Below, piece after piece: positions 1 to 64,000 of a DNA stretch of 64,000 nt. Made by a program: the position numbers and the translations under genes. This DNA is from Anaerolineales bacterium (GTDB lineage: Bacteria; Chloroflexota; Anaerolineae; Anaerolineales; Villigracilaceae). Numbering within the stretch: position 1 is the first letter of the stretch; each line of letters begins with the position of its first letter. The stretch spans positions 17,955-81,954 of the forward strand of contig DAOUAZ010000190.1 of NCBI GenBank assembly GCA_034432975.1, in the 5' to 3' direction. Below the pieces are notes generated by a model. That model was not told the origin of the DNA. It worked only from the letters and a program-made list of their open reading frames with translations, and ran no database searches.

Positions 1-192
1 CTGTCCCCCGCGCTGTGGGGCGAGACCCTGACCATCTCCACCCACCCGCACAGCCTCCACGAAACCGGCGGGATGCGCTACGTCAGGTTCGCCCGCCCCG
101 ACGACTCTCCCGTTTGTGAGTGCCTGCTCGGCTGGCAACTGCTCGACCGCGCCACCGAACAGCCGCGCCCGCTTCCAGACGGGTTTTGCTAA
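1..192 (+). CDS. 3' end of an unidentified CDS (partial, runs off the left edge)
   Basis: Frame +1 is open from base 1 to TAA at 190-192 (...GMRYVRFARPDDSPVCECLLGWQLLDRATEQPRPLPDGFC*). It is GC3-rich like its neighbours. No recognisable motif. Confidence 0.4.
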   Translation: MSPALWGETLTISTHPHSLHETGGMRYVRFARPDDSPVCECLLGWQLLDRATEQPRPLPDGFC

Positions 193-201
193 AGAAAACC
201 C

Positions 202-1509
202 ATGTCCCCCATTCCCCAGATTGCGATTATTGGCGGAGGCCCGGCAGGGCTGATGGCCGCAGAAACCCTGGCCGGGGCCGGGCTGCGAGTCCATCTCTAC
301 GAAGCCCTGCCCTCGGTCGGGCGCAAATTCCTGCGGGCCGGGGTTGGCGGGTTGAACCTGACTCACTCCGAGCCGCTGGAGCAATTCATCTCCCGTTACA
401 GCCAGCCCGAACGCCTGGGACCCATGCTCCATGCCTTTGGCCCGCGCGAGGTGATTCAGTGGGCCAATGGCCTGGGCTTCGAGACCTTCACCGGCACATC
501 CGGGCGCGTCTTCCCCGCCGGCATGAAAGCCTCGCCGATTTTACGCGCCTGGCTGGGACGCCTGACCGATTCAGGGGTCGTCTTCCACACCAATCATCGA
601 TGGATTGGTGTCGCTCCGGGCAATCGCCGGTCGAGTAGCGAAGCGTATCGAGACCAGGCGAACACAGGAGCAACGCTCACCTTTCAAACCCCCACAGGCG
701 AAAAAACCATCCATCCCGAGGCCGTGCTGCTGGCCCTGGGCGGCGGCAGTTGGCCCAAACTCGGCGCTACCGGCGGCTGGATTCCAATACTCGAATCGCT
801 CGGCGTCCCGGTCGCCCCGCTCCAGCCCGCCAACTGCGGTTTCGACGCAGCCTGGAGTCCGTTTTTCCGCGAGAAATTCGACGGCGCGCCGCTCAAAGCA
901 GTGACAATCACATTTGACGGAACCACGAAACGGGGTGAGTTCATCGTTACCAGGGACGGCGTCGAAGGCAGTCTCATCTATTCTTTTTCCGCCCCCCTCC
1001 GCGACGAAATCGAAAAAAGCGGCAAAGCGGTAATTTCCCTCGACCTGGCCCCCGACTGGAGCATCGACAAACTGATGAACCGGCTCGCGCTGCCGCGCGG
1101 CTCACGCTCGATGGGCAGTCACCTCGAAAAAACGGTCGGGCTCAAAGGCGTGAAGTCGGCCCTGTTGTGGGAATTCCTGCCGCGCGAAACCTTCAACAAC
1201 CCCGAAGCGCTGGCGGCGGCTATCAAAGCCTTGCCAGTTCCCCTCCTGCGCCCGCGCCCGCTGGCCGAAGCCATCAGCAGCGCGGGCGGAATCCGTTTCG
1301 AGGCGCTCGATGAGCGGCTGATGCTCAAAGCCCTGCCGGGCGTCTTTTGCGCCGGGGAGATGCTCGACTGGGAGGCCCCCACCGGCGGCTACCTGTTGAC
1401 CGGCTGCCTGTCCACCGGCAGATGGGCAGCGCGGGGGATACTGGAACTGCTCAAATACCAGCAGACAGCGCAATCAACAACTGCCCGGAATAGTAAAACG
1501 CCAGGCTGA
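202..1509 (+). CDS. NAD(P)/FAD-dependent oxidoreductase, HI0933/BaiN-like flavoprotein
   Basis: 435-aa ORF with an N-terminal dinucleotide-binding motif (IAIIGGGPAGLMAAE). The C-terminal FCAGEMLDWEAPTGGYLL is typical of the HI0933-like family. Confidence 0.85.
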   Translation: MSPIPQIAIIGGGPAGLMAAETLAGAGLRVHLYEALPSVGRKFLRAGVGGLNLTHSEPLEQFISRYSQPERLGPMLHAFGPREVIQWANGLGFETFTGTSGRVFPAGMKASPILRAWLGRLTDSGVVFHTNHRWIGVAPGNRRSSSEAYRDQANTGATLTFQTPTGEKTIHPEAVLLALGGGSWPKLGATGGWIPILESLGVPVAPLQPANCGFDAAWSPFFREKFDGAPLKAVTITFDGTTKRGEFIVTRDGVEGSLIYSFSAPLRDEIEKSGKAVISLDLAPDWSIDKLMNRLALPRGSRSMGSHLEKTVGLKGVKSALLWEFLPRETFNNPEALAAAIKALPVPLLRPRPLAEAISSAGGIRFEALDERLMLKALPGVFCAGEMLDWEAPTGGYLLTGCLSTGRWAARGILELLKYQQTAQSTTARNSKTPG

Positions 1510-1532
1510 TGCGGCAGGAACGTTAACACAAA

Positions 1533-1565
1533 CAGCGGAGCAATGGCTGACGCATTGCTCCGCTG
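1533..1565. terminator. Bidirectional hairpin between convergent genes
   Basis: cagcggagcaatg-N7-cattgctccgctg, a perfect 13-bp stem between the stop codons at 1509 (+) and 1586 (-). Confidence 0.6.
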
Positions 1566-1585
1566 TATCGTTGCCTGGTAAAAAC

Positions 1586-2905
1586 TTACTTCCCTGCTGC
1601 CTTTGCCGCTGCTTCCACCATCGCGGTCGTCAGGCTCTTGGGGCGTTCGAGCGGTTGGCCGAGCGCGCGCGCCCACACATAGTTGGCGGTCACGCCCAGG
1701 GCGCGGCCCACGCCGAACAGGACGGTGTAAAAGTCGAATTCGCGCACCCCGTAGTAGTACTGGAGCGTGCCGGAGATGGCGTCCACGTTCGGGGCCGGGT
1801 TCTTGGCCTTACCCTGCTCCTTCAACACCGCCGGGACGACATCGAAGACCAGGTCGGCCAGCCGCACCAGGTCATCCTGGGGGAAGCGGGCTTTGGCAAA
1901 CTCCAACTGCGCCATGAAGCGCGGGTCCGGCACGCGCAAGACAGCATGACCATAACCGGGGATGACCTTGCCGCCGTTGAGTGTATCCCAGGCAAACTGA
2001 TACAGTTCCTCGCGCGAAGGAACTTTCTGGTCGAATTTAGTGTACACATCCAGCAGCCAGCCCAGGCACTCCTGGTTGGCCAGGCCGTGCAGGGGTCCGG
2101 CCAGCCCGTTCAGGGCCGCGGAAAAAGCCAGGATGGGGCTGGAAAGCGCAGAACCGACCAGATGCATGGCGTGCGCCGACACATTGCCCGATTCGTGGTC
2201 GGAATGCAGCAGGAAGTACAGGCGCGCCAGGTCGGCGTAATCTTTCTGGTTTTCGACGCCCAGCATCCTGGCGAAATTCGCGCCGTAATCGAGGCGGGCG
2301 CTGTATTTGGGCTTGCGCGTATCGTTGAAATACTTCATCCGGTAGATGAAAGCCGCGATGACGGGCAACCTGGCAGTCAGGCTCAGGCTGTCTTCCAGCG
2401 CCGGTTCCCAATAGGCGTCTTTCTTCATGCCCTCGGCATATTTCTTCGCAAAGACCGACTCGTTTTGCAGCGCCAGCACCGCCTGCGAAAGCAGCGTCAT
2501 CGGATGCGTCTCTTTTGGCATGGCCTTCAGCATTTTGAAAACATAGTCCGGCAGTTGGGCGCGTTTGACCCATTCGGCTTCCACTTCCAGCGCCTGGGCG
2601 CGGGTTGGGATTTCACCCAGCAGCAGCAGGTAATACAACCCGCCAACATAAGGCATCTTCGCGCCGCGCGGCTTGGGCAGGGCCTTCAACACTTCGGGGA
2701 TGGACAGGCCCCGGAATTTGATGCCGGTCGCCGGGTCGACGAACGAGATGTCGGTCACGAGTGACTTGATGTCGCGCATGCCGCCGATAGCCTGGCCAAC
2801 TGTCACCTGGTCGATGACCACATCCGCATAGTCTTTGGCCAGCGTCTTATAACGCTCGCGCCAGCCGGGGAGTTGGGCAGTAATCTTTTCGTGCAGAATC
2901 ATCAT
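1586..2905 (-). CDS. gltA: Citrate synthase
   Basis: Long ORF with citrate-synthase hallmarks (LLHSDHESGNVSAH, GYGHAVLRVPDPR, NVDAISG). I place the start at MMILHEK (ATG 2905/2902) behind a GAGGAG RBS rather than at the track start 2956. Confidence 0.93.
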   Translation of the reverse strand: MMILHEKITAQLPGWRERYKTLAKDYADVVIDQVTVGQAIGGMRDIKSLVTDISFVDPATGIKFRGLSIPEVLKALPKPRGAKMPYVGGLYYLLLLGEIPTRAQALEVEAEWVKRAQLPDYVFKMLKAMPKETHPMTLLSQAVLALQNESVFAKKYAEGMKKDAYWEPALEDSLSLTARLPVIAAFIYRMKYFNDTRKPKYSARLDYGANFARMLGVENQKDYADLARLYFLLHSDHESGNVSAHAMHLVGSALSSPILAFSAALNGLAGPLHGLANQECLGWLLDVYTKFDQKVPSREELYQFAWDTLNGGKVIPGYGHAVLRVPDPRFMAQLEFAKARFPQDDLVRLADLVFDVVPAVLKEQGKAKNPAPNVDAISGTLQYYYGVREFDFYTVLFGVGRALGVTANYVWARALGQPLERPKSLTTAMVEAAAKAAGK

Positions 2906-2959
2906 GTTCTCCTCATTGTCACTACTCGTCACCCGAACCACAGGGCCGCGAATCACGAG

Positions 2960-3928
<969 letters not shown>

Positions 3929-3990
3929 TTATCCACTGCAAAAGGGAAAATGATATGATTTTTATCACCCTTTCGAGCGAAATACACACA

Positions 3991-4028
3991 AAACGGAGAC
4001 CCTGCGCAAATTGCGCCGGTCTCCGTTT
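3991..4028 (-). terminator. Hairpin downstream of trxB
   Basis: aaacggagacc-N16-ggtctccgttt, an 11-bp stem about 40 nt past the trxB stop. Confidence 0.55.
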
Positions 4029-4069
4029 GGATTCGTTACCTGGGAACTGCCCATCTGCGGCGCATCGGG

Positions 4070-5059
4070 CTAGGCCTTGACCGCTTCTGCCTTCTCCAGG
4101 AAATGGGTGGCCTGGATGGCTGCCGCCGCGCCCATGCCAGCCGAGGTGACAACCTGCCGGAAGTGGTTATCGGCCACTTCACCGGCCACGAACACGCCGG
4201 GGACATTGGTCTCCATGCGCATATTACTGACGATGTACCCGCCATCGCGCATTTCGAGTTGGCCTTCGAACATCTGGGTATTGGGAGTGTGACCGATAAA
4301 AATAAAGACGCCGTCGGTTTCGAGCATGGATGTTGCGCCGGTCTGGACGTTTTTCAAAGCGACGCCAGTCACTTTGCCGGCCCCGCCAGAATCAAGCACC
4401 TCGGTCACGACCGTGTTCCACGCAAAATTGACTTTCGGGTCGTTGAAAGCCCGGTTCTGGAGCACTTTTCCGGCCCGCAGGCTGTCGCGGCGGTGGATGA
4501 TGGTGACAGACGAAGCGAAGCGCGTCAGGAACAGACCCTCTTCCAGCGCCGAATCGCCGCCGCCGACCACGACCACTTTCTTATCCTTGAAGAACCAGCC
4601 GTCGCAGGTGGCGCAGTACGAGACGCCTTTGCCGGTCAGTTCGTACTCGCCGGGAATTTCCAAATGATTGGGGCGCGCCCCGGTGGCGATAATCAACGAA
4701 TCGGCCAGGTAAGCGCCGTTGTCGGTGGTCACTTTGAAGGGCCGCTGGCTCAAATCCACAGCCTGGGCGGTGTCGAATTCAACCACTGCCCCGAAGCGTT
4801 CGGCCTGTTTCTGGAACAATTCACCCAACTGCGGGCCGCCAACGCCATCTGGGAAGCCTGGGTAGTTTTCGATGGTATGGGTCAGCCCGGCCTGGCCGCC
4901 CAGTTCCATGCCGGTCAGCACCACCGGGGCCAGCTCGGCGCGGGCGGCATACAGCGCGGCGGAAAGCCCCGCCGGGCCTGAGCCGAGAATCAACACTTTG
5001 ACGCGTTTGGTTTCAGAAGATGTGGAGTGGGTGGAAAAACCGATCAGGTTGAAAGACAT
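4070..5059 (-). CDS. trxB: Thioredoxin-disulfide reductase
   Basis: GSGPAGLSAALYAARA FAD motif, redox-active CATCDG, and GGGDSALEEG NADPH motif. Confidence 0.95.
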   Translation of the reverse strand: MSFNLIGFSTHSTSSETKRVKVLILGSGPAGLSAALYAARAELAPVVLTGMELGGQAGLTHTIENYPGFPDGVGGPQLGELFQKQAERFGAVVEFDTAQAVDLSQRPFKVTTDNGAYLADSLIIATGARPNHLEIPGEYELTGKGVSYCATCDGWFFKDKKVVVVGGGDSALEEGLFLTRFASSVTIIHRRDSLRAGKVLQNRAFNDPKVNFAWNTVVTEVLDSGGAGKVTGVALKNVQTGATSMLETDGVFIFIGHTPNTQMFEGQLEMRDGGYIVSNMRMETNVPGVFVAGEVADNHFRQVVTSAGMGAAAAIQATHFLEKAEAVKA

Positions 5060-5139
5060 GGTTGCCTCGTGTTATAAAGTTTTTTTCATTTTATCAGATG
5101 CGGGAAAGGCGGGAAAGTTGCAGGTGGTAGAATTAGCCC

Positions 5140-5403
5140 ATGTCCAAATTCGATTTAATTGCCTTCGATGCCGATGACACGCTCTGGCACAACGAGCGCC
5201 TGTACGTCGATGCCCAATCACGCTTTGTGGAACTGTTGGCGCATTACCACGACCCGGACTGGATACGAGAGCGGCTGAAACCACCTGGCTGCACGAAATG
5301 GCCGAGCCGCCGACCGGCCAACCCGGTTTTTACGCGCTGGAAGACATGGGGCAGTTGCCGGGCTTGCTCGAAAAAACGAGCTGCTGGAATCTGGCGATTT
5401 TGA
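5140..5403 (+). pseudogene. HAD-superfamily hydrolase remnant (internally deleted or frameshifted)
   Basis: The N-terminus FDLIAFDADDTLWHNE is HAD motif I. After about 45 aa the frame degenerates into Arg/Trp/Cys-rich junk. A different frame reads a plausible HAD C-terminus (...FYALEDMGQLPGLLEK). Total length is only about 90 codons. Confidence 0.45.
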
Positions 5404-5451
5404 AATGCTGTACGACAGCGAACAAACTACCGTCTTGAAAAAGAAATAACC

Positions 5452-6819
5452 TTGCCCATCAGCCTCTACCTCCACATCCCCTTCTGCGCCCACCGCTGCG
5501 CCTACTGCGATTTTAACACCTACGCCGGGCAGGAGGGGGCCATCCCAGCCTATGTCCAGGCCCTTTGCAGCGAGATACAGGCTGTCGGGTCAAGCGTTGA
5601 GCGGAGCGCTAGCGCAGCCGAAACCCATCCAGGCGTTGAGCGAAGCGATAGCGCAGCCGAAACGCGCCTCCCAGTCGGAACCATCTTCTTCGGCGGCGGC
5701 ACGCCCTCGCTGCTACCCCCCGCCTACTACCGGGACATCTTCCAGGCCATCCACCGCTATTTCGACGTTCTGCCCGACGCCGAAATCAGCCTGGAGGCCA
5801 ACCCCGGCACGGTTTCCCCGCAATATCTCCACGAACTGCGCGAAATCGGCTTCAACCGCCTCAGTTACGGAGTCCAGAGCGCCAACCCGGCCGAACTCCG
5901 CATGTTGGAACGGATTCACACTTACAGCGATGTGGTGGACGCCGCGCGCTGGTCGCGGAGCGCGGGCTTCGACAATCTCAACCTCGACCTGATTTACGGC
6001 CTGCCCGAACAAAGCCTGGCATCCTGGCAAAACACCGTCGAACTGGTGCTTGGCCTGCGTCCCGAACATCTCTCCGCCTACGCCCTGACCCTCGAACACG
6101 GCACCCCCTTTGGCCGCTGGGCGCGCAAAGGCCTGCTCCCGCTCCCCGACCCCGACCTGGCCGCTGAAATGTACGAATGGCTGGATGAACACCTCTCCTA
6201 TAACGGCTACGCGCAGTACGAGATTTCCAATTGGGCACGCTCCAAAGATGAAAGTGAAAAGATGAAAGATGAAACTGACAGAGAATTTTCATCTCTCATC
6301 TTTCATCCTTCATCCTTCCAATGCCGCCACAACCTGCAATACTGGCGCAACCTGCCCTACCTCGGCCTGGGCGCGGGCGCGCACGGCTACGCCGACGGGG
6401 TGCGCTACTCCAACGTCCTGCGCATCAAAACCTATCTCGAGCGGTTGAAAACTGATAACTATTCACTGAGTACTGATAACTGGCCCCTCTCCCCCGCCGC
6501 CGTCAACCACCACCGCAACTCACCACGCGAAGACATGGACGAAACCATGATGACCGGCCTGCGCCTGACAACCGAAGGCATCTCCGCCCAGGCCTTCCGC
6601 GCGCGCTTCGGCGTCGAATTGACCGACATCTACAGGGAAAAAATCGAGCGGCTGGTCAAACTCAACTTGCTCGAATGGGCCGCCGAGTCCCCCTCGCCCC
6701 GCGGGAGAGGGGATAGGGGCGGTGTCCTGAGCCAGCCGAAGGATGAGGGCCGCCTGCGCCTGACAAAGCGCGGCCGCCTGCTCGGCAACCGGGTTTTCAT
6801 GGAATTCATCGGGGATTAA
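5452..6819 (+). CDS. hemW: Radical SAM family heme chaperone HemW (HemN-like), carrying in-frame repeat insertions
   Basis: LYLHIPFCAHRCAYCDFN radical-SAM CxxxCxxC motif, GGGTPS and HemN_C-like tail. At 455 aa it is longer than I expect for this family because of four repeat/low-complexity inserts. Confidence 0.9.
   Translation: MPISLYLHIPFCAHRCAYCDFNTYAGQEGAIPAYVQALCSEIQAVGSSVERSASAAETHPGVERSDSAAETRLPVGTIFFGGGTPSLLPPAYYRDIFQAIHRYFDVLPDAEISLEANPGTVSPQYLHELREIGFNRLSYGVQSANPAELRMLERIHTYSDVVDAARWSRSAGFDNLNLDLIYGLPEQSLASWQNTVELVLGLRPEHLSAYALTLEHGTPFGRWARKGLLPLPDPDLAAEMYEWLDEHLSYNGYAQYEISNWARSKDESEKMKDETDREFSSLIFHPSSFQCRHNLQYWRNLPYLGLGAGAHGYADGVRYSNVLRIKTYLERLKTDNYSLSTDNWPLSPAAVNHHRNSPREDMDETMMTGLRLTTEGISAQAFRARFGVELTDIYREKIERLVKLNLLEWAAESPSPRGRGDRGGVLSQPKDEGRLRLTKRGRLLGNRVFMEFIGD
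5594..5663 (+). repeat. In-frame 31-nt direct repeat (period 39) inside hemW
   Basis: gcgttgagcggagcgctagcgcagccgaaac at 5594-5624 and gcgttgagcgaagcgatagcgcagccgaaac at 5633-5663. They encode SVERSASAAET / GVERSDSAAET. Confidence 0.85.
6245..6318 (+). repeat. AT-rich imperfect inverted repeat inserted in frame in hemW
   Basis: gatgaaagtgaaaagatgaaagatgaaa ... tttcatctctcatctttcatccttcatc. It encodes KDESEKMKDETDREFSSLIFHPSSF and its composition contrasts with the surrounding gene. Confidence 0.8.
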
Positions 6820-6839
6820 TTGCAATTTCGTGAATCATC

Positions 6840-6867
6840 TTGACATTTAGAACAATTGTTCTATAAT
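6840..6867 (+). promoter_or_regulatory. Sigma-70-type promoter with an embedded GAAC-N4-GTTC (Gram-positive-type LexA/Cheo box) palindrome
   Basis: TTGACA (6840-6845), 16-nt spacer, TATAAT (6862-6867). The perfect 16-bp palindrome TAGAACAATTGTTCTA (6848-6863) spans the spacer and the -10. GGGAGG RBS lies at 6901. Confidence 0.6.
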
Positions 6868-6911
6868 TTGAGCATCCCGTAACCCCTTATCCCATTCAAC
6901 GGGAGGCTCAA

Positions 6912-7613
6912 ATGATGAACCGTAACCCACTCCAACTCTTTCCCGCGCTCAAGCGCGCCAGCAAACAGCGCGGCGCCGCCTTCGCCTTCATCCTGTTCGG
7001 CGCGCTCATCGCCTTCGAGGTTTTCAACTACTCCACCACCGACTATGCCCTGAGCGACCTGCTCGGCAACCTGGAGTTCATGGGCATCCGCTGGGCCACC
7101 CTGCTCTCGCTGGCCTTCTGCGGCATCGACTTCGCCGGCATCGCCCGCCTGTTCACCCCCGAACAGGGCCGCGACGAACCCGCCGAAGTCTGGTACCTGT
7201 TCGGGGCGTGGATTCTGGCCGCCGCCATGAACGCCACCCTCACCTGGTGGGGCATCTCGCTCGCCCTCGCCAACCACACCCCGGCCAGCGCCGCCATCAT
7301 GGAACGCGCCACCCTCACCAACATCGTCCCGGTTTTCGTCGCCGTCATGGTCTGGGTCATCCGCATTCTCATTATCGGCACCTTCTCGCTGGCGGGCGAA
7401 CGGCTCTTCACGCTGGATGAAAATCGAAGCGGCTGCCGGCCCCAGGCCGCATCCAACCGCCCCGGGCAGACTCTCCGCCCGAACACCCTCGCGGCGCGAC
7501 CGGCCCGGCCTCAGCCTTTCTCGCCGTCAAACGGAGTCATCTCCCGCCCCGAACCGACCTACCACCCGGCAGGGATGACCGCCAAATCCAAAGATTCCAC
7601 CCCGCGCTATTAA
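6912..7613 (+). CDS. Hypothetical integral membrane protein (about 4 TM) with a Pro/Arg/Ser-rich tail
   Basis: 233-aa ORF behind a strong promoter and RBS. Four hydrophobic segments (e.g. AAFAFILFGALIAFEVF, IVPVFVAVMVWVIRILIIGTF). No family recognised. Confidence 0.7.
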   Translation: MMNRNPLQLFPALKRASKQRGAAFAFILFGALIAFEVFNYSTTDYALSDLLGNLEFMGIRWATLLSLAFCGIDFAGIARLFTPEQGRDEPAEVWYLFGAWILAAAMNATLTWWGISLALANHTPASAAIMERATLTNIVPVFVAVMVWVIRILIIGTFSLAGERLFTLDENRSGCRPQAASNRPGQTLRPNTLAARPARPQPFSPSNGVISRPEPTYHPAGMTAKSKDSTPRY

Positions 7614-7651
7614 CATGGAGTCGAGCGGCAAGCCGACGGACTCCATAGGAG

Positions 7652-8029
7652 TTGACAATGCCCAAACCCCGCCGCCCCTTCCTGCGCCTCGACACCGTCA
7701 TCCTGCGCGTCAGGGACATCAAAAAAGCCCGCGCCTGGTACCAGCAAAAGCTCGGCTTCCGCCCCACTTACAGCGATGACGACGAAAAACTGGTCGTCCT
7801 CGACCTGCAAGGGACGACCAGCCTGACCCTCTGGCAACTGAAAGAAAAGGAAAAGCTGGCAGCCTCCAGCACCTACCCCATCTTCCTGGCCGAGGACATC
7901 CAGGCCGCCCACGAGAATCTGGCATCGCAGCGAGTCAAAACCGAACCGCTCACAGAAAACAACGGCCTGCGCTGGTTCGGCTTCTACGACCCCGACGGCA
8001 ATCGGATGGAAGTCTGCCAAGTGGCATGA
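7652..8029 (+). CDS. VOC (glyoxalase/bleomycin-resistance) family protein
   Basis: LDTVILRVRDIKKARAWYQQKLGF and a C-terminal FYDPDGNRMEV are typical VOC beta-alpha-beta-beta-beta module motifs. Confidence 0.8.
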   Translation: MTMPKPRRPFLRLDTVILRVRDIKKARAWYQQKLGFRPTYSDDDEKLVVLDLQGTTSLTLWQLKEKEKLAASSTYPIFLAEDIQAAHENLASQRVKTEPLTENNGLRWFGFYDPDGNRMEVCQVA

Positions 8030-8039
8030 AACATCAAAC

Positions 8040-9722
8040 TTATGGCAAATCGCTGTAGATGAGTATCTCATTGGTTTGACCATTGAAATAATGCCTCGCT
8101 GGAACATACCCGCCGCTAGCCGACAAAAGTGACGCATCGTAATCATGCGCCCACAAAGATTGGTCTATTCCCATCATGTCAAGAAAAGTTGGAAAAATGT
8201 TACTATGGCTGGATTGATAGTTTGTATCCACCGGTTTCCCCAAGTTCCCCAAGACAATCAGCGGCACCCGTGCCTCTGGACTTGTTTTACCGCAATGGAG
8301 GGAGAGAGCACCATTTTCATAAAGACTTTGTCCATGGTCTGAAGTATAGATGAAAATGGTGTCACGAGTCAGGCGGCGAAAACTTTCGATATTGGGAAAG
8401 AGCTTCCTGAAAAAGCCATCTACATTAAAGAGTATAGCATTGTCGTATGAGTTCGTCACCATCTCCGGCGCATCACCATAAAAATCCCCCGGGCCGAGAA
8501 CGGGCTGCCACACCTTATGGTCCTGAGGGTAACTGCTTTCGTAACGGAAATGCGCGCCTCTTTTGTTAATAACGATGAACTTCCCAGAGCCAGATATGAC
8601 CATTTCTCGTATCATTTCTGCAGCTACGAAATCGTAAACCATGGGGTTGTCGCCAAACTGATTGGCTCGATATAGGTAATCAATATAAACGATATCCTTC
8701 TCTGAAAGCCCATTCCAAAAAACAGTGGTTTGGGCATCGAGATAGTAGGTTTCATATCCAACTGCCTTAGCGTATTGAAACAATGTTGGGGCTTTCCTAA
8801 TTTTTGAAGGACTATCAGGTTCGATGGGCAGACCGGTTAAAATCAAGCCGTTCGAGAGTTCACTGCAAGTAGCACCAGCCACAGCGATTCCCCAATTGTG
8901 GAATAAGGCCCTTTCCGTAGATAATGATGAGATATAAGGCGTTGTCTGGCGGACATAGCCATTCACTCCAAGATGGTCCGCGCGAACGCTTTCGTCTATG
9001 ATGAGAACTATGTTTTTTTTTGTTGCGGGGGCAAGGGAATAAAGAGAAAGGTCTAATTCCTGGCGTTCAGGTTTTATGACCTTTTGCTTTGCTGCCTGGA
9101 CAACTGTTGCCGTAAACTGCAAAGATGACCATCCATAATTGATTGCCTTATCGGCTTGGGCAGTGGTTATTTTCTCAACAGGAATTGCCCCCATTAGGAC
9201 AAGCGAAACCAAGATGACGGTAAAAATCAACCCGCTCTCTTTAGGCCGCGAAGGTACGCGATTCAACAGCAAAAACAACCCAATAGCGGCCATTGGAATA
9301 AGGGATTTTGGCTGGCAGTAAAGCGTACTGGCATCAAACCAAACATCAAACCCCGAATTCAGCCCCATTATAACGTCGCCAGGAACGATAAACCTGCCCA
9401 GAAGCGTTTGAAAGGAGTATTGGACCGAAATGGCGGCGCCCAAAAAAACAAGAACGATAACCTTACCCCACGCAGCGGCCAAGCGAAGCATACATAAAAA
9501 AGCAACCAAGAGGCCAAAAGAGAGAATGGTTGTCAAATACAAAATGGTCTGTAAACCAGGGTGAAAGAAGCGCGAAAATAAGAGCAAATGAATTTGCGGC
9601 CAGCCCAAAAGATGTTCATCGAGAATCCAAAATAACATAGCCCAAACCAGGATGCGCAAAGCAGGGTTTGAAACCACGCTTTGGATATTTTTCATAGCCT
9701 GAAAAAATTTTCTTTTACTCAC
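8040..9722 (-). CDS. Phosphoethanolamine transferase / sulfatase-family membrane enzyme (EptA-like)
   Basis: N-terminal multi-TM region followed by an alkaline-phosphatase-fold domain (LIIDESVRADHLGVNGYVRQTTPYISSL, YTSDHGQSL). G+C is visibly lower than in the flanks. Confidence 0.85.
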   Translation of the reverse strand: MSKRKFFQAMKNIQSVVSNPALRILVWAMLFWILDEHLLGWPQIHLLLFSRFFHPGLQTILYLTTILSFGLLVAFLCMLRLAAAWGKVIVLVFLGAAISVQYSFQTLLGRFIVPGDVIMGLNSGFDVWFDASTLYCQPKSLIPMAAIGLFLLLNRVPSRPKESGLIFTVILVSLVLMGAIPVEKITTAQADKAINYGWSSLQFTATVVQAAKQKVIKPERQELDLSLYSLAPATKKNIVLIIDESVRADHLGVNGYVRQTTPYISSLSTERALFHNWGIAVAGATCSELSNGLILTGLPIEPDSPSKIRKAPTLFQYAKAVGYETYYLDAQTTVFWNGLSEKDIVYIDYLYRANQFGDNPMVYDFVAAEMIREMVISGSGKFIVINKRGAHFRYESSYPQDHKVWQPVLGPGDFYGDAPEMVTNSYDNAILFNVDGFFRKLFPNIESFRRLTRDTIFIYTSDHGQSLYENGALSLHCGKTSPEARVPLIVLGNLGKPVDTNYQSSHSNIFPTFLDMMGIDQSLWAHDYDASLLSASGGYVPARHYFNGQTNEILIYSDLP

Positions 9723-9765
9723 AGCCCATCCCCAGAAGAATGTCGAGAAGCAAGGCTACGTTTTA

Positions 9766-10410
9766 TCATAGTATTTTGCGCTTACTACCCTTCGCATATA
9801 CAGGAAAACTGAACGGCGGTCGCTGGTTCAATTTCGAGAGCAGGACACCCTTTTCCCCAAGCAGGAAGACCGTCACCGAAGCGGTATCACAGCCCAGCCG
9901 CTGGAAGTGGTCGAGCGGCATCCCCAGGTAGTAGGCGGTAATCAACTTAATCGGGTCGGAATGCGAAACGCAGGCGATTATTTCCTCCGACTTGTGGGCC
10001 GTGACAATCGATTCGATTTCACCCACCAGCCGGGCCTGGCACTCGACGAACGATTCGCCGCCAGGGAAGCGGAAGCGTGACGGGGAAGCCTGCACCGTCT
10101 TCCATTCCGGCAATTTGCGCAGCGCCTTGAGTTCCTGCCCGGCCCATTCCCCAATACCGGTTTCAATCAATCCGGGGCGAATCTGCGCTTCCAGTCCCAG
10201 TTTCGCAGCCAGCGGGGCGGCCGTCTCGCGCGCCCGTTCCAGCGGCGAGGAATATATCGCCTGAAGCGGCAGGTTTCCCAGCGCCTGGGCCAATTCTTCA
10301 GCCTGCTGGCGGCCTTTTTCGTTCAGGTGGACTTCCGGTAACTGCCCGGCCAGTTTGCCGGTTTTGACAAAATCGTTTTCGCCGTGGCGAATGAGTAACA
10401 CTAAAGGCAT
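9766..10410 (-). CDS. Histidine phosphatase (phosphoglycerate-mutase-like) family protein
   Basis: MPLVLLIRHGENDF RHG motif and SHSDPIK second His motif. I trimmed the start to ATG 10410, because the 89-aa extension in the track ORF is Cys/Arg-rich junk. Confidence 0.85.
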   Translation of the reverse strand: MPLVLLIRHGENDFVKTGKLAGQLPEVHLNEKGRQQAEELAQALGNLPLQAIYSSPLERARETAAPLAAKLGLEAQIRPGLIETGIGEWAGQELKALRKLPEWKTVQASPSRFRFPGGESFVECQARLVGEIESIVTAHKSEEIIACVSHSDPIKLITAYYLGMPLDHFQRLGCDTASVTVFLLGEKGVLLSKLNQRPPFSFPVYAKGSKRKIL

Positions 10411-10516
10411 GGTTGTTTTCCTGTGGAGAGTTTTCCCGATTATGCCACAGCTTGCGCTGCAAATCGCAGCCAGGCGGGTCGCGGTAACAATTCGCAATGC
10501 GCAGTCGCAGGAAATT

Positions 10517-13258
10517 TCATTTCGGTTTGGACAGATATTCAGCCGTCTGGTGCAGCAACGGGTCGGGGCTGGTGAGGGATTCTTCGAGCAGCCTCCCCGC
10601 CACCGGCGACATGAGATGCATGGCGGCCGCCAGCAGGTGGGCTTTGACATCGCTGTTCGGTTCGCGGCGAAAGCCATCGAGCAGGGCAGATTCAGCCTCG
10701 GGATGCCGAATCCAGCACAGGGGCAGGTAAGCGCTCAGGCGGGTTTCGGGCAGGGTATCGCCCAGGGCAGAATCCAGCGCATTAATCAGGACGACGGCGC
10801 CGGGCGCGAAGCCGGTTTCTATCCCCATATAATTCGTAGCATGAAAAAATCCGCGCAAAATGGCGCGCCGCTCGAGGCCGCGAGTCTGCTCAATTAATTC
10901 CGACAGTTCGGCGAAACAACTTTCGCGGGCCAGTTCGACCCACGAGAGCGTGGCGGCGTACTGCACATCGGGGCGCGGGTCGCGCAGGGCGCGCTTGACC
11001 ACCGGGATGGCGGCAGGATTTTCGGTCGCGCCAAGCACTTCCAACGCCAATTCGCGGATTTCGGGATTCTCGGCGCGCAACGCGACTTCAAGCACCGGCA
11101 CGGCCGCAGGGTCGGGGCGGCTGTACAGTCCCCAGACAGCCGAAAGGCGCATGGAATCTGCCCCGTCCTGTAAAATACCGGCGACGAGGGCGTAGGCTTC
11201 GGGCAGGCGCATTTTGCAAAGCGCAAAAACGGCGGCTTCGCGTACACGGTGGTCGTCATCGGCCAGGGCGCGCTGGTAAAGCGGCTCGGCGGCAAACCAC
11301 GAGAAGCGATACAGGTGTCCGGCGGCGCTGGCGCGCTGGTGCGGCGTGCCGGTTTTTAACACATCCTCGAAGGCCAGGCGCGCTTCCCGGTCGGCCCGGC
11401 GGGCCAGGATGTCGGCGGCGTTGAAGCGCGCCATGCATTCGTCGGAACGCAGCGCGGCGGCATACGCCTCGACCGAAATCTGGTCGGGCGGCAGGAGATT
11501 GAGCATGGAAGCCAACCCCTTCAGCGACAACCGGAAGCCTGTCTTTTCACGCTTCGGGATCGAGGGTTCGCGCCCCGTGAGCGCCTGGCCGCCGTCGAAT
11601 TCAGGTTTTTCGCCCCGCAAATTGGCCGCCGGCGCATCGATTAACAGGATTTTGCGCGTTTTCAGGTCGGTAACAGTCAGGCGCAGTTGACGCATGGCAT
11701 CGACGCGAAAATCGGCGCGCAATCGTTCCTGGCCTGGCTGGCCGGGCGGGTCAAGATTGACGGTGATGGGTTCGGCGGCATTGAGCGGGACAATTTTTTG
11801 GGCATTTTCTCCGGCCTGGGCGATAAAAACCGCCTGTCCGCCCTCATATTTGACTTCGAGCGAGGCGACCGCGTCGGTGTCAATTTGTCCGATGACAAAT
11901 TCGGCTGTCTCCTGCTTCGGGCGCGAGGCGCTTAACATCACGCGGACGGGTTTCTCGCTCGGATACTTGCTGCCCATCGGGAGGATTTCATCGAAGCGCG
12001 GCTGGCCGTTTTCGTCAAGGATGCGCAGGCCATAGCCATGCGCCAATTGGTCGTCGAGGCCAAAACCGGCTGAAACTTGCAGCGCGCCTTCGACCACTGC
12101 GGTAAACGGCTTGTCGACGCGAATGGAAGTGTTTTCGATGTTCCAGGTGGCGGCGGGCCAGGTCGGCATCTGGGTGATGGATTTGCGCTTGCGCTGGGTG
12201 ATGGCGCGGAAAAACTCATCGAGCGTCTGCTGGACGGAGGGAATCAGCGAGATGCCGCCCACCAGCAAAATATGCTGAATATCCTCGCGGTAAACGCCCT
12301 TTTGATGCGCCAGTCCCATCACTTTTTCGAGGGACTGCTTCAGGGCAGCATAAAAACCGTTGGCGGCCATTAAAGATTCGAATTCGGCGCGGGTCAGCGA
12401 GGCGCGAATACTCGCGTATTCGATATTCGAATATTCGGCATTGGATAATTCGATTTTGGCTTTCTCGCAGGCCGAAAGCAGCCCCGGATACCCCGCGCCG
12501 AGCGCCTCGAGCGAAAGATTCTCACGCTGGAGAACTTCCTGCAAAATCCACTGGTCGATATCCGACCCGCCCAGCGAGACTCCGGCTTTGGCAATCACGC
12601 GCGCCTTTTCGCCGCCATACTCTTTGACATCCGTAAATAACACTTTGCCGGTCTTCTCGCGGCTTTCGGGCAGGCGCACCAGCGACAGGTCGAGCGTCCC
12701 GCCGCCGAAATCAATCACCAGCACAATCGCGCCTGGCTCGGTAACGGCGCAGCCCAGCGCTGCGGCAGTCGATTCATCGACAATGCGGACTTTTTCAGGG
12801 GGCAAACCATCCAGTGAGCGGCTGAGCCAGGCGGTATAGCCTTCGAAGGCCGCCACTGGAACAGTGATGACCAGTTGCTCAATCTCCTCGGCGTGATAAG
12901 GCAGCGAGGCCAGCAAGCGGCGCAGGAAGGCCTTGCCGGCCTGCTCCTCGGTCCAGGGCGCGCCGTCGATGATGCGCGATTCCAGCAGCGAATCGGCCCC
13001 GATGGTGCGCTTGAAGTTACGAAACAGGCGATTGCCGGGTTGGAGGTCAAACCCTTCGGCGCGCACCGCCTGTCCCACGACAATCTCTCCGGTCTGGCCG
13101 TTTTTTACATATAACAGCGTGGGAATAAGAAATGCCCCGGAGCCGGTTGCCAGGCTAAGGGGCGGAAGGTCGAGAGTATGCCCAGTGGCGGTCTTTTCAT
13201 CCCAACGGGCGATGACGGAATTGGTGGTGCCGAAGTCGATGGCGAGTTTGCAGGGCAT
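10517..13258 (-). CDS. Hsp70-family ATPase fused to a C-terminal HEAT-repeat domain
   Basis: AIDFGTTNSV, IDFGGGTLDLSLV and LLVGGISLIP Hsp70 NBD motifs. The C-terminal ~300 aa hold repeated PBS-lyase-like HEAT units (e.g. HRVREAAVFALCKM, PEIRELALEVLGA, RPDVQYAATLSW). Confidence 0.85.
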   Translation of the reverse strand: MPCKLAIDFGTTNSVIARWDEKTATGHTLDLPPLSLATGSGAFLIPTLLYVKNGQTGEIVVGQAVRAEGFDLQPGNRLFRNFKRTIGADSLLESRIIDGAPWTEEQAGKAFLRRLLASLPYHAEEIEQLVITVPVAAFEGYTAWLSRSLDGLPPEKVRIVDESTAAALGCAVTEPGAIVLVIDFGGGTLDLSLVRLPESREKTGKVLFTDVKEYGGEKARVIAKAGVSLGGSDIDQWILQEVLQRENLSLEALGAGYPGLLSACEKAKIELSNAEYSNIEYASIRASLTRAEFESLMAANGFYAALKQSLEKVMGLAHQKGVYREDIQHILLVGGISLIPSVQQTLDEFFRAITQRKRKSITQMPTWPAATWNIENTSIRVDKPFTAVVEGALQVSAGFGLDDQLAHGYGLRILDENGQPRFDEILPMGSKYPSEKPVRVMLSASRPKQETAEFVIGQIDTDAVASLEVKYEGGQAVFIAQAGENAQKIVPLNAAEPITVNLDPPGQPGQERLRADFRVDAMRQLRLTVTDLKTRKILLIDAPAANLRGEKPEFDGGQALTGREPSIPKREKTGFRLSLKGLASMLNLLPPDQISVEAYAAALRSDECMARFNAADILARRADREARLAFEDVLKTGTPHQRASAAGHLYRFSWFAAEPLYQRALADDDHRVREAAVFALCKMRLPEAYALVAGILQDGADSMRLSAVWGLYSRPDPAAVPVLEVALRAENPEIRELALEVLGATENPAAIPVVKRALRDPRPDVQYAATLSWVELARESCFAELSELIEQTRGLERRAILRGFFHATNYMGIETGFAPGAVVLINALDSALGDTLPETRLSAYLPLCWIRHPEAESALLDGFRREPNSDVKAHLLAAAMHLMSPVAGRLLEESLTSPDPLLHQTAEYLSKPK

Positions 13259-13304
13259 AGTTTGCTGTTGCCTTGAAGGGTTTTCCCAATTATCTCACAA
13301 GTTA

Positions 13305-13359
13305 CGTCCCGAAGGTTTTCGGGGCGCAATTGATATGACTTTGAGAAACCTTCGGGACG
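13305..13359. repeat. CGTCCCGAAGGTT hairpin repeat, copy a
   Basis: cgtcccgaaggtt (13305-13317), 29-nt loop, aaccttcgggacg (13347-13359). It lies between the divergent Hsp70-HEAT and merR-family starts. Confidence 0.9.
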
Positions 13360-13396
13360 GTTTGAAACGAATTCGAGAATCGCTGCGCGCCCTCCC

Positions 13397-13427
13397 TTGA
13401 CATTAACGTTACGTCAGGGTTTATAGT
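13397..13427 (+). promoter_or_regulatory. MerR-type promoter (19-bp spacer) with internal dyad
   Basis: TTGACA (13397-13402), 19-nt spacer, TATAGT (13422-13427). TGAC-N11-GTCA and TAACGTTA dyads lie in the spacer. The ATG at 13434 is only 7 nt past the -10, so the mRNA is probably leaderless. Confidence 0.55.
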
Positions 13428-13433
13428 AGGGAC

Positions 13434-14180
13434 ATGTTCACTGTCAAACAGTTATCCAGCTTGGCGGGCGTCACGCCCCGCACCCTGCGCCACTATGACC
13501 AGATTGGGCTGCTCAAGCCGTCCCGAATGGGCGAAAACGGCTATCGCTACTACGGGGAGGAGTCCTTGCTGTGTTTGCAGCAAATTCTGTTCTACCGCGA
13601 ACTGGGTTTGCCGCTCGATGAGATTCGCAAAATCATGGGACGCCGTGATTTCGACGCGCTGGCGGCGTTGGAAAACCACAAACTGGAACTGGAGAAACGC
13701 ATCGAGCGCCTGTTGCGCCTGGTAGAGACGGTGGAGCAGACGATTTTATACATGAAAGGACAAAAAGAGATGAGCAAAAAACAACTTTTCGCTGCGTTTA
13801 GCGAAGCGGAACAGGAAAAACTGGCCGCCGAGGCCGAGCAAATGTATGACCCCGAAACCGTGCGCGAGTCGAACCGCCAATGGAAGGCTTACGGCAAAGA
13901 GAAGCAACAAGCCATCCTGGCCGAGGGCAGCCAGATTTATCTCGATATGATTGCCGTCCTGCCGAAGGGCGCAGCCTCCACCGAAGCCCAGGCAATTGTC
14001 GAACGCTGGCGGGTACACATGGACTACTTCTGGACGCCCGGCCTGGAGCAACTGCTCGGCCTGGCGAACGGCTACGTCGATGACCCGCGCTTCCGCGCCA
14101 ATTTCGACGCGATGCACCCGCAACTGGCCGAGTTCGTGCGCGAAGCGGTCAAGGTGTATGTGGAGTCCCGAAAAAAGTAA
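13434..14180 (+). CDS. MerR family transcriptional regulator, TipAL/Mta-like
   Basis: The N-terminal HTH FTVKQLSSLAGVTPRTLRHYDQIGLL is MerR-type. The ~140-aa C-terminus resembles the TipAS antibiotic-recognition domain. Confidence 0.88.
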   Translation: MFTVKQLSSLAGVTPRTLRHYDQIGLLKPSRMGENGYRYYGEESLLCLQQILFYRELGLPLDEIRKIMGRRDFDALAALENHKLELEKRIERLLRLVETVEQTILYMKGQKEMSKKQLFAAFSEAEQEKLAAEAEQMYDPETVRESNRQWKAYGKEKQQAILAEGSQIYLDMIAVLPKGAASTEAQAIVERWRVHMDYFWTPGLEQLLGLANGYVDDPRFRANFDAMHPQLAEFVREAVKVYVESRKK

Positions 14181-14202
14181 ATCGTGACGAGTGGTAAGTG
14201 AA

Positions 14203-14237
14203 AGAGCCAGCGGAAAATCCGCTGGCTCTTTTTTTTC
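14203..14237 (+). terminator. Intrinsic terminator after the merR-family gene
   Basis: agagccagcgg-aaaat-ccgctggctct followed by an 8-T run. Confidence 0.75.
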
Positions 14238-14254
14238 GAGCGCGCGCCCTGGGA

Positions 14255-15157
14255 CTAGCCTGCCGCCAGCAGTTGTGTGAGCAGTTCCCTGTCCGGCGGT
14301 ATCAGCGTCAATTTGCCTTTGCCCTCGAGAATATTCTGCGTCTCCAGAATCTCGAACAGCGCGGCAGCAACTTCCTGGTCGGCGGAAATCTTCTGCATGG
14401 CTTCGCCCACAATGCGCGGACGAATGGCCGCGGCCTTGGCGAACTCGACCGCCGCCCGGCGTTCTGCCGTGCCGGTGATGATGTTGACCTGGTTGGCCCC
14501 GTCCTGTTTGATGGCCGAGGTCACCTGGCGCAGGCGGTTGACCACCTTGGCCTCGATTTGTTGAATCATGCCGATATCGCGGAAATGCACCTTGCGGATG
14601 TAAACCGAGCCGAGTTTGTAGCCCCACTCGTTCGAACGCGGCGAAACTTCCTCGCGCACGGTGCGGCTCATGCCGTGCCGGTCAATCAGCATTTCTTCGA
14701 GCGGCATGTTGCTCAACGAGCGCACCACTGCATTGCTGACGTTGGCCGCCAGCGAACCGCGCGGGTCGGCGTTCTTGAACAGGTACGACACCGGGTCGCT
14801 GATGTACATCTCGTACCAGATGCCCACGCCCATCGGCGCGCCTTCTTCCGAGTTGACCGGGGTGCTGCGCAGGTATTGCTGGTCGATGCGCATGTCCAGA
14901 ATCCGGCGGCTGCCCAGCCAGTTGACCAGGAAGGCGCTCGGCCCAAGTTTGAGCGGCAGGAAGACCAATCCCGGCTCCCGTAAAATCCCGACCACGCGGC
15001 CAAACAGGATGTAAACCTGGCAGGTACCCTCGTCGACGGTGGTGTAAAAGCCGAGATGGCGCAGAAACCACAGCGAAATCGGCATGACGAACCACATGCC
15101 AAAGAAAGAAATCGCACCACCGACCAGAAAACTAACGAATTCAAGTTCGACCATCAT
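14255..15157 (-). CDS. SPFH/Band 7 domain protein
   Basis: N-terminal TM followed by an SPFH core (TVDEGTCQVYILFGRV..., WGYKLGSVYIRKV). Its start overlaps the upstream SPFH gene stop by 4 nt. Confidence 0.85.
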   Translation of the reverse strand: MMVELEFVSFLVGGAISFFGMWFVMPISLWFLRHLGFYTTVDEGTCQVYILFGRVVGILREPGLVFLPLKLGPSAFLVNWLGSRRILDMRIDQQYLRSTPVNSEEGAPMGVGIWYEMYISDPVSYLFKNADPRGSLAANVSNAVVRSLSNMPLEEMLIDRHGMSRTVREEVSPRSNEWGYKLGSVYIRKVHFRDIGMIQQIEAKVVNRLRQVTSAIKQDGANQVNIITGTAERRAAVEFAKAAAIRPRIVGEAMQKISADQEVAAALFEILETQNILEGKGKLTLIPPDRELLTQLLAAG

Positions 15158-16134
15158 TCCACCTCCCGCACAACTTGCTGCGCGCGGCCATAGAGTTTCA
15201 AGCGGACATTCCGCAGGTAGGCTTGCAAAGCGCCCGGCCCGCTTTTCTGAAGGGCAGTCAACTGCTCGGACAGCGCGACCAGCGGTTCGACCTCCGCCTG
15301 AGCGTTGAGGGTCTCGATTTCGACCGCCCGCTTCGACTGGACGATTTTCTGGTCAGCGGCGGCCTGGGCCAGGCTGATATCGGACGAGACCTCGTTATGG
15401 GCAGTGTTAATCGCCGCCAGGGCAGACTCCACATCAGCAGGCGGGTCGATCCCGGTAATCAAGGAGGCGTCGAGGATGATTCCATAACGCGCCGCGGACG
15501 AGGCGCATTCCCGTTCCATGTGTTCATTCAGGTCGCGCAGGTTCTTGCGCAGGTCGTTGATGGAGACGCCCGAAACGCCGCTCAGACCGCCAAGCCCTTC
15601 TTCACTGGATTTGGGAGCCTCGAAGCCGGCAATCCGTTCGCGCAGCACCGAGACGAAGTAGCCCATGATGTGCAGGATGGGTCGTTTGACGCCAAACAGG
15701 TAGGCGTACAGATTGCTCTCTGCCACGCGATAGCGAATCTGCCCGGTCAGACCGGTGTTCAACTGGTCTTTGGTGACTGCCTCCAGCAGCATGCCGCCCG
15801 AATTCGCGCGCGGGTCTTCCAGGTCTTGGGCCATGTTCATCGTCTGGGTGGCGATGGAGACCTTGTGGATTTTCTCCCAGGGCCATTTGAAGTACGGCCC
15901 GCCCGGCTGGATGACGCGCACCTGGGGATAGTTGTAGCGCTGTTTGTGCTCCTCGCTCAACGTTTCGCCGAGCGGCGAGTTGGCGGTGGTCGCCTTCCCC
16001 ACCCGCTCGGCGCGCCCAAAGATGGTTTTGACCGCGCGCTCGTTCTGGTCGACCGTGTAGAACGATGCCAGGACGTAGCGCAGGAAAAACCAGGCCAGGA
16101 ATCCCACCACCAAGCCTAAACCGAAACCTATCAT
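15154..16134 (-). CDS. SPFH/Band 7 domain protein
   Basis: N-terminal TM, FYTVDQNERAVKTIFGR SPFH start, and a coiled-coil tail. First gene of a two-gene operon. Confidence 0.85.
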   Translation of the reverse strand: MIGFGLGLVVGFLAWFFLRYVLASFYTVDQNERAVKTIFGRAERVGKATTANSPLGETLSEEHKQRYNYPQVRVIQPGGPYFKWPWEKIHKVSIATQTMNMAQDLEDPRANSGGMLLEAVTKDQLNTGLTGQIRYRVAESNLYAYLFGVKRPILHIMGYFVSVLRERIAGFEAPKSSEEGLGGLSGVSGVSINDLRKNLRDLNEHMERECASSAARYGIILDASLITGIDPPADVESALAAINTAHNEVSSDISLAQAAADQKIVQSKRAVEIETLNAQAEVEPLVALSEQLTALQKSGPGALQAYLRNVRLKLYGRAQQVVREVE

Positions 16135-16173
16135 AATGCACTCTCCTCTCTGAACTTGGTTATACAGCGAAAA

Positions 16174-16229
16174 CGTCCCGAAGGTTGCCGGCAGGAACTA
16201 AAATTTACTCATCAAAAACCTTCGGGACG
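16174..16229. repeat. CGTCCCGAAGGTT hairpin repeat, copy b
   Basis: cgtcccgaaggtt (16174-16186), 30-nt loop, aaccttcgggacg (16217-16229). It lies 40 nt upstream of the SPFH operon start. Confidence 0.9.
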
Positions 16230-16380
16230 GTATCAACTCTCTGATTCTGATATTGGAGTAAGTATAGCAAAATAGGGGGAGAAATCAAAGCGGCAATGTT
16301 ATGGTTGGATTAAGAATGGGACAAAAGAGCCAGTGGACGTTCCCACCGGCTCTTAACTCGAAAATCCCCAAGCGCCTCGT

Positions 16381-17736
16381 TCAGCCGAGCAGCGTTTTGA
16401 CCGCCTCGCGGAAGGTTTGGGTGTGGTACTCCACATCCGCTTCGGTGGTGTCGGGAGAAATCAGGGCCATGTTGTGGAAGGGGGTCATCAGGATGCCGCG
16501 ATTGAGCATGTAGAGGTGCATGTAACGGTCGAGTTCGTGGTCGATGGCGGCCGCCGCTTCGCCGCCATTTCTGGGCGGAGTGGGACGGAACCAGTATTCG
16601 GAGCGGTTGCCCAGGCGTTTAACAATCCAGGGCAGGTTGTACTCGGCGATGACCGACTCGACCCCGGCTGTGAATTTTTCCTGCAAGGCGAAGGCTTTTT
16701 CGTAAAACTCTGGCGTCAGCACGTTCTCCAGGGTGGCTTTCATGGCCGCGATGGAAAGCGCGTTCCCGGCCAGGGTTCCGCCGATGCCGCCGACATCCGA
16801 ATCATCGACATCCAGCCGGGCGGTGAATTCATCGGCCACCTGTTGGGTGAATCCGTACACAGCGGCGGGGACACCTCCTGCCAGGGGCTTGCCGATAGTC
16901 AGGAAATCAGGCTCCAGCCCGTGCGCAGCAGTGTATCCGCCCGGGCCGGCGCAGATGGTGTGAGTCTCGTCGATGATGAGATAAGTTCCATATTTCCGCG
17001 TCAGCCGGCGCAGTTCGTCGTGGAAACCGGGGGCAGGGTGGATGATGCCGATGTTGGTCATAACGGGTTCCGCTAAAACAGCGGCCACATCCCCGGCGGA
17101 GAGCGAAATCTCCAACGCAGCGACATCGTTGAACTCGATGACTTTGGTGGTTTCGCGCGGGTCGATTTGCGGCCCCATGTTGTTGGGGCGCGAGATGGGC
17201 GTGCCTTCCTCGTCGAGGACGATGAAGGTTTCATCGACTGTGCCGTGATAGCAGTAGTTGAACACCAGCACTTTGGGACGGCCCGTAATCATGCGCGCCA
17301 TGCGCAGGGCGTGACGGTTGGCGTCGGTGGCAGTCAGGGCAAACTGCCAGAGCGGAAGCCCAAAGCGGCGCTGGAGTTCCTCGCCAACGCTGATGACATC
17401 TTCGTAGGGCAGCATGAGCGTGATGCCCCTGGCGGCCTGTTCGGCGATGGCTTCGAGCGTGGCAGCGGGGGCATGACCGGTCATCGCGCCGGTGTCGCCC
17501 AGGCAGAAGTCGATGTAATCGTTTCCATCGACATCGCTGAAATGCGCGCCCCTGGCTTCCTTGACGAAGACGGGAAAAGACCCCGCCCAGCGAATCATCC
17601 ACAACATCGGCACGCCGCCGTGCAGGGATTTGCGCGCGCGCTGGTAGAGTTGGTAGGATTTGGGGTGGTTCTGGTGGAAGAGTTGCTCCTCGGAGCGGAG
17701 CAAAACTGCGAGGCGGGAGCGGTCTATCATTGTCAT
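16381..17736 (-). CDS. Class-III (GSA-aminomutase-like) PLP-dependent aminotransferase
   Basis: Family-wide similarity (DVDGNDYIDFCLGDTGAMTGH, LIIDETHT, GKPLAGGVP with the PLP Lys). A GGAGG RBS favours ATG 17736 or 17730 over the TTG at 17745. Confidence 0.85.
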   Translation of the reverse strand: MTMIDRSRLAVLLRSEEQLFHQNHPKSYQLYQRARKSLHGGVPMLWMIRWAGSFPVFVKEARGAHFSDVDGNDYIDFCLGDTGAMTGHAPAATLEAIAEQAARGITLMLPYEDVISVGEELQRRFGLPLWQFALTATDANRHALRMARMITGRPKVLVFNYCYHGTVDETFIVLDEEGTPISRPNNMGPQIDPRETTKVIEFNDVAALEISLSAGDVAAVLAEPVMTNIGIIHPAPGFHDELRRLTRKYGTYLIIDETHTICAGPGGYTAAHGLEPDFLTIGKPLAGGVPAAVYGFTQQVADEFTARLDVDDSDVGGIGGTLAGNALSIAAMKATLENVLTPEFYEKAFALQEKFTAGVESVIAEYNLPWIVKRLGNRSEYWFRPTPPRNGGEAAAAIDHELDRYMHLYMLNRGILMTPFHNMALISPDTTEADVEYHTQTFREAVKTLLG

Positions 17737-17773
17737 AACCTCCAAATGGGCGTCCTTTGATAAAATCAGACCT

Positions 17774-19015
17774 GTGAAACGATATTATAAGGATTTCCTG
17801 AACTTGGGCGTTGCCCAAGACGATGCACCGGAAGAGAAGGCCGCCAAACGTTTGTTTGTGCTGGGAACGGCCCCTGGCGGACTCGTGATGGGACTGTTTG
17901 GCCTGCTCTTTCTCCTCCAGGGAGAAACCCAAACTGGATGGCTGCTGCTCGGTTGGTTTTCCTGGCACTTGCTGGCGCTGGCTGGCCTGGGCCGCACGCG
18001 CAAGTTGGGAGAAAACCTGCCCATCGTCCATGCCGCGCTGACGCTCTTGACCGTTTTTGCGCTTGGCTGGCTGCTGGGAGACTACTTGCAAACCGGCCTG
18101 CTTGTCTATGCCCTGACCGCGCCAGCCCTGGTGCAGGCCCTCGCTCCGCGCGCTGCCGGGCGGATGATGTTTTTTTTCACTGCCCTGGCCCTTGCCAGCC
18201 TGGGAGTAACGTACTGGCTGGAAATTCCGCCTGGCCCGACCTCCTGGCTGAACCTGGCCTGGTTTGGCGCAAACCTGCTCGTGACCGGACGCATGGTTTA
18301 CCTGCTCTCGCTCTATTTTGCGGCGCAGCGCAACCGCCTGATGCAGAACTTGAAACAGGAACAGGACAAAACCGAGCGTCTCCTGACCAGCATTTTCCCG
18401 GCCAGGGTGGCTGCCCAGGTCAAAAACTCCCTGTTGGACGAAAGCACCGTTCCGGCGGTCGCCGAGCAATACCACGATGCCAGCGTGCTGTTTGCCGATA
18501 TGGTTGGTTTTACTCCACTCACGAGCCGCCTATCGGCCAGGGAGTTGGTCAGCCTCTTGAACACAATTTTTTCGCAATTCGACCGCCTGGCAGAAAAGCA
18601 TGGCCTCGAAAAAATCAAAACGGTAGGAGACTGTTACATTGTAGCAGCAGGTCTGCCTCATCCACAACCCAAACATGCCCAGGCGCTGGCCGAACTTGCG
18701 CTCGAAATCCAGGCGTTCGTTAAAAACTACCGCCTGACGGAACATAAGGTCAGTTTTCGGATTGGGATTCACACCGGCCCGGTGGTGGCTGGCGTGATTG
18801 GGCAAAAGAAAATCAGTTATGACCTGTGGGGCGATACGGTGAATACTGCCAGCCGCATGGCGAGCAGCGCGCCCGGCGGCGGGATTCAAATTACCTGCCG
18901 AACCCATGAATGCCTGGAAAGTGCGTTCATCTGCGTCCCACGCGGCAAGGTCTTCGTCAAGGGCAAGGGCGAGATGGAAACCTGGCTGCTGACCGGGAAG
19001 ACCTATCATTCGTAA
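17774..19015 (+). CDS. Membrane-anchored class III adenylate/guanylate cyclase
   Basis: About 5 TM segments followed by a CYC domain (ASVLFADMVGFTPL, KTVGDCYIVAAG, YDLWGDTVNTASRM). The start is uncertain. I chose GTG 17774 to avoid overlapping the divergent aminotransferase. Confidence 0.8.
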   Translation: MKRYYKDFLNLGVAQDDAPEEKAAKRLFVLGTAPGGLVMGLFGLLFLLQGETQTGWLLLGWFSWHLLALAGLGRTRKLGENLPIVHAALTLLTVFALGWLLGDYLQTGLLVYALTAPALVQALAPRAAGRMMFFFTALALASLGVTYWLEIPPGPTSWLNLAWFGANLLVTGRMVYLLSLYFAAQRNRLMQNLKQEQDKTERLLTSIFPARVAAQVKNSLLDESTVPAVAEQYHDASVLFADMVGFTPLTSRLSARELVSLLNTIFSQFDRLAEKHGLEKIKTVGDCYIVAAGLPHPQPKHAQALAELALEIQAFVKNYRLTEHKVSFRIGIHTGPVVAGVIGQKKISYDLWGDTVNTASRMASSAPGGGIQITCRTHECLESAFICVPRGKVFVKGKGEMETWLLTGKTYHS

Positions 19016-19016
19016 G

Positions 19017-19050
19017 TCAACCAGGCTGGCGCGTTTGCCAGCCTGGTTGA
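19017..19050. terminator. Bidirectional hairpin between convergent genes
   Basis: tcaaccaggctggc-gcgttt-gccagcctggttga, a perfect 14-bp stem. Confidence 0.7.
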
Positions 19051-19053
19051 TTG

Positions 19054-20331
19054 CTATAGAACCTGTTTCAGGGACTCTTCGAAAATCGTCAGGGCTTCAG
19101 AAACCTGCCCCTCCGTCACATTCAACGGCGGAATCCAGCGCACGGTGCTGTCATACGTACCGCAGGAAAGCAACAACAGGCCCTTGTTTTCAGCCGCTTT
19201 GACAACCTGCTTGACCAGGTCTTTGGCTTTTTTGTATTGCCCATCGACCTCGAACTCGGAGCCAATCATCAACCCCAGGCCGCGCACGTCGCCAATTTGC
19301 GGGTACTCTTCCTGAAGTTTGCGCAGGCCGGTCTGGAGCTGGATGCCGCGCGCTGCCGCGTTTTCGAGCATTTTTTCTTCCTTCATCGCGCGGATGGTTG
19401 CCACGCCCGCTGCCATGGCGACGGCGTTACCGCCATAAGTCCCACCGTGCGAACCGGCCGGCCATTTCTTCATCAGGTCGAGACGGCTAAAGACGCCCGA
19501 AAGCGGCATTCCGCTGGCGATTCCTTTGGCAACGGTCATAATATCGGGGATGATGCCGTAATGGTCTTGCGCGAACCATTTGCCGGTGCGCCCAAAGCCG
19601 CTCTGGACTTCATCGAAAATCAGCAGGATGCCGGCGCGGTCGCAGAGTTCGCGCAGTCCTTTCAGGAAGGAAGCCGGCGGCGGGACGTAGCCGCCCTCGC
19701 CAAGCACAGGTTCAATCAAAATCGCGGCCACATCATGCGGGGCGACCTGGCTGACGAGCAATTCCTCGAGCGATTCGAGAGCATAATCGCTGACTTCGGC
19801 CTCGGTCATGCCCAATTTGTAGGCATACGGATATGGGGCGACATACACCCCCGCGGGAAACAACTGCGAATTGCCCTTGTACCCGGTCTTGGAGGTGGTC
19901 AATATCATCGTCTGCGCGGTGCGACCGTGGAAACTGCCCGTAAAGACGATAACCGCCTGCCGCCCGGTGGCCGCGCGCGCCAGTTTGACTGCGCCCTCGA
20001 CCGCCTCAGCGCCGGAGTTGCTGAAGAAGAATCCGTCCATCGAAGGGTGGACAATCGTGCGCAGTTCCTCGATTAATCGCAGCATCGGCTGGTGGACGAC
20101 GATGTTGGCCTGAGCGTGCAGGAACAAGCCGGCCTGCTCGCGGATGGCCTCGACCACCTTCGGGTGGCAGTGGCCGGTGTTGGTAACGCCGATTCCGCAG
20201 GTGAAATCGAGGTACTTGCGGCCATCGGTGGCGTAGATGTAACTCCCCTCGGCGCGCTCCGCTTCGATGGGGAATATCCGCGACCAGACGGGGGAGATAT
20301 GCGGGAAGTTTTGGTCGTATAACTGTGTCAT
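19054..20331 (-). CDS. Class-III aminotransferase (4-aminobutyrate/omega-amino-acid type)
   Basis: FSNSGAEAVEGAVKLAR, LIFDEVQSGFGRTGK and TVAKGIASGMPL (PLP Lys) motifs. Confidence 0.87.
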   Translation of the reverse strand: MTQLYDQNFPHISPVWSRIFPIEAERAEGSYIYATDGRKYLDFTCGIGVTNTGHCHPKVVEAIREQAGLFLHAQANIVVHQPMLRLIEELRTIVHPSMDGFFFSNSGAEAVEGAVKLARAATGRQAVIVFTGSFHGRTAQTMILTTSKTGYKGNSQLFPAGVYVAPYPYAYKLGMTEAEVSDYALESLEELLVSQVAPHDVAAILIEPVLGEGGYVPPPASFLKGLRELCDRAGILLIFDEVQSGFGRTGKWFAQDHYGIIPDIMTVAKGIASGMPLSGVFSRLDLMKKWPAGSHGGTYGGNAVAMAAGVATIRAMKEEKMLENAAARGIQLQTGLRKLQEEYPQIGDVRGLGLMIGSEFEVDGQYKKAKDLVKQVVKAAENKGLLLLSCGTYDSTVRWIPPLNVTEGQVSEALTIFEESLKQVL

Positions 20332-20457
20332 GTGTCAGGTGCTCCGGTGTCAGGTGTCAGGGTTTGAGGGAATGTTTGAATCCGCCAATCAGGGCCATGA
20401 AATTTATCCCTTGGCAAAATAAGCGTCAGGTGCCAAAATTCCTGACACCTGACACCC
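20332..20457. repeat. GTCAGGTGTCAGG inverted-repeat element, copy 1
   Basis: Left arm gtgtcaggtgctccggtgtcaggtgtcagg (20332-20361). Right arm gtcaggtgccaaaattcctgacacctgacaccc (20425-20457). It fills the gap between the AOR stop and the aminotransferase ATG. Confidence 0.85.
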
Positions 20458-20470
20458 AAAAACTTGACAT

Positions 20471-22405
20471 TCAAAGGAGTTCCCCCGCCCAGGCCAAATC
20501 GAGTTTTTCCAACTGCGCCCTGGTCGGCCTGCCATCCTTCGTCCATCCGGCCAGCTTGTAGTATTCATCCAGCGCAAACTCGACTTCCTCGTGGGTGAGC
20601 GCAATCCCGGCGGTGGGGCCTTCGCCTTGCAGGGCTTTGAAGAACTTCTTGGGCAGCTTGTCCTGTTTACGGTCGAACCCTTCGCGGGCGTTGAAGACGC
20701 GCATCAGGTTCAGGCGGCGCTCGCCAACCCGCACCAGTTCCTCGACGGTCACATCCCAGCCGGTGACGGCATTGACCATTTCGACGGTCTCTTTCGGGCC
20801 GTAGAGCGTCCAGCCCGGCCCCCACACGAACTGACAGAGTTCGACCGAGTCCAGCATCGAATAGAAGGCTTCGCCCAGGTAAGCGAATTTGACCTTCTCC
20901 GCGCCCAGGCTGAGCGGTTCCTGCGGCTCGGTCAGGCCGAGCAGGGCCAGGCGGCTCAAGTACAGGTCAGAAGCAATGCCGGTTTCATACATCCAGTCGT
21001 GTTCGCTCGATTGGTGGTCGGCGCCAAAGGGGTTGACGGCATAAATCAGGGCCAGCGAGCGCTTGGCCTGCGGCATGTGGGCCGGGGCTTCCGCGCCCTT
21101 GACCGTGACGAGGCACTCATCCGCGCCCTTGCCAATCGCTTGCGCGGCGCGCTCCGACCCCTGGCCCAACAGACGGCCAAAGTCACTGCTTCCGGTGACA
21201 ATTTGCTCCAGGGTTTCGAGCATCGCGTCAGCGTCGCCGAATTTCAGTTCGATTCCGCCGGTATCGTCTTTGGTGAGAATGCCTTTTTCGTAGCATTCCA
21301 TCGCCCAGGCAATCGTCGCGCCGCAGGCAATCGTATCCACGCCGTACTCGTTGCAGACCTGGTTGGCGCGCGAGATGGCGGCCAAATCTTTCACGCCGCA
21401 GTACGAGCCGAATGTGCCGATGGTCTCGTATTCCGGACCGCCGTATTTTTCATCGACCGGGTATCTGCCTTCCAGTTCGACCACGCGCTTGCAGCGCACC
21501 ACGCAGGCGTAGCAGGTATCGCGGCCCTGCTTGTCCTGTTTGCCTTCCGCCGCGCCCTTCAGGTAGACATCATACAGCCGTTCGCCGCTGATTTCCTCGG
21601 CCAGTTCGAACGCGCCTTCGTTGTAGTTGCGGGTCGGGAGCGTGCCCATCGAATGCTGCGGCATGACCACGCTGGCCGTGCCATATTTTCCCAGCCCGGC
21701 CATATCAGCATTGTCGGGCATCCATTTCGGCCCCAAGCGGTGGATGGCCGCCAGCGCCTTCTGGTCGGCGACGGTCGGTTTTTGCGCGCCGCGCGCGGCC
21801 ACCGCCCGCAGGTTCTTGGACGCCATTACCAGGCCCATGCCGGTGCGTCCGTTGTTGCGGTTCGACATGCTGACCGCGCTGGAGAAAAGGACGCCTTTTT
21901 CAGCCGCCGGGCCGTGTTGCAGGACTTCGATTTTTTCGCCGCCCAATTCCTGTTTCAGCGCCGATTCGGCCTCGCCGGTCACTTTGCCGGAAAGATGAGA
22001 AGCATCTCTCAACTCTGCCACGCCGTCCTTAATCCACAGGTAAACCGGCTTCGGGGATTTTCCCTTGACGACGATGCCGTCGAACCCGGCGAATTTCATC
22101 TCCGCCGGGAAGAAGCCGCCGCCCTGCGAATCGCCAATCGCGCCGCTGATGGGTGATTTCGCGTTGATATTGACCCGGCTCTGCCCGCTGACGCTGGCCC
22201 CGGTGGTGACGCCGGTGAAAATGGTCAACACATTTTCGGGGCCGAGCGGGTCAACCCCGGCGGGCATCCCTTTCAGGAGGTAGTACAGCCCCATCGCCGA
22301 GCCGCCCATATAGGTACGATAGAACGATTCAGGGGGCGTTTCCACCGTCAGCGTACCGGCGGTCAAATCAACGTGCAGTATCTTTCCGTTGTAACCGTGT
22401 GGCAT
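20471..22405 (-). CDS. Aldehyde:ferredoxin oxidoreductase (tungstopterin AOR family)
   Basis: GYNGKILHVDLT N-terminus and a CYACVVRCKR [4Fe-4S]-binding region. Length and overall pattern fit the AOR family. Start set to ATG 22405 behind an AAGGAGAA RBS. Confidence 0.9.
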   Translation of the reverse strand: MPHGYNGKILHVDLTAGTLTVETPPESFYRTYMGGSAMGLYYLLKGMPAGVDPLGPENVLTIFTGVTTGASVSGQSRVNINAKSPISGAIGDSQGGGFFPAEMKFAGFDGIVVKGKSPKPVYLWIKDGVAELRDASHLSGKVTGEAESALKQELGGEKIEVLQHGPAAEKGVLFSSAVSMSNRNNGRTGMGLVMASKNLRAVAARGAQKPTVADQKALAAIHRLGPKWMPDNADMAGLGKYGTASVVMPQHSMGTLPTRNYNEGAFELAEEISGERLYDVYLKGAAEGKQDKQGRDTCYACVVRCKRVVELEGRYPVDEKYGGPEYETIGTFGSYCGVKDLAAISRANQVCNEYGVDTIACGATIAWAMECYEKGILTKDDTGGIELKFGDADAMLETLEQIVTGSSDFGRLLGQGSERAAQAIGKGADECLVTVKGAEAPAHMPQAKRSLALIYAVNPFGADHQSSEHDWMYETGIASDLYLSRLALLGLTEPQEPLSLGAEKVKFAYLGEAFYSMLDSVELCQFVWGPGWTLYGPKETVEMVNAVTGWDVTVEELVRVGERRLNLMRVFNAREGFDRKQDKLPKKFFKALQGEGPTAGIALTHEEVEFALDEYYKLAGWTKDGRPTRAQLEKLDLAWAGELL

Positions 22406-22640
22406 GGGGATTCTCCTTATGTAGTTCTTGTCCCGCATCCTAGGCAGGATGCTGCGGGGTGGCTGCGGAATGAATTACGCGTTACGCCTCTATTATACGT
22501 TCGAGCGGGTTGCCAGGCAAATCGATTTTTCCGAAAACAACATCGAACTTGATAATAATGCACTTTTTCGACAAAAATTCTGCATCCTTGCGCGGATAAA
22601 GATAGAAGGCAGGCAAGGCCAGAGTCAAAAAAATTGGTGC

Positions 22641-22669
22641 TTGCATCTCCCCCGCGCTTGCGGTATAAT
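22641..22669 (+). promoter_or_regulatory. Candidate rpoC promoter
   Basis: TTGCAT (22641-22646), 17-nt spacer, TATAAT (22664-22669). This leaves a leader of about 150 nt containing a stem (gcgagcgcttgagac...gtctctcgcgcttgc) before the AGGAGG-GTG start. Confidence 0.6.
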
Positions 22670-22824
22670 CCTCCGATTGATGTCCAATTGTTAAAACTTC
22701 AGCCCTGTATGCGAGCGCTTGAGACGAGGAAAGTCTCTCGCGCTTGCCTTTCTTTGTCTCAGGGAACGCTCCTGGGCGCGGACATTGGGGCATAGAACCG
22801 GATTTTTTATTCTAGGAGGACTCC

Positions 22825-27063
<4,239 letters not shown>

Positions 27064-27071
27064 ACTGGCAG

Positions 27072-27112
27072 CAATCAAAAAGGCGGCTCGATATGAGCCG
27101 CCTTTTTGATTG
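27072..27112 (+). terminator. Intrinsic terminator after rpoC
   Basis: caatcaaaaaggcggctc-gatat-gagccgcctttttgattg, a perfect 18-bp stem with a U-tract in the descending arm. Confidence 0.8.
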
Positions 27113-27195
27113 CGATTGGGTTTAATATCATTGCAGGCTTGCATCTTTGGACGTTTTTCGGTATTGTTATAGCGAATTAATATCCGGGAGAAAAC

Positions 27196-28050
27196 ATGAA
27201 AACTACACCGCTTCGCATGGTTGGTCTGATATCCATTTTCATCCTGTTCGCGCAAAGCTGCAATTTACCGGGCGGCGCGCCAACTGAGCAGCCCGCAACC
27301 TCAACCCAAGAAATCGTGGCCGCTGCGACTTCGACGCCGCTCCCGCCAACAGAGACGCCCCCGCCGCCAGCCGAAACACTCATGCCAACGCCCGCCGCCA
27401 CCGAAACGCCCGCCCCTGAACCGTCTGCCACGCCAACCGAAGTCCCGCCGGTTGCCGAGGTGGCGCGGGAATCGAACTGCCGCATCGGCCCGGCCGGCGG
27501 GTATGACCTGGTTGCCACCTACCAGGCCGGAAAAATCCTGAACATCATCGCCCGCGACCTGGGCGGAGGCTTTGTCTTCGTCCAAAACCCGGACCGACCC
27601 GAAGAGCAGTGTTATATCCTGGAGAACAATATCAAAATCAGCGGCGGGATTGCCGCCCTGCCGCAAATCACTCCCCCGCCCTCGCCGACCGCCGCGCCCA
27701 ATTTCACGGTGGAATTCCGAAAATTTGACACCTGCAAAGACCGGTATTTCGCCGATTTCATCGTTGTCAACACAGGCAGCGTCCAATTCCGCTCAGCTTA
27801 CGTCAAAGTAACCGACCAGAGGCAGAACAAATTTGTCGAAAAATCCATGCTGGCCTTTGACTTGATGGAACAGTGCATCGTTGCCCGCAACATCTCCCCG
27901 CTCCTGCCGGGCGGCACCGGTTATGTGCAAAGCGATTACTACAAATGGGACCCGCGCCCCAACAAACAAACGGCCATCATCATGCTCTGCACCGAACAGG
28001 GCTTGAAAGGCGCTTGTGTGACCAAAGTATTGGAATTCAGGAACAGGTAG
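27196..28050 (+). CDS. Secreted/lipid-anchored hypothetical protein with Pro/Thr linker and SH3b-like segment
   Basis: Signal peptide MKTTPLRMVGLISIFILFAQSC and a PTETPPPPAETLMPTPAATETPAPEPSATPTEVPP linker. NCRIGPAGGYDLVATYQAGKILNIIARD resembles bacterial SH3. Confidence 0.65.
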   Translation: MKTTPLRMVGLISIFILFAQSCNLPGGAPTEQPATSTQEIVAAATSTPLPPTETPPPPAETLMPTPAATETPAPEPSATPTEVPPVAEVARESNCRIGPAGGYDLVATYQAGKILNIIARDLGGGFVFVQNPDRPEEQCYILENNIKISGGIAALPQITPPPSPTAAPNFTVEFRKFDTCKDRYFADFIVVNTGSVQFRSAYVKVTDQRQNKFVEKSMLAFDLMEQCIVARNISPLLPGGTGYVQSDYYKWDPRPNKQTAIIMLCTEQGLKGACVTKVLEFRNR

Positions 28051-28066
28051 CCTCAAATATACCTAC

Positions 28067-28107
28067 TCTTTCCTCTTTCGTCTCGTGAAAAGATGAAAGA
28101 GGAAAGA
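28067..28107. repeat. Perfect 13-bp-stem hairpin (possible terminator and left edge of the R-M island)
   Basis: tctttcctctttc-N15-gaaagaggaaaga. The loop shares gtgaaaagatgaaaga with the hemW AT-rich insert. Confidence 0.6.
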
Positions 28108-28183
28108 TGTCTTTAAGCAGGCTTGACGCTTTGAGTCTTTCAACTTAAGATTGGCACATCTTTATAGAACAGTTGGTCGTAAA

Positions 28184-29509
28184 ATGCAAATCTCTTTTCG
28201 TCAAAATGAAATAGAACTCAAACCATCGCTTTATCGTGACCGTCTTTCTCAATTATTGCAGAGCGATTTGGATTTCCGTGGGAAAAGCAGCACCTATTCA
28301 TCCCACGCCATTCATGCTTTCCCTGCAAAATTCCCGCCTCAAATTCCACGCACATTCATTGAAAATCTCACTGCGCCAGGTGAAATTGTCCTCGATCCGA
28401 TGATGGGGTCTGGCACCACTTTGTTAGAAGCCGCCATACTTAATCGCCGCGCCGTTGGCATTGACATTGACCCATTGGCATTAAGAATTAGCCATACAAA
28501 ATTAAATCCTAACCAAGTGGATATTTTGAAAGAGGCAGGCGAGCAGGTGGCTGCTAACGCACAAAGCCAGTTGCAAGAAAACCCGGCAGGCTTGCTGGAA
28601 AAATTGCATTCCCGGCTCAAAGCAGAAAACCTGGAATTTATCAATTATTGGTTCCTGCCTGCTACACAACTCGAACTGTTGGCTCTCCTGGAAGAAATCG
28701 AATCCATCAAGAATGACGCCATCCGGTCGTTTCTGTTGCTCAATTTTTCGGCAATCATTATCACCAAATCGGGTGGTGTTTCCCTGGCCCTTGACCTTGC
28801 CCACACCCGCCCTCATCGAAATTTGTCCAAGACAATAAAACCCGCTATCCTCGAATTTCGCAAGCGGCTTAAGAAAAACCTGCAAAACATTGCTGACCAC
28901 GATTTCAAATATGTGGACTTTTTGACAGCGGAGGGGAATATCGAAAATTTGCCTCTGTCAGAAAACAGCGTAGACTTGATTGTGACTTCGCCTCCGTATG
29001 CCAGCAACGCAATTGATTACATGCGGGCCCATAAATTCTCGCTCGTATGGATGGGATACCCGATACCAGCCTTGAGCGAACTACGTCAAAAATATATCGG
29101 GGGCGATGCGCTCAGAGGTATCCACCTCCTACCCCTACCAGGTTTTTCCCAGGCTGTCGTCGCGCAGTTGGCGATAGTAGACAACAAGAAAGCCCAAGTA
29201 TTGCATCGCTATTATTCAGAAATGACGCTGGCGCTGGGCGAAATGTATCGCGTCTTGAAACCTGGAAAAGCTGCCGTCGTGGTGGTGGGAAATTCAATTA
29301 TGCGAGGTATCAGCACTGAAACTGACCGTTGTCTTGGAGAAATTGGCAAACAGGCAGGGTTTGACTTGGTGCAAATCGGTGTCCGAAACCTGGACCGCGA
29401 CAAGCGAATGCTGCCAGCACGCAACAACGGCAACCGAGACATCACATCGCAAATTGAAGCCCGAATGCACCAGGAATATGTACTCGGCTTCATAAAACCG
29501 GAGGCATAA
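28184..29509 (+). CDS. Site-specific DNA amino-methyltransferase (N4-C or N6-A; motif I before SPPY motif IV)
   Basis: AdoMet motif I VLDPMMGSGTTLLEA (about aa 75) and catalytic motif IV DLIVTSPPYA (about aa 270). Start trimmed to ATG 28184 (MQISF...). G+C is lower than in the flanks. Confidence 0.85.
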   Translation: MQISFRQNEIELKPSLYRDRLSQLLQSDLDFRGKSSTYSSHAIHAFPAKFPPQIPRTFIENLTAPGEIVLDPMMGSGTTLLEAAILNRRAVGIDIDPLALRISHTKLNPNQVDILKEAGEQVAANAQSQLQENPAGLLEKLHSRLKAENLEFINYWFLPATQLELLALLEEIESIKNDAIRSFLLLNFSAIIITKSGGVSLALDLAHTRPHRNLSKTIKPAILEFRKRLKKNLQNIADHDFKYVDFLTAEGNIENLPLSENSVDLIVTSPPYASNAIDYMRAHKFSLVWMGYPIPALSELRQKYIGGDALRGIHLLPLPGFSQAVVAQLAIVDNKKAQVLHRYYSEMTLALGEMYRVLKPGKAAVVVVGNSIMRGISTETDRCLGEIGKQAGFDLVQIGVRNLDRDKRMLPARNNGNRDITSQIEARMHQEYVLGFIKPEA

Positions 29510-30337
29510 ATGAAAAACTTACGGGCGGAATATCACCGGGCAGTCTGTGAAAAGGTGATGTTCGTTGATGCGCACGGCATTCCCAACAATGCGGACAAAC
29601 ACAGCGACATCAGTTCTGCGTTAGCGCGCGGCATTTTCCAACGGCTCGGCTATCCCTTACGCCCAACCCGACCTCCAGGCCAGACCAGTGGAAACATGTT
29701 CGAGCAAGTCACTGCTGCATATCTCGAAAGGGCTTTCTCATTATTAGGCCATTTGCGCCCTGGAAACTGGATTTTTTCAGTGAACAAACGAGTAGAGGAG
29801 TTCGAGCAATACGAACACCTGGCAGACCTATCCCGTGCGTTATCCACCCTGAAGGAACTCCGAGCCACTCTGGGCGATTACATCATCAAACCCGATATTG
29901 TGATTGGCCGGCAGCCAATTCGTGATGAAAAAATTAACAAGGGAGGCGAAATCCTGAACGGGGAATTCGCGGCCCATACACCGTTAAGGCAATCCAACTC
30001 ATCCAGGCCGATTTTGCACGCCAGTATCTCGTGCAAATGGACCATTCGCAGCGACCGGTCGCAAAATGCGCGTACCGAGGGGTTGAATCTGATTCGCAGC
30101 CGCAAAGGGAACACCCCTCACATCGTCATTGTCACGGCTGAACCCTATCCACAACGAATAGCATCGCTCGCGCTTGGCACGGGGGATATTGACTGTGTCT
30201 ATCACATTGCCCTGCCGGAATTGCAAAGCGCGGCAGTAGATTATCAAAACGAAGCCGTGCTGGAAATGTTGGATATTTTGGTCAGCGGAAAACGGCTGCG
30301 TGACATCAGTGACTTACCTTTTGATTTAGCGATTTAA
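29510..30337 (+). CDS. Type II restriction endonuclease, NgoMIV/Cfr10I/Bse634I-like (CCGG-core family)
   Basis: The ATG abuts the MTase stop. It has a PD motif (IKPDIVIG) and ISCKWTIRSDRSQNARTE. That gives S-x-K, then R-S-D-R four residues after the Lys and a Glu 14 residues after it. As I recall the published structures, this is the spacing of the NgoMIV active site and CCGG-reading RSDR element. Confidence 0.72.
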   Translation: MKNLRAEYHRAVCEKVMFVDAHGIPNNADKHSDISSALARGIFQRLGYPLRPTRPPGQTSGNMFEQVTAAYLERAFSLLGHLRPGNWIFSVNKRVEEFEQYEHLADLSRALSTLKELRATLGDYIIKPDIVIGRQPIRDEKINKGGEILNGEFAAHTPLRQSNSSRPILHASISCKWTIRSDRSQNARTEGLNLIRSRKGNTPHIVIVTAEPYPQRIASLALGTGDIDCVYHIALPELQSAAVDYQNEAVLEMLDILVSGKRLRDISDLPFDLAI

Positions 30338-30397
30338 TTCAATAAACACGGAAGCACAAAAAAACCTTGTGTCCTTCGTGGCAAAAAAGGAACTTTC

Positions 30398-33199
<2,802 letters not shown>

Positions 33200-33204
33200 A
33201 CAGG

Positions 33205-33234
33205 AAGCCCCGTGACGTCAATCTCACGGGGCTT
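33205..33234. terminator. Bidirectional hairpin between gyrA and ettA
   Basis: aagccccgtga-N8-tcacggggctt, extendable by aacagg/cctgtt. Confidence 0.7.
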
Positions 33235-33261
33235 TGCCTGTTCAAATTCCCTGTCTACGTC

Positions 33262-34935
<1,674 letters not shown>

Positions 34936-35268
34936 GGGGGTCTGATGGTAGATCAATCGAGATTCGAGATTGGACGTTTAGGTTGAGCGTATCGAAATTG
35001 GGCGTATTGTATCAGATGGGAGAGAGAGAAAGGGGGAACTGGAAACTTGCCTTATCTTCTTGTCAATCGCCGCTCTGTCTCGGCCATTTATTTTATGAAC
35101 CAAGGTATCTATTCAGCCATAGCGTTGAAAGCCCAACAGTTGGCGGCATAGGCCAGTTTTGGCGAAAAAATGCCACATTTAGGACGGCTACATATGGCTA
35201 GCAATTGTGATTTTGACCTTTCTTGCCACAAGCAGTGGTTTTTGCTCCAATAGGCTGAATAGTTACTT

Positions 35269-36345
35269 ATGAAGAACCAAGTTATAATTTTGCATCAAAA
35301 GGATGAACTAATGCCAAGAAGATCTCCTTATACTCGTGTTAATCGAATTAATGAAGTCAGAGCGAACCACGTTAAAGGCATGGGGGATGTGGTTTTTAAG
35401 GGCTTCCAATGCCTGAACAGCGAATGCGAAGAGTTTATTTTTGTACGAAAGGATTCAATCGGGGAAATATTTGAAATAACCTGCCCTTCATGTGGATTTG
35501 TACTCCGTTCTGGTGACGAGACACAATTTTTCTCTTATGAAATGTTGGACATACGGAGCAATCCGCCAACCATAGTTGAAGACGGAAACTTTACGATCTT
35601 ACACGACGATTACGTAGCCGAAGCGAAGGAATACAAGTATTGTCTGATTTGCAATACGCTAAAGCCATTGGATTTGTTTGACAGGCACAGTGCAAGGCAA
35701 TCTGGCAGGCAAGGCGAATGTCGGTTGTGTAAAGCAGTATATAACTCGATTAAAAACCAAACACGGATAACTGATCAGCACCGTGAGGCCGCTCAAAAAA
35801 GAAGAATGTATCTCGACTTATCAGGCGGGACAAAAATAGACAGTCAAGCGATATACGAAAAATATGGTTACAAGTGTTTTAAGTGTGGAAAAGACTTAAG
35901 AACAGTGAAAAACCAGAACGAACGCCCTTTAGATCATACGTTGCCAGTAGTATTTCTTTGGCCTTTAACAACTGCAAATGCAACATTACTTTGCAGAGAT
36001 TGTAATGGCGGAAAATCTGGAAAATGGCCTTCGCTTTACTATTCCGATCAAGAATTGAGACGGCTGTCGGTGATTACTGGAATATCGTATGACTTATTGA
36101 AGTCAGAGTCACATTTCAATCCAGAAGCCATTGAACGGCTCAGGAATCATGAAGTGGTTGATGGTTTGTTGAGCAAATACTCGCCTTATATTGACGAACT
36201 TATCAAGTTGCGAAATCGAATACTTCGTCGTGAAGGGTTTGATTTCTTTGCGCACTCACAAGTTATTTCACGGTCTTGGATTGACAGAGCGAATGAGGCG
36301 ATTGGAGACTTGGCTAATAGAGAACAAGATACTGATGGGATGTAA
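35269..36345 (+). CDS. HNH nuclease with N-terminal Zn-ribbons (candidate restriction endonuclease)
   Basis: Cys pairs CLNSEC...CPSC and CLIC...CRLC. The HNH core is CFKCGK...LDHTLPV...NATLLCRDCNGGKSGKWP. Low G+C. It is convergent with the large MTase and overlaps it at the 3' ends. Confidence 0.8.
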   Translation: MKNQVIILHQKDELMPRRSPYTRVNRINEVRANHVKGMGDVVFKGFQCLNSECEEFIFVRKDSIGEIFEITCPSCGFVLRSGDETQFFSYEMLDIRSNPPTIVEDGNFTILHDDYVAEAKEYKYCLICNTLKPLDLFDRHSARQSGRQGECRLCKAVYNSIKNQTRITDQHREAAQKRRMYLDLSGGTKIDSQAIYEKYGYKCFKCGKDLRTVKNQNERPLDHTLPVVFLWPLTTANATLLCRDCNGGKSGKWPSLYYSDQELRRLSVITGISYDLLKSESHFNPEAIERLRNHEVVDGLLSKYSPYIDELIKLRNRILRREGFDFFAHSQVISRSWIDRANEAIGDLANREQDTDGM

Positions 36346-38974
36346 CAGTGCCTTTGTCGGTTACTCCGTGCGTTTCGCAATGTTCGACGCTTTCATCCAG
36401 AATATCGGCTTGTCGAAACCACCGTTTTCCCATTTTTTGCAAGACATCAGCCATATCGCACTTCTTGCTCTTGCCAAGGTGCAATACTAAAACGCCGCTC
36501 GACTTCAGTCGTTCTCTTGCTTGTCGAAAAATTGGTTCATAGACGCTAAAATCTTTCTTCTGGCGTTCGTCTACAAATCCTTGTGGACGTGTAGTAAAGT
36601 CATCTTTTGACCAGCCAACAAACCAAAGACGAAGCCAATTTGCTACATAAAACCGCGTACTATCAAAAAACGGTGGTGATGTAATTACAGCATCAAGTTG
36701 CTCGATTTCTCTAGGCCACCATCCAGTCGCGTCTTGCAAGTAGGTTTTTCCATCAACAAAATCTGATGGCAATTCATAACTTAGACTTCGATATACTTTT
36801 TCCTTGAGTTTCTCTATTAGTGAACGATATTCATAATCTCCTTGCGGTTTATAAGGGGTAATAGGGTGAGACCTTCTGCTCAAAGCATAAGGACGATTTC
36901 CATGCAAAATATGTAACAGAGAGGCAAGAACGAATCTTGCGCCAGGTGTTTCAGGGTGATTTGCTCTAAAGTGTCTTCGTGCTAGAAGTATTTCACGTAA
37001 AGTATTATCTTCGTAATACTCCTTTATTTTTCCATTGAATCCAAAATTTTTTACTTCTTCCAATTCATTAGATGTTGCGTTGTTGCTTTTGATATAGTGT
37101 TCCAGGGCGTCAATCACCGGAACGCAATTCTCAGGGGAAACCCTTTGAGTTTTTGCGTTTGCAATCACTACCGCAGCAGGGCTAATATCAAAACCATAAG
37201 AAGTTTTACCTTGTAAAGCCGCTTCAAATGGAATTGTTCCAACACCTACAAACGGATCTAGAACCTTTCCACCTTTAGGCACAAAAGTTTTTACCAAGTG
37301 ATGAGAAATTGCAGGTTTCAGTTTTCCCATATAAGAACAAAGAGAATGTCTCTCATGTCCCCAGTTGCGCTTAGCAAAGGGCTCTCTTTGGTGAGGCAAG
37401 GTATCTTTAAAATTTTTCCAAGAGAGAATCCAATTGGGAAATAATTGGACGGAAAACCTTCTGCTGGTTTCATAAGAAAAAATTTGAAGGACTTGCTTTA
37501 ATGGAGAGCCACTTCGAGATTGCCTTTCTCTCAAGGTGACTTGTTCTATTTGCTTAAATCCAATATCGGATAAGCTATTAGAGAGCAATTCATCCACAGG
37601 AACATGTACTCCCCCATATTCCGAATCACCAATATCAATTGCAACAGTTGCATTCTTGTTCAAATGGGGTTTTATCGCATTGAAGATTGATGTCAACTCC
37701 GAAAAATAAGAATCAACCATTTTAGGAATTCGGACATCATAAGCGTTTCTTTCTAATTCCGAAATCACCTTTCGAACCTTGCGATTTTCGGATTTGGTAG
37801 CATTAGCCATTGTGACGTCATTGATTCCAGCAGTAACTGCTTGCGCTCGGAAACTTGCCAAGTCAGGGGAATCTTGCAAACACCGCATAAACCACAATTC
37901 GATCTTTGTATTTCGAAAATAGTTAGTGCCATTGACGTAGGGCGGACTTGTTATCACAGCGTCCAGCGATAAATCAGGAACGTTTGAAAGCGATTTAGCT
38001 GACTCGCAAATAAGAATTGGCGCAACCTTCAATCCATTCACATCGCCCTTAACGTCGCTGGCAATGTTTTTTAAATTGGTTTCCAATAATTGTAGGATGT
38101 CAATATTTTCCTTGATGAGCTCTTCGTTAGTTTTATATCGTAAATCGCCGGCCCGTTTCATTTTCGATGCCGGCACAAGTGAAGACAAAACCGCTATCAT
38201 AAACAAATCTGACAAAAGCGGATTACTTAATCGAGTCTCATCAACCCAATTTCTCAATCGTAAAATACTTAGATAATCATCTTGGTCAAAAAACTGACTA
38301 TTTCCAAAAACCTTCTTGTACGTTGCATCCAGTACAAAATCAGGCTCATGCTGAGTTAGCATGTCCAGTTTAGACGCAATTTCATCAAGTTGTGCAGCCA
38401 AACCCCATCTAATCGCAGATTTAGCCATACGAATTTGGATTTTTGTTAATGATATGAATTGAAGTACAGGATTGATTTCGCAGAAATACGCTTCCTTGCC
38501 TAATTCTGAGACAGCAAATGCTGTTGTGCCTGTTCCAGCAAATGGATCAAGAATACGATTTGCGTCAGGCACATAACGATCAATGATATTTTCAACAAAT
38601 TCTGGAGAATAACCTTCCAAGTATGAATACCAACGAACAAAAGGTTCTTTTTCACCTCCTTTAAAAGTGACTGTAATTGGGTCGAAAATATAGTTGTATG
38701 AGTCACTCGTTTCTTTCACTGACCGAATTGATTTGCTAATCTGCCGTAAGCAGTAAGTATTTAATGGCAAGTCTTCCTCACGAGCCGAATGCACTAAATT
38801 TTCATAGGAATCAACGTTCAATAAACCCCGTATTTCAGCGCTTGAAAGCCCTTTTACTGCTTCGTGTAAATCATCATAGCGTTTTCCAAACGCCATTGTC
38901 AGCGATTTTTCTTTTGCCGATTCGCCAGGATAATCAGAAAAATAGACCGTTTTGAACTTCTGCTTGGTTGTCAT
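36314..38974 (-). CDS. Tandem two-domain DNA amino-methyltransferase (fusion of two SPPY/SPPF modules)
   Basis: Module 1: ILDPFAGTGTTAFA + AVITSPPYVNGTNY. Module 2: VLDPFVGVGTIPFE + AVITSPPFFDSTRF. 886 aa, low G+C. Confidence 0.87.
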   Translation of the reverse strand: MTTKQKFKTVYFSDYPGESAKEKSLTMAFGKRYDDLHEAVKGLSSAEIRGLLNVDSYENLVHSAREEDLPLNTYCLRQISKSIRSVKETSDSYNYIFDPITVTFKGGEKEPFVRWYSYLEGYSPEFVENIIDRYVPDANRILDPFAGTGTTAFAVSELGKEAYFCEINPVLQFISLTKIQIRMAKSAIRWGLAAQLDEIASKLDMLTQHEPDFVLDATYKKVFGNSQFFDQDDYLSILRLRNWVDETRLSNPLLSDLFMIAVLSSLVPASKMKRAGDLRYKTNEELIKENIDILQLLETNLKNIASDVKGDVNGLKVAPILICESAKSLSNVPDLSLDAVITSPPYVNGTNYFRNTKIELWFMRCLQDSPDLASFRAQAVTAGINDVTMANATKSENRKVRKVISELERNAYDVRIPKMVDSYFSELTSIFNAIKPHLNKNATVAIDIGDSEYGGVHVPVDELLSNSLSDIGFKQIEQVTLRERQSRSGSPLKQVLQIFSYETSRRFSVQLFPNWILSWKNFKDTLPHQREPFAKRNWGHERHSLCSYMGKLKPAISHHLVKTFVPKGGKVLDPFVGVGTIPFEAALQGKTSYGFDISPAAVVIANAKTQRVSPENCVPVIDALEHYIKSNNATSNELEEVKNFGFNGKIKEYYEDNTLREILLARRHFRANHPETPGARFVLASLLHILHGNRPYALSRRSHPITPYKPQGDYEYRSLIEKLKEKVYRSLSYELPSDFVDGKTYLQDATGWWPREIEQLDAVITSPPFFDSTRFYVANWLRLWFVGWSKDDFTTRPQGFVDERQKKDFSVYEPIFRQARERLKSSGVLVLHLGKSKKCDMADVLQKMGKRWFRQADILDESVEHCETHGVTDKGTVTSHQYLVLY

Positions 38975-38980
38975 GTGTAT

Positions 38981-39009
38981 AGACTATCATAATATGATAG
39001 TCTTGTCAA
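38981..39009 (-). promoter_or_regulatory. Perfect 23-bp palindrome next to a TTGACA box immediately upstream of the MTase ATG
   Basis: agactatcataatatgatagtct (38981-39003; 11-bp arms). On the minus strand, TTGACA (39009-39004) precedes it and the ATG (38974) follows 6 nt after it. Confidence 0.45.
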
Positions 39010-39336
39010 TAACCAGATTACATGTTCTAAATTATATGACCTAATAGGCAGGCTGAGATAAATTTATGTCAAATCCAAAGAGACGAGGAAGGGAATGGCC
39101 TAACCCCGATTGCCGTAATGGTTCGCGGTGTTGAGTTGTCCCTTCCCTGTTACCCTTCGGGGACGTTTTGCGGAGGGAAGGGCATGGGCACGGCTTTTAC
39201 CTTGTCCGCTGGCGCAGACTTGGCTAGCAATGGTTTAGCCTTCTCTCCCTCAGGGAAAAGGGAGCGGTGTGAGGGTCATCAAGACCGGAATGTATCAAGA
39301 CCAGTTGTAAATTGCCCTGGAGCGATATTCCGAATC

Positions 39337-39364
39337 AAAAAGGTGGGACTTCGTCCCACTTTTT
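39337..39364 (-). terminator. Intrinsic terminator after dnaA
   Basis: aaaaa-ggtgggac-ttc-gtcccac-ttttt, located 15 nt past the dnaA stop. The A/T tracts on both sides make it bidirectional in form. Confidence 0.75.
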
Positions 39365-39378
39365 GCTCGCTATCATTC

Positions 39379-40737
39379 TCAGGCAGCCGCCCCAACCTGG
39401 CTGTAATTTTGCATTTGCAATTCGATGTTATTGACGCGCCGCCGCAGGTTGCCGTCTTGCTGGATGGAGTCGGCTATTTTTTCGATGGCGTACATGACGG
39501 TGGTGTGGTCGCGCCCGCCAAGCACGTGACCGATTTGGGGCAGCGAGGCGTCTGTTTTGTTGCGCAGGAGGTACATCGCCACCTGGCGCGGTTCGGCAAT
39601 TTTTTGCGAGCGGTCGCGGCTGCGGATGGCATCGACGGTAATTTGCCATTCCCGCGCGACCAGTTCGATGATTTTTTCCGGCGCGACATGATGACGCTGC
39701 GGCAGCAGGTCGACCAGGGCCATTTCGGCCAGCCGTTGGTTGATGGGCGCGCCCACCAGTTCGGCATACGCCACAATCCGGTTGAGGGCGCCTTCCAGTT
39801 CGCGGATGTTGGATTGCACCCGGCGGGCAATCATATCCATCACATCGTTGGGGATTTCGCGACCGGCGCGCTCTGCTTTGTAGCGCAGGATGGCCAGGCG
39901 GGTTTCGAAATCGGGCTGCTGGATATCGGCAATCAACCCCCACTCGAAGCGCGAACGCAGGCGCTCCTCGAGCGTGACCAGCGATTTGGGCGGCCGGTCG
40001 GACGAGACGATGATTTGTTTGTCCTGGCTGTGCAGGGTGTTGAAGGTGTGGAAAAATTCTTCCTGGGTCGATTCTTTCCCGGCGATGAACTGGATGTCGT
40101 CGATGAGCAGCACATCAATCGAGCGATATTTTTCGCGGAAGGCCTGGGTGGTGTGGGCGCGGATGGCGTTAATCAGGTCGTTGGTAAATTCTTCGGAGGA
40201 AACGTACAATACGCTCAAGCCCCGGAAATGACAGGCGTTGCCGATGGCGTGCAGCAGGTGGGTTTTTCCCAGCCCCACGCCGCCGTACAGGAAAAGCGGG
40301 TTGTAGGCGCGGGCGGGTTTTTCGGCCACTGCCAGGGCGGCGGCGTGCGCCAGGCGCGTATTGGCGCCCACCACGAAGTTGTCGAAGGTGTAGCGCGGAT
40401 TGAGAGTGGTGTTGCGCTGCTTAACGGAAGCAGGCTCCGGCGGGTTGGTTCGTTCCGCTTCGGCGGCTGATTCGACCTCGGCGATGTCGTATTCGCTCGC
40501 CACCACAAATCGGACTTCCACTTCCTGTTCCATAAGACCCGCCAGGAGGCGGGTAATACTGCTCAAGAGACGATTCTCCAGCCAATCTCGGGCGTAAGCA
40601 TTTCGTACTGCGATGGTCAGGATACCATCTTCAGAAGAGACGGGGCGGGTATCGCGCACCCAAGTGTCAAAGGATGCTCGCGGCATTTCCATTTGGAGTT
40701 GCCCCAGCACCGATTGCCAGGCTTGTACTGCATTCAT
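39379..40737 (-). CDS. dnaA: Chromosomal replication initiator protein DnaA
   Basis: AAA+ motifs (NPLFLYGGVGLGKTHLL, LLIDDIQF) and C-terminal DNA-binding helix (ARQVAMYL...LPQIGHVLGGRDHTTVMYA). Start set at MNAVQAWQ (ATG 40737) behind a GGTGGAG RBS. The track start at 40782 is also possible. Confidence 0.95.
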   Translation of the reverse strand: MNAVQAWQSVLGQLQMEMPRASFDTWVRDTRPVSSEDGILTIAVRNAYARDWLENRLLSSITRLLAGLMEQEVEVRFVVASEYDIAEVESAAEAERTNPPEPASVKQRNTTLNPRYTFDNFVVGANTRLAHAAALAVAEKPARAYNPLFLYGGVGLGKTHLLHAIGNACHFRGLSVLYVSSEEFTNDLINAIRAHTTQAFREKYRSIDVLLIDDIQFIAGKESTQEEFFHTFNTLHSQDKQIIVSSDRPPKSLVTLEERLRSRFEWGLIADIQQPDFETRLAILRYKAERAGREIPNDVMDMIARRVQSNIRELEGALNRIVAYAELVGAPINQRLAEMALVDLLPQRHHVAPEKIIELVAREWQITVDAIRSRDRSQKIAEPRQVAMYLLRNKTDASLPQIGHVLGGRDHTTVMYAIEKIADSIQQDGNLRRRVNNIELQMQNYSQVGAAA

Positions 40738-41247
40738 GGTCTGCTCCACCAGCTGAGATAGGGGTAAGTAAGCCCTCTGCAAGTTTTTTTACAGAGGGGT
40801 GGAGAATGTACTCGGTTGTCTCGGTATTTTTCAGGGGTTTGGATGCAGTCTCCGGCGGGCATCCACTCAATCAACTGCCCCCATTCTAGCAAAAAGGAGG
40901 AAAACCCGCCACACGAAAAACCTACGCTTCCTTAAAAACTTCGACTTTTTTAAGACGGGTAAACCTTAAAGAAACCATCACTACCCAGTACCCGTCTTTC
41001 CAGGTAATCGAACGTTTGTTTCAGCCAAAAACGCCCTGCCTCATAAATTTGCCCCCCATATATGGGGTTTCAAGCCCCAAAACAGCCATCTGTCGTATAT
41101 CTATCTTAAGGAATTCAAGGGACGAAGAAGTACGCAATTATGCTTTTGTAACGCGCCTGGCAACCACTCGTTTGCCGAATTAGGGCTGCCTCTCCGAATT
41201 TATGGAAATCCCGGCGAATGTTAAAGAATTCAACGAGCGGGAGCGGG

Positions 41248-42960
41248 TTACTGGCTGCTGCCTCTTGGCACCCAGGCCAATATGGACGTCCCCTCATCGA
41301 CCACCGAACAAATCTCCACGTCGCCGCCGACATGCTGGGCGCGGGTGTGCATGTTCGAAAGACCATGCCCCAGCGTCATATTCATCTTGTGCATATCGAA
41401 ACCCCGGCCATTGTCGCGGATTTCGAGCAGGAACCGTTCCGGCGTCGCCCAAACGCGAATTTCGACCCTTTTGGCGCGGGCGTGTTTGGCGGCGTTGGCC
41501 AGGGCCTCCTGGCAGATGTGGAACAGGACCAGGGACTGGGACTGCGAGATGTCCTTGATTTCATCCGGGTCGCCGCCCAGCGTCGCCTCGGCCAGGGTAT
41601 TGGCGCGGAATTCCACCGCCAGCCGTTTCAGGGCATCGAGCAGGTTTTCGTTCCCGAACTGGCGCGGGCGCAAATCCAGGATGTAAGAGCGAATATCACG
41701 GATGGTGTGGTTCAGGCTGTCGATGGCCTGTTGGATGCGCTCCTGGCTCTTGAGCGGGTCTTCGGTTGCCAGCAGGCGGGCATGCTCCAACACCAGCCCC
41801 ACCCCATAAATCGACTGAATGATGCCGTCGTGCAAATCCATGCCGATGCGGTCGCGCTCTTCCAGCACAGCCAGGCGGCGGGCATCGTTGTGCAGGCGGG
41901 CATTTTCAATCGCCAGCCCGGCCCAACTGCCAATGGCGGTGATGACCTGGATATCATGCTCATCGAGCGGATTGGCGCTGCGCGTGACGGCGCTCAGTAC
42001 GCCGACCAGGTGTCCGCTTGAGGTGAGCGGGAAACAGGCCATTTGCCGAAACCCTGCCTTGACGACCGCATCGCGCAAATAGCGCATATCATTCGCCAGG
42101 TCGTGGCTGACAATCGGCTCCTCGTTCTGCGCCACCAGCCCCACCAGCCCCTCGCCAACGTCGAACCGGTTGCGGGTCCAAAAGGCCTCGGCGGCCTGCC
42201 CCCGGTGCAGCACCAGCCGCAAGGTCTGTTTGTCTTCATCGAGCAGGAAAATCTCGCCCGATTCCACTTCCATGTAATCCATCACCAGCGAGAGCGTTTT
42301 TTGCAGGATTTCATCCAGTTTCAGCGAGGAAGTGAGTGCCTCGGCAATACTGTTGAGCAGCGCCAAATCCTGGTTGCGGCGGGTAAGGGCCTGGTCACGC
42401 TCGCGCAAGTCCTCATACATGCTGGCATTGTGGATGGCAACCGCCGCGTAAGCCGCCAGCATCTGGATGATGCGCTCGTCATCGGTGGTAAATTCGGGAT
42501 AACCAAGTTTCTCGGTCAGGTAAATCTGGCCGTACTGGTCCTCGCCCAGGCGAATTGGCACGCCCAGGAACGAGCGCATGTGCGGATGATTGCGCGGGAA
42601 GCCCACGCTGCGCGGGTCTGCCTGAATTTCGGACAGGCGAATGGAATCGGTGGTGTTCATCAACGCCCGAATCATCCCCAGCCCTTTGGGCGGGTGCGGG
42701 ATGCGCCGGATTTCATCGTCTGTCATGCCTACGGAGATAAACTGTTTGAGTTGGCCGTCTTCCCCAAGTACGCCAAGCGCCGCATAACGCGCCTGGGCCT
42801 GCTCGCAAGCCACAGTAGCGATGCGCTCCAGTAACGTCTCCAGCGAAATGTCCTCCACGAGCTGCAAACTGGCCTGGTGCAGCGCAATTAAGCGCTCTTC
42901 CAGTTGCTGGCGTGTCAAGAGCATGGGGGTCTCCTCTTGGAGATATTCTACCCCGGTCAT
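41248..42960 (-). CDS. Dual-GAF sensor histidine kinase (HisKA_3/NarL-partner type)
   Basis: Two GAF-like regions, H-box ERDRIGMDLHDGIIQ, and HATPase_c (EALANAAKHA...DNGRGF...GHGLSNM). No cognate response regulator is adjacent. Confidence 0.85.
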   Translation of the reverse strand: MTGVEYLQEETPMLLTRQQLEERLIALHQASLQLVEDISLETLLERIATVACEQAQARYAALGVLGEDGQLKQFISVGMTDDEIRRIPHPPKGLGMIRALMNTTDSIRLSEIQADPRSVGFPRNHPHMRSFLGVPIRLGEDQYGQIYLTEKLGYPEFTTDDERIIQMLAAYAAVAIHNASMYEDLRERDQALTRRNQDLALLNSIAEALTSSLKLDEILQKTLSLVMDYMEVESGEIFLLDEDKQTLRLVLHRGQAAEAFWTRNRFDVGEGLVGLVAQNEEPIVSHDLANDMRYLRDAVVKAGFRQMACFPLTSSGHLVGVLSAVTRSANPLDEHDIQVITAIGSWAGLAIENARLHNDARRLAVLEERDRIGMDLHDGIIQSIYGVGLVLEHARLLATEDPLKSQERIQQAIDSLNHTIRDIRSYILDLRPRQFGNENLLDALKRLAVEFRANTLAEATLGGDPDEIKDISQSQSLVLFHICQEALANAAKHARAKRVEIRVWATPERFLLEIRDNGRGFDMHKMNMTLGHGLSNMHTRAQHVGGDVEICSVVDEGTSILAWVPRGSSQ

Positions 42961-43024
42961 CCAATTTATTCAAGTTGATAGGTTTTGCCAGACGGAGGCT
43001 GTAGAATAATATAAACTAAAAAAG

Positions 43025-43054
43025 CGTCCCGAAGGTTTTTTAACCTTCGGGACG
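43025..43054. repeat. CGTCCCGAAGGTT hairpin repeat, copy c (minimal loop)
   Basis: cgtcccgaaggtt-tttt-aaccttcgggacg. It lies 19 nt upstream of the HMG-CoA reductase ATG and between divergent starts. Confidence 0.9.
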
Positions 43055-43072
43055 GTCACTGAAGGATGGAGA

Positions 43073-44374
43073 ATGGGAACTTCGCGCATCCCCGGATTTT
43101 ACAACCTGACCCTGGAAGAACGCCTGGCCCAGGCCGCTGCCTCGGCGGAACTGACCCCGCTGGAACTTGCCCCCTGGACGACTGGCGGACTCTCCCCCGA
43201 AGCCGCCGACCACATGATTGAGAATGTCATCGGCCTGCACAGCCTGCCGCTCGGAATTGGACTCAACTTCCAGGTCAACGGGCGCGACGTGCTGGTGCCG
43301 ATGGCCGTCGAGGAGCCGTCGGTCGTGGCCGGGGCGTCCTTCATGGCAAAACTGGCCCGCGCCGGAGGCGGATTCCAGACGACCAGCACCGAGCCATTGA
43401 TGATTGGGCAGATGCAGGTTATCAACGTTACAAACTTGCACGAAGCCAATCTCAAGATTTACGAGAAAAAAGCCGAGCTGCTGACTGCCGCCGATGAAAT
43501 CGACCCGGTTTTGAAGAAATTCGGCGGCGGGGCGCGCGATTTGGAAGTGCGAATCATCACAGATTCCCCCATCGGCGGCTTCCTCGTCATTCACCTGGTT
43601 TATGACGTGCGCGATGCAATGGGCGCGAACGCCGTCAACACGGCCTGCGAGCGCCTGGCCCCACAGGTGGAGCAAATCACCGGCGGCAAAGTCCACCTGC
43701 GGATTCTTTCCAACCTGGCCGACCGGCGGATTGCGCGGGCAAGGTGCGTCATCCCGGTCAAAGAATTAGATATGGTAGGACAAGATAATATCTTGTCCTA
43801 CAGCGGCGAAACCGTGCGCGATGGTATCATCGCCGCTTACGCCTTCGCCGCCGCTGACCCGTACCGCGCCGCCACGCACAACAAAGGCATCATGAACGGC
43901 GTCGATGCGGTGGTGATGGCCACCGGCAACGACTGGCGCGCGATCGAGGCCGGGGCGCACGCCTACGCGGCGCGTTCGGGCCGGTACACCAGCCTCTCGA
44001 CGTGGGGACAGGATTCCGCCGGGAAACTGGTTGGGACGCTGGAAATGCCGATGGCAGTAGGAATCATCGGAGGCGCAACCAAAGTCCATCCGGCAGCCAA
44101 AGCAGCCATCCGATTGATGGGAATCAAAACCGCCTCGGAACTGGCCGAAATTATCGTGGCGGTTGGCCTGGCGCAAAACCTGGCGGCCCTGCGCGCGCTG
44201 GCGACCGAAGGCATCCAGCGCGGACACATGAGCCTCCACGCCCGGCAGGTGGCGATTGCGGCGGGCGCGAGCGGCGAACTGATTGAAAAAGTCGCGGCGC
44301 AGATGGTGGACGAGAAAACCGTGCGGATTGACCGGGCCGAAGATCTGGTAAAACAGCACCAGGGAAACAAGTAG
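43073..44374 (+). CDS. mvaA: Hydroxymethylglutaryl-CoA reductase, class II
   Basis: VEEPSVVAGAS, DAMGANAVN and ATHNKGIMNGVDAV class II signatures. 433 aa. Confidence 0.9.
   Translation: MGTSRIPGFYNLTLEERLAQAAASAELTPLELAPWTTGGLSPEAADHMIENVIGLHSLPLGIGLNFQVNGRDVLVPMAVEEPSVVAGASFMAKLARAGGGFQTTSTEPLMIGQMQVINVTNLHEANLKIYEKKAELLTAADEIDPVLKKFGGGARDLEVRIITDSPIGGFLVIHLVYDVRDAMGANAVNTACERLAPQVEQITGGKVHLRILSNLADRRIARARCVIPVKELDMVGQDNILSYSGETVRDGIIAAYAFAAADPYRAATHNKGIMNGVDAVVMATGNDWRAIEAGAHAYAARSGRYTSLSTWGQDSAGKLVGTLEMPMAVGIIGGATKVHPAAKAAIRLMGIKTASELAEIIVAVGLAQNLAALRALATEGIQRGHMSLHARQVAIAAGASGELIEKVAAQMVDEKTVRIDRAEDLVKQHQGNK
43775..43801 (+). repeat. AT-rich 12-bp-stem hairpin inside the HMG-CoA reductase CDS
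   Basis: gtaggacaagat-aat-atcttgtcctac. It encodes part of ...DMVGQDNILSYS... and its composition contrasts with the surrounding gene. Confidence 0.8.
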
Positions 44375-44387
44375 CCAGGAAAGCAGG

Positions 44388-44416
44388 TAGACACGAACCC
44401 TAAACGGGTATATACT
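44388..44416 (+). promoter_or_regulatory. Candidate vapBC promoter
   Basis: TAGACA, 17-nt spacer, TATACT. A GAGGAG RBS lies 5 nt before ATG 44443. Confidence 0.45.
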
Positions 44417-44442
44417 AAAAGTAAATACCTTGAGGAGTTCGC

Positions 44443-44676
44443 ATGGAGACCGCAAAAATTTTTCAAAACGGGAAAAGTCAGGCTGTGCGCTTGCCCAAAG
44501 AGTTTCGCTTTCGCAGCGATAAAGTGTATATCAAACGGGTTGGCAACGCGGTTGTCTTGTTACCCTACCAAAGTCCCTGGGCCACCCTTTTAGAGAGTTT
44601 GGAGCAATTTTCCGATGATTTTATGCAAAATCGCACCCAGCCACCATTGGAGCAGCGCGAGGATATGTTTGCATGA
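44443..44676 (+). CDS. vapB: VapB-type antitoxin (AbrB/SpoVT fold)
   Basis: AKIFQNGKSQAVRLPKEFRF...VYIKRVGNAVVLLP. Its stop overlaps the toxin ATG (ATGA). Confidence 0.82.
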   Translation: METAKIFQNGKSQAVRLPKEFRFRSDKVYIKRVGNAVVLLPYQSPWATLLESLEQFSDDFMQNRTQPPLEQREDMFA

Positions 44677-45077
44677 AATACATGCTCGATACGAATATTT
44701 GCATTGGCATTATTCGCCAAAAACCAACCAGGCTGCTTGAAAAAGTTGTGCAGTTTGTCCCTGGAGAAATTGGTGTTTCAACAATCACCGTTTCTGAGTT
44801 GGCCTACGGCGCGCAAAAAAACAACTTCCCCGCCAAAAACCTGGCCGCCCTGGAACAGTTCCTGCTCCCACTAGAAATTGCAGATTACGACCATGCCGCC
44901 GCAATTGCTTATGGAAAAATTCGCGCGAACCTGGAAAGGGCTGGCCAGCCGATTGGCGCAATGGACATGCTGATTGGCGCGCACGCGCTCAGCCTAAACG
45001 TCGTGTTAGTCACCAACAACACGCGGGAATTTCAACGCATATCAAACTTGAAACTGGAAGACTGGATAACCGATTAA
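44673..45077 (+). CDS. vapC: VapC-type PIN-domain ribonuclease toxin
   Basis: [11 protein letters not shown] (first acidic residue), SELAYGA and DMLIGAHAL...[11 protein letters not shown] motifs. Confidence 0.88.
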
Positions 45078-45099
45078 CTGTTATCAACGAAGGATAACC

Positions 45100-46167
45100 A
45101 TGCCCAACAACACCCTCCTCAAACCTACCCGCCCCGTCGGCATTGTCGGCTATGGAGCGTATGTACCGCGTTACCGCATCCCGGCCCGAGAGATTGCCCG
45201 CGTGTGGGCCGGCGGCAAGGCGGGCGGATTGCCCATCAAAGAAAAAGCCGTCCCCGGCCTGGACGAAGACGTAATCACCATGTCCATCGAGGCGGCGCGC
45301 AATGCCATGATGCGGGCGCAAATCGAACCTTCGCAGCTGCGCGCCATCTGGGTCGGCTCGGAATCACATCCATACGCCGTCAAACCGACCTCGACGGTTG
45401 TGGCCGAGGCGATTGGCGCCGTGCCGCACATCCAGGCCGGTGACTGGGAATTCGCCTGTAAAGCCGGGACCGAAGCGATGGTGGCCGCGATGGGCTTCGT
45501 CGGCTCCGGCATGGCCGAGTACGCGCTGGCAATCGGCATGGACACCGCCCAGGGCAAGCCCGGCGACGCGCTGGAATACACGGCGGCAGCGGGCGGCGCG
45601 GCCTTCGTCATCGGTCCGGTGGAACATTCGCTCGCCGCCATCAACGCCTCGTACTCTTACGTCACCGACACGCCCGACTTCTGGCGGCGCGAGTACCAGA
45701 AATACCCCGAACACGGCGTGCGCTTCACCGGCGAACCGGCGTATTTCAATCACATCACTTCGTCCTCGAAAACGCTGATGCAGGAACTCGGCGCGACGGC
45801 CAAAGATTACACCTGGGCCGTCTTCCATCAGCCCAACACCAAATTCCCGCAGCGCGCCGCGCAGATGCTCGGTTTCACGCCCGAACAAATTGCGCCGGGC
45901 TTGCTGGTTCCGGTGATTGGCAACACCTATTCGGGCGCGTCGATTATCGGGCTGACCGCCATTCTCGACATCGCCCAACCCGGCGACCGTATCCTGCTGG
46001 CTTCCTTCGGCTCCGGGGCCGGTTCCGACGCCTTCGACATCACCGTCACTGAAAAAATCAGCGACCGCGCCGGGCGCGCCACCAAAACCCAGGAATACAT
46101 CGCCCGCCGCACAGAAATCGATTACGCGACCTACGCGCGTTTCCGCGACAAAATTACGATGAAGTAG
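45100..46167 (+). CDS. Hydroxymethylglutaryl-CoA synthase, archaeal-type (short, ~350 aa)
   Basis: [12 protein letters not shown] and [10 protein letters not shown] (catalytic Cys context). Its length and its position before a thiolase and a DUF35 gene also fit. Confidence 0.87.
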
Positions 46168-46172
46168 AGCGT

Positions 46173-46314
46173 GTCATTGCGAGGAGCGGTTTCCAGCCTG
46201 TCCTGGCGGTCAGGCCAGGGCGACGAAGCAATCTCCCATGAAACGGTTAATTCACAGGATTAAATTTCACCGCTTAAAGGCAGATTGCTTCGCCAAAGAA
46301 CGGCTCGCAATGAC
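46173..46314. repeat. GTCATTGCGAGG...CGAAGCAATCT MITE-like palindromic element, copy i
   Basis: gtcattgcgaggagcgg...cgacgaagcaatctccc // ggcagattgcttcgcc...cggctcgcaatgac. The long imperfect inverted repeat fills the HMGCS-thiolase gap. Confidence 0.8.
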
Positions 46315-46332
46315 ACCTGAAAAGGTGTTTTT

Positions 46333-47496
46333 ATGACCGATATTATTATTGCAGGAGTAGGACAAACCGAAGTCGGCGAACACTGGGGCATGGCGCTGCG
46401 CGATTTGGCATACGCCGCCATCAAGAAAGCCGTGGCCGATAGCGGCGGGCTTAAACCCCAGGCCTTGTTCGCCGGGAACATGCTGGCCCCCAACCTTTCC
46501 AACCAGGCGCATTTGGGCGTATTGCTGGCTGACCATATTGGGATGCGCGGAATCGAGGCGGTGACCGTCGAAGCGGCGGGGGCATCAGGGGGCGCGGCCT
46601 TGCGCCAGGGTTACATGGCCGTCAAAAGCGGGTTCGTGGATGTGGCGCTGGTGGTCGGCGTGGAAAAATTCACCGACCGGGTGGGCGCGGGGGTCGATAC
46701 CGCCATCGCCACCACCTCCGACAGCGATTTCGAGGCCGTTCAGGGTCTCACCGCCAGCGGGCAGGCCGCGCTGCTGATGCGCCGCTACCTGCACGAGTAC
46801 GGCGTCCCCGCTGACGGGTTGGCCGGGTTCCCGCTCGTGGCGCACGCCAACGGCGCGGGCAATCCCAATGCCATGTTCCGCAAAGCCATCAAGTCGGAAG
46901 TGTACGGGAAAGCGGAAATGGTCAGCGACCCGATTAATATGTTCGACGCCGCGCCCAATGCCGACGGCGCCGCAGCCGTTCTCCTGACACGCAGCGATTT
47001 GCTGCCAAAAGAGTTTTCTCATCCGCTGGTCAAAATTGCCGCTTCGGCGGTTTCCACTGACACCCTGGCGCTGCACGACCGGCACGACCCACTCGGTTTC
47101 TGGGCGGCGCGCGAATCGGTCGAAGCGGCGCGGCACAAAGCCGGGATTGTGCTGGAGCAAGTCGATTTCTTCGAGTACCACGACGCGTACAGTATCTACG
47201 CCGCGCTCTCGCTTGAGGCAGCCGGTTTTGCCCCGCGCGGCGAGGGCTGGAAATTGGCCGCCGAAGGCGCGATTGCGCTCAATGGGCGTATCCCCTGCGC
47301 AACGATGGGCGGGCTAAAGGCGCGCGGTTTTCCCGGCGGGGCGACGGGCGTGTATCAGGCCGTCGAAGCGGCGACCCAGTTGCGAGGCCAGGCAGATTCC
47401 TGCCAGGTGGCGGGGGCAATCTTCGGGATGATTCAATCGCTTGGCGGCCCGGCATCCACTGCGGTCGTCCACATCCTCGAAAAAATGACCCCCTAA
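46333..47496 (+). CDS. Thiolase (acetyl-CoA C-acetyltransferase), archaeal-type
   Basis: Thiolase-fold pattern (TVEAAGASGGAAL with active-site-region Cys absent/variant, YHDAYSIYAALSLE, GGLKARGFPGGATG). It sits directly upstream of DUF35. Confidence 0.85.
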   Translation: MTDIIIAGVGQTEVGEHWGMALRDLAYAAIKKAVADSGGLKPQALFAGNMLAPNLSNQAHLGVLLADHIGMRGIEAVTVEAAGASGGAALRQGYMAVKSGFVDVALVVGVEKFTDRVGAGVDTAIATTSDSDFEAVQGLTASGQAALLMRRYLHEYGVPADGLAGFPLVAHANGAGNPNAMFRKAIKSEVYGKAEMVSDPINMFDAAPNADGAAAVLLTRSDLLPKEFSHPLVKIAASAVSTDTLALHDRHDPLGFWAARESVEAARHKAGIVLEQVDFFEYHDAYSIYAALSLEAAGFAPRGEGWKLAAEGAIALNGRIPCATMGGLKARGFPGGATGVYQAVEAATQLRGQADSCQVAGAIFGMIQSLGGPASTAVVHILEKMTP

Positions 47497-47616
47497 ATCG
47501 GCGCGGACTCTCAACACCTCTCACAAATCTTACACTCTTGCAAGGAGCCATCCCTGATAGTTCCTGATAGTGACGCTCATTACAATAAGGCATAGTCAAC
47601 AACAAAGGAGCAATCC

Positions 47617-48027
47617 ATGGAAATCCCGCGCCATTGGCGATTGAAAAAACAACGATATGGTTTGGTGGGCGAAGTTTGCCCGCACTGCGATTATAAGATT
47701 TTCCCGCCCCGCGACGTTTGCCCCAACTGCGGCGACGAAGCCAAGACCCTGTACACCTTCAGCGGCAGGGGCGAGGTGTTCTCGTACACCACCATCTACG
47801 AAGCCCCGACCGGGTTCGACAGCACCGCGCCATACACCGTGGCAATTGTCAAACTCGACGAAGGCCCGATGGTCACTGCCCAACTGACCGACCTGGGCGA
47901 CCAGCCCATCGAAATCGGGATGCCGGTCGAAATGGTCACCCGCAAAATGCGCAACGACGGCGACGAGCGCGGGGTGATTGTATATGGATATAAGTTTCGG
48001 CCAGCGGTGATGCATACCGCACATTAG
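47617..48027 (+). CDS. DUF35 Zn-ribbon/OB-fold protein (thiolase-HMGCS scaffold type)
   Basis: CPHCDYKIFPPRDVCPNC rubredoxin-like ribbon followed by an OB-fold segment (YTVAIVKLDEGPMVTAQL). Confidence 0.85.
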   Translation: MEIPRHWRLKKQRYGLVGEVCPHCDYKIFPPRDVCPNCGDEAKTLYTFSGRGEVFSYTTIYEAPTGFDSTAPYTVAIVKLDEGPMVTAQLTDLGDQPIEIGMPVEMVTRKMRNDGDERGVIVYGYKFRPAVMHTAH

Positions 48028-48111
48028 TTTCTACATACTGGAATGAAAAATTCCTTCTTAACATAGCCATCATGCCGCAGTCACCGGCCTGAAAAGCCGG
48101 GGACTGCGCTT

Positions 48112-48423
48112 TTATACCCAACCTTTTCTTTTCCAACGCCCTATCAGCGCAGTACGCGCTTTGTATTTTTCTGCCAATAATTTGACCCTGGCATCGAAGT
48201 TGTTTTGTGTCCCCTGAAAATCCGCCAATTGCTGGATCTGATCCAATAAGCTGGTCGCATGGTCGTAGTTGCTGGCGGTGTAGGTCTTCGTCACAGCAGG
48301 CTTCGATGGCAGCCGTATCCAACAGCCCTTTTGGGAAGCGAAAAGCCAGCCGGCGCGTGCCCCAGTTGGCAAGATACAGATACGCGTCAGAGTTTGCCAT
48401 TCGTAATATTGATATTCGCTCAT
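48112..48423 (-). pseudogene. Collapsed, frameshifted remnant of a conserved hypothetical gene (MSEYQYYEF... family)
   Basis: It starts MSEYQYYEWQTL. The family-like segment LYLANWGTRRLAFRFPKGLLD is readable only in another frame (track ORF 47936..48400). The remnant is about 100 codons, whereas I recall this family being several-fold longer. Confidence 0.45.
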
Positions 48424-48432
48424 GATGTTTTC

Positions 48433-49209
48433 CTATTTTCGTCTGATGGTTATGCCGCCCGGCACACTGTCAGGCAATTGGGCCAGTTTTTTCTTGCGGG
48501 CTTCCTGGTCAGCGCGCATTTCATCCAACAGGGCAGATGTGCCGACAATTTCGAGCTGGGTCAGGGAACAGACAACCACCTGCTTGTGTTTTCCTGGCGG
48601 GGTGATGTCACAGGCAATTCCCATTTCATCGCCGCCATAGAAAGCATCCTTGATGGATAATGTCTGCCGGTCGCTGATGGGGAAACCCTGTTTTCGCAGC
48701 ATTCTGAGCAGTTCTTTGCCAGCCCGCACGCTGATGGGCAAATTCGCCTTGATTTTCTCCACCAGTCTCTCGGAATTCCTGGGGTTATCGACGCTGCCAG
48801 AAAGCGATTTCCCTTGCAAGGCTTTTTCATAATCTTCATCTGTCATCCAGCCGCCGATGAGTTCAAAGTTGCGATACTCTTTGAACCCATGCAGGTTGTC
48901 AAGCAAATCATTTGGGGGACGGGGATTGTCTACGCCAGCCCGCCAATACTCTTTCTCGGCTGTGCCAATCACCAGGTAATCATTGCCCATCGCCTCAGGC
49001 GCGCGCTGCGAAAACATTTGGGCTAAATACCCCTCGATTTCATCCTTATGGGCAATCAGCATGTCGCATTTGGCGCAATAGCGGCAGGTGTAATTGAGAA
49101 TCAGCGGATAGTGCGGGTCAACGTGAATGACCAGCGGCACTTTCTTTTGCCCGGTCTTGCCTTCGCACTGCGGACAACGGCTAAAGCGGGCATCGGAGTA
49201 TGGATTCAA
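48433..49209 (-). CDS. Hypothetical protein with N-terminal CxxC...CxxC zinc ribbon
   Basis: 258-aa ORF (TTG start) with CPQCEG...CRYCAKC. No family recognised. G+C is somewhat lower. It is divergent from the RecQ-fusion gene. Confidence 0.55.
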   Translation of the reverse strand: MNPYSDARFSRCPQCEGKTGQKKVPLVIHVDPHYPLILNYTCRYCAKCDMLIAHKDEIEGYLAQMFSQRAPEAMGNDYLVIGTAEKEYWRAGVDNPRPPNDLLDNLHGFKEYRNFELIGGWMTDEDYEKALQGKSLSGSVDNPRNSERLVEKIKANLPISVRAGKELLRMLRKQGFPISDRQTLSIKDAFYGGDEMGIACDITPPGKHKQVVVCSLTQLEIVGTSALLDEMRADQEARKKKLAQLPDSVPGGITIRRK

Positions 49210-49433
49210 GAAAAAATTGTAGAGCGGGGGAGCTTACCGAGCTGGGTTTTCTTAGTCATTGCAGTTTTCCTGTGAGTAGTATGCTTATCTTATTTCGTAA
49301 AATGGTTGCAAGGCGAAATCCTTTCGCTGCAAGATTGATTATACTGGCACGAGTTTTCCATGCAGATCCCAATCTTATCTTGCGTTATGCCCTGTTACTT
49401 GAAACCAGTTTTAATATATTGGTTCTCCAATAT

Positions 49434-49622
49434 TTTCCGTGAAAACCTGGACACGGACACTTACGCCTGCGCGCAGCGCAGGTGACGCACGGAATTGACA
49501 GAAACACACGGAAAGAGATTTTTAAATGCTGATTTATCCGTGTTCGTCCGTGTTTTCTGCGTTTCACCTGCCCTTGCGGGCGGTGCAAGAGTCCGTGTAC
49601 GAGAAATCAGTATCACGGAAAT
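49434..49622. repeat. Cluster of about 8 CACGGA(A)/TCCGTG motifs upstream of the RecQ-fusion gene
   Basis: ttttccgtg, gacacggac, gcacggaatt, acacggaaag, ttatccgtg, tcgtccgtg, agtccgtg and tcacggaaat, all within about 190 bp. Confidence 0.6.
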
Positions 49623-49682
49623 TCTCAGAGAGCCGGAGTTTTTGTTTGTCTGGAACCGGATGATTTGCAGTATGATTGAGCC

Positions 49683-52907
<3,225 letters not shown>

Positions 52908-52937
52908 CGCGAATTGCCAATTTGCGCCACCTGACCC

Positions 52938-53900
52938 ATGAATCAAGACTCACTCTCTCTACTCCTGCTTTGCTCCCAACTCGGCCTGGATGATGACTCG
53001 GCCAAAGCGCTGACCCTGCGCGAATGGAATCCCCTGGCCCGAAAGTTACAGGCCGCATCACTCCATCCCGCCAGCCTGCTCCAGTTTACTGAATCCGATT
53101 TCTCCCGCCTCGACCTCCCCACGGAACACGTAACACGGATTTCAGAACTGCTCTCTCGCACTGAAGCCATTCACGCCGAGTTGAAACGTCTCTCCCGCCT
53201 CGACATTTTCCCCCTCACCCGCGCCGATTCCGACTACCCCCAGCGTTACCGCCAGCGGCTAAAGGATTCCGCGCCGCCGGTCTTGTTCTACGCCGGGGAA
53301 AAAGCCCTGCTCGGACAGCCGGGAATTGCTGTCGTCGGCTCGCGTCACCTGGACGAAGCCGGGCAGGAATGCGCTAATTTCGTTGGCAGCGCCTGTGGGA
53401 TTTCGGGTCAGGTGCTGTATTCAGGCGGCGCGAAGGGCGTGGACACCCTCAGCATGGAATCCGCCCTGGCCGCGCGAGGAACTGCCGTCGGCGTGCTGGC
53501 CGACAGCCTGGAAAAAGCGGTTCGCAATCGCCAGAAAGCCATCAAGCGCGGCGACCTGTGTCTCGTCACACCCTACAGCCCCAATGCCGGGTTCTCCGTC
53601 GGCGCGGCAATGGGGCGTAATCGGCTCATCTACTGTCTTGCCGATTACGCCATCGTGGTCGCTTCCGACGCTGAAACCGGCGGCACCTGGGCCGGGGCCA
53701 CCGAAACGCTCAAAAATAGCTGGGTTCCCGTATTTGTGCTGGAACACGCGCTAATGCCGGATGGGAATAAATTATTGCTGCAAAAGGGTGGAGTCCCGTT
53801 TCCCCACCCGTTCAAAGAATCTCCGCTTAAGTTATCAGCGTGGCTGAACGAAAAATCATCGGCGCAGCCCAAACAGCCCAGCCAGATGGGATTATTCTAA
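52938..53900 (+). CDS. DprA/Smf-fold (SLOG Rossmann) DNA-processing-like protein
   Basis: GIAVVGSRHLDEAG, YSGGAKGVDTLSMESAL, GTAVGVLADSL, FSVGAAMGRNRLIY and VVASDAETGGTWAGATE match the DprA Rossmann core. It lies 30 nt downstream of the RecQ fusion on the same strand. Confidence 0.8.
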   Translation: MNQDSLSLLLLCSQLGLDDDSAKALTLREWNPLARKLQAASLHPASLLQFTESDFSRLDLPTEHVTRISELLSRTEAIHAELKRLSRLDIFPLTRADSDYPQRYRQRLKDSAPPVLFYAGEKALLGQPGIAVVGSRHLDEAGQECANFVGSACGISGQVLYSGGAKGVDTLSMESALAARGTAVGVLADSLEKAVRNRQKAIKRGDLCLVTPYSPNAGFSVGAAMGRNRLIYCLADYAIVVASDAETGGTWAGATETLKNSWVPVFVLEHALMPDGNKLLLQKGGVPFPHPFKESPLKLSAWLNEKSSAQPKQPSQMGLF

Positions 53901-54154
53901 AAATCCTTCACGCCCATTACTCCCCCGATGAACTCGGCCCGACCTGTTGGTCCGAAATCAACGACGCTCCTGCGCCCAAGACTCAGCCCGGGCGTGCAGC
54001 GGAAAATCCTAAACCAAAAGCGCGCTCTTTTAGCGCTGCGCCCAATTCTATAAAGCCCAAAATAAACAAGTTGGGAAAGGCCGGGCTAAAAAGTCGCCAA
54101 AGAGGTCATGCAAGCCTTGCCGATCGATTAACATTCCACTTGTCCACGCTAGAA

Positions 54155-55129
54155 TTACACCTTGCCCTTGCGCAGATGGCAGGAGGCAAAGTGGTTTTCA
54201 GCAACTTCGAGCAAGGGTGGAGATTCTGAGTCGCATTTTTCCAGCCGGACATGGCAGCGCGGCGCAAAACGGCAGCCGGGCGGCAGTTCGGTCAGGCGTG
54301 GCGGCGCGCCGGGAATCGAGGCCAGGGATTCAGCGGGGCGCGCCAGGTCAGGAAACGATTCGAGCAGCCTTTGAGTATACGGATGCTGCGGGTCGTTGAA
54401 AATATCATCCACCGAACCATATTCGGCCATTTTGCCGCCGTACATCACCACCACCGTATCGCACATCTCGGCCACCACGCCCAGGTCGTGCGTCACCAGC
54501 ACAATCGCCAGGCCCAGGCGCTGCTGGATGTCATTCAGCAGTTCGAGAACCTGGGCCTGCACCATCACGTCGAGCGCAGTGGTCGGCTCATCGGCAAACA
54601 ACAGGCTGGGAGAGCAGGCCAGCGCCATGGCAATCATCGCCCGCTGGCGCATCCCGCCCGAATACTGGAAGGGATACTGGCCGCCGCGCTCTTTGGGGAT
54701 GCCGACCATCTCCAGCAGTTCGCCCACCCGCGTCTCGGCCTGGTCGGGGGGCAGCAGGCCATGCAGCGTAATCGCCTCGCGGATTTGTTCGCCAACGCGC
54801 ATGACCGGGTTGAGAGCGTTCATCGCGCCCTGGAAAACGATGGCGATATCCTTCCAGCGATGTTCGCGCATTTTGCGCTCGCTGAGCGAAAGCAAATCCA
54901 TCTCGCGGAAAAAGACTTGCCCGCTGATGCGCGCGTTGGCTGGCAGAAGACGCAGGACCGACATCAGCGTGGTCGTCTTGCCGCAGCCCGATTCGCCTAC
55001 CAGCCCGACCGTTTCGCCGGGATGGACATCGAAGGAGACATCCTCCAGCGCGCGGGCAATTCTCTTATCCGCAGGCAGGATGAAGTCGGTGGAGAGATGG
55101 CGGACGCGCAGCAACGGGGCTTCAGACAC
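54155..55129 (-). CDS. Peptide/nickel ABC transporter ATP-binding protein (DppD/OppD-like)
   Basis: GESGCGKT Walker A, YSGGMRQR signature, LLFADEPTTALD Walker B, and an oligopeptide-type C-terminal extension. Confidence 0.9.
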   Translation of the reverse strand: MSEAPLLRVRHLSTDFILPADKRIARALEDVSFDVHPGETVGLVGESGCGKTTTLMSVLRLLPANARISGQVFFREMDLLSLSERKMREHRWKDIAIVFQGAMNALNPVMRVGEQIREAITLHGLLPPDQAETRVGELLEMVGIPKERGGQYPFQYSGGMRQRAMIAMALACSPSLLFADEPTTALDVMVQAQVLELLNDIQQRLGLAIVLVTHDLGVVAEMCDTVVVMYGGKMAEYGSVDDIFNDPQHPYTQRLLESFPDLARPAESLASIPGAPPRLTELPPGCRFAPRCHVRLEKCDSESPPLLEVAENHFASCHLRKGKV

Positions 55130-56105
55130 GGGCAGCCTCCCCGCTGGCTTGTCCCGCTCTCTCTAGCGGGGCAGGCTGAACTCGCGCTTCGCCCTCCAGG
55201 TGATGCCCCGTCAAACGCGGATTGAGCATTTCCTCCAGCACATTCCCCAGCAAGACGCAGCCCAGCGAGACCCACACAATCGCCAGCCCCGGCGGCAGGT
55301 AGAACCACCACGCGCCATTGCTGATGGCGTTGCGGTCGAAAGCAAAGTTGAGCATCGTCCCCCACGAGGGTTGGGTCGGGTCGCCCAGGCCGAGGAAGGC
55401 CAACCCCGATTCAATCAGGATGGCGGTGGAGAGTATCAGGACGGTGTTGGCGACAATCAACGGCATGATTTGGGGCAGGATGTGTTTGCGGATGATGTGG
55501 GCATGTCCCGCGCCGATGGCCCGCGCCCGCGCCACGAACTGCCTTTCTTTGATGCTCAAGACCTGCGAGCGGACGAGGCGCGCGGTGCTGGTCCAGTAGA
55601 GCAGCCCGATGACCAGAATCAGGATGGCGAGCGGTGAGATGTTCAGGTTCAACTGGCGGATGGCGGCCACCAGCACCAGCATCAGCGGCAGGTCGGGGAT
55701 GACCAGCAGGACATCGGTGACGCGCATGATGAGGTTATCGACCCAGCCGCCAAAGTAACCCGCCAGGATGCCGAGCAGGCTGCCGACGAACATGGCGATG
55801 AACCCCGCCAGGAATCCGACTGTCAGCGAGATGCGCGCGCCGTAGACCAGTTGCGTCCAAACATCGCGCCCGGCGTCGTCGGTGCCGAGCGGGCCGTGAA
55901 CGGAGGGCGGGGCAAACGTCAGCCCGCGCCCGGCTTCGTCGCGGATGACGGTGGCCGGGTCGTAGGGCGAGAGCAGCGGGGCGAAAACAGCCACCAATAC
56001 GGCGGTCAGCACCAGCACAGCGCCGGTCATCCCCATCCGGTTGCGGCGGAAGGTTTTCCAGAAGTCGGACAGGTTGCGTTTGAATAAGAGCCAGGATTCG
56101 TTCAT
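55122..56105 (-). CDS. Peptide ABC transporter permease (DppC/OppC-like)
   Basis: Six-TM BPD_transp_1 pattern with EAARAIGAGHAHII-type EAA loop (ARARAIGAGHAHIIRKHILP). It overlaps the ATPase start by 8 nt. Confidence 0.9.
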   Translation of the reverse strand: MNESWLLFKRNLSDFWKTFRRNRMGMTGAVLVLTAVLVAVFAPLLSPYDPATVIRDEAGRGLTFAPPSVHGPLGTDDAGRDVWTQLVYGARISLTVGFLAGFIAMFVGSLLGILAGYFGGWVDNLIMRVTDVLLVIPDLPLMLVLVAAIRQLNLNISPLAILILVIGLLYWTSTARLVRSQVLSIKERQFVARARAIGAGHAHIIRKHILPQIMPLIVANTVLILSTAILIESGLAFLGLGDPTQPSWGTMLNFAFDRNAISNGAWWFYLPPGLAIVWVSLGCVLLGNVLEEMLNPRLTGHHLEGEARVQPAPLERAGQASGEAARV

Positions 56106-56116
56106 CTGTTTTCCAT

Positions 56117-56283
56117 GTCATTGCGAGGGCCTCGAGTAGCGGTCTTTGCGTACACCGGCACTGCACCAAACGCGGTGCGGTGCAAGTGTCGAAACCCGGC
56201 CCGAAGCAATCTGCCATTTCACAGAAGCCCGCCACGCCATTCAAAGAACACTCATGGCTACTCGACCAGCGGCTCGCGGTGAC
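56117..56283. repeat. GTCATTGCGAGG...CGAAGCAATCT MITE-like palindromic element, copy ii
   Basis: gtcattgcgagggcctcgagtagc...cgaagcaatctgcc...gctactcgaccagcggctcgcggtgac. It fills the whole gap between the two permease genes. Confidence 0.75.
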
Positions 56284-56286
56284 ACA

Positions 56287-57264
56287 TTAATTCGCCTTCA
56301 CCCGCGGGTCAAGGGATGTGTACAAGACATCGGCCAGCATGTTGGCCACGATGACGCTGACCGCTAGCAGCAGGAATGCGCCTTGCAAGAGTGGGTAGTC
56401 CTGTTTGGTCAGCGCAGTCTGGAATAATTTGCCCAAGCCGTCGTAAGAAAACACCGTTTCGATGTAAATGGCACCAGAGACGGTGAAGCCCAGGTTGAGC
56501 GCGACGATGGTGACAATCGGCAGCATGGCGTTCTTGAGGGCATGTTTCCACAGCACCTGCCAGTGGCTCATCCCTTTGGCCTTGGCGGTCAGGATGTAGT
56601 CCTCGCTCAAGACTTCCAGGATGGAGGAACGCATGATGAGCATGTACTCACCCAGGTACAGGATGGTCAGGGTCAGGGTCGGCAGGACGAGGTGACGCGC
56701 CAGGTCGGGCAGGACGGTGTAGAGCGGCTTGCCGACGTTTTCCGGGTTGACAATGCCGCCGGTCGGCAGCCCAAGCCAGGTGCTGCCAGCTGCCAGCAGG
56801 ATGATTCCGAGCCAGAAAGTCGGCGTGGCCCAGGCGATGAGCGAAAAGGTCAGGGCGCCGACATCGAGCGCGGTTTTGCGCTTCCAGCCAGCAAACAGCC
56901 CCAACAACACGCCCAAAAGGATAGACAAAACCTGCCCCAGGCCAATCAGGAGCAGGGTATTGCCCAGTTTCGACATGAGGACTTCGGCCACCGGCCTGCG
57001 CAGCGACCACGAGACGCCCAGGTTGCCGCTTGCCCATTGCCGCAGCGTGGCAAAGAACTGGTCGGGAAAGACCGGTTGATCCAAACCGAACTGTTCGCGC
57101 AAGGAAGCCTGCACCTCGGCCGAGATGCGAACATTCCGCCCGATAACCGAGCGTACCGGGTCACCGGGCAGGACGCGGAACAACATAAAATTAATGACCA
57201 GCACAACGAAGATGGTCAGCAGGGAAAACAGGAATTTTCGCAGCAGGTAGTCGCGCCGGGACAT
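56287..57264 (-). CDS. Peptide ABC transporter permease (DppB/OppB-like)
   Basis: N-terminal YLLRKFLFSLLTIFVVLVINFMLFRVLPGDP, typical of DppB/OppB, and an EAA loop TAKAKGMSHWQVLWKHALKNA. Confidence 0.9.
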   Translation of the reverse strand: MSRRDYLLRKFLFSLLTIFVVLVINFMLFRVLPGDPVRSVIGRNVRISAEVQASLREQFGLDQPVFPDQFFATLRQWASGNLGVSWSLRRPVAEVLMSKLGNTLLLIGLGQVLSILLGVLLGLFAGWKRKTALDVGALTFSLIAWATPTFWLGIILLAAGSTWLGLPTGGIVNPENVGKPLYTVLPDLARHLVLPTLTLTILYLGEYMLIMRSSILEVLSEDYILTAKAKGMSHWQVLWKHALKNAMLPIVTIVALNLGFTVSGAIYIETVFSYDGLGKLFQTALTKQDYPLLQGAFLLLAVSVIVANMLADVLYTSLDPRVKAN

Positions 57265-58890
57265 TTACTTCACAGGCTCGACATTCATCAACGACTGGAA
57301 AGCATCGATGCCGGTCGGGTATTCGATGAACCCGGTAAACCTGTCAGAGCGGTAGGCCTGCAAGACATCGTCATACCACAGCACGATGTACGGGCGGTCG
57401 TTGAAGACCATTTCCTGCATCTCCCAAACGATTTTCTGGCGTGCCGCATCATCGAGCGTCTGCTGCTGTTGGGCAAACAACTCGTCATAAACCGGGTTGG
57501 AATAGCCGCTGTCATTCCAGCCGCCTTCGACATATTGCTCGCTGGTCATCACGCTCAGCATGAAATCCGGGTCAGGGTCGGAGCCCCAGCCCCATATCAC
57601 CAGGTCGTAATCGGCATTGGGGTTGACCGCCACCACCAGGCTGTCGGGGTCGACCGCCGAGGGCGTGGCGCGGATGCCGATTTCCCGCAGCCAGTTGGCA
57701 ATCATATCCGCCGCGCGAGGGTAGTTGGAACTATCCGAAGGGAATTGCAGGCGAAATTCCAGGCGCACGCCGTCTTTCGCTCGGACTCCATCGGTTCCCC
57801 GTGAATACCCTGCCTCTTCCAGGATGCGGTTGGCGTCTTCCAGGCTAAAAGCGACATCCTTCAGGCTGCGGTTGAACCAGAACCCACCGCCCAGCGTGGG
57901 CGGGATAATGCTGATGCCGGGAACGCCCTGTCCCTGCAATACGACATCCACCAGGTCCTGTTTGTTGATGGCGGTCGCAATCGCCAGGCGCACCGCCGGG
58001 TCGCTAATGGCCGGGTTGCGGCTGGGAGCGGGGTCGTGGTCTTCGGGAGCGGAATTGAGAATCAACTCACTGAGTGACCGCCCGGGCAGGGAAACTGCCG
58101 TCACACCATCGAATGTTTCGACGGCTTCGAAGGCGCTGGTCGGCACTTCGGCGGCAAAATCGATGTCGCTCACCCGGAGAGCCTGGATGAGCGCATCGCT
58201 ATTGTCGAAGGTGCGGTAGATGAGTTGGTCGAGTTTGGCGCGGCCATCGAAATAATCAGGATTGGCATCCAGGATGATGACACGCTGGTCTTTGTCGAGC
58301 GTGGTCATCTTGAACGGGCCGGTGCCGACGGGGTTGAAGTTGGTGAAATTTTGCAAATCTTCGGGGGATGTGAAGCCTTCGAAGTCTTTGGGATAAACAA
58401 TGTACAGGAAAGAAACCCGAAATTCCATGTTGCTGATAGGGTATTCGAGTTCGATTTGCAGGGTGCGTTCATCGAGGGCGCGCGCCTCGACAAACCCGAT
58501 GATATAGCCGTAGTTCGTCACCCAGCCATCCGAATTTTCGATGAAGGCGTTAATGTTCCAGACCACTTGCTCGGCGGTCAGGGCTTCGCCATTGTGCCAT
58601 TTGATGTTCGGGCGCAGGGTAAAGGTCCATACCAGGCCGTCTTCCGATTCAGACCAGGTTTCCGCCAGCAAACCGGCATAACTACCGTCCATTTGTTCGG
58701 TCATCAGGGTCGAATAGACCAGGTCGAACATGGTATAAGATTCGGACAGGAAGGCATAGGCCGGGTTGAGGGTGTCCGGGAATCCCAGCCAGCCCACGCG
58801 CAGGGCCGCAGGCTGGCTTTGCTGCGGCGATGCGCCCGGCGCGCCGCAAGCCGTAAGCAACACGAGCAAAATCAAACCGAGTTTCTTCAT
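57265..58890 (-). CDS. ABC transporter substrate-binding lipoprotein (family 5, peptide/nickel)
   Basis: Start trimmed to MKKLGLILLVLLTAC (canonical lipobox LTAC) behind an AGGAGGAG RBS. SBP_bac_5-like body. Confidence 0.9.
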   Translation of the reverse strand: MKKLGLILLVLLTACGAPGASPQQSQPAALRVGWLGFPDTLNPAYAFLSESYTMFDLVYSTLMTEQMDGSYAGLLAETWSESEDGLVWTFTLRPNIKWHNGEALTAEQVVWNINAFIENSDGWVTNYGYIIGFVEARALDERTLQIELEYPISNMEFRVSFLYIVYPKDFEGFTSPEDLQNFTNFNPVGTGPFKMTTLDKDQRVIILDANPDYFDGRAKLDQLIYRTFDNSDALIQALRVSDIDFAAEVPTSAFEAVETFDGVTAVSLPGRSLSELILNSAPEDHDPAPSRNPAISDPAVRLAIATAINKQDLVDVVLQGQGVPGISIIPPTLGGGFWFNRSLKDVAFSLEDANRILEEAGYSRGTDGVRAKDGVRLEFRLQFPSDSSNYPRAADMIANWLREIGIRATPSAVDPDSLVVAVNPNADYDLVIWGWGSDPDPDFMLSVMTSEQYVEGGWNDSGYSNPVYDELFAQQQQTLDDAARQKIVWEMQEMVFNDRPYIVLWYDDVLQAYRSDRFTGFIEYPTGIDAFQSLMNVEPVK

Positions 58891-59113
58891 GGCAACTCCT
58901 CCTCGAGTTGGACGAATCAAAAAACAGGCGGAACGATAGAACCGTTCATCACCTGCTTTTCGGCAAAAATCAGGAAAAGGGAATCGACGAAAAATTTCCA
59001 ATCTCTCTCCTTGCCATTCATTTTACATGATAATTGGGAGATAGCAATAAAATCAGGCCATCTATCGCATCAATTCATGGCGGCATCCCTTATACTTGAA
59101 CGTGGAGGAATTT

Positions 59114-60964
59114 ATGTCCAAACCTATCGAACTGACCGAAAAATACGAGCGCAACAACTGGCCTTCCATCCCGCGCCCGGATGTCGAAGCGCCCGCTGGC
59201 TGGAGTCTGGAAGCGTTGACCGCGCTCAAACGGGTTCGTAACCACCAGTTATCGCCCGATGGAAAGCAGGCTGCCTTCATCTGGGACGGCGACGACCTGT
59301 CGGACATCTACGTCATGCCGGCAGAGGGTGGCTGGCCGGGGCGGCTTTCCACCGACCGAGGGCCGGCCCTCTCCTGGAACGATGAAATCCCACAGTGGTC
59401 GCCAGACAGCAAGAAGGTGGCTTACTCCAGTCACGGACACGTCTATACCATTGAGGCGGCGGGGGGACTTCCAAAGAAACTGGTCGATTATATGACCTCC
59501 ACCTGGGGCCCGCGCTGGATGCCGGATGGACAACGCCTCGTCATCGGGCTGGAGCGCAACGACGCCGACCAACTGGCCCTGACGAATCTCTCCGGCACGG
59601 AACTACGCATCCTGACCAGCGGCGGCGGCGACCACTGGGACGCGCGCCCCGCGCCAGACGGAAAATCCGTCGCTTTCGTCTTCCGCCGCTACGACGACCT
59701 GAACCGGGCAGATATTTGCGTAATCGATTTGGAAACCGGCGCAACCCAAACCGTCTACGGCAGGCCCAAAACCCGCGCCTGGAGCCCGCGCTGGTCGCCC
59801 AACGGCGAGTGGCTGGCTTTCATCTCGCAGGAAAACGGCCACGATGACCTGTGGATGGCACACCCGGATGGGAGCGGGATGCGGCAAGTGACCAGACTCG
59901 GCCTGGACGTAGTAGAATTTGCCTGGGCGCCCAATAGCAAATCCATCGCAGCCACCCTCAATCGGGGCGGCTCGTTCGAGCTGGCGCTTATCACCCCCAA
60001 AACCGGGAATGCCGACATCCTGCGCGACCTGCCTGGCGTTCATAGCAACCCCAACTGGTCGCCGGGCGGCGTGTTCCTGACCTTCGAGTTCGAGAGCGCG
60101 ACTCAATTCCCCGACCTGTACCGCATCCACACTGCCACCGGCGAAGTGACCCAACTGACCTTCTCCACCCCGCCCTGGCTGGCGGCCGTCAAACCGGCCG
60201 CGCCGGAAACAGTCAGTTACCCCAGTTTCGACGGCCTCGACATCCCGGCCTGGCTGTATCGCCCCCAAAAACCGAACGGCGCGGCAATCGTCTATGTGCA
60301 TGGCGGCCCCTCCTCGCAGGAGGCCCACTACTGGAACGAACTGACCCAATACCTGCTCGCCAAAGGCTACACCCTCCTGGCCCCCAACTATCGCGGCTCG
60401 ACCGGCTACGGGGTCGAGTTCGAGCATCGCAACTACGGCGATTGGGGCGGCGGCGACACCCAGGACTGCCTGTACGCCGCCGAGTATCTCAAGACCCTGC
60501 CCGGCCTCGACCCGTCGCGCTTCGCCATTATGGGCGGCAGTTACGGCGGCTACATGACCAACTGCTGCCTGGCGCGCGACCCGCAATACCGCTACGCCTG
60601 CGGGATTTCAAAATACGGCGACGCAGACATCATCAATTCCTGGGCGCTCTGCTCGCGCGAACTGCGCTACTACACCGAAATCTTCCTCGGCCACCCGGCC
60701 CGAAACCGCCAGGCCTATATCAAAGGTTCTCCCATCCTGGAAGCGGAAAATGTGCAAAAGCCAATCCTCATCCTGCACGGCCTGGAAGATGACATCGTCC
60801 CGCCCGAAGCCAGCGAGGAATGGGTCGAAGCCCTCAAGCGGCACGGCAAGACCTACGAATACAAGACCTACGCTCGTGAACCGCACGGATTCGTCCGCCG
60901 CGCCGCCATGCTGGATGCTTACGAGCGGATTGCGCGCTTCCTGGATTGGTATTTGCTGCCGTGA
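59114..60964 (+). CDS. S9 family serine peptidase (beta-propeller + alpha/beta hydrolase)
   Basis: TolB-like propeller repeats (PQWSPDSKKVAY, ARPAPDGKSVAF, PRWSPNGEWLAF, PNWSPGG) and the nucleophile elbow GGSYGGYM. C-terminal LHGLEDDIVP...EPHGF. ATG 59114 lies behind GGAGGA. Confidence 0.9.
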   Translation: MSKPIELTEKYERNNWPSIPRPDVEAPAGWSLEALTALKRVRNHQLSPDGKQAAFIWDGDDLSDIYVMPAEGGWPGRLSTDRGPALSWNDEIPQWSPDSKKVAYSSHGHVYTIEAAGGLPKKLVDYMTSTWGPRWMPDGQRLVIGLERNDADQLALTNLSGTELRILTSGGGDHWDARPAPDGKSVAFVFRRYDDLNRADICVIDLETGATQTVYGRPKTRAWSPRWSPNGEWLAFISQENGHDDLWMAHPDGSGMRQVTRLGLDVVEFAWAPNSKSIAATLNRGGSFELALITPKTGNADILRDLPGVHSNPNWSPGGVFLTFEFESATQFPDLYRIHTATGEVTQLTFSTPPWLAAVKPAAPETVSYPSFDGLDIPAWLYRPQKPNGAAIVYVHGGPSSQEAHYWNELTQYLLAKGYTLLAPNYRGSTGYGVEFEHRNYGDWGGGDTQDCLYAAEYLKTLPGLDPSRFAIMGGSYGGYMTNCCLARDPQYRYACGISKYGDADIINSWALCSRELRYYTEIFLGHPARNRQAYIKGSPILEAENVQKPILILHGLEDDIVPPEASEEWVEALKRHGKTYEYKTYAREPHGFVRRAAMLDAYERIARFLDWYLLP

Positions 60965-60980
60965 ACAGATTCGCCGCCCT

Positions 60981-61002
60981 GCCCGGACGTAAACGTCCGG
61001 GC
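60981..61002 (+). terminator. Hairpin after the peptidase gene
   Basis: gcccggacgt-aa-acgtccgggc, located 17 nt past the stop. No clear U-tract. Confidence 0.4.
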
Positions 61003-61069
61003 TATCCCTGCCAAGCCCGCTAAAGCGGACTAACACTCAAAAACAACTTGACTACACGCTATCTCGATT

Positions 61070-62260
61070 ATGACCCGTTTCTTCCGCTTCGACGATTTGA
61101 CCTGGCCCGAAGTAGCCGGCCTGCCCCGCGACCTGCCGCTGGTCCTGCCGCTGGGAACGGGCTATGCTGAATCTGTGCTTGCCGAGTCCCTGTCACATCC
61201 GCCGCGAATCGGGATGCTGCCTGCCTTCCCGTTTGGCTGGCGCGGCTCCGGGCTGGATGTTCCCGAACCGGTCTTGGGGCAATACATCGGCAACCTGCTC
61301 GATTCCCTGCGCGAGGACGGATTCAGCCAAGTGTATGCGCTCACGCCGCCCGGCATCAACCTCGGCCTGGGAGATTATCAAATCAGGTGGCAGGGTTCAG
61401 GCGTCAGGTGTCAGGCATCTACACCTGACACCTCTTTACCTGACACCTTGATACCCGACTCCGCGCGCGGCAAAGTCATCCTCCTCCCCATCGGCCACAC
61501 CGAACAGCACGCCTACCACCTGCCGCTTTCAGTCGATACCATTATCATCGAAGCAATCGCCAGGGGCGCAGCAGAAGCCGTCCCCGATAGCGGCTACACG
61601 CTGCCCGTCATGCCATACGGGGTCAGCACGCACCGCGATTCCTTTGCCGGGACGATGAACGCCGGCGGCCGCGCTTTCGAGGATTTCTGGCTGGCGGTGG
61701 TCGATGTCCTCGTCCAGCGCGGCTTCGACAAGTTTTACCTGATGAGCGGGCATGGCGGCAACATGTCGTTCCTGGTCAACGTGGTTAAATATGCCGGGGA
61801 CCGGCACAAACGCATCTTTTGCGCGACCGCCTTCCTGCACACGGCCGGCCCCGAGGGCGCGGCGGCGATCGAAGGATACCGCGAATCCAAAATCGGCGGG
61901 ATGGGACATGCCTGTGAGTTGGAAACCTCGATGGTGCTGGCCCTGCGCCCGGAGTTGGTCCGCATGGAGCGGGTCGTGGATGACACCGATTTCGTCACCA
62001 CTCCCTCGTACTACATGGACTGGATCGAGGGCGGCGCGTTGGTGGCGAATCCGCCCTGGGACGATGATACCGTCTCCGGGGCGTACGGGGCGGGCAGCCT
62101 GGGGACAGCGGAAAAAGGCCGCAGGTGGCTGGATGCCGCAATCGCGGAAAAAGTCGGACACATCCACGAGATTCACGAGCAACAACAGCGGCGCGCGCAG
62201 CGCCGCCGAAACGGATTTGGGAATTGGGGTAAAATTGCCCGCCAGGAGAATGAACTATGA
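61070..62260 (+). CDS. Creatininase/amidohydrolase-family protein with a degenerate N-terminal half-repeat
   Basis: Canonical core from about aa 135 (ILLPIGHTEQHAYHLPLSVDT, MSGHGGN, GHACELETS). Residues 1-110 look like a decayed copy of the same N-terminal half (LVLPLGTGY, MLPAFPFGW, DGFSQVYALTPPG). Confidence 0.8.
   Translation: MTRFFRFDDLTWPEVAGLPRDLPLVLPLGTGYAESVLAESLSHPPRIGMLPAFPFGWRGSGLDVPEPVLGQYIGNLLDSLREDGFSQVYALTPPGINLGLGDYQIRWQGSGVRCQASTPDTSLPDTLIPDSARGKVILLPIGHTEQHAYHLPLSVDTIIIEAIARGAAEAVPDSGYTLPVMPYGVSTHRDSFAGTMNAGGRAFEDFWLAVVDVLVQRGFDKFYLMSGHGGNMSFLVNVVKYAGDRHKRIFCATAFLHTAGPEGAAAIEGYRESKIGGMGHACELETSMVLALRPELVRMERVVDDTDFVTTPSYYMDWIEGGALVANPPWDDDTVSGAYGAGSLGTAEKGRRWLDAAIAEKVGHIHEIHEQQQRRAQRRRNGFGNWGKIARQENEL
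61384..61460 (+). repeat. GTCAGGTGTCAGG inverted-repeat element, copy 2, in frame inside the creatininase-family CDS
   Basis: caggtggcagggttcaggcgtcaggtgtcaggcatctacacctgacacctctttacctgacaccttgataccc encodes ...GSGVRCQASTPDTSLPDTLIPD. Confidence 0.85.
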
Positions 62261-62970
62261 ACAAGAAGAAAAAGAAAGACAAAAAGCCGCGCGCGCCGCG
62301 CGTCAACAGCCAACTGCCGATTTCGCAACTGCGAAAAATTGTGTTAACCGGGCCGCGCTATCACCTGGAACGGGCCCGCGAATATCCGCTGCATGGCTGC
62401 TGGGTCTACAAAGATTGGAAGCAAAGCGGCATTGCGCCGGTGGTGGTGGCGCGCCGGCAGCCCGATGACCGAATTTTGTGCGGAGTTTACATGATTGACC
62501 TGTACTGCCTGGGCATCAAAGATTGCTTTACCCGCGCCGACATTTCACCAGCCCAATTCGAGCGCGACCTGCCCAAAATGTGCTCCCAGGAGCCGGAACC
62601 CTGCCCAGTGGAATTTGCTCACGAACTGGTTTACGGCGGGATGGAGTACGCCAAAGGCTACGGCTTCGACCCGCATCCCGATTTCAAAGGCTCACTGGGT
62701 GACAGGGTGCTGGACCCGCCTGACGCGCATCCACGCGCGCATGGGATTGAATTCGGCAAGGACGGCAAACCGTTCTTTGTTTCCGGACCGTATGATGACG
62801 AACACAAAATCAACCGCACGTTGAACACGCTCCACCGCACCGCCGGGGAAGGGAACTTTGATTACCTGGTTGGTTTCGGCGGGCCAGAACTATTCGACGA
62901 TGAGATTGAAGATGAACTGGCATTCGATGACCCCAAACTGCTCACCGACAGGCCAAACCGGGAAGAATAA
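62257..62970 (+). CDS. Hypothetical protein (Lys-rich N-terminus)
   Basis: 237-aa ORF with coding-like composition. Its ATG overlaps the upstream stop (ATGA), suggesting translational coupling. No family recognised. Confidence 0.6.
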   Translation: MNKKKKKDKKPRAPRVNSQLPISQLRKIVLTGPRYHLERAREYPLHGCWVYKDWKQSGIAPVVVARRQPDDRILCGVYMIDLYCLGIKDCFTRADISPAQFERDLPKMCSQEPEPCPVEFAHELVYGGMEYAKGYGFDPHPDFKGSLGDRVLDPPDAHPRAHGIEFGKDGKPFFVSGPYDDEHKINRTLNTLHRTAGEGNFDYLVGFGGPELFDDEIEDELAFDDPKLLTDRPNREE

Positions 62971-63078
62971 TCACGAAAACGAAATCACACAAATCGCAAA
63001 AAAGCCGTATAATCGGCGGGTGCAAAAGCCCGGTTTGAGACCCTCAGTAGTTCGCTTGAGAACGCTGAACCAGCGGCG

Positions 63079-63175
63079 TTTCCCGCTCCACTTTTTTCGG
63101 GGACTTTCCCGCTCCACTACGTTTCGGGGACTTTCCCGCTCCACTTCGTTTCGGGGACTTTGCCCATCCCACCCA
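63079..63175. repeat. 27-bp tandem repeat (about 3.5 units)
   Basis: tttcggggactttcccgctccactacg (63095-63121) and tttcggggactttcccgctccacttcg (63122-63148). A degenerate unit lies at 63149-63175 and a partial unit at 63079-63094. Confidence 0.85.
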
Positions 63176-63186
63176 ACCTGACACAA

Positions 63187-64000
<814 letters not shown>

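Follow-up and report, generated by a model that had tools for sequence, protein, structure and literature searches.

Between ettA and dnaA in the window (the whole 64-kb stretch of DNA analyzed here, from an Anaerolineae-like genome) lies a low-G+C block of ~4.2 kb, which we read, with a probability of about 0.75, as a horizontally acquired Type II restriction-modification (R-M) cassette composed of an HNH nuclease and a fused M1-M2 methyltransferase (MTase) that probably regulates its own expression.

The block between ettA and dnaA

Across ~35000-39100, G+C falls to 0.37-0.45 compared with 0.55-0.66 within ettA and dnaA, in agreement with the sharp drop beside dnaA described in the original prediction. 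By segment, G+C was 0.595 in ettA, 0.430 at 34918-35310, 0.414 in the nuclease gene, 0.399 in the MTase gene, 0.349 at 38975-39100, 0.547 at 39101-39332, and 0.584 in dnaA, and the GC3 values of the nuclease and MTase genes (0.39 and 0.33, respectively) differed markedly from those of ettA, dnaA, and gyrA (0.72-0.78). The ORF listing also upheld the two-gene content of the island, with substantial ORFs only at 35269..36345 (forward strand) and 36314..38974 (reverse strand, 886 aa), and the plain appearance of its edges: no integrase or transposase ORF was found in the block, no tRNA in the 64-kb window, and no convincing repeats flanking the island.

Alignment by blastn with the dnaA-ettA loci of two close relatives (L087 and L084) delimited a lineage-specific insert at 34918..39332, with homology ending at 34917 and resuming at 39333 (L084) or 39402 (L087). 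The L087 locus, whose DnaA is 89% identical to that of the window, represents the empty site (gene order HK-dnaA-12 nt-ettA-gyrA), thus providing the island-free adjacency of ettA and dnaA that had been proposed for comparison, whereas a different gene occupies the slot in L084-86; the finding that had been named as contrary evidence, the same genes with native G+C occupying this locus in relatives, was not made. The mobile unit itself appears to comprise the two genes and their immediate upstream regions (35274..39091; G+C, ~0.40), as this segment recurs in another genome (L168/L169) with 92.6% nucleotide identity over 3818 aligned bp, in a different genomic context with unrelated right-hand neighbors. 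At the level of sequence comparison, the empty or differently filled sites of relatives, together with this copy elsewhere, show that the cassette was horizontally acquired, as the island had originally been interpreted, and the GC3 contrast with neighboring genes lends further support.

A Zn-ribbon HNH nuclease

The forward-strand gene encodes a predicted Zn-ribbon HNH restriction endonuclease (REase), which most likely starts at Met15 and has 344 aa (35311..36345) rather than the 358 aa reported at first, because its homologues are 339-347 aa long, the NCBI gene call gives 344 aa, and AAGGA lies 9 nt 5′ of the ATG at 35311. None of the 799 homologues carries a Pfam domain or a name, and the family is, judging from these sequences, a widespread and unnamed group of HNH nucleases. 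Instead of the two Cys4 ribbons counted in the original prediction, the protein carries three Cys4-type zinc sites, two in N-terminal ribbons and one embedded in the HNH core, all of which are invariant in 30 homologues. Ribbon 1 (35410..35493; C34, C39, C58, and C61, all invariant) is part of a family-specific β-rich N-terminal domain (aa ~25-105; β strands in the AF2 model) that is missing from a sister family of ~480-aa nucleases; this domain is a candidate for DNA recognition and would presumably read the target sequence. Ribbon 2 (35641..35730; C111, C114, C137, and C140, invariant columns) is followed by an invariant basic helix, DQHREAAQKRR, and falls within the module common to both families (query residues ~100-280).

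The catalytic core of the HNH/ββα-Me type (35875..36015) is defined by the invariant residues C189, C192, D208-H209, N223, C228, N232, and K235, with D208-H209, N223, and N232 unchanged in the 30 homologues. Sequence and profile searches of the PDB matched Cas9 HNH domains only, and Foldseek aligned the model with the HNH domain of Nme1Cas9 (probability, 1.0; E = 9.4e-4). The HNH core recognized originally is retained because its motifs are conserved and on the strength of a model of moderate confidence (pLDDT, 76.7; pTM, 0.50), the Pfam matches to Endonuclease_7 and HNH scoring below the gathering thresholds (19 bits vs 23.6; 13.5 vs 21.4). HNH domains of the Cas9/T4 endonuclease VII-like type, the only significant PDB sequence or fold matches, share the core topology and the D-H...N...N pattern, but the likeness is limited to the ~100-aa catalytic domain, and the window nuclease lacks an RNA guide, a RuvC domain, and any context of junction resolution. 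The C-terminal all-helical domain (aa ~240-337; 36028..36321; AF2 pLDDT, ~90), ~100 aa in length and with no structural match in Foldseek, could serve in dimerization or DNA binding.

The Zn-ribbon/HNH module would cut unmethylated DNA with its single active site, and a double-strand break would therefore need dimerization or two successive cuts. Natural nicking enzymes include Nt.CviPII and phage HNH nickases, and a 344-aa chain with a single HNH active site would also suit a strand-specific nicking R-M system, in which the monomeric nuclease nicks one strand while the two MTase modules protect both. Nickases are common among small Zn-ribbon HNH enzymes (PMC3592412, PMC3017599); however, the single-site HNH Type II enzymes KpnI, Hpy99I, PacI, MnlI, and HpyAV generate double-strand breaks, acting as dimers or sequentially (PMC4081073, PMC2816704), and the well-folded C-terminal helical domain could mediate dimerization. 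The sequence features fit nicking and cutting alike, and we consider nicking possible but unlikely.

The fused methyltransferase and its linkage to the nuclease

The reverse-strand gene (36314..38974) encodes an 886-aa DNA amino-MTase, 100% identical to P0121, which matched PF01555 (E = 4e-24, 86 bits) and the PADLOC Type II MTase models (1e-69 and 1e-24). Module 1 (aa ~96-510; 37445..38689; PADLOC PDLC03389 over aa 100-499) has motif I DPFAGTG at aa 143 (38528-38548) and motif IV SPPY at aa 343 (37937-37948), and module 2 (aa ~511-886; 36317..37444) has motif I DPFVGVG at aa 573 (37238-37258) and motif IV SPPF at aa 766 (36668-36679). Both place motif IV ~200 aa after motif I, and the modules align colinearly with each other as paralogues (22% identity over 299 aa; E = 1e-13), confirming the tandem arrangement initially proposed. 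Motifs I and IV are near-invariant among homologues in either module, so that both modules look active, contrary to a protein with only one working domain, and some relatives have the MTase naturally split into separate M1 and M2; these observations support the two-MTase part of the Type IIS-like logic in the original prediction. Most likely, each module modifies one of the two strands of a non-palindromic site, the R-M target being probably asymmetric, and cleavage would be sequence-specific and blocked by this methylation. Because motif IV is SPP[YF] in both modules, the rule of thumb separating SPPY from DPPY enzymes (PMC12898733, PMC10406627) suggests N4-methylcytosine (m4C) rather than m6A as the product. 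In the same window, an NgoMIV-family enzyme is paired with a distant relative of this MTase that shares its architecture and has TSPPY, which was counted as a further hint of m4C.

Fused MTases of this kind have known counterparts. In the HpyAV/Hin4II systems (Type IIS, CCTTC 6/5), M.HpyAV is a single fused two-module MTase of 823 aa that protects an asymmetric site, its isoschizomer Hin4II has separate M1 and M2, and the HpyAV-type REase (300-420 aa), like that of the window, belongs to the HNH enzymes and has a single catalytic site (PMC2816704). However, M.HpyAV fuses a C5-cytosine and an N6-adenine MTase, whereas the window protein consists of two amino-MTases, each with SPP[YF], and lacks a C5 domain; the HpyAV HNH is ColE9-like (H-H-N-H) rather than Cas9/EndoVII-like (D-H...N...N) with Cys4 zinc sites; the HpyAV M gene is followed in tandem by the R gene, rather than converging with it; and no sequence similarity between the two systems was detected. 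MhoVII of Mycoplasma hominis and the FokI-type fused M1-M2 MTases likewise carry two modules in one polypeptide, each methylating one strand of a non-palindromic motif (GATG/CATC for MhoVII), and the two-gene cassette of MhoVII is mobile, its chromosomal site varying from species to species (PMC12898733). Unlike the same-architecture SPP[YF] paralogues of the window, MhoVII joins a β-class YhdJ and an α-class D12 module (both DPPY, 6mA), its REase is not an HNH enzyme, and its genes are polycistronic.

The nuclease and MTase genes converge with a 32-nt overlap of their 3′ ends (36314..36345), and most related loci share this tail-to-tail geometry, with -25 to +70 nt between the genes. The fused MTase adjoins the nuclease in ~74/78 reference-genome loci from at least 10 phyla (Poribacteria, Latescibacterota, Chloroflexota, Bacteroidota, Bacillota, Proteobacteria, Acidobacteriota, Actinomycetota, Spirochaetia, and others), and the genes remain linked where orientation has changed (L028, L031, L032, L045, and L058); this adjacency, rearranged forms included, shows in genomic terms that the two are functionally linked. 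Both genes are intact in 63 loci, and four have a natural M1/M2 split; decay shows only a mild asymmetry, as five loci have a broken R beside an intact M and three genuine ones an intact R with M broken or absent, including Sporofaciens musculi (L044), where an intact nuclease stands alone.

The sister nucleases, which the resources searched do not name either, have only the Zn-ribbon/HNH module in common with the window enzyme and pair with separate M1 and M2, often with a C-protein; among 80 metagenomic loci, M1 and M2 were present in 63. Their representative on the Psychrobacter plasmid pA39BP3 encodes M1 and M2 that are 40% and 52% identical to window modules 1 and 2, a C-protein, and an HNH nuclease that is convergent with the MTase genes, as in the window, and 34% identical over 179 aa of the Zn-ribbon 2 and HNH module. 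Systems of this type differ from that of the window in their separate MTase genes, a nuclease of ~470-530 aa whose N-terminal domain is larger and unrelated, and a Cro/C1-type HTH C-protein upstream of R (27/80 loci).

Several HNH nucleases, such as McrA, are modification-dependent (PMC4081073), and the pair might instead form a Type IV-like or other non-classical defence system, a role outside R-M that had been kept possible at the outset, with the HNH protein attacking foreign DNA that bears a different modification and the MTase marking self for a non-protective purpose or acting as an epigenetic regulator. Weak, far-sub-threshold similarity to ZorE and Cas9 HNH models would be in line with this. 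However, Pfam and fold searches detected no modified-base reader (SRA, YTH, ASCH-like, or similar), PADLOC places the MTase in Type II MTase models only, and, to our knowledge, a dedicated two-module MTase is not normally co-inherited with Type IV enzymes. C-protein control and tail-to-tail R/M architecture, both seen in the sister family, are characteristic of Type II systems of the classical kind, and such a pair is very improbable. A selfish homing/phage-type or general DNA-repair/recombination nuclease, uncoupled from an orphan MTase beside it, would accord with the best Pfam match (Recombination endonuclease VII, sub-threshold), the resemblance of Zn ribbon 2 and the HNH core to phage HNH proteins, a weak partial match (27% identity) to a Streptomyces phage HNH endonuclease, and the solitary L044 nuclease, but is hardly credible given that the genes adjoin across phyla despite changes of order and orientation, travel as one block in L168/L169, and have sister counterparts with R, M1, and M2 (with or without C) together in 63/80 loci, that the surroundings showed no intron, intein, or terminase, and that the family, far from clustering with phage or homing enzymes, is essentially absent from phages and plasmids (two weak partial matches only among 50,697 phage records).

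The operator and the N-terminal extension

The MTase promoter of the R-M cassette contains a palindromic operator, AGACTATCAT-AAT-ATGATAGTCT (38981..39003), a 10+3+10 palindrome between the -35 and -10 boxes. It provides the sole exact match to ACTAYCAT-N3-ATGRTAGT in the 64 kb, and the operator is kept at the same position in loci of many phyla. The putative promoter (38981..39009, reverse strand) consists of a -35 TTGACA (39004-39009), a 17-nt spacer, and a -10-like TAGTCT (38981-38986), with the ATG 6 nt beyond, so the MTase mRNA is probably leaderless. The -35 hexamer recurs across loci, its spacing to the palindrome being constant; the -10 is weak (3/6), and a consensus scan made no call there.

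Upstream of module 1 lies an N-terminal extension (aa 1-95; 38690..38974, reverse strand), conserved in homologues and representing a putative operator-binding autoregulatory domain. It matched no Pfam family and no recognizable DNA-binding family; its AF2 model adopts a ββα4 arrangement (pLDDT, ~72-87) that weakly resembles a single-chain ribbon-helix-helix, the best fold match, single-chain Arc, being not significant (E = 0.52). Extension and operator occurred together in 51 loci, the extension without the operator in 12, the operator without the extension in none, and neither in 13; in cassettes without the extension, the MTase is preceded by an HTH_26 gene of its own, and the M1 of pA39BP3-type systems lacks the first ~90 aa of the window MTase. 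The conservation of the operator across phyla and its co-occurrence with the ~95-aa extension suggest that autoregulation is built into the MTase, although the co-occurrence could stem from shared ancestry rather than function.

A precedent for MTase self-regulation is provided by M.SsoII and M.Ecl18kI (PMC2760811), members of the SsoII/Ecl18kI/MspI/EcoRII type, which likewise combines an N-terminal MTase extension with a palindromic operator at the MTase promoter. In M.SsoII, the ~70-aa extension binds one long palindromic operator, which overlaps the MTase promoter, and represses by steric exclusion, with no need for a separate C-protein (PMC2760811, PMC3978073). The SsoII-type enzymes, however, are C5-cytosine MTases with divergent R/M genes and a predicted helix-turn-helix, in contrast to the fused amino-MTase, convergent genes, and extension without any HTH match in the window. 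By analogous steps, the window extension would bind the operator in its own promoter and, once enough MTase has accumulated, block RNA polymerase, thereby replacing the separate C-protein of the sister systems; nuclease expression may in turn be coupled to operator binding. The R-M system is thus ordinary in kind, and what is new here is the palindromic operator in the MTase promoter, kept across phyla and tied to the N-terminal extension.

Composition and insertion site of the island

Our compositional analysis indicated that G+C content falls to 0.37-0.45 over approximately 35000-39100, compared with 0.55-0.66 in ettA and dnaA (500-nt windows). Segment by segment, it was 0.595 in ettA, 0.430 over 34918-35310, 0.414 in the nuclease gene, 0.399 in the methyltransferase (MTase) gene, 0.349 over 38975-39100, and 0.584 in dnaA, while GC3 was 0.39 and 0.33 in the two island genes and 0.72-0.78 in ettA, dnaA, and gyrA. 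All three measures bore out the sharp low-G+C block that the original prediction had placed beside dnaA. The prediction that this block holds only two genes was likewise confirmed by an ORF scan, which found two real ORFs: a nuclease ORF at 35269-36345 (plus strand) and the gene for an 886-aa MTase at 36314-38974 (minus strand), whose 3' ends share 32 nt. The nuclease had been read as 358 aa, but its start is most probably the second Met (35311) and its length 344 aa, given that its homologues are 339-347 aa long and span 92-96% of the longer ORF, that the NCBI gene call on the identical sequence is 344 aa, and that AAGGA lies 9 nt 5' of the ATG at 35311.

The edges of the island had been described as free of integrase, transposase, tRNA, and obvious direct repeats, and this description held in ORF, tRNA, and repeat scans: no tRNA was found in the window, no integrase or transposase ORF in the block, and only chance-level repeat pairs around it. 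The island thus shows neither the recombinase gene nor the tRNA target nor the flanking direct repeats of an integrative mobile element. A 21-nt imperfect repeat (35275-35295 and 39394-39414; 17/21 matches) was rejected as an insertion scar because it lies inside the 3' end of dnaA, matches neither breakpoint, and is equaled by chance pairs. No Rfam family was found in the island; the sole match, resembling the dnaA antisense RNA AsdA, was within dnaA (40209-40287) and sub-threshold (27 bits; gathering score, 52). The 230 nt between the cassette and the dnaA terminator hairpin (39343-39359), at 39101-39332, have a host-like G+C content of 0.547 and contain a G+C-rich hairpin at about 39140-39185; no similarity to the relatives' loci or to other cassettes was detected for this segment.

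The cassette is flanked by gyrA (30398-33199) and the ABC-F/EttA gene (33262 to about 34935, minus strand) on one side, by dnaA (39379-40782, minus strand) on the other, and also by a GAF histidine kinase gene. The nearest named relatives of this DnaA come from Anaerolineae/Chloroflexota metagenome-assembled genomes (MAGs). Comparison with relatives, which the original prediction had proposed as a check for ettA-dnaA adjacency without the island, found exactly this in one MAG locus (L087; DnaA 89% identical), where the order is kinase-dnaA-ettA-gyrA and dnaA and ettA are 12 nt apart. In three other contigs (L084-L086; DnaA 93% identical), the slot between dnaA and ettA is filled by a 194-aa DUF2238 gene, and the island was accordingly acquired, as predicted. 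DNA homology to the relatives ends at 34917 and restarts at 39333 (L084) or 39402 (L087), which delimits a lineage-specific insert at 34918-39332. The insert bears no trace of the DUF2238 gene, and the idea that a remnant of that gene survives there was rejected. Since the slot is empty or differently filled in relatives, the island was inserted at a dnaA-ettA junction that varies and that is a recombination hotspot in this lineage.

With this variable slot and a second low-G+C restriction-modification (R-M) cassette 5 kb away, the origin-proximal region accumulates defence genes. The second cassette (28151-30337), on the far side of gyrA, encodes a 452-aa amino-MTase and, after it, a 275-aa restriction enzyme of the NgoMIV family (PF09015, E=1e-100). 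This stand-alone MTase (PF01555, DPMMGSG...TSPPY) has the same architecture as module 1, the first of the two paralogous halves of the island MTase, and is distantly related to it (E=4e-13). The second cassette is also under the host level in G+C (about 0.48) and GC3 (0.50-0.56), and it looks like an insertion as well, because another gene separates gyrA from rpoC in L087. The G+C content falls to about 0.47 at 40783-41247, 5' of dnaA; this is plausibly the oriC/DUE region, which would place two R-M insertions within approximately 12 kb of the probable origin. A 560-aa sulfatase-family gene (8040-9722; PF00884, E=6e-34) in another low-G+C patch (0.46 over 8-10 kb) may have been acquired too.

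Linkage and mobility of the gene pair

Homologues of the nuclease fall into 799 clusters at 90% identity from at least 10 phyla; most are 62-70% identical over the full length, and the family is especially frequent in MAGs of sponge symbionts. None of the 799 clusters had a Pfam domain, and the only name given was "hypothetical protein." A linkage scan with one genome per species yielded 78 loci from Poribacteria, Latescibacterota, Anaerolineae/Dehalococcoidia, Bacteroidota, Bacillota, Alpha-, Beta-, and Gammaproteobacteria, Acidobacteriota, Actinomycetota, Spirochaetia, Nitrospirota, and others. The nuclease has a fused-MTase homologue next to it in approximately 74 of these 78 reference-genome loci, rearranged forms included. 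The genes usually lie tail to tail with 3' ends -25 to +70 nt apart, and tandem (loci L031 and L032), upstream (L045 and L058), and divergent (L028) arrangements also occur. The nuclease is therefore a separate, MTase-adjacent, and co-inherited endonuclease gene, as in Type II R-M systems, and the pair moves as one block. Cassette G+C is under that of the flanks in nearly all hosts.

ORF integrity was tallied over 83 loci, including the window and loci from additional searches. Both genes were intact in 63, the MTase was naturally split into M1 and M2 (separate genes for modules 1 and 2) in 4, the nuclease was broken beside an intact MTase in 5, both genes were decayed in 6, and an intact nuclease accompanied a broken or absent MTase in 5, of which 2 were contig-edge artefacts. 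This tally makes the asymmetry of decay weak (5 versus 3 genuine cases), and it was rejected as proof of nuclease toxicity. Among the genome loci, Sporofaciens musculi WCA-9-b2 (L044) alone has a clearly solitary nuclease, an intact 336-aa homologue (6001-7011) with no MTase of the cassette's family within 6 kb on either side. The family is nearly absent from mobile replicons, with one distant match in 72,556 plasmid records and two weak matches in 50,697 phage records. A phage or homing HNH origin was rejected on these grounds, and the nuclease does not group with such enzymes, a grouping that had been named as potentially fatal to the original prediction.

Recent movement of the cassette was evident from a 289-kb contig of another MAG (L168; GCA_026646095.1), in which a nuclease at least 90% identical to ours lies beside an 886-aa MTase with the same overlap, while the right-hand neighbours are unrelated (a Uup-like ABC-F gene, not dnaA). 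Nucleotide identity to L168 is 92.6% over 3818 bp (window 35274-39091) and drops away outside, thereby delimiting a recently exchanged block that runs from 37 nt 5' of the nuclease ATG to 117 nt 5' of the MTase ATG. On its left side, L168 retains the first 48 codons of a truncated ettA, 43 of which align with the window EttA at 88% amino acid identity, together with a diverged copy of the ettA-cassette spacer (L168 6547-6975 versus window 34786-35108). These remains suggest that either the cassette already adjoined ettA before the right-hand neighbours came to differ, or flanking DNA was transferred together with the cassette; alternatively, ettA in L168 may have been truncated by a later rearrangement. 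The 165 nt at 35109-35273, between ettA and the nuclease gene, are missing in L168 and are bracketed in the window by an imperfect direct repeat, TTATGAACCAAG(G/T)TAT, at about 35094-35110 and about 35266-35287. Collectively, the insertion site, the linkage in approximately 74 of 78 loci, and the mobility of the block, with the cassette mobile as a unit, support the original interpretation as an acquired R-M cassette.

Nuclease and methyltransferase domains

An alignment of 30 nuclease homologues (residues numbered from Met15) revealed invariant residues in Zn ribbon 1 (C34, C39, C58, C61), Zn ribbon 2 (C111, C114, C137, C140), a basic helix (DQHREAAQKRR), and the HNH core (C189, C192, D208-H209, N223, C228, N232, K235). 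The two Cys4-type ribbons and the HNH core of the original prediction therefore stood, although its count missed a further zinc site within the HNH core, whose fourth ligand is a Cys in the window protein but a His in the majority of homologues. None of the curated HNH models reached its threshold (PF02945 [Endonuclease_7], 19.0 bits against a cut-off of 23.6; PF01844, 13.5 against 21.4), and sequence and profile searches of the PDB retrieved Cas9 HNH domains only (E=0.015 and E=0.003, respectively). In Foldseek, the AlphaFold model (pLDDT, 76.7) matched only the HNH domains of Cas9 and Cap5 (best E=9e-4; probability, 1.0). The invariant residues, together with this fold match, display the hallmarks of HNH/beta-beta-alpha-Me nucleases: a catalytic His as general base, a structural and a metal-binding Asn on the beta-beta-alpha fold, and a CxxC...CxxC/H zinc site. 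Solved restriction enzymes (Hpy99I, PacI, McrA-type) were unmatched in the PDB sequence, profile, and fold searches; Hpy99I and PacI were those compared, as solved structures, from the 14 published subfamilies of HNH restriction enzymes (PMC2441816).

An exhaustive search of representative sequences gave 853 matches at E<=1e-3, among which those related over the full length make up a compact family. The segment at residues ~100-280 (ribbon 2, helix, and HNH) also recurs at the C terminus of many 430-560-aa proteins. Among 80 metagenomic loci of this sister family (nucleases of about 480 aa), separate M1 and M2 genes lie beside the nuclease in 63, mostly in convergent orientation, and a C-protein gene lies 5' of the nuclease in 27. 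The sharing of this module indicates that it is the common cleavage module of a large R-M superfamily with differing N-terminal domains, and from this arrangement the N-terminal domain of our nuclease would be expected to recognise the DNA sequence in the manner of Type IIS enzymes. Because each chain has a single HNH site, cutting both strands requires either a dimer or two cuts in sequence, and it is conceivable from the sequence that the enzyme only nicks. SapI, which has two catalytic sites per monomer (PMC3017599), fits the single-HNH nuclease poorly. Two MTase modules or genes per system, combined with one cleavage module and differing N-terminal domains, lend indirect support to Type IIS cleavage proper, in which an asymmetric site would be cut outside at a fixed distance.

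The MTase scored 86.1 bits against Pfam N6_N4_Mtase (PF01555; cut-off, 26.7), with the best stretch at aa 338-605, spanning motif IV of the first module through motif I of the second; the match straddles the modules because the Pfam model has the beta-class motif order. PADLOC Type II MTase models resolved the two modules (aa 100-499, E=1e-69; aa 533-636, E=1e-24), and the two halves of the protein are colinear (22% identity, E=1e-13). Module 1 has motif I DPFAGTG (aa 143) and motif IV SPPY (aa 343; TSPPY), and module 2 has motif I DPFVGVG (aa 573) and motif IV SPPF (aa 766; TSPPF), so that two complete modules lie in tandem, as had been read from the sequence, each with the SAM-binding and catalytic motifs of a Type II R-M MTase. 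The sole plasmid match, pA39BP3 (Psychrobacter, 6.4 kb), carries the split form: an M1 of 416 aa (40% identical to MTase aa 94-500), an M2 of 382 aa (52% identical to aa 519-885), and a convergent 471-aa nuclease gene preceded by an HTH C-protein gene. Separate M1 and M2 genes also occur in Ureibacillus and three other loci. The existence of these split homologues identifies the window MTase as an M1-M2 fusion; such an arrangement at asymmetric sites has been described for HpyAV versus Hin4II (PMC2816704) and for MhoVII (PMC12898733).

Both modules look active, since all four motifs are near-invariant in 32 homologues. A serine in motif IV was reportedly put forward as a signature of N4-cytosine MTases by Malone, Blumenthal and Cheng in 1995. 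Motif IV is S-P-P-Y/F, not D/N-P-P-Y/F, in both modules and is kept so in the family and in the split homologues; its first-position Ser is the usual mark of N4-cytosine rather than N6-adenine enzymes (PMC12898733, PMC10406627). The MTase product is probably m4C, to judge by these motifs. This reading fits the pairing of the related TSPPY MTase in the second cassette with an NgoMIV-family enzyme, as the prototype site of that family, GCCGGC, contains no adenine.

Regulation, classification, and significance of the cassette

A perfect palindrome, AGACTATCAT-AAT-ATGATAGTCT, is situated at 38981-39003, 6 nt 5' of the MTase ATG. It is directly preceded by TTGACA (-35) on the MTase strand, and a -10-like TAGTCT lies in its right arm, 17 nt past TTGACA; because the ATG stands at the expected transcription start, the MTase mRNA may be leaderless. 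The consensus ACTAYCAT-N3-ATGRTAGT occurs exactly once in the 64-kb window and at the same place 5' of the MTase in Poribacteria, Latescibacterota, Chloroflexota, Bacteroidota, Proteobacteria, Spirochaetia, and others. In two gammaproteobacterial loci (L054 and L055), a different palindrome with GACT/AGTC-type half-sites (e.g., AGAACAATGTAGTC-TATGT-GACTACATTGTTCT) replaces it, which suggests that regulator specificity has diverged or been swapped there. A second operator or conserved promoter for the nuclease gene was rejected, as nothing upstream of that gene is kept across the family. No C-protein-type HTH ORF, as present in the sister systems, was found in 34918-39332.

The MTase begins with a conserved N-terminal extension of approximately 95 aa that is missing from the C-protein-controlled Psychrobacter M1. 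Extension and operator occurred together in 51 loci and were both absent from 13; the extension occurred alone in 12 and the operator alone in 0, counts that shared ancestry could inflate. Where the extension is absent, a separate Cro/C1-type HTH gene directly precedes the MTase gene. The extension matched no Pfam family. Its AF2 model (pLDDT, 72) has two strands and four helices, and the fold search found neither an HTH nor a significant structural neighbour; the only match with a probability above 0.5 was a single-chain Arc repressor (E=0.52), and a fold assignment was rejected. As in SsoII-like systems, an N-terminal extension accompanies a palindrome that overlaps the MTase promoter, between TTGACA and the -10-like box. 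The best-supported reading is that the extension would bind the operator and that the MTase would repress its own gene by promoter occlusion, as demonstrated for M.SsoII and M.Ecl18kI (PMC2760811), although the DNA-binding domain here would be of another kind. Speculatively, nuclease expression after entry into a new host could be held down by convergent transcription and released once the MTase promoter is repressed.

The intact MTase motifs, the adjacent and co-inherited nuclease with its intact catalytic core, and the mobility of the pair suggest that the system acts in the manner of a Type II R-M pair that recognises an asymmetric site. Membership of the MhoVII family was rejected, since MhoVII combines a beta-YhdJ with an alpha-D12 MTase bearing DPPY. 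HpyAV and Hin4II pair C5-cytosine and N6-adenine (m5C and m6A) MTases with a ColE9-like HNH nuclease (PMC2816704), whereas our cassette lacks a C5-MTase domain and its nuclease matches Cas9/EndoVII-type HNH domains only, so this assignment was also rejected. Searches of Pfam, NCBIfam, PADLOC, PDB sequences and profiles, and Foldseek gave generic HNH or MTase matches and no prototype name, although the family may already be listed in REBASE as putative or even characterised. The cassette is a real, recently acquired R-M system of an unnamed but widespread family. We further propose, tentatively and with a probability of roughly three in ten, that it exemplifies a compact and uncharacterised branch within a large Type II(S)-like R-M superfamily. 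In this branch, a new non-HTH domain, perhaps a single-chain ribbon-helix-helix, would have taken the place of the C-protein; fused to the N terminus of the double MTase, it would read the cross-phyla operator. A Zn-ribbon/beta recognition domain of ~100 aa, unlike those of known restriction enzymes, would sit on a portable Zn-ribbon-HNH cleavage module.

As a defence cassette, this is of an ordinary kind and therefore changes no concept; its interest is practical and, to a moderate degree, biological, lying mainly in the discovery of enzymes, the annotation of defence systems, and the regulation of R-M genes. Because Pfam, NCBIfam, and PADLOC models for the nuclease are lacking, defence annotators miss it and call the MTase an orphan. 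Small single-chain HNH enzymes that are paired with two MTases are candidates for new Type IIS or nicking tools, and the use of a separate C-protein in one R-M branch and a fused domain in another offers a testable example of regulatory-module swapping. If the compact-branch proposal is true, the family would add a new class to the R-M controllers and would supply small Type IIS-like enzymes whose specificities are new.
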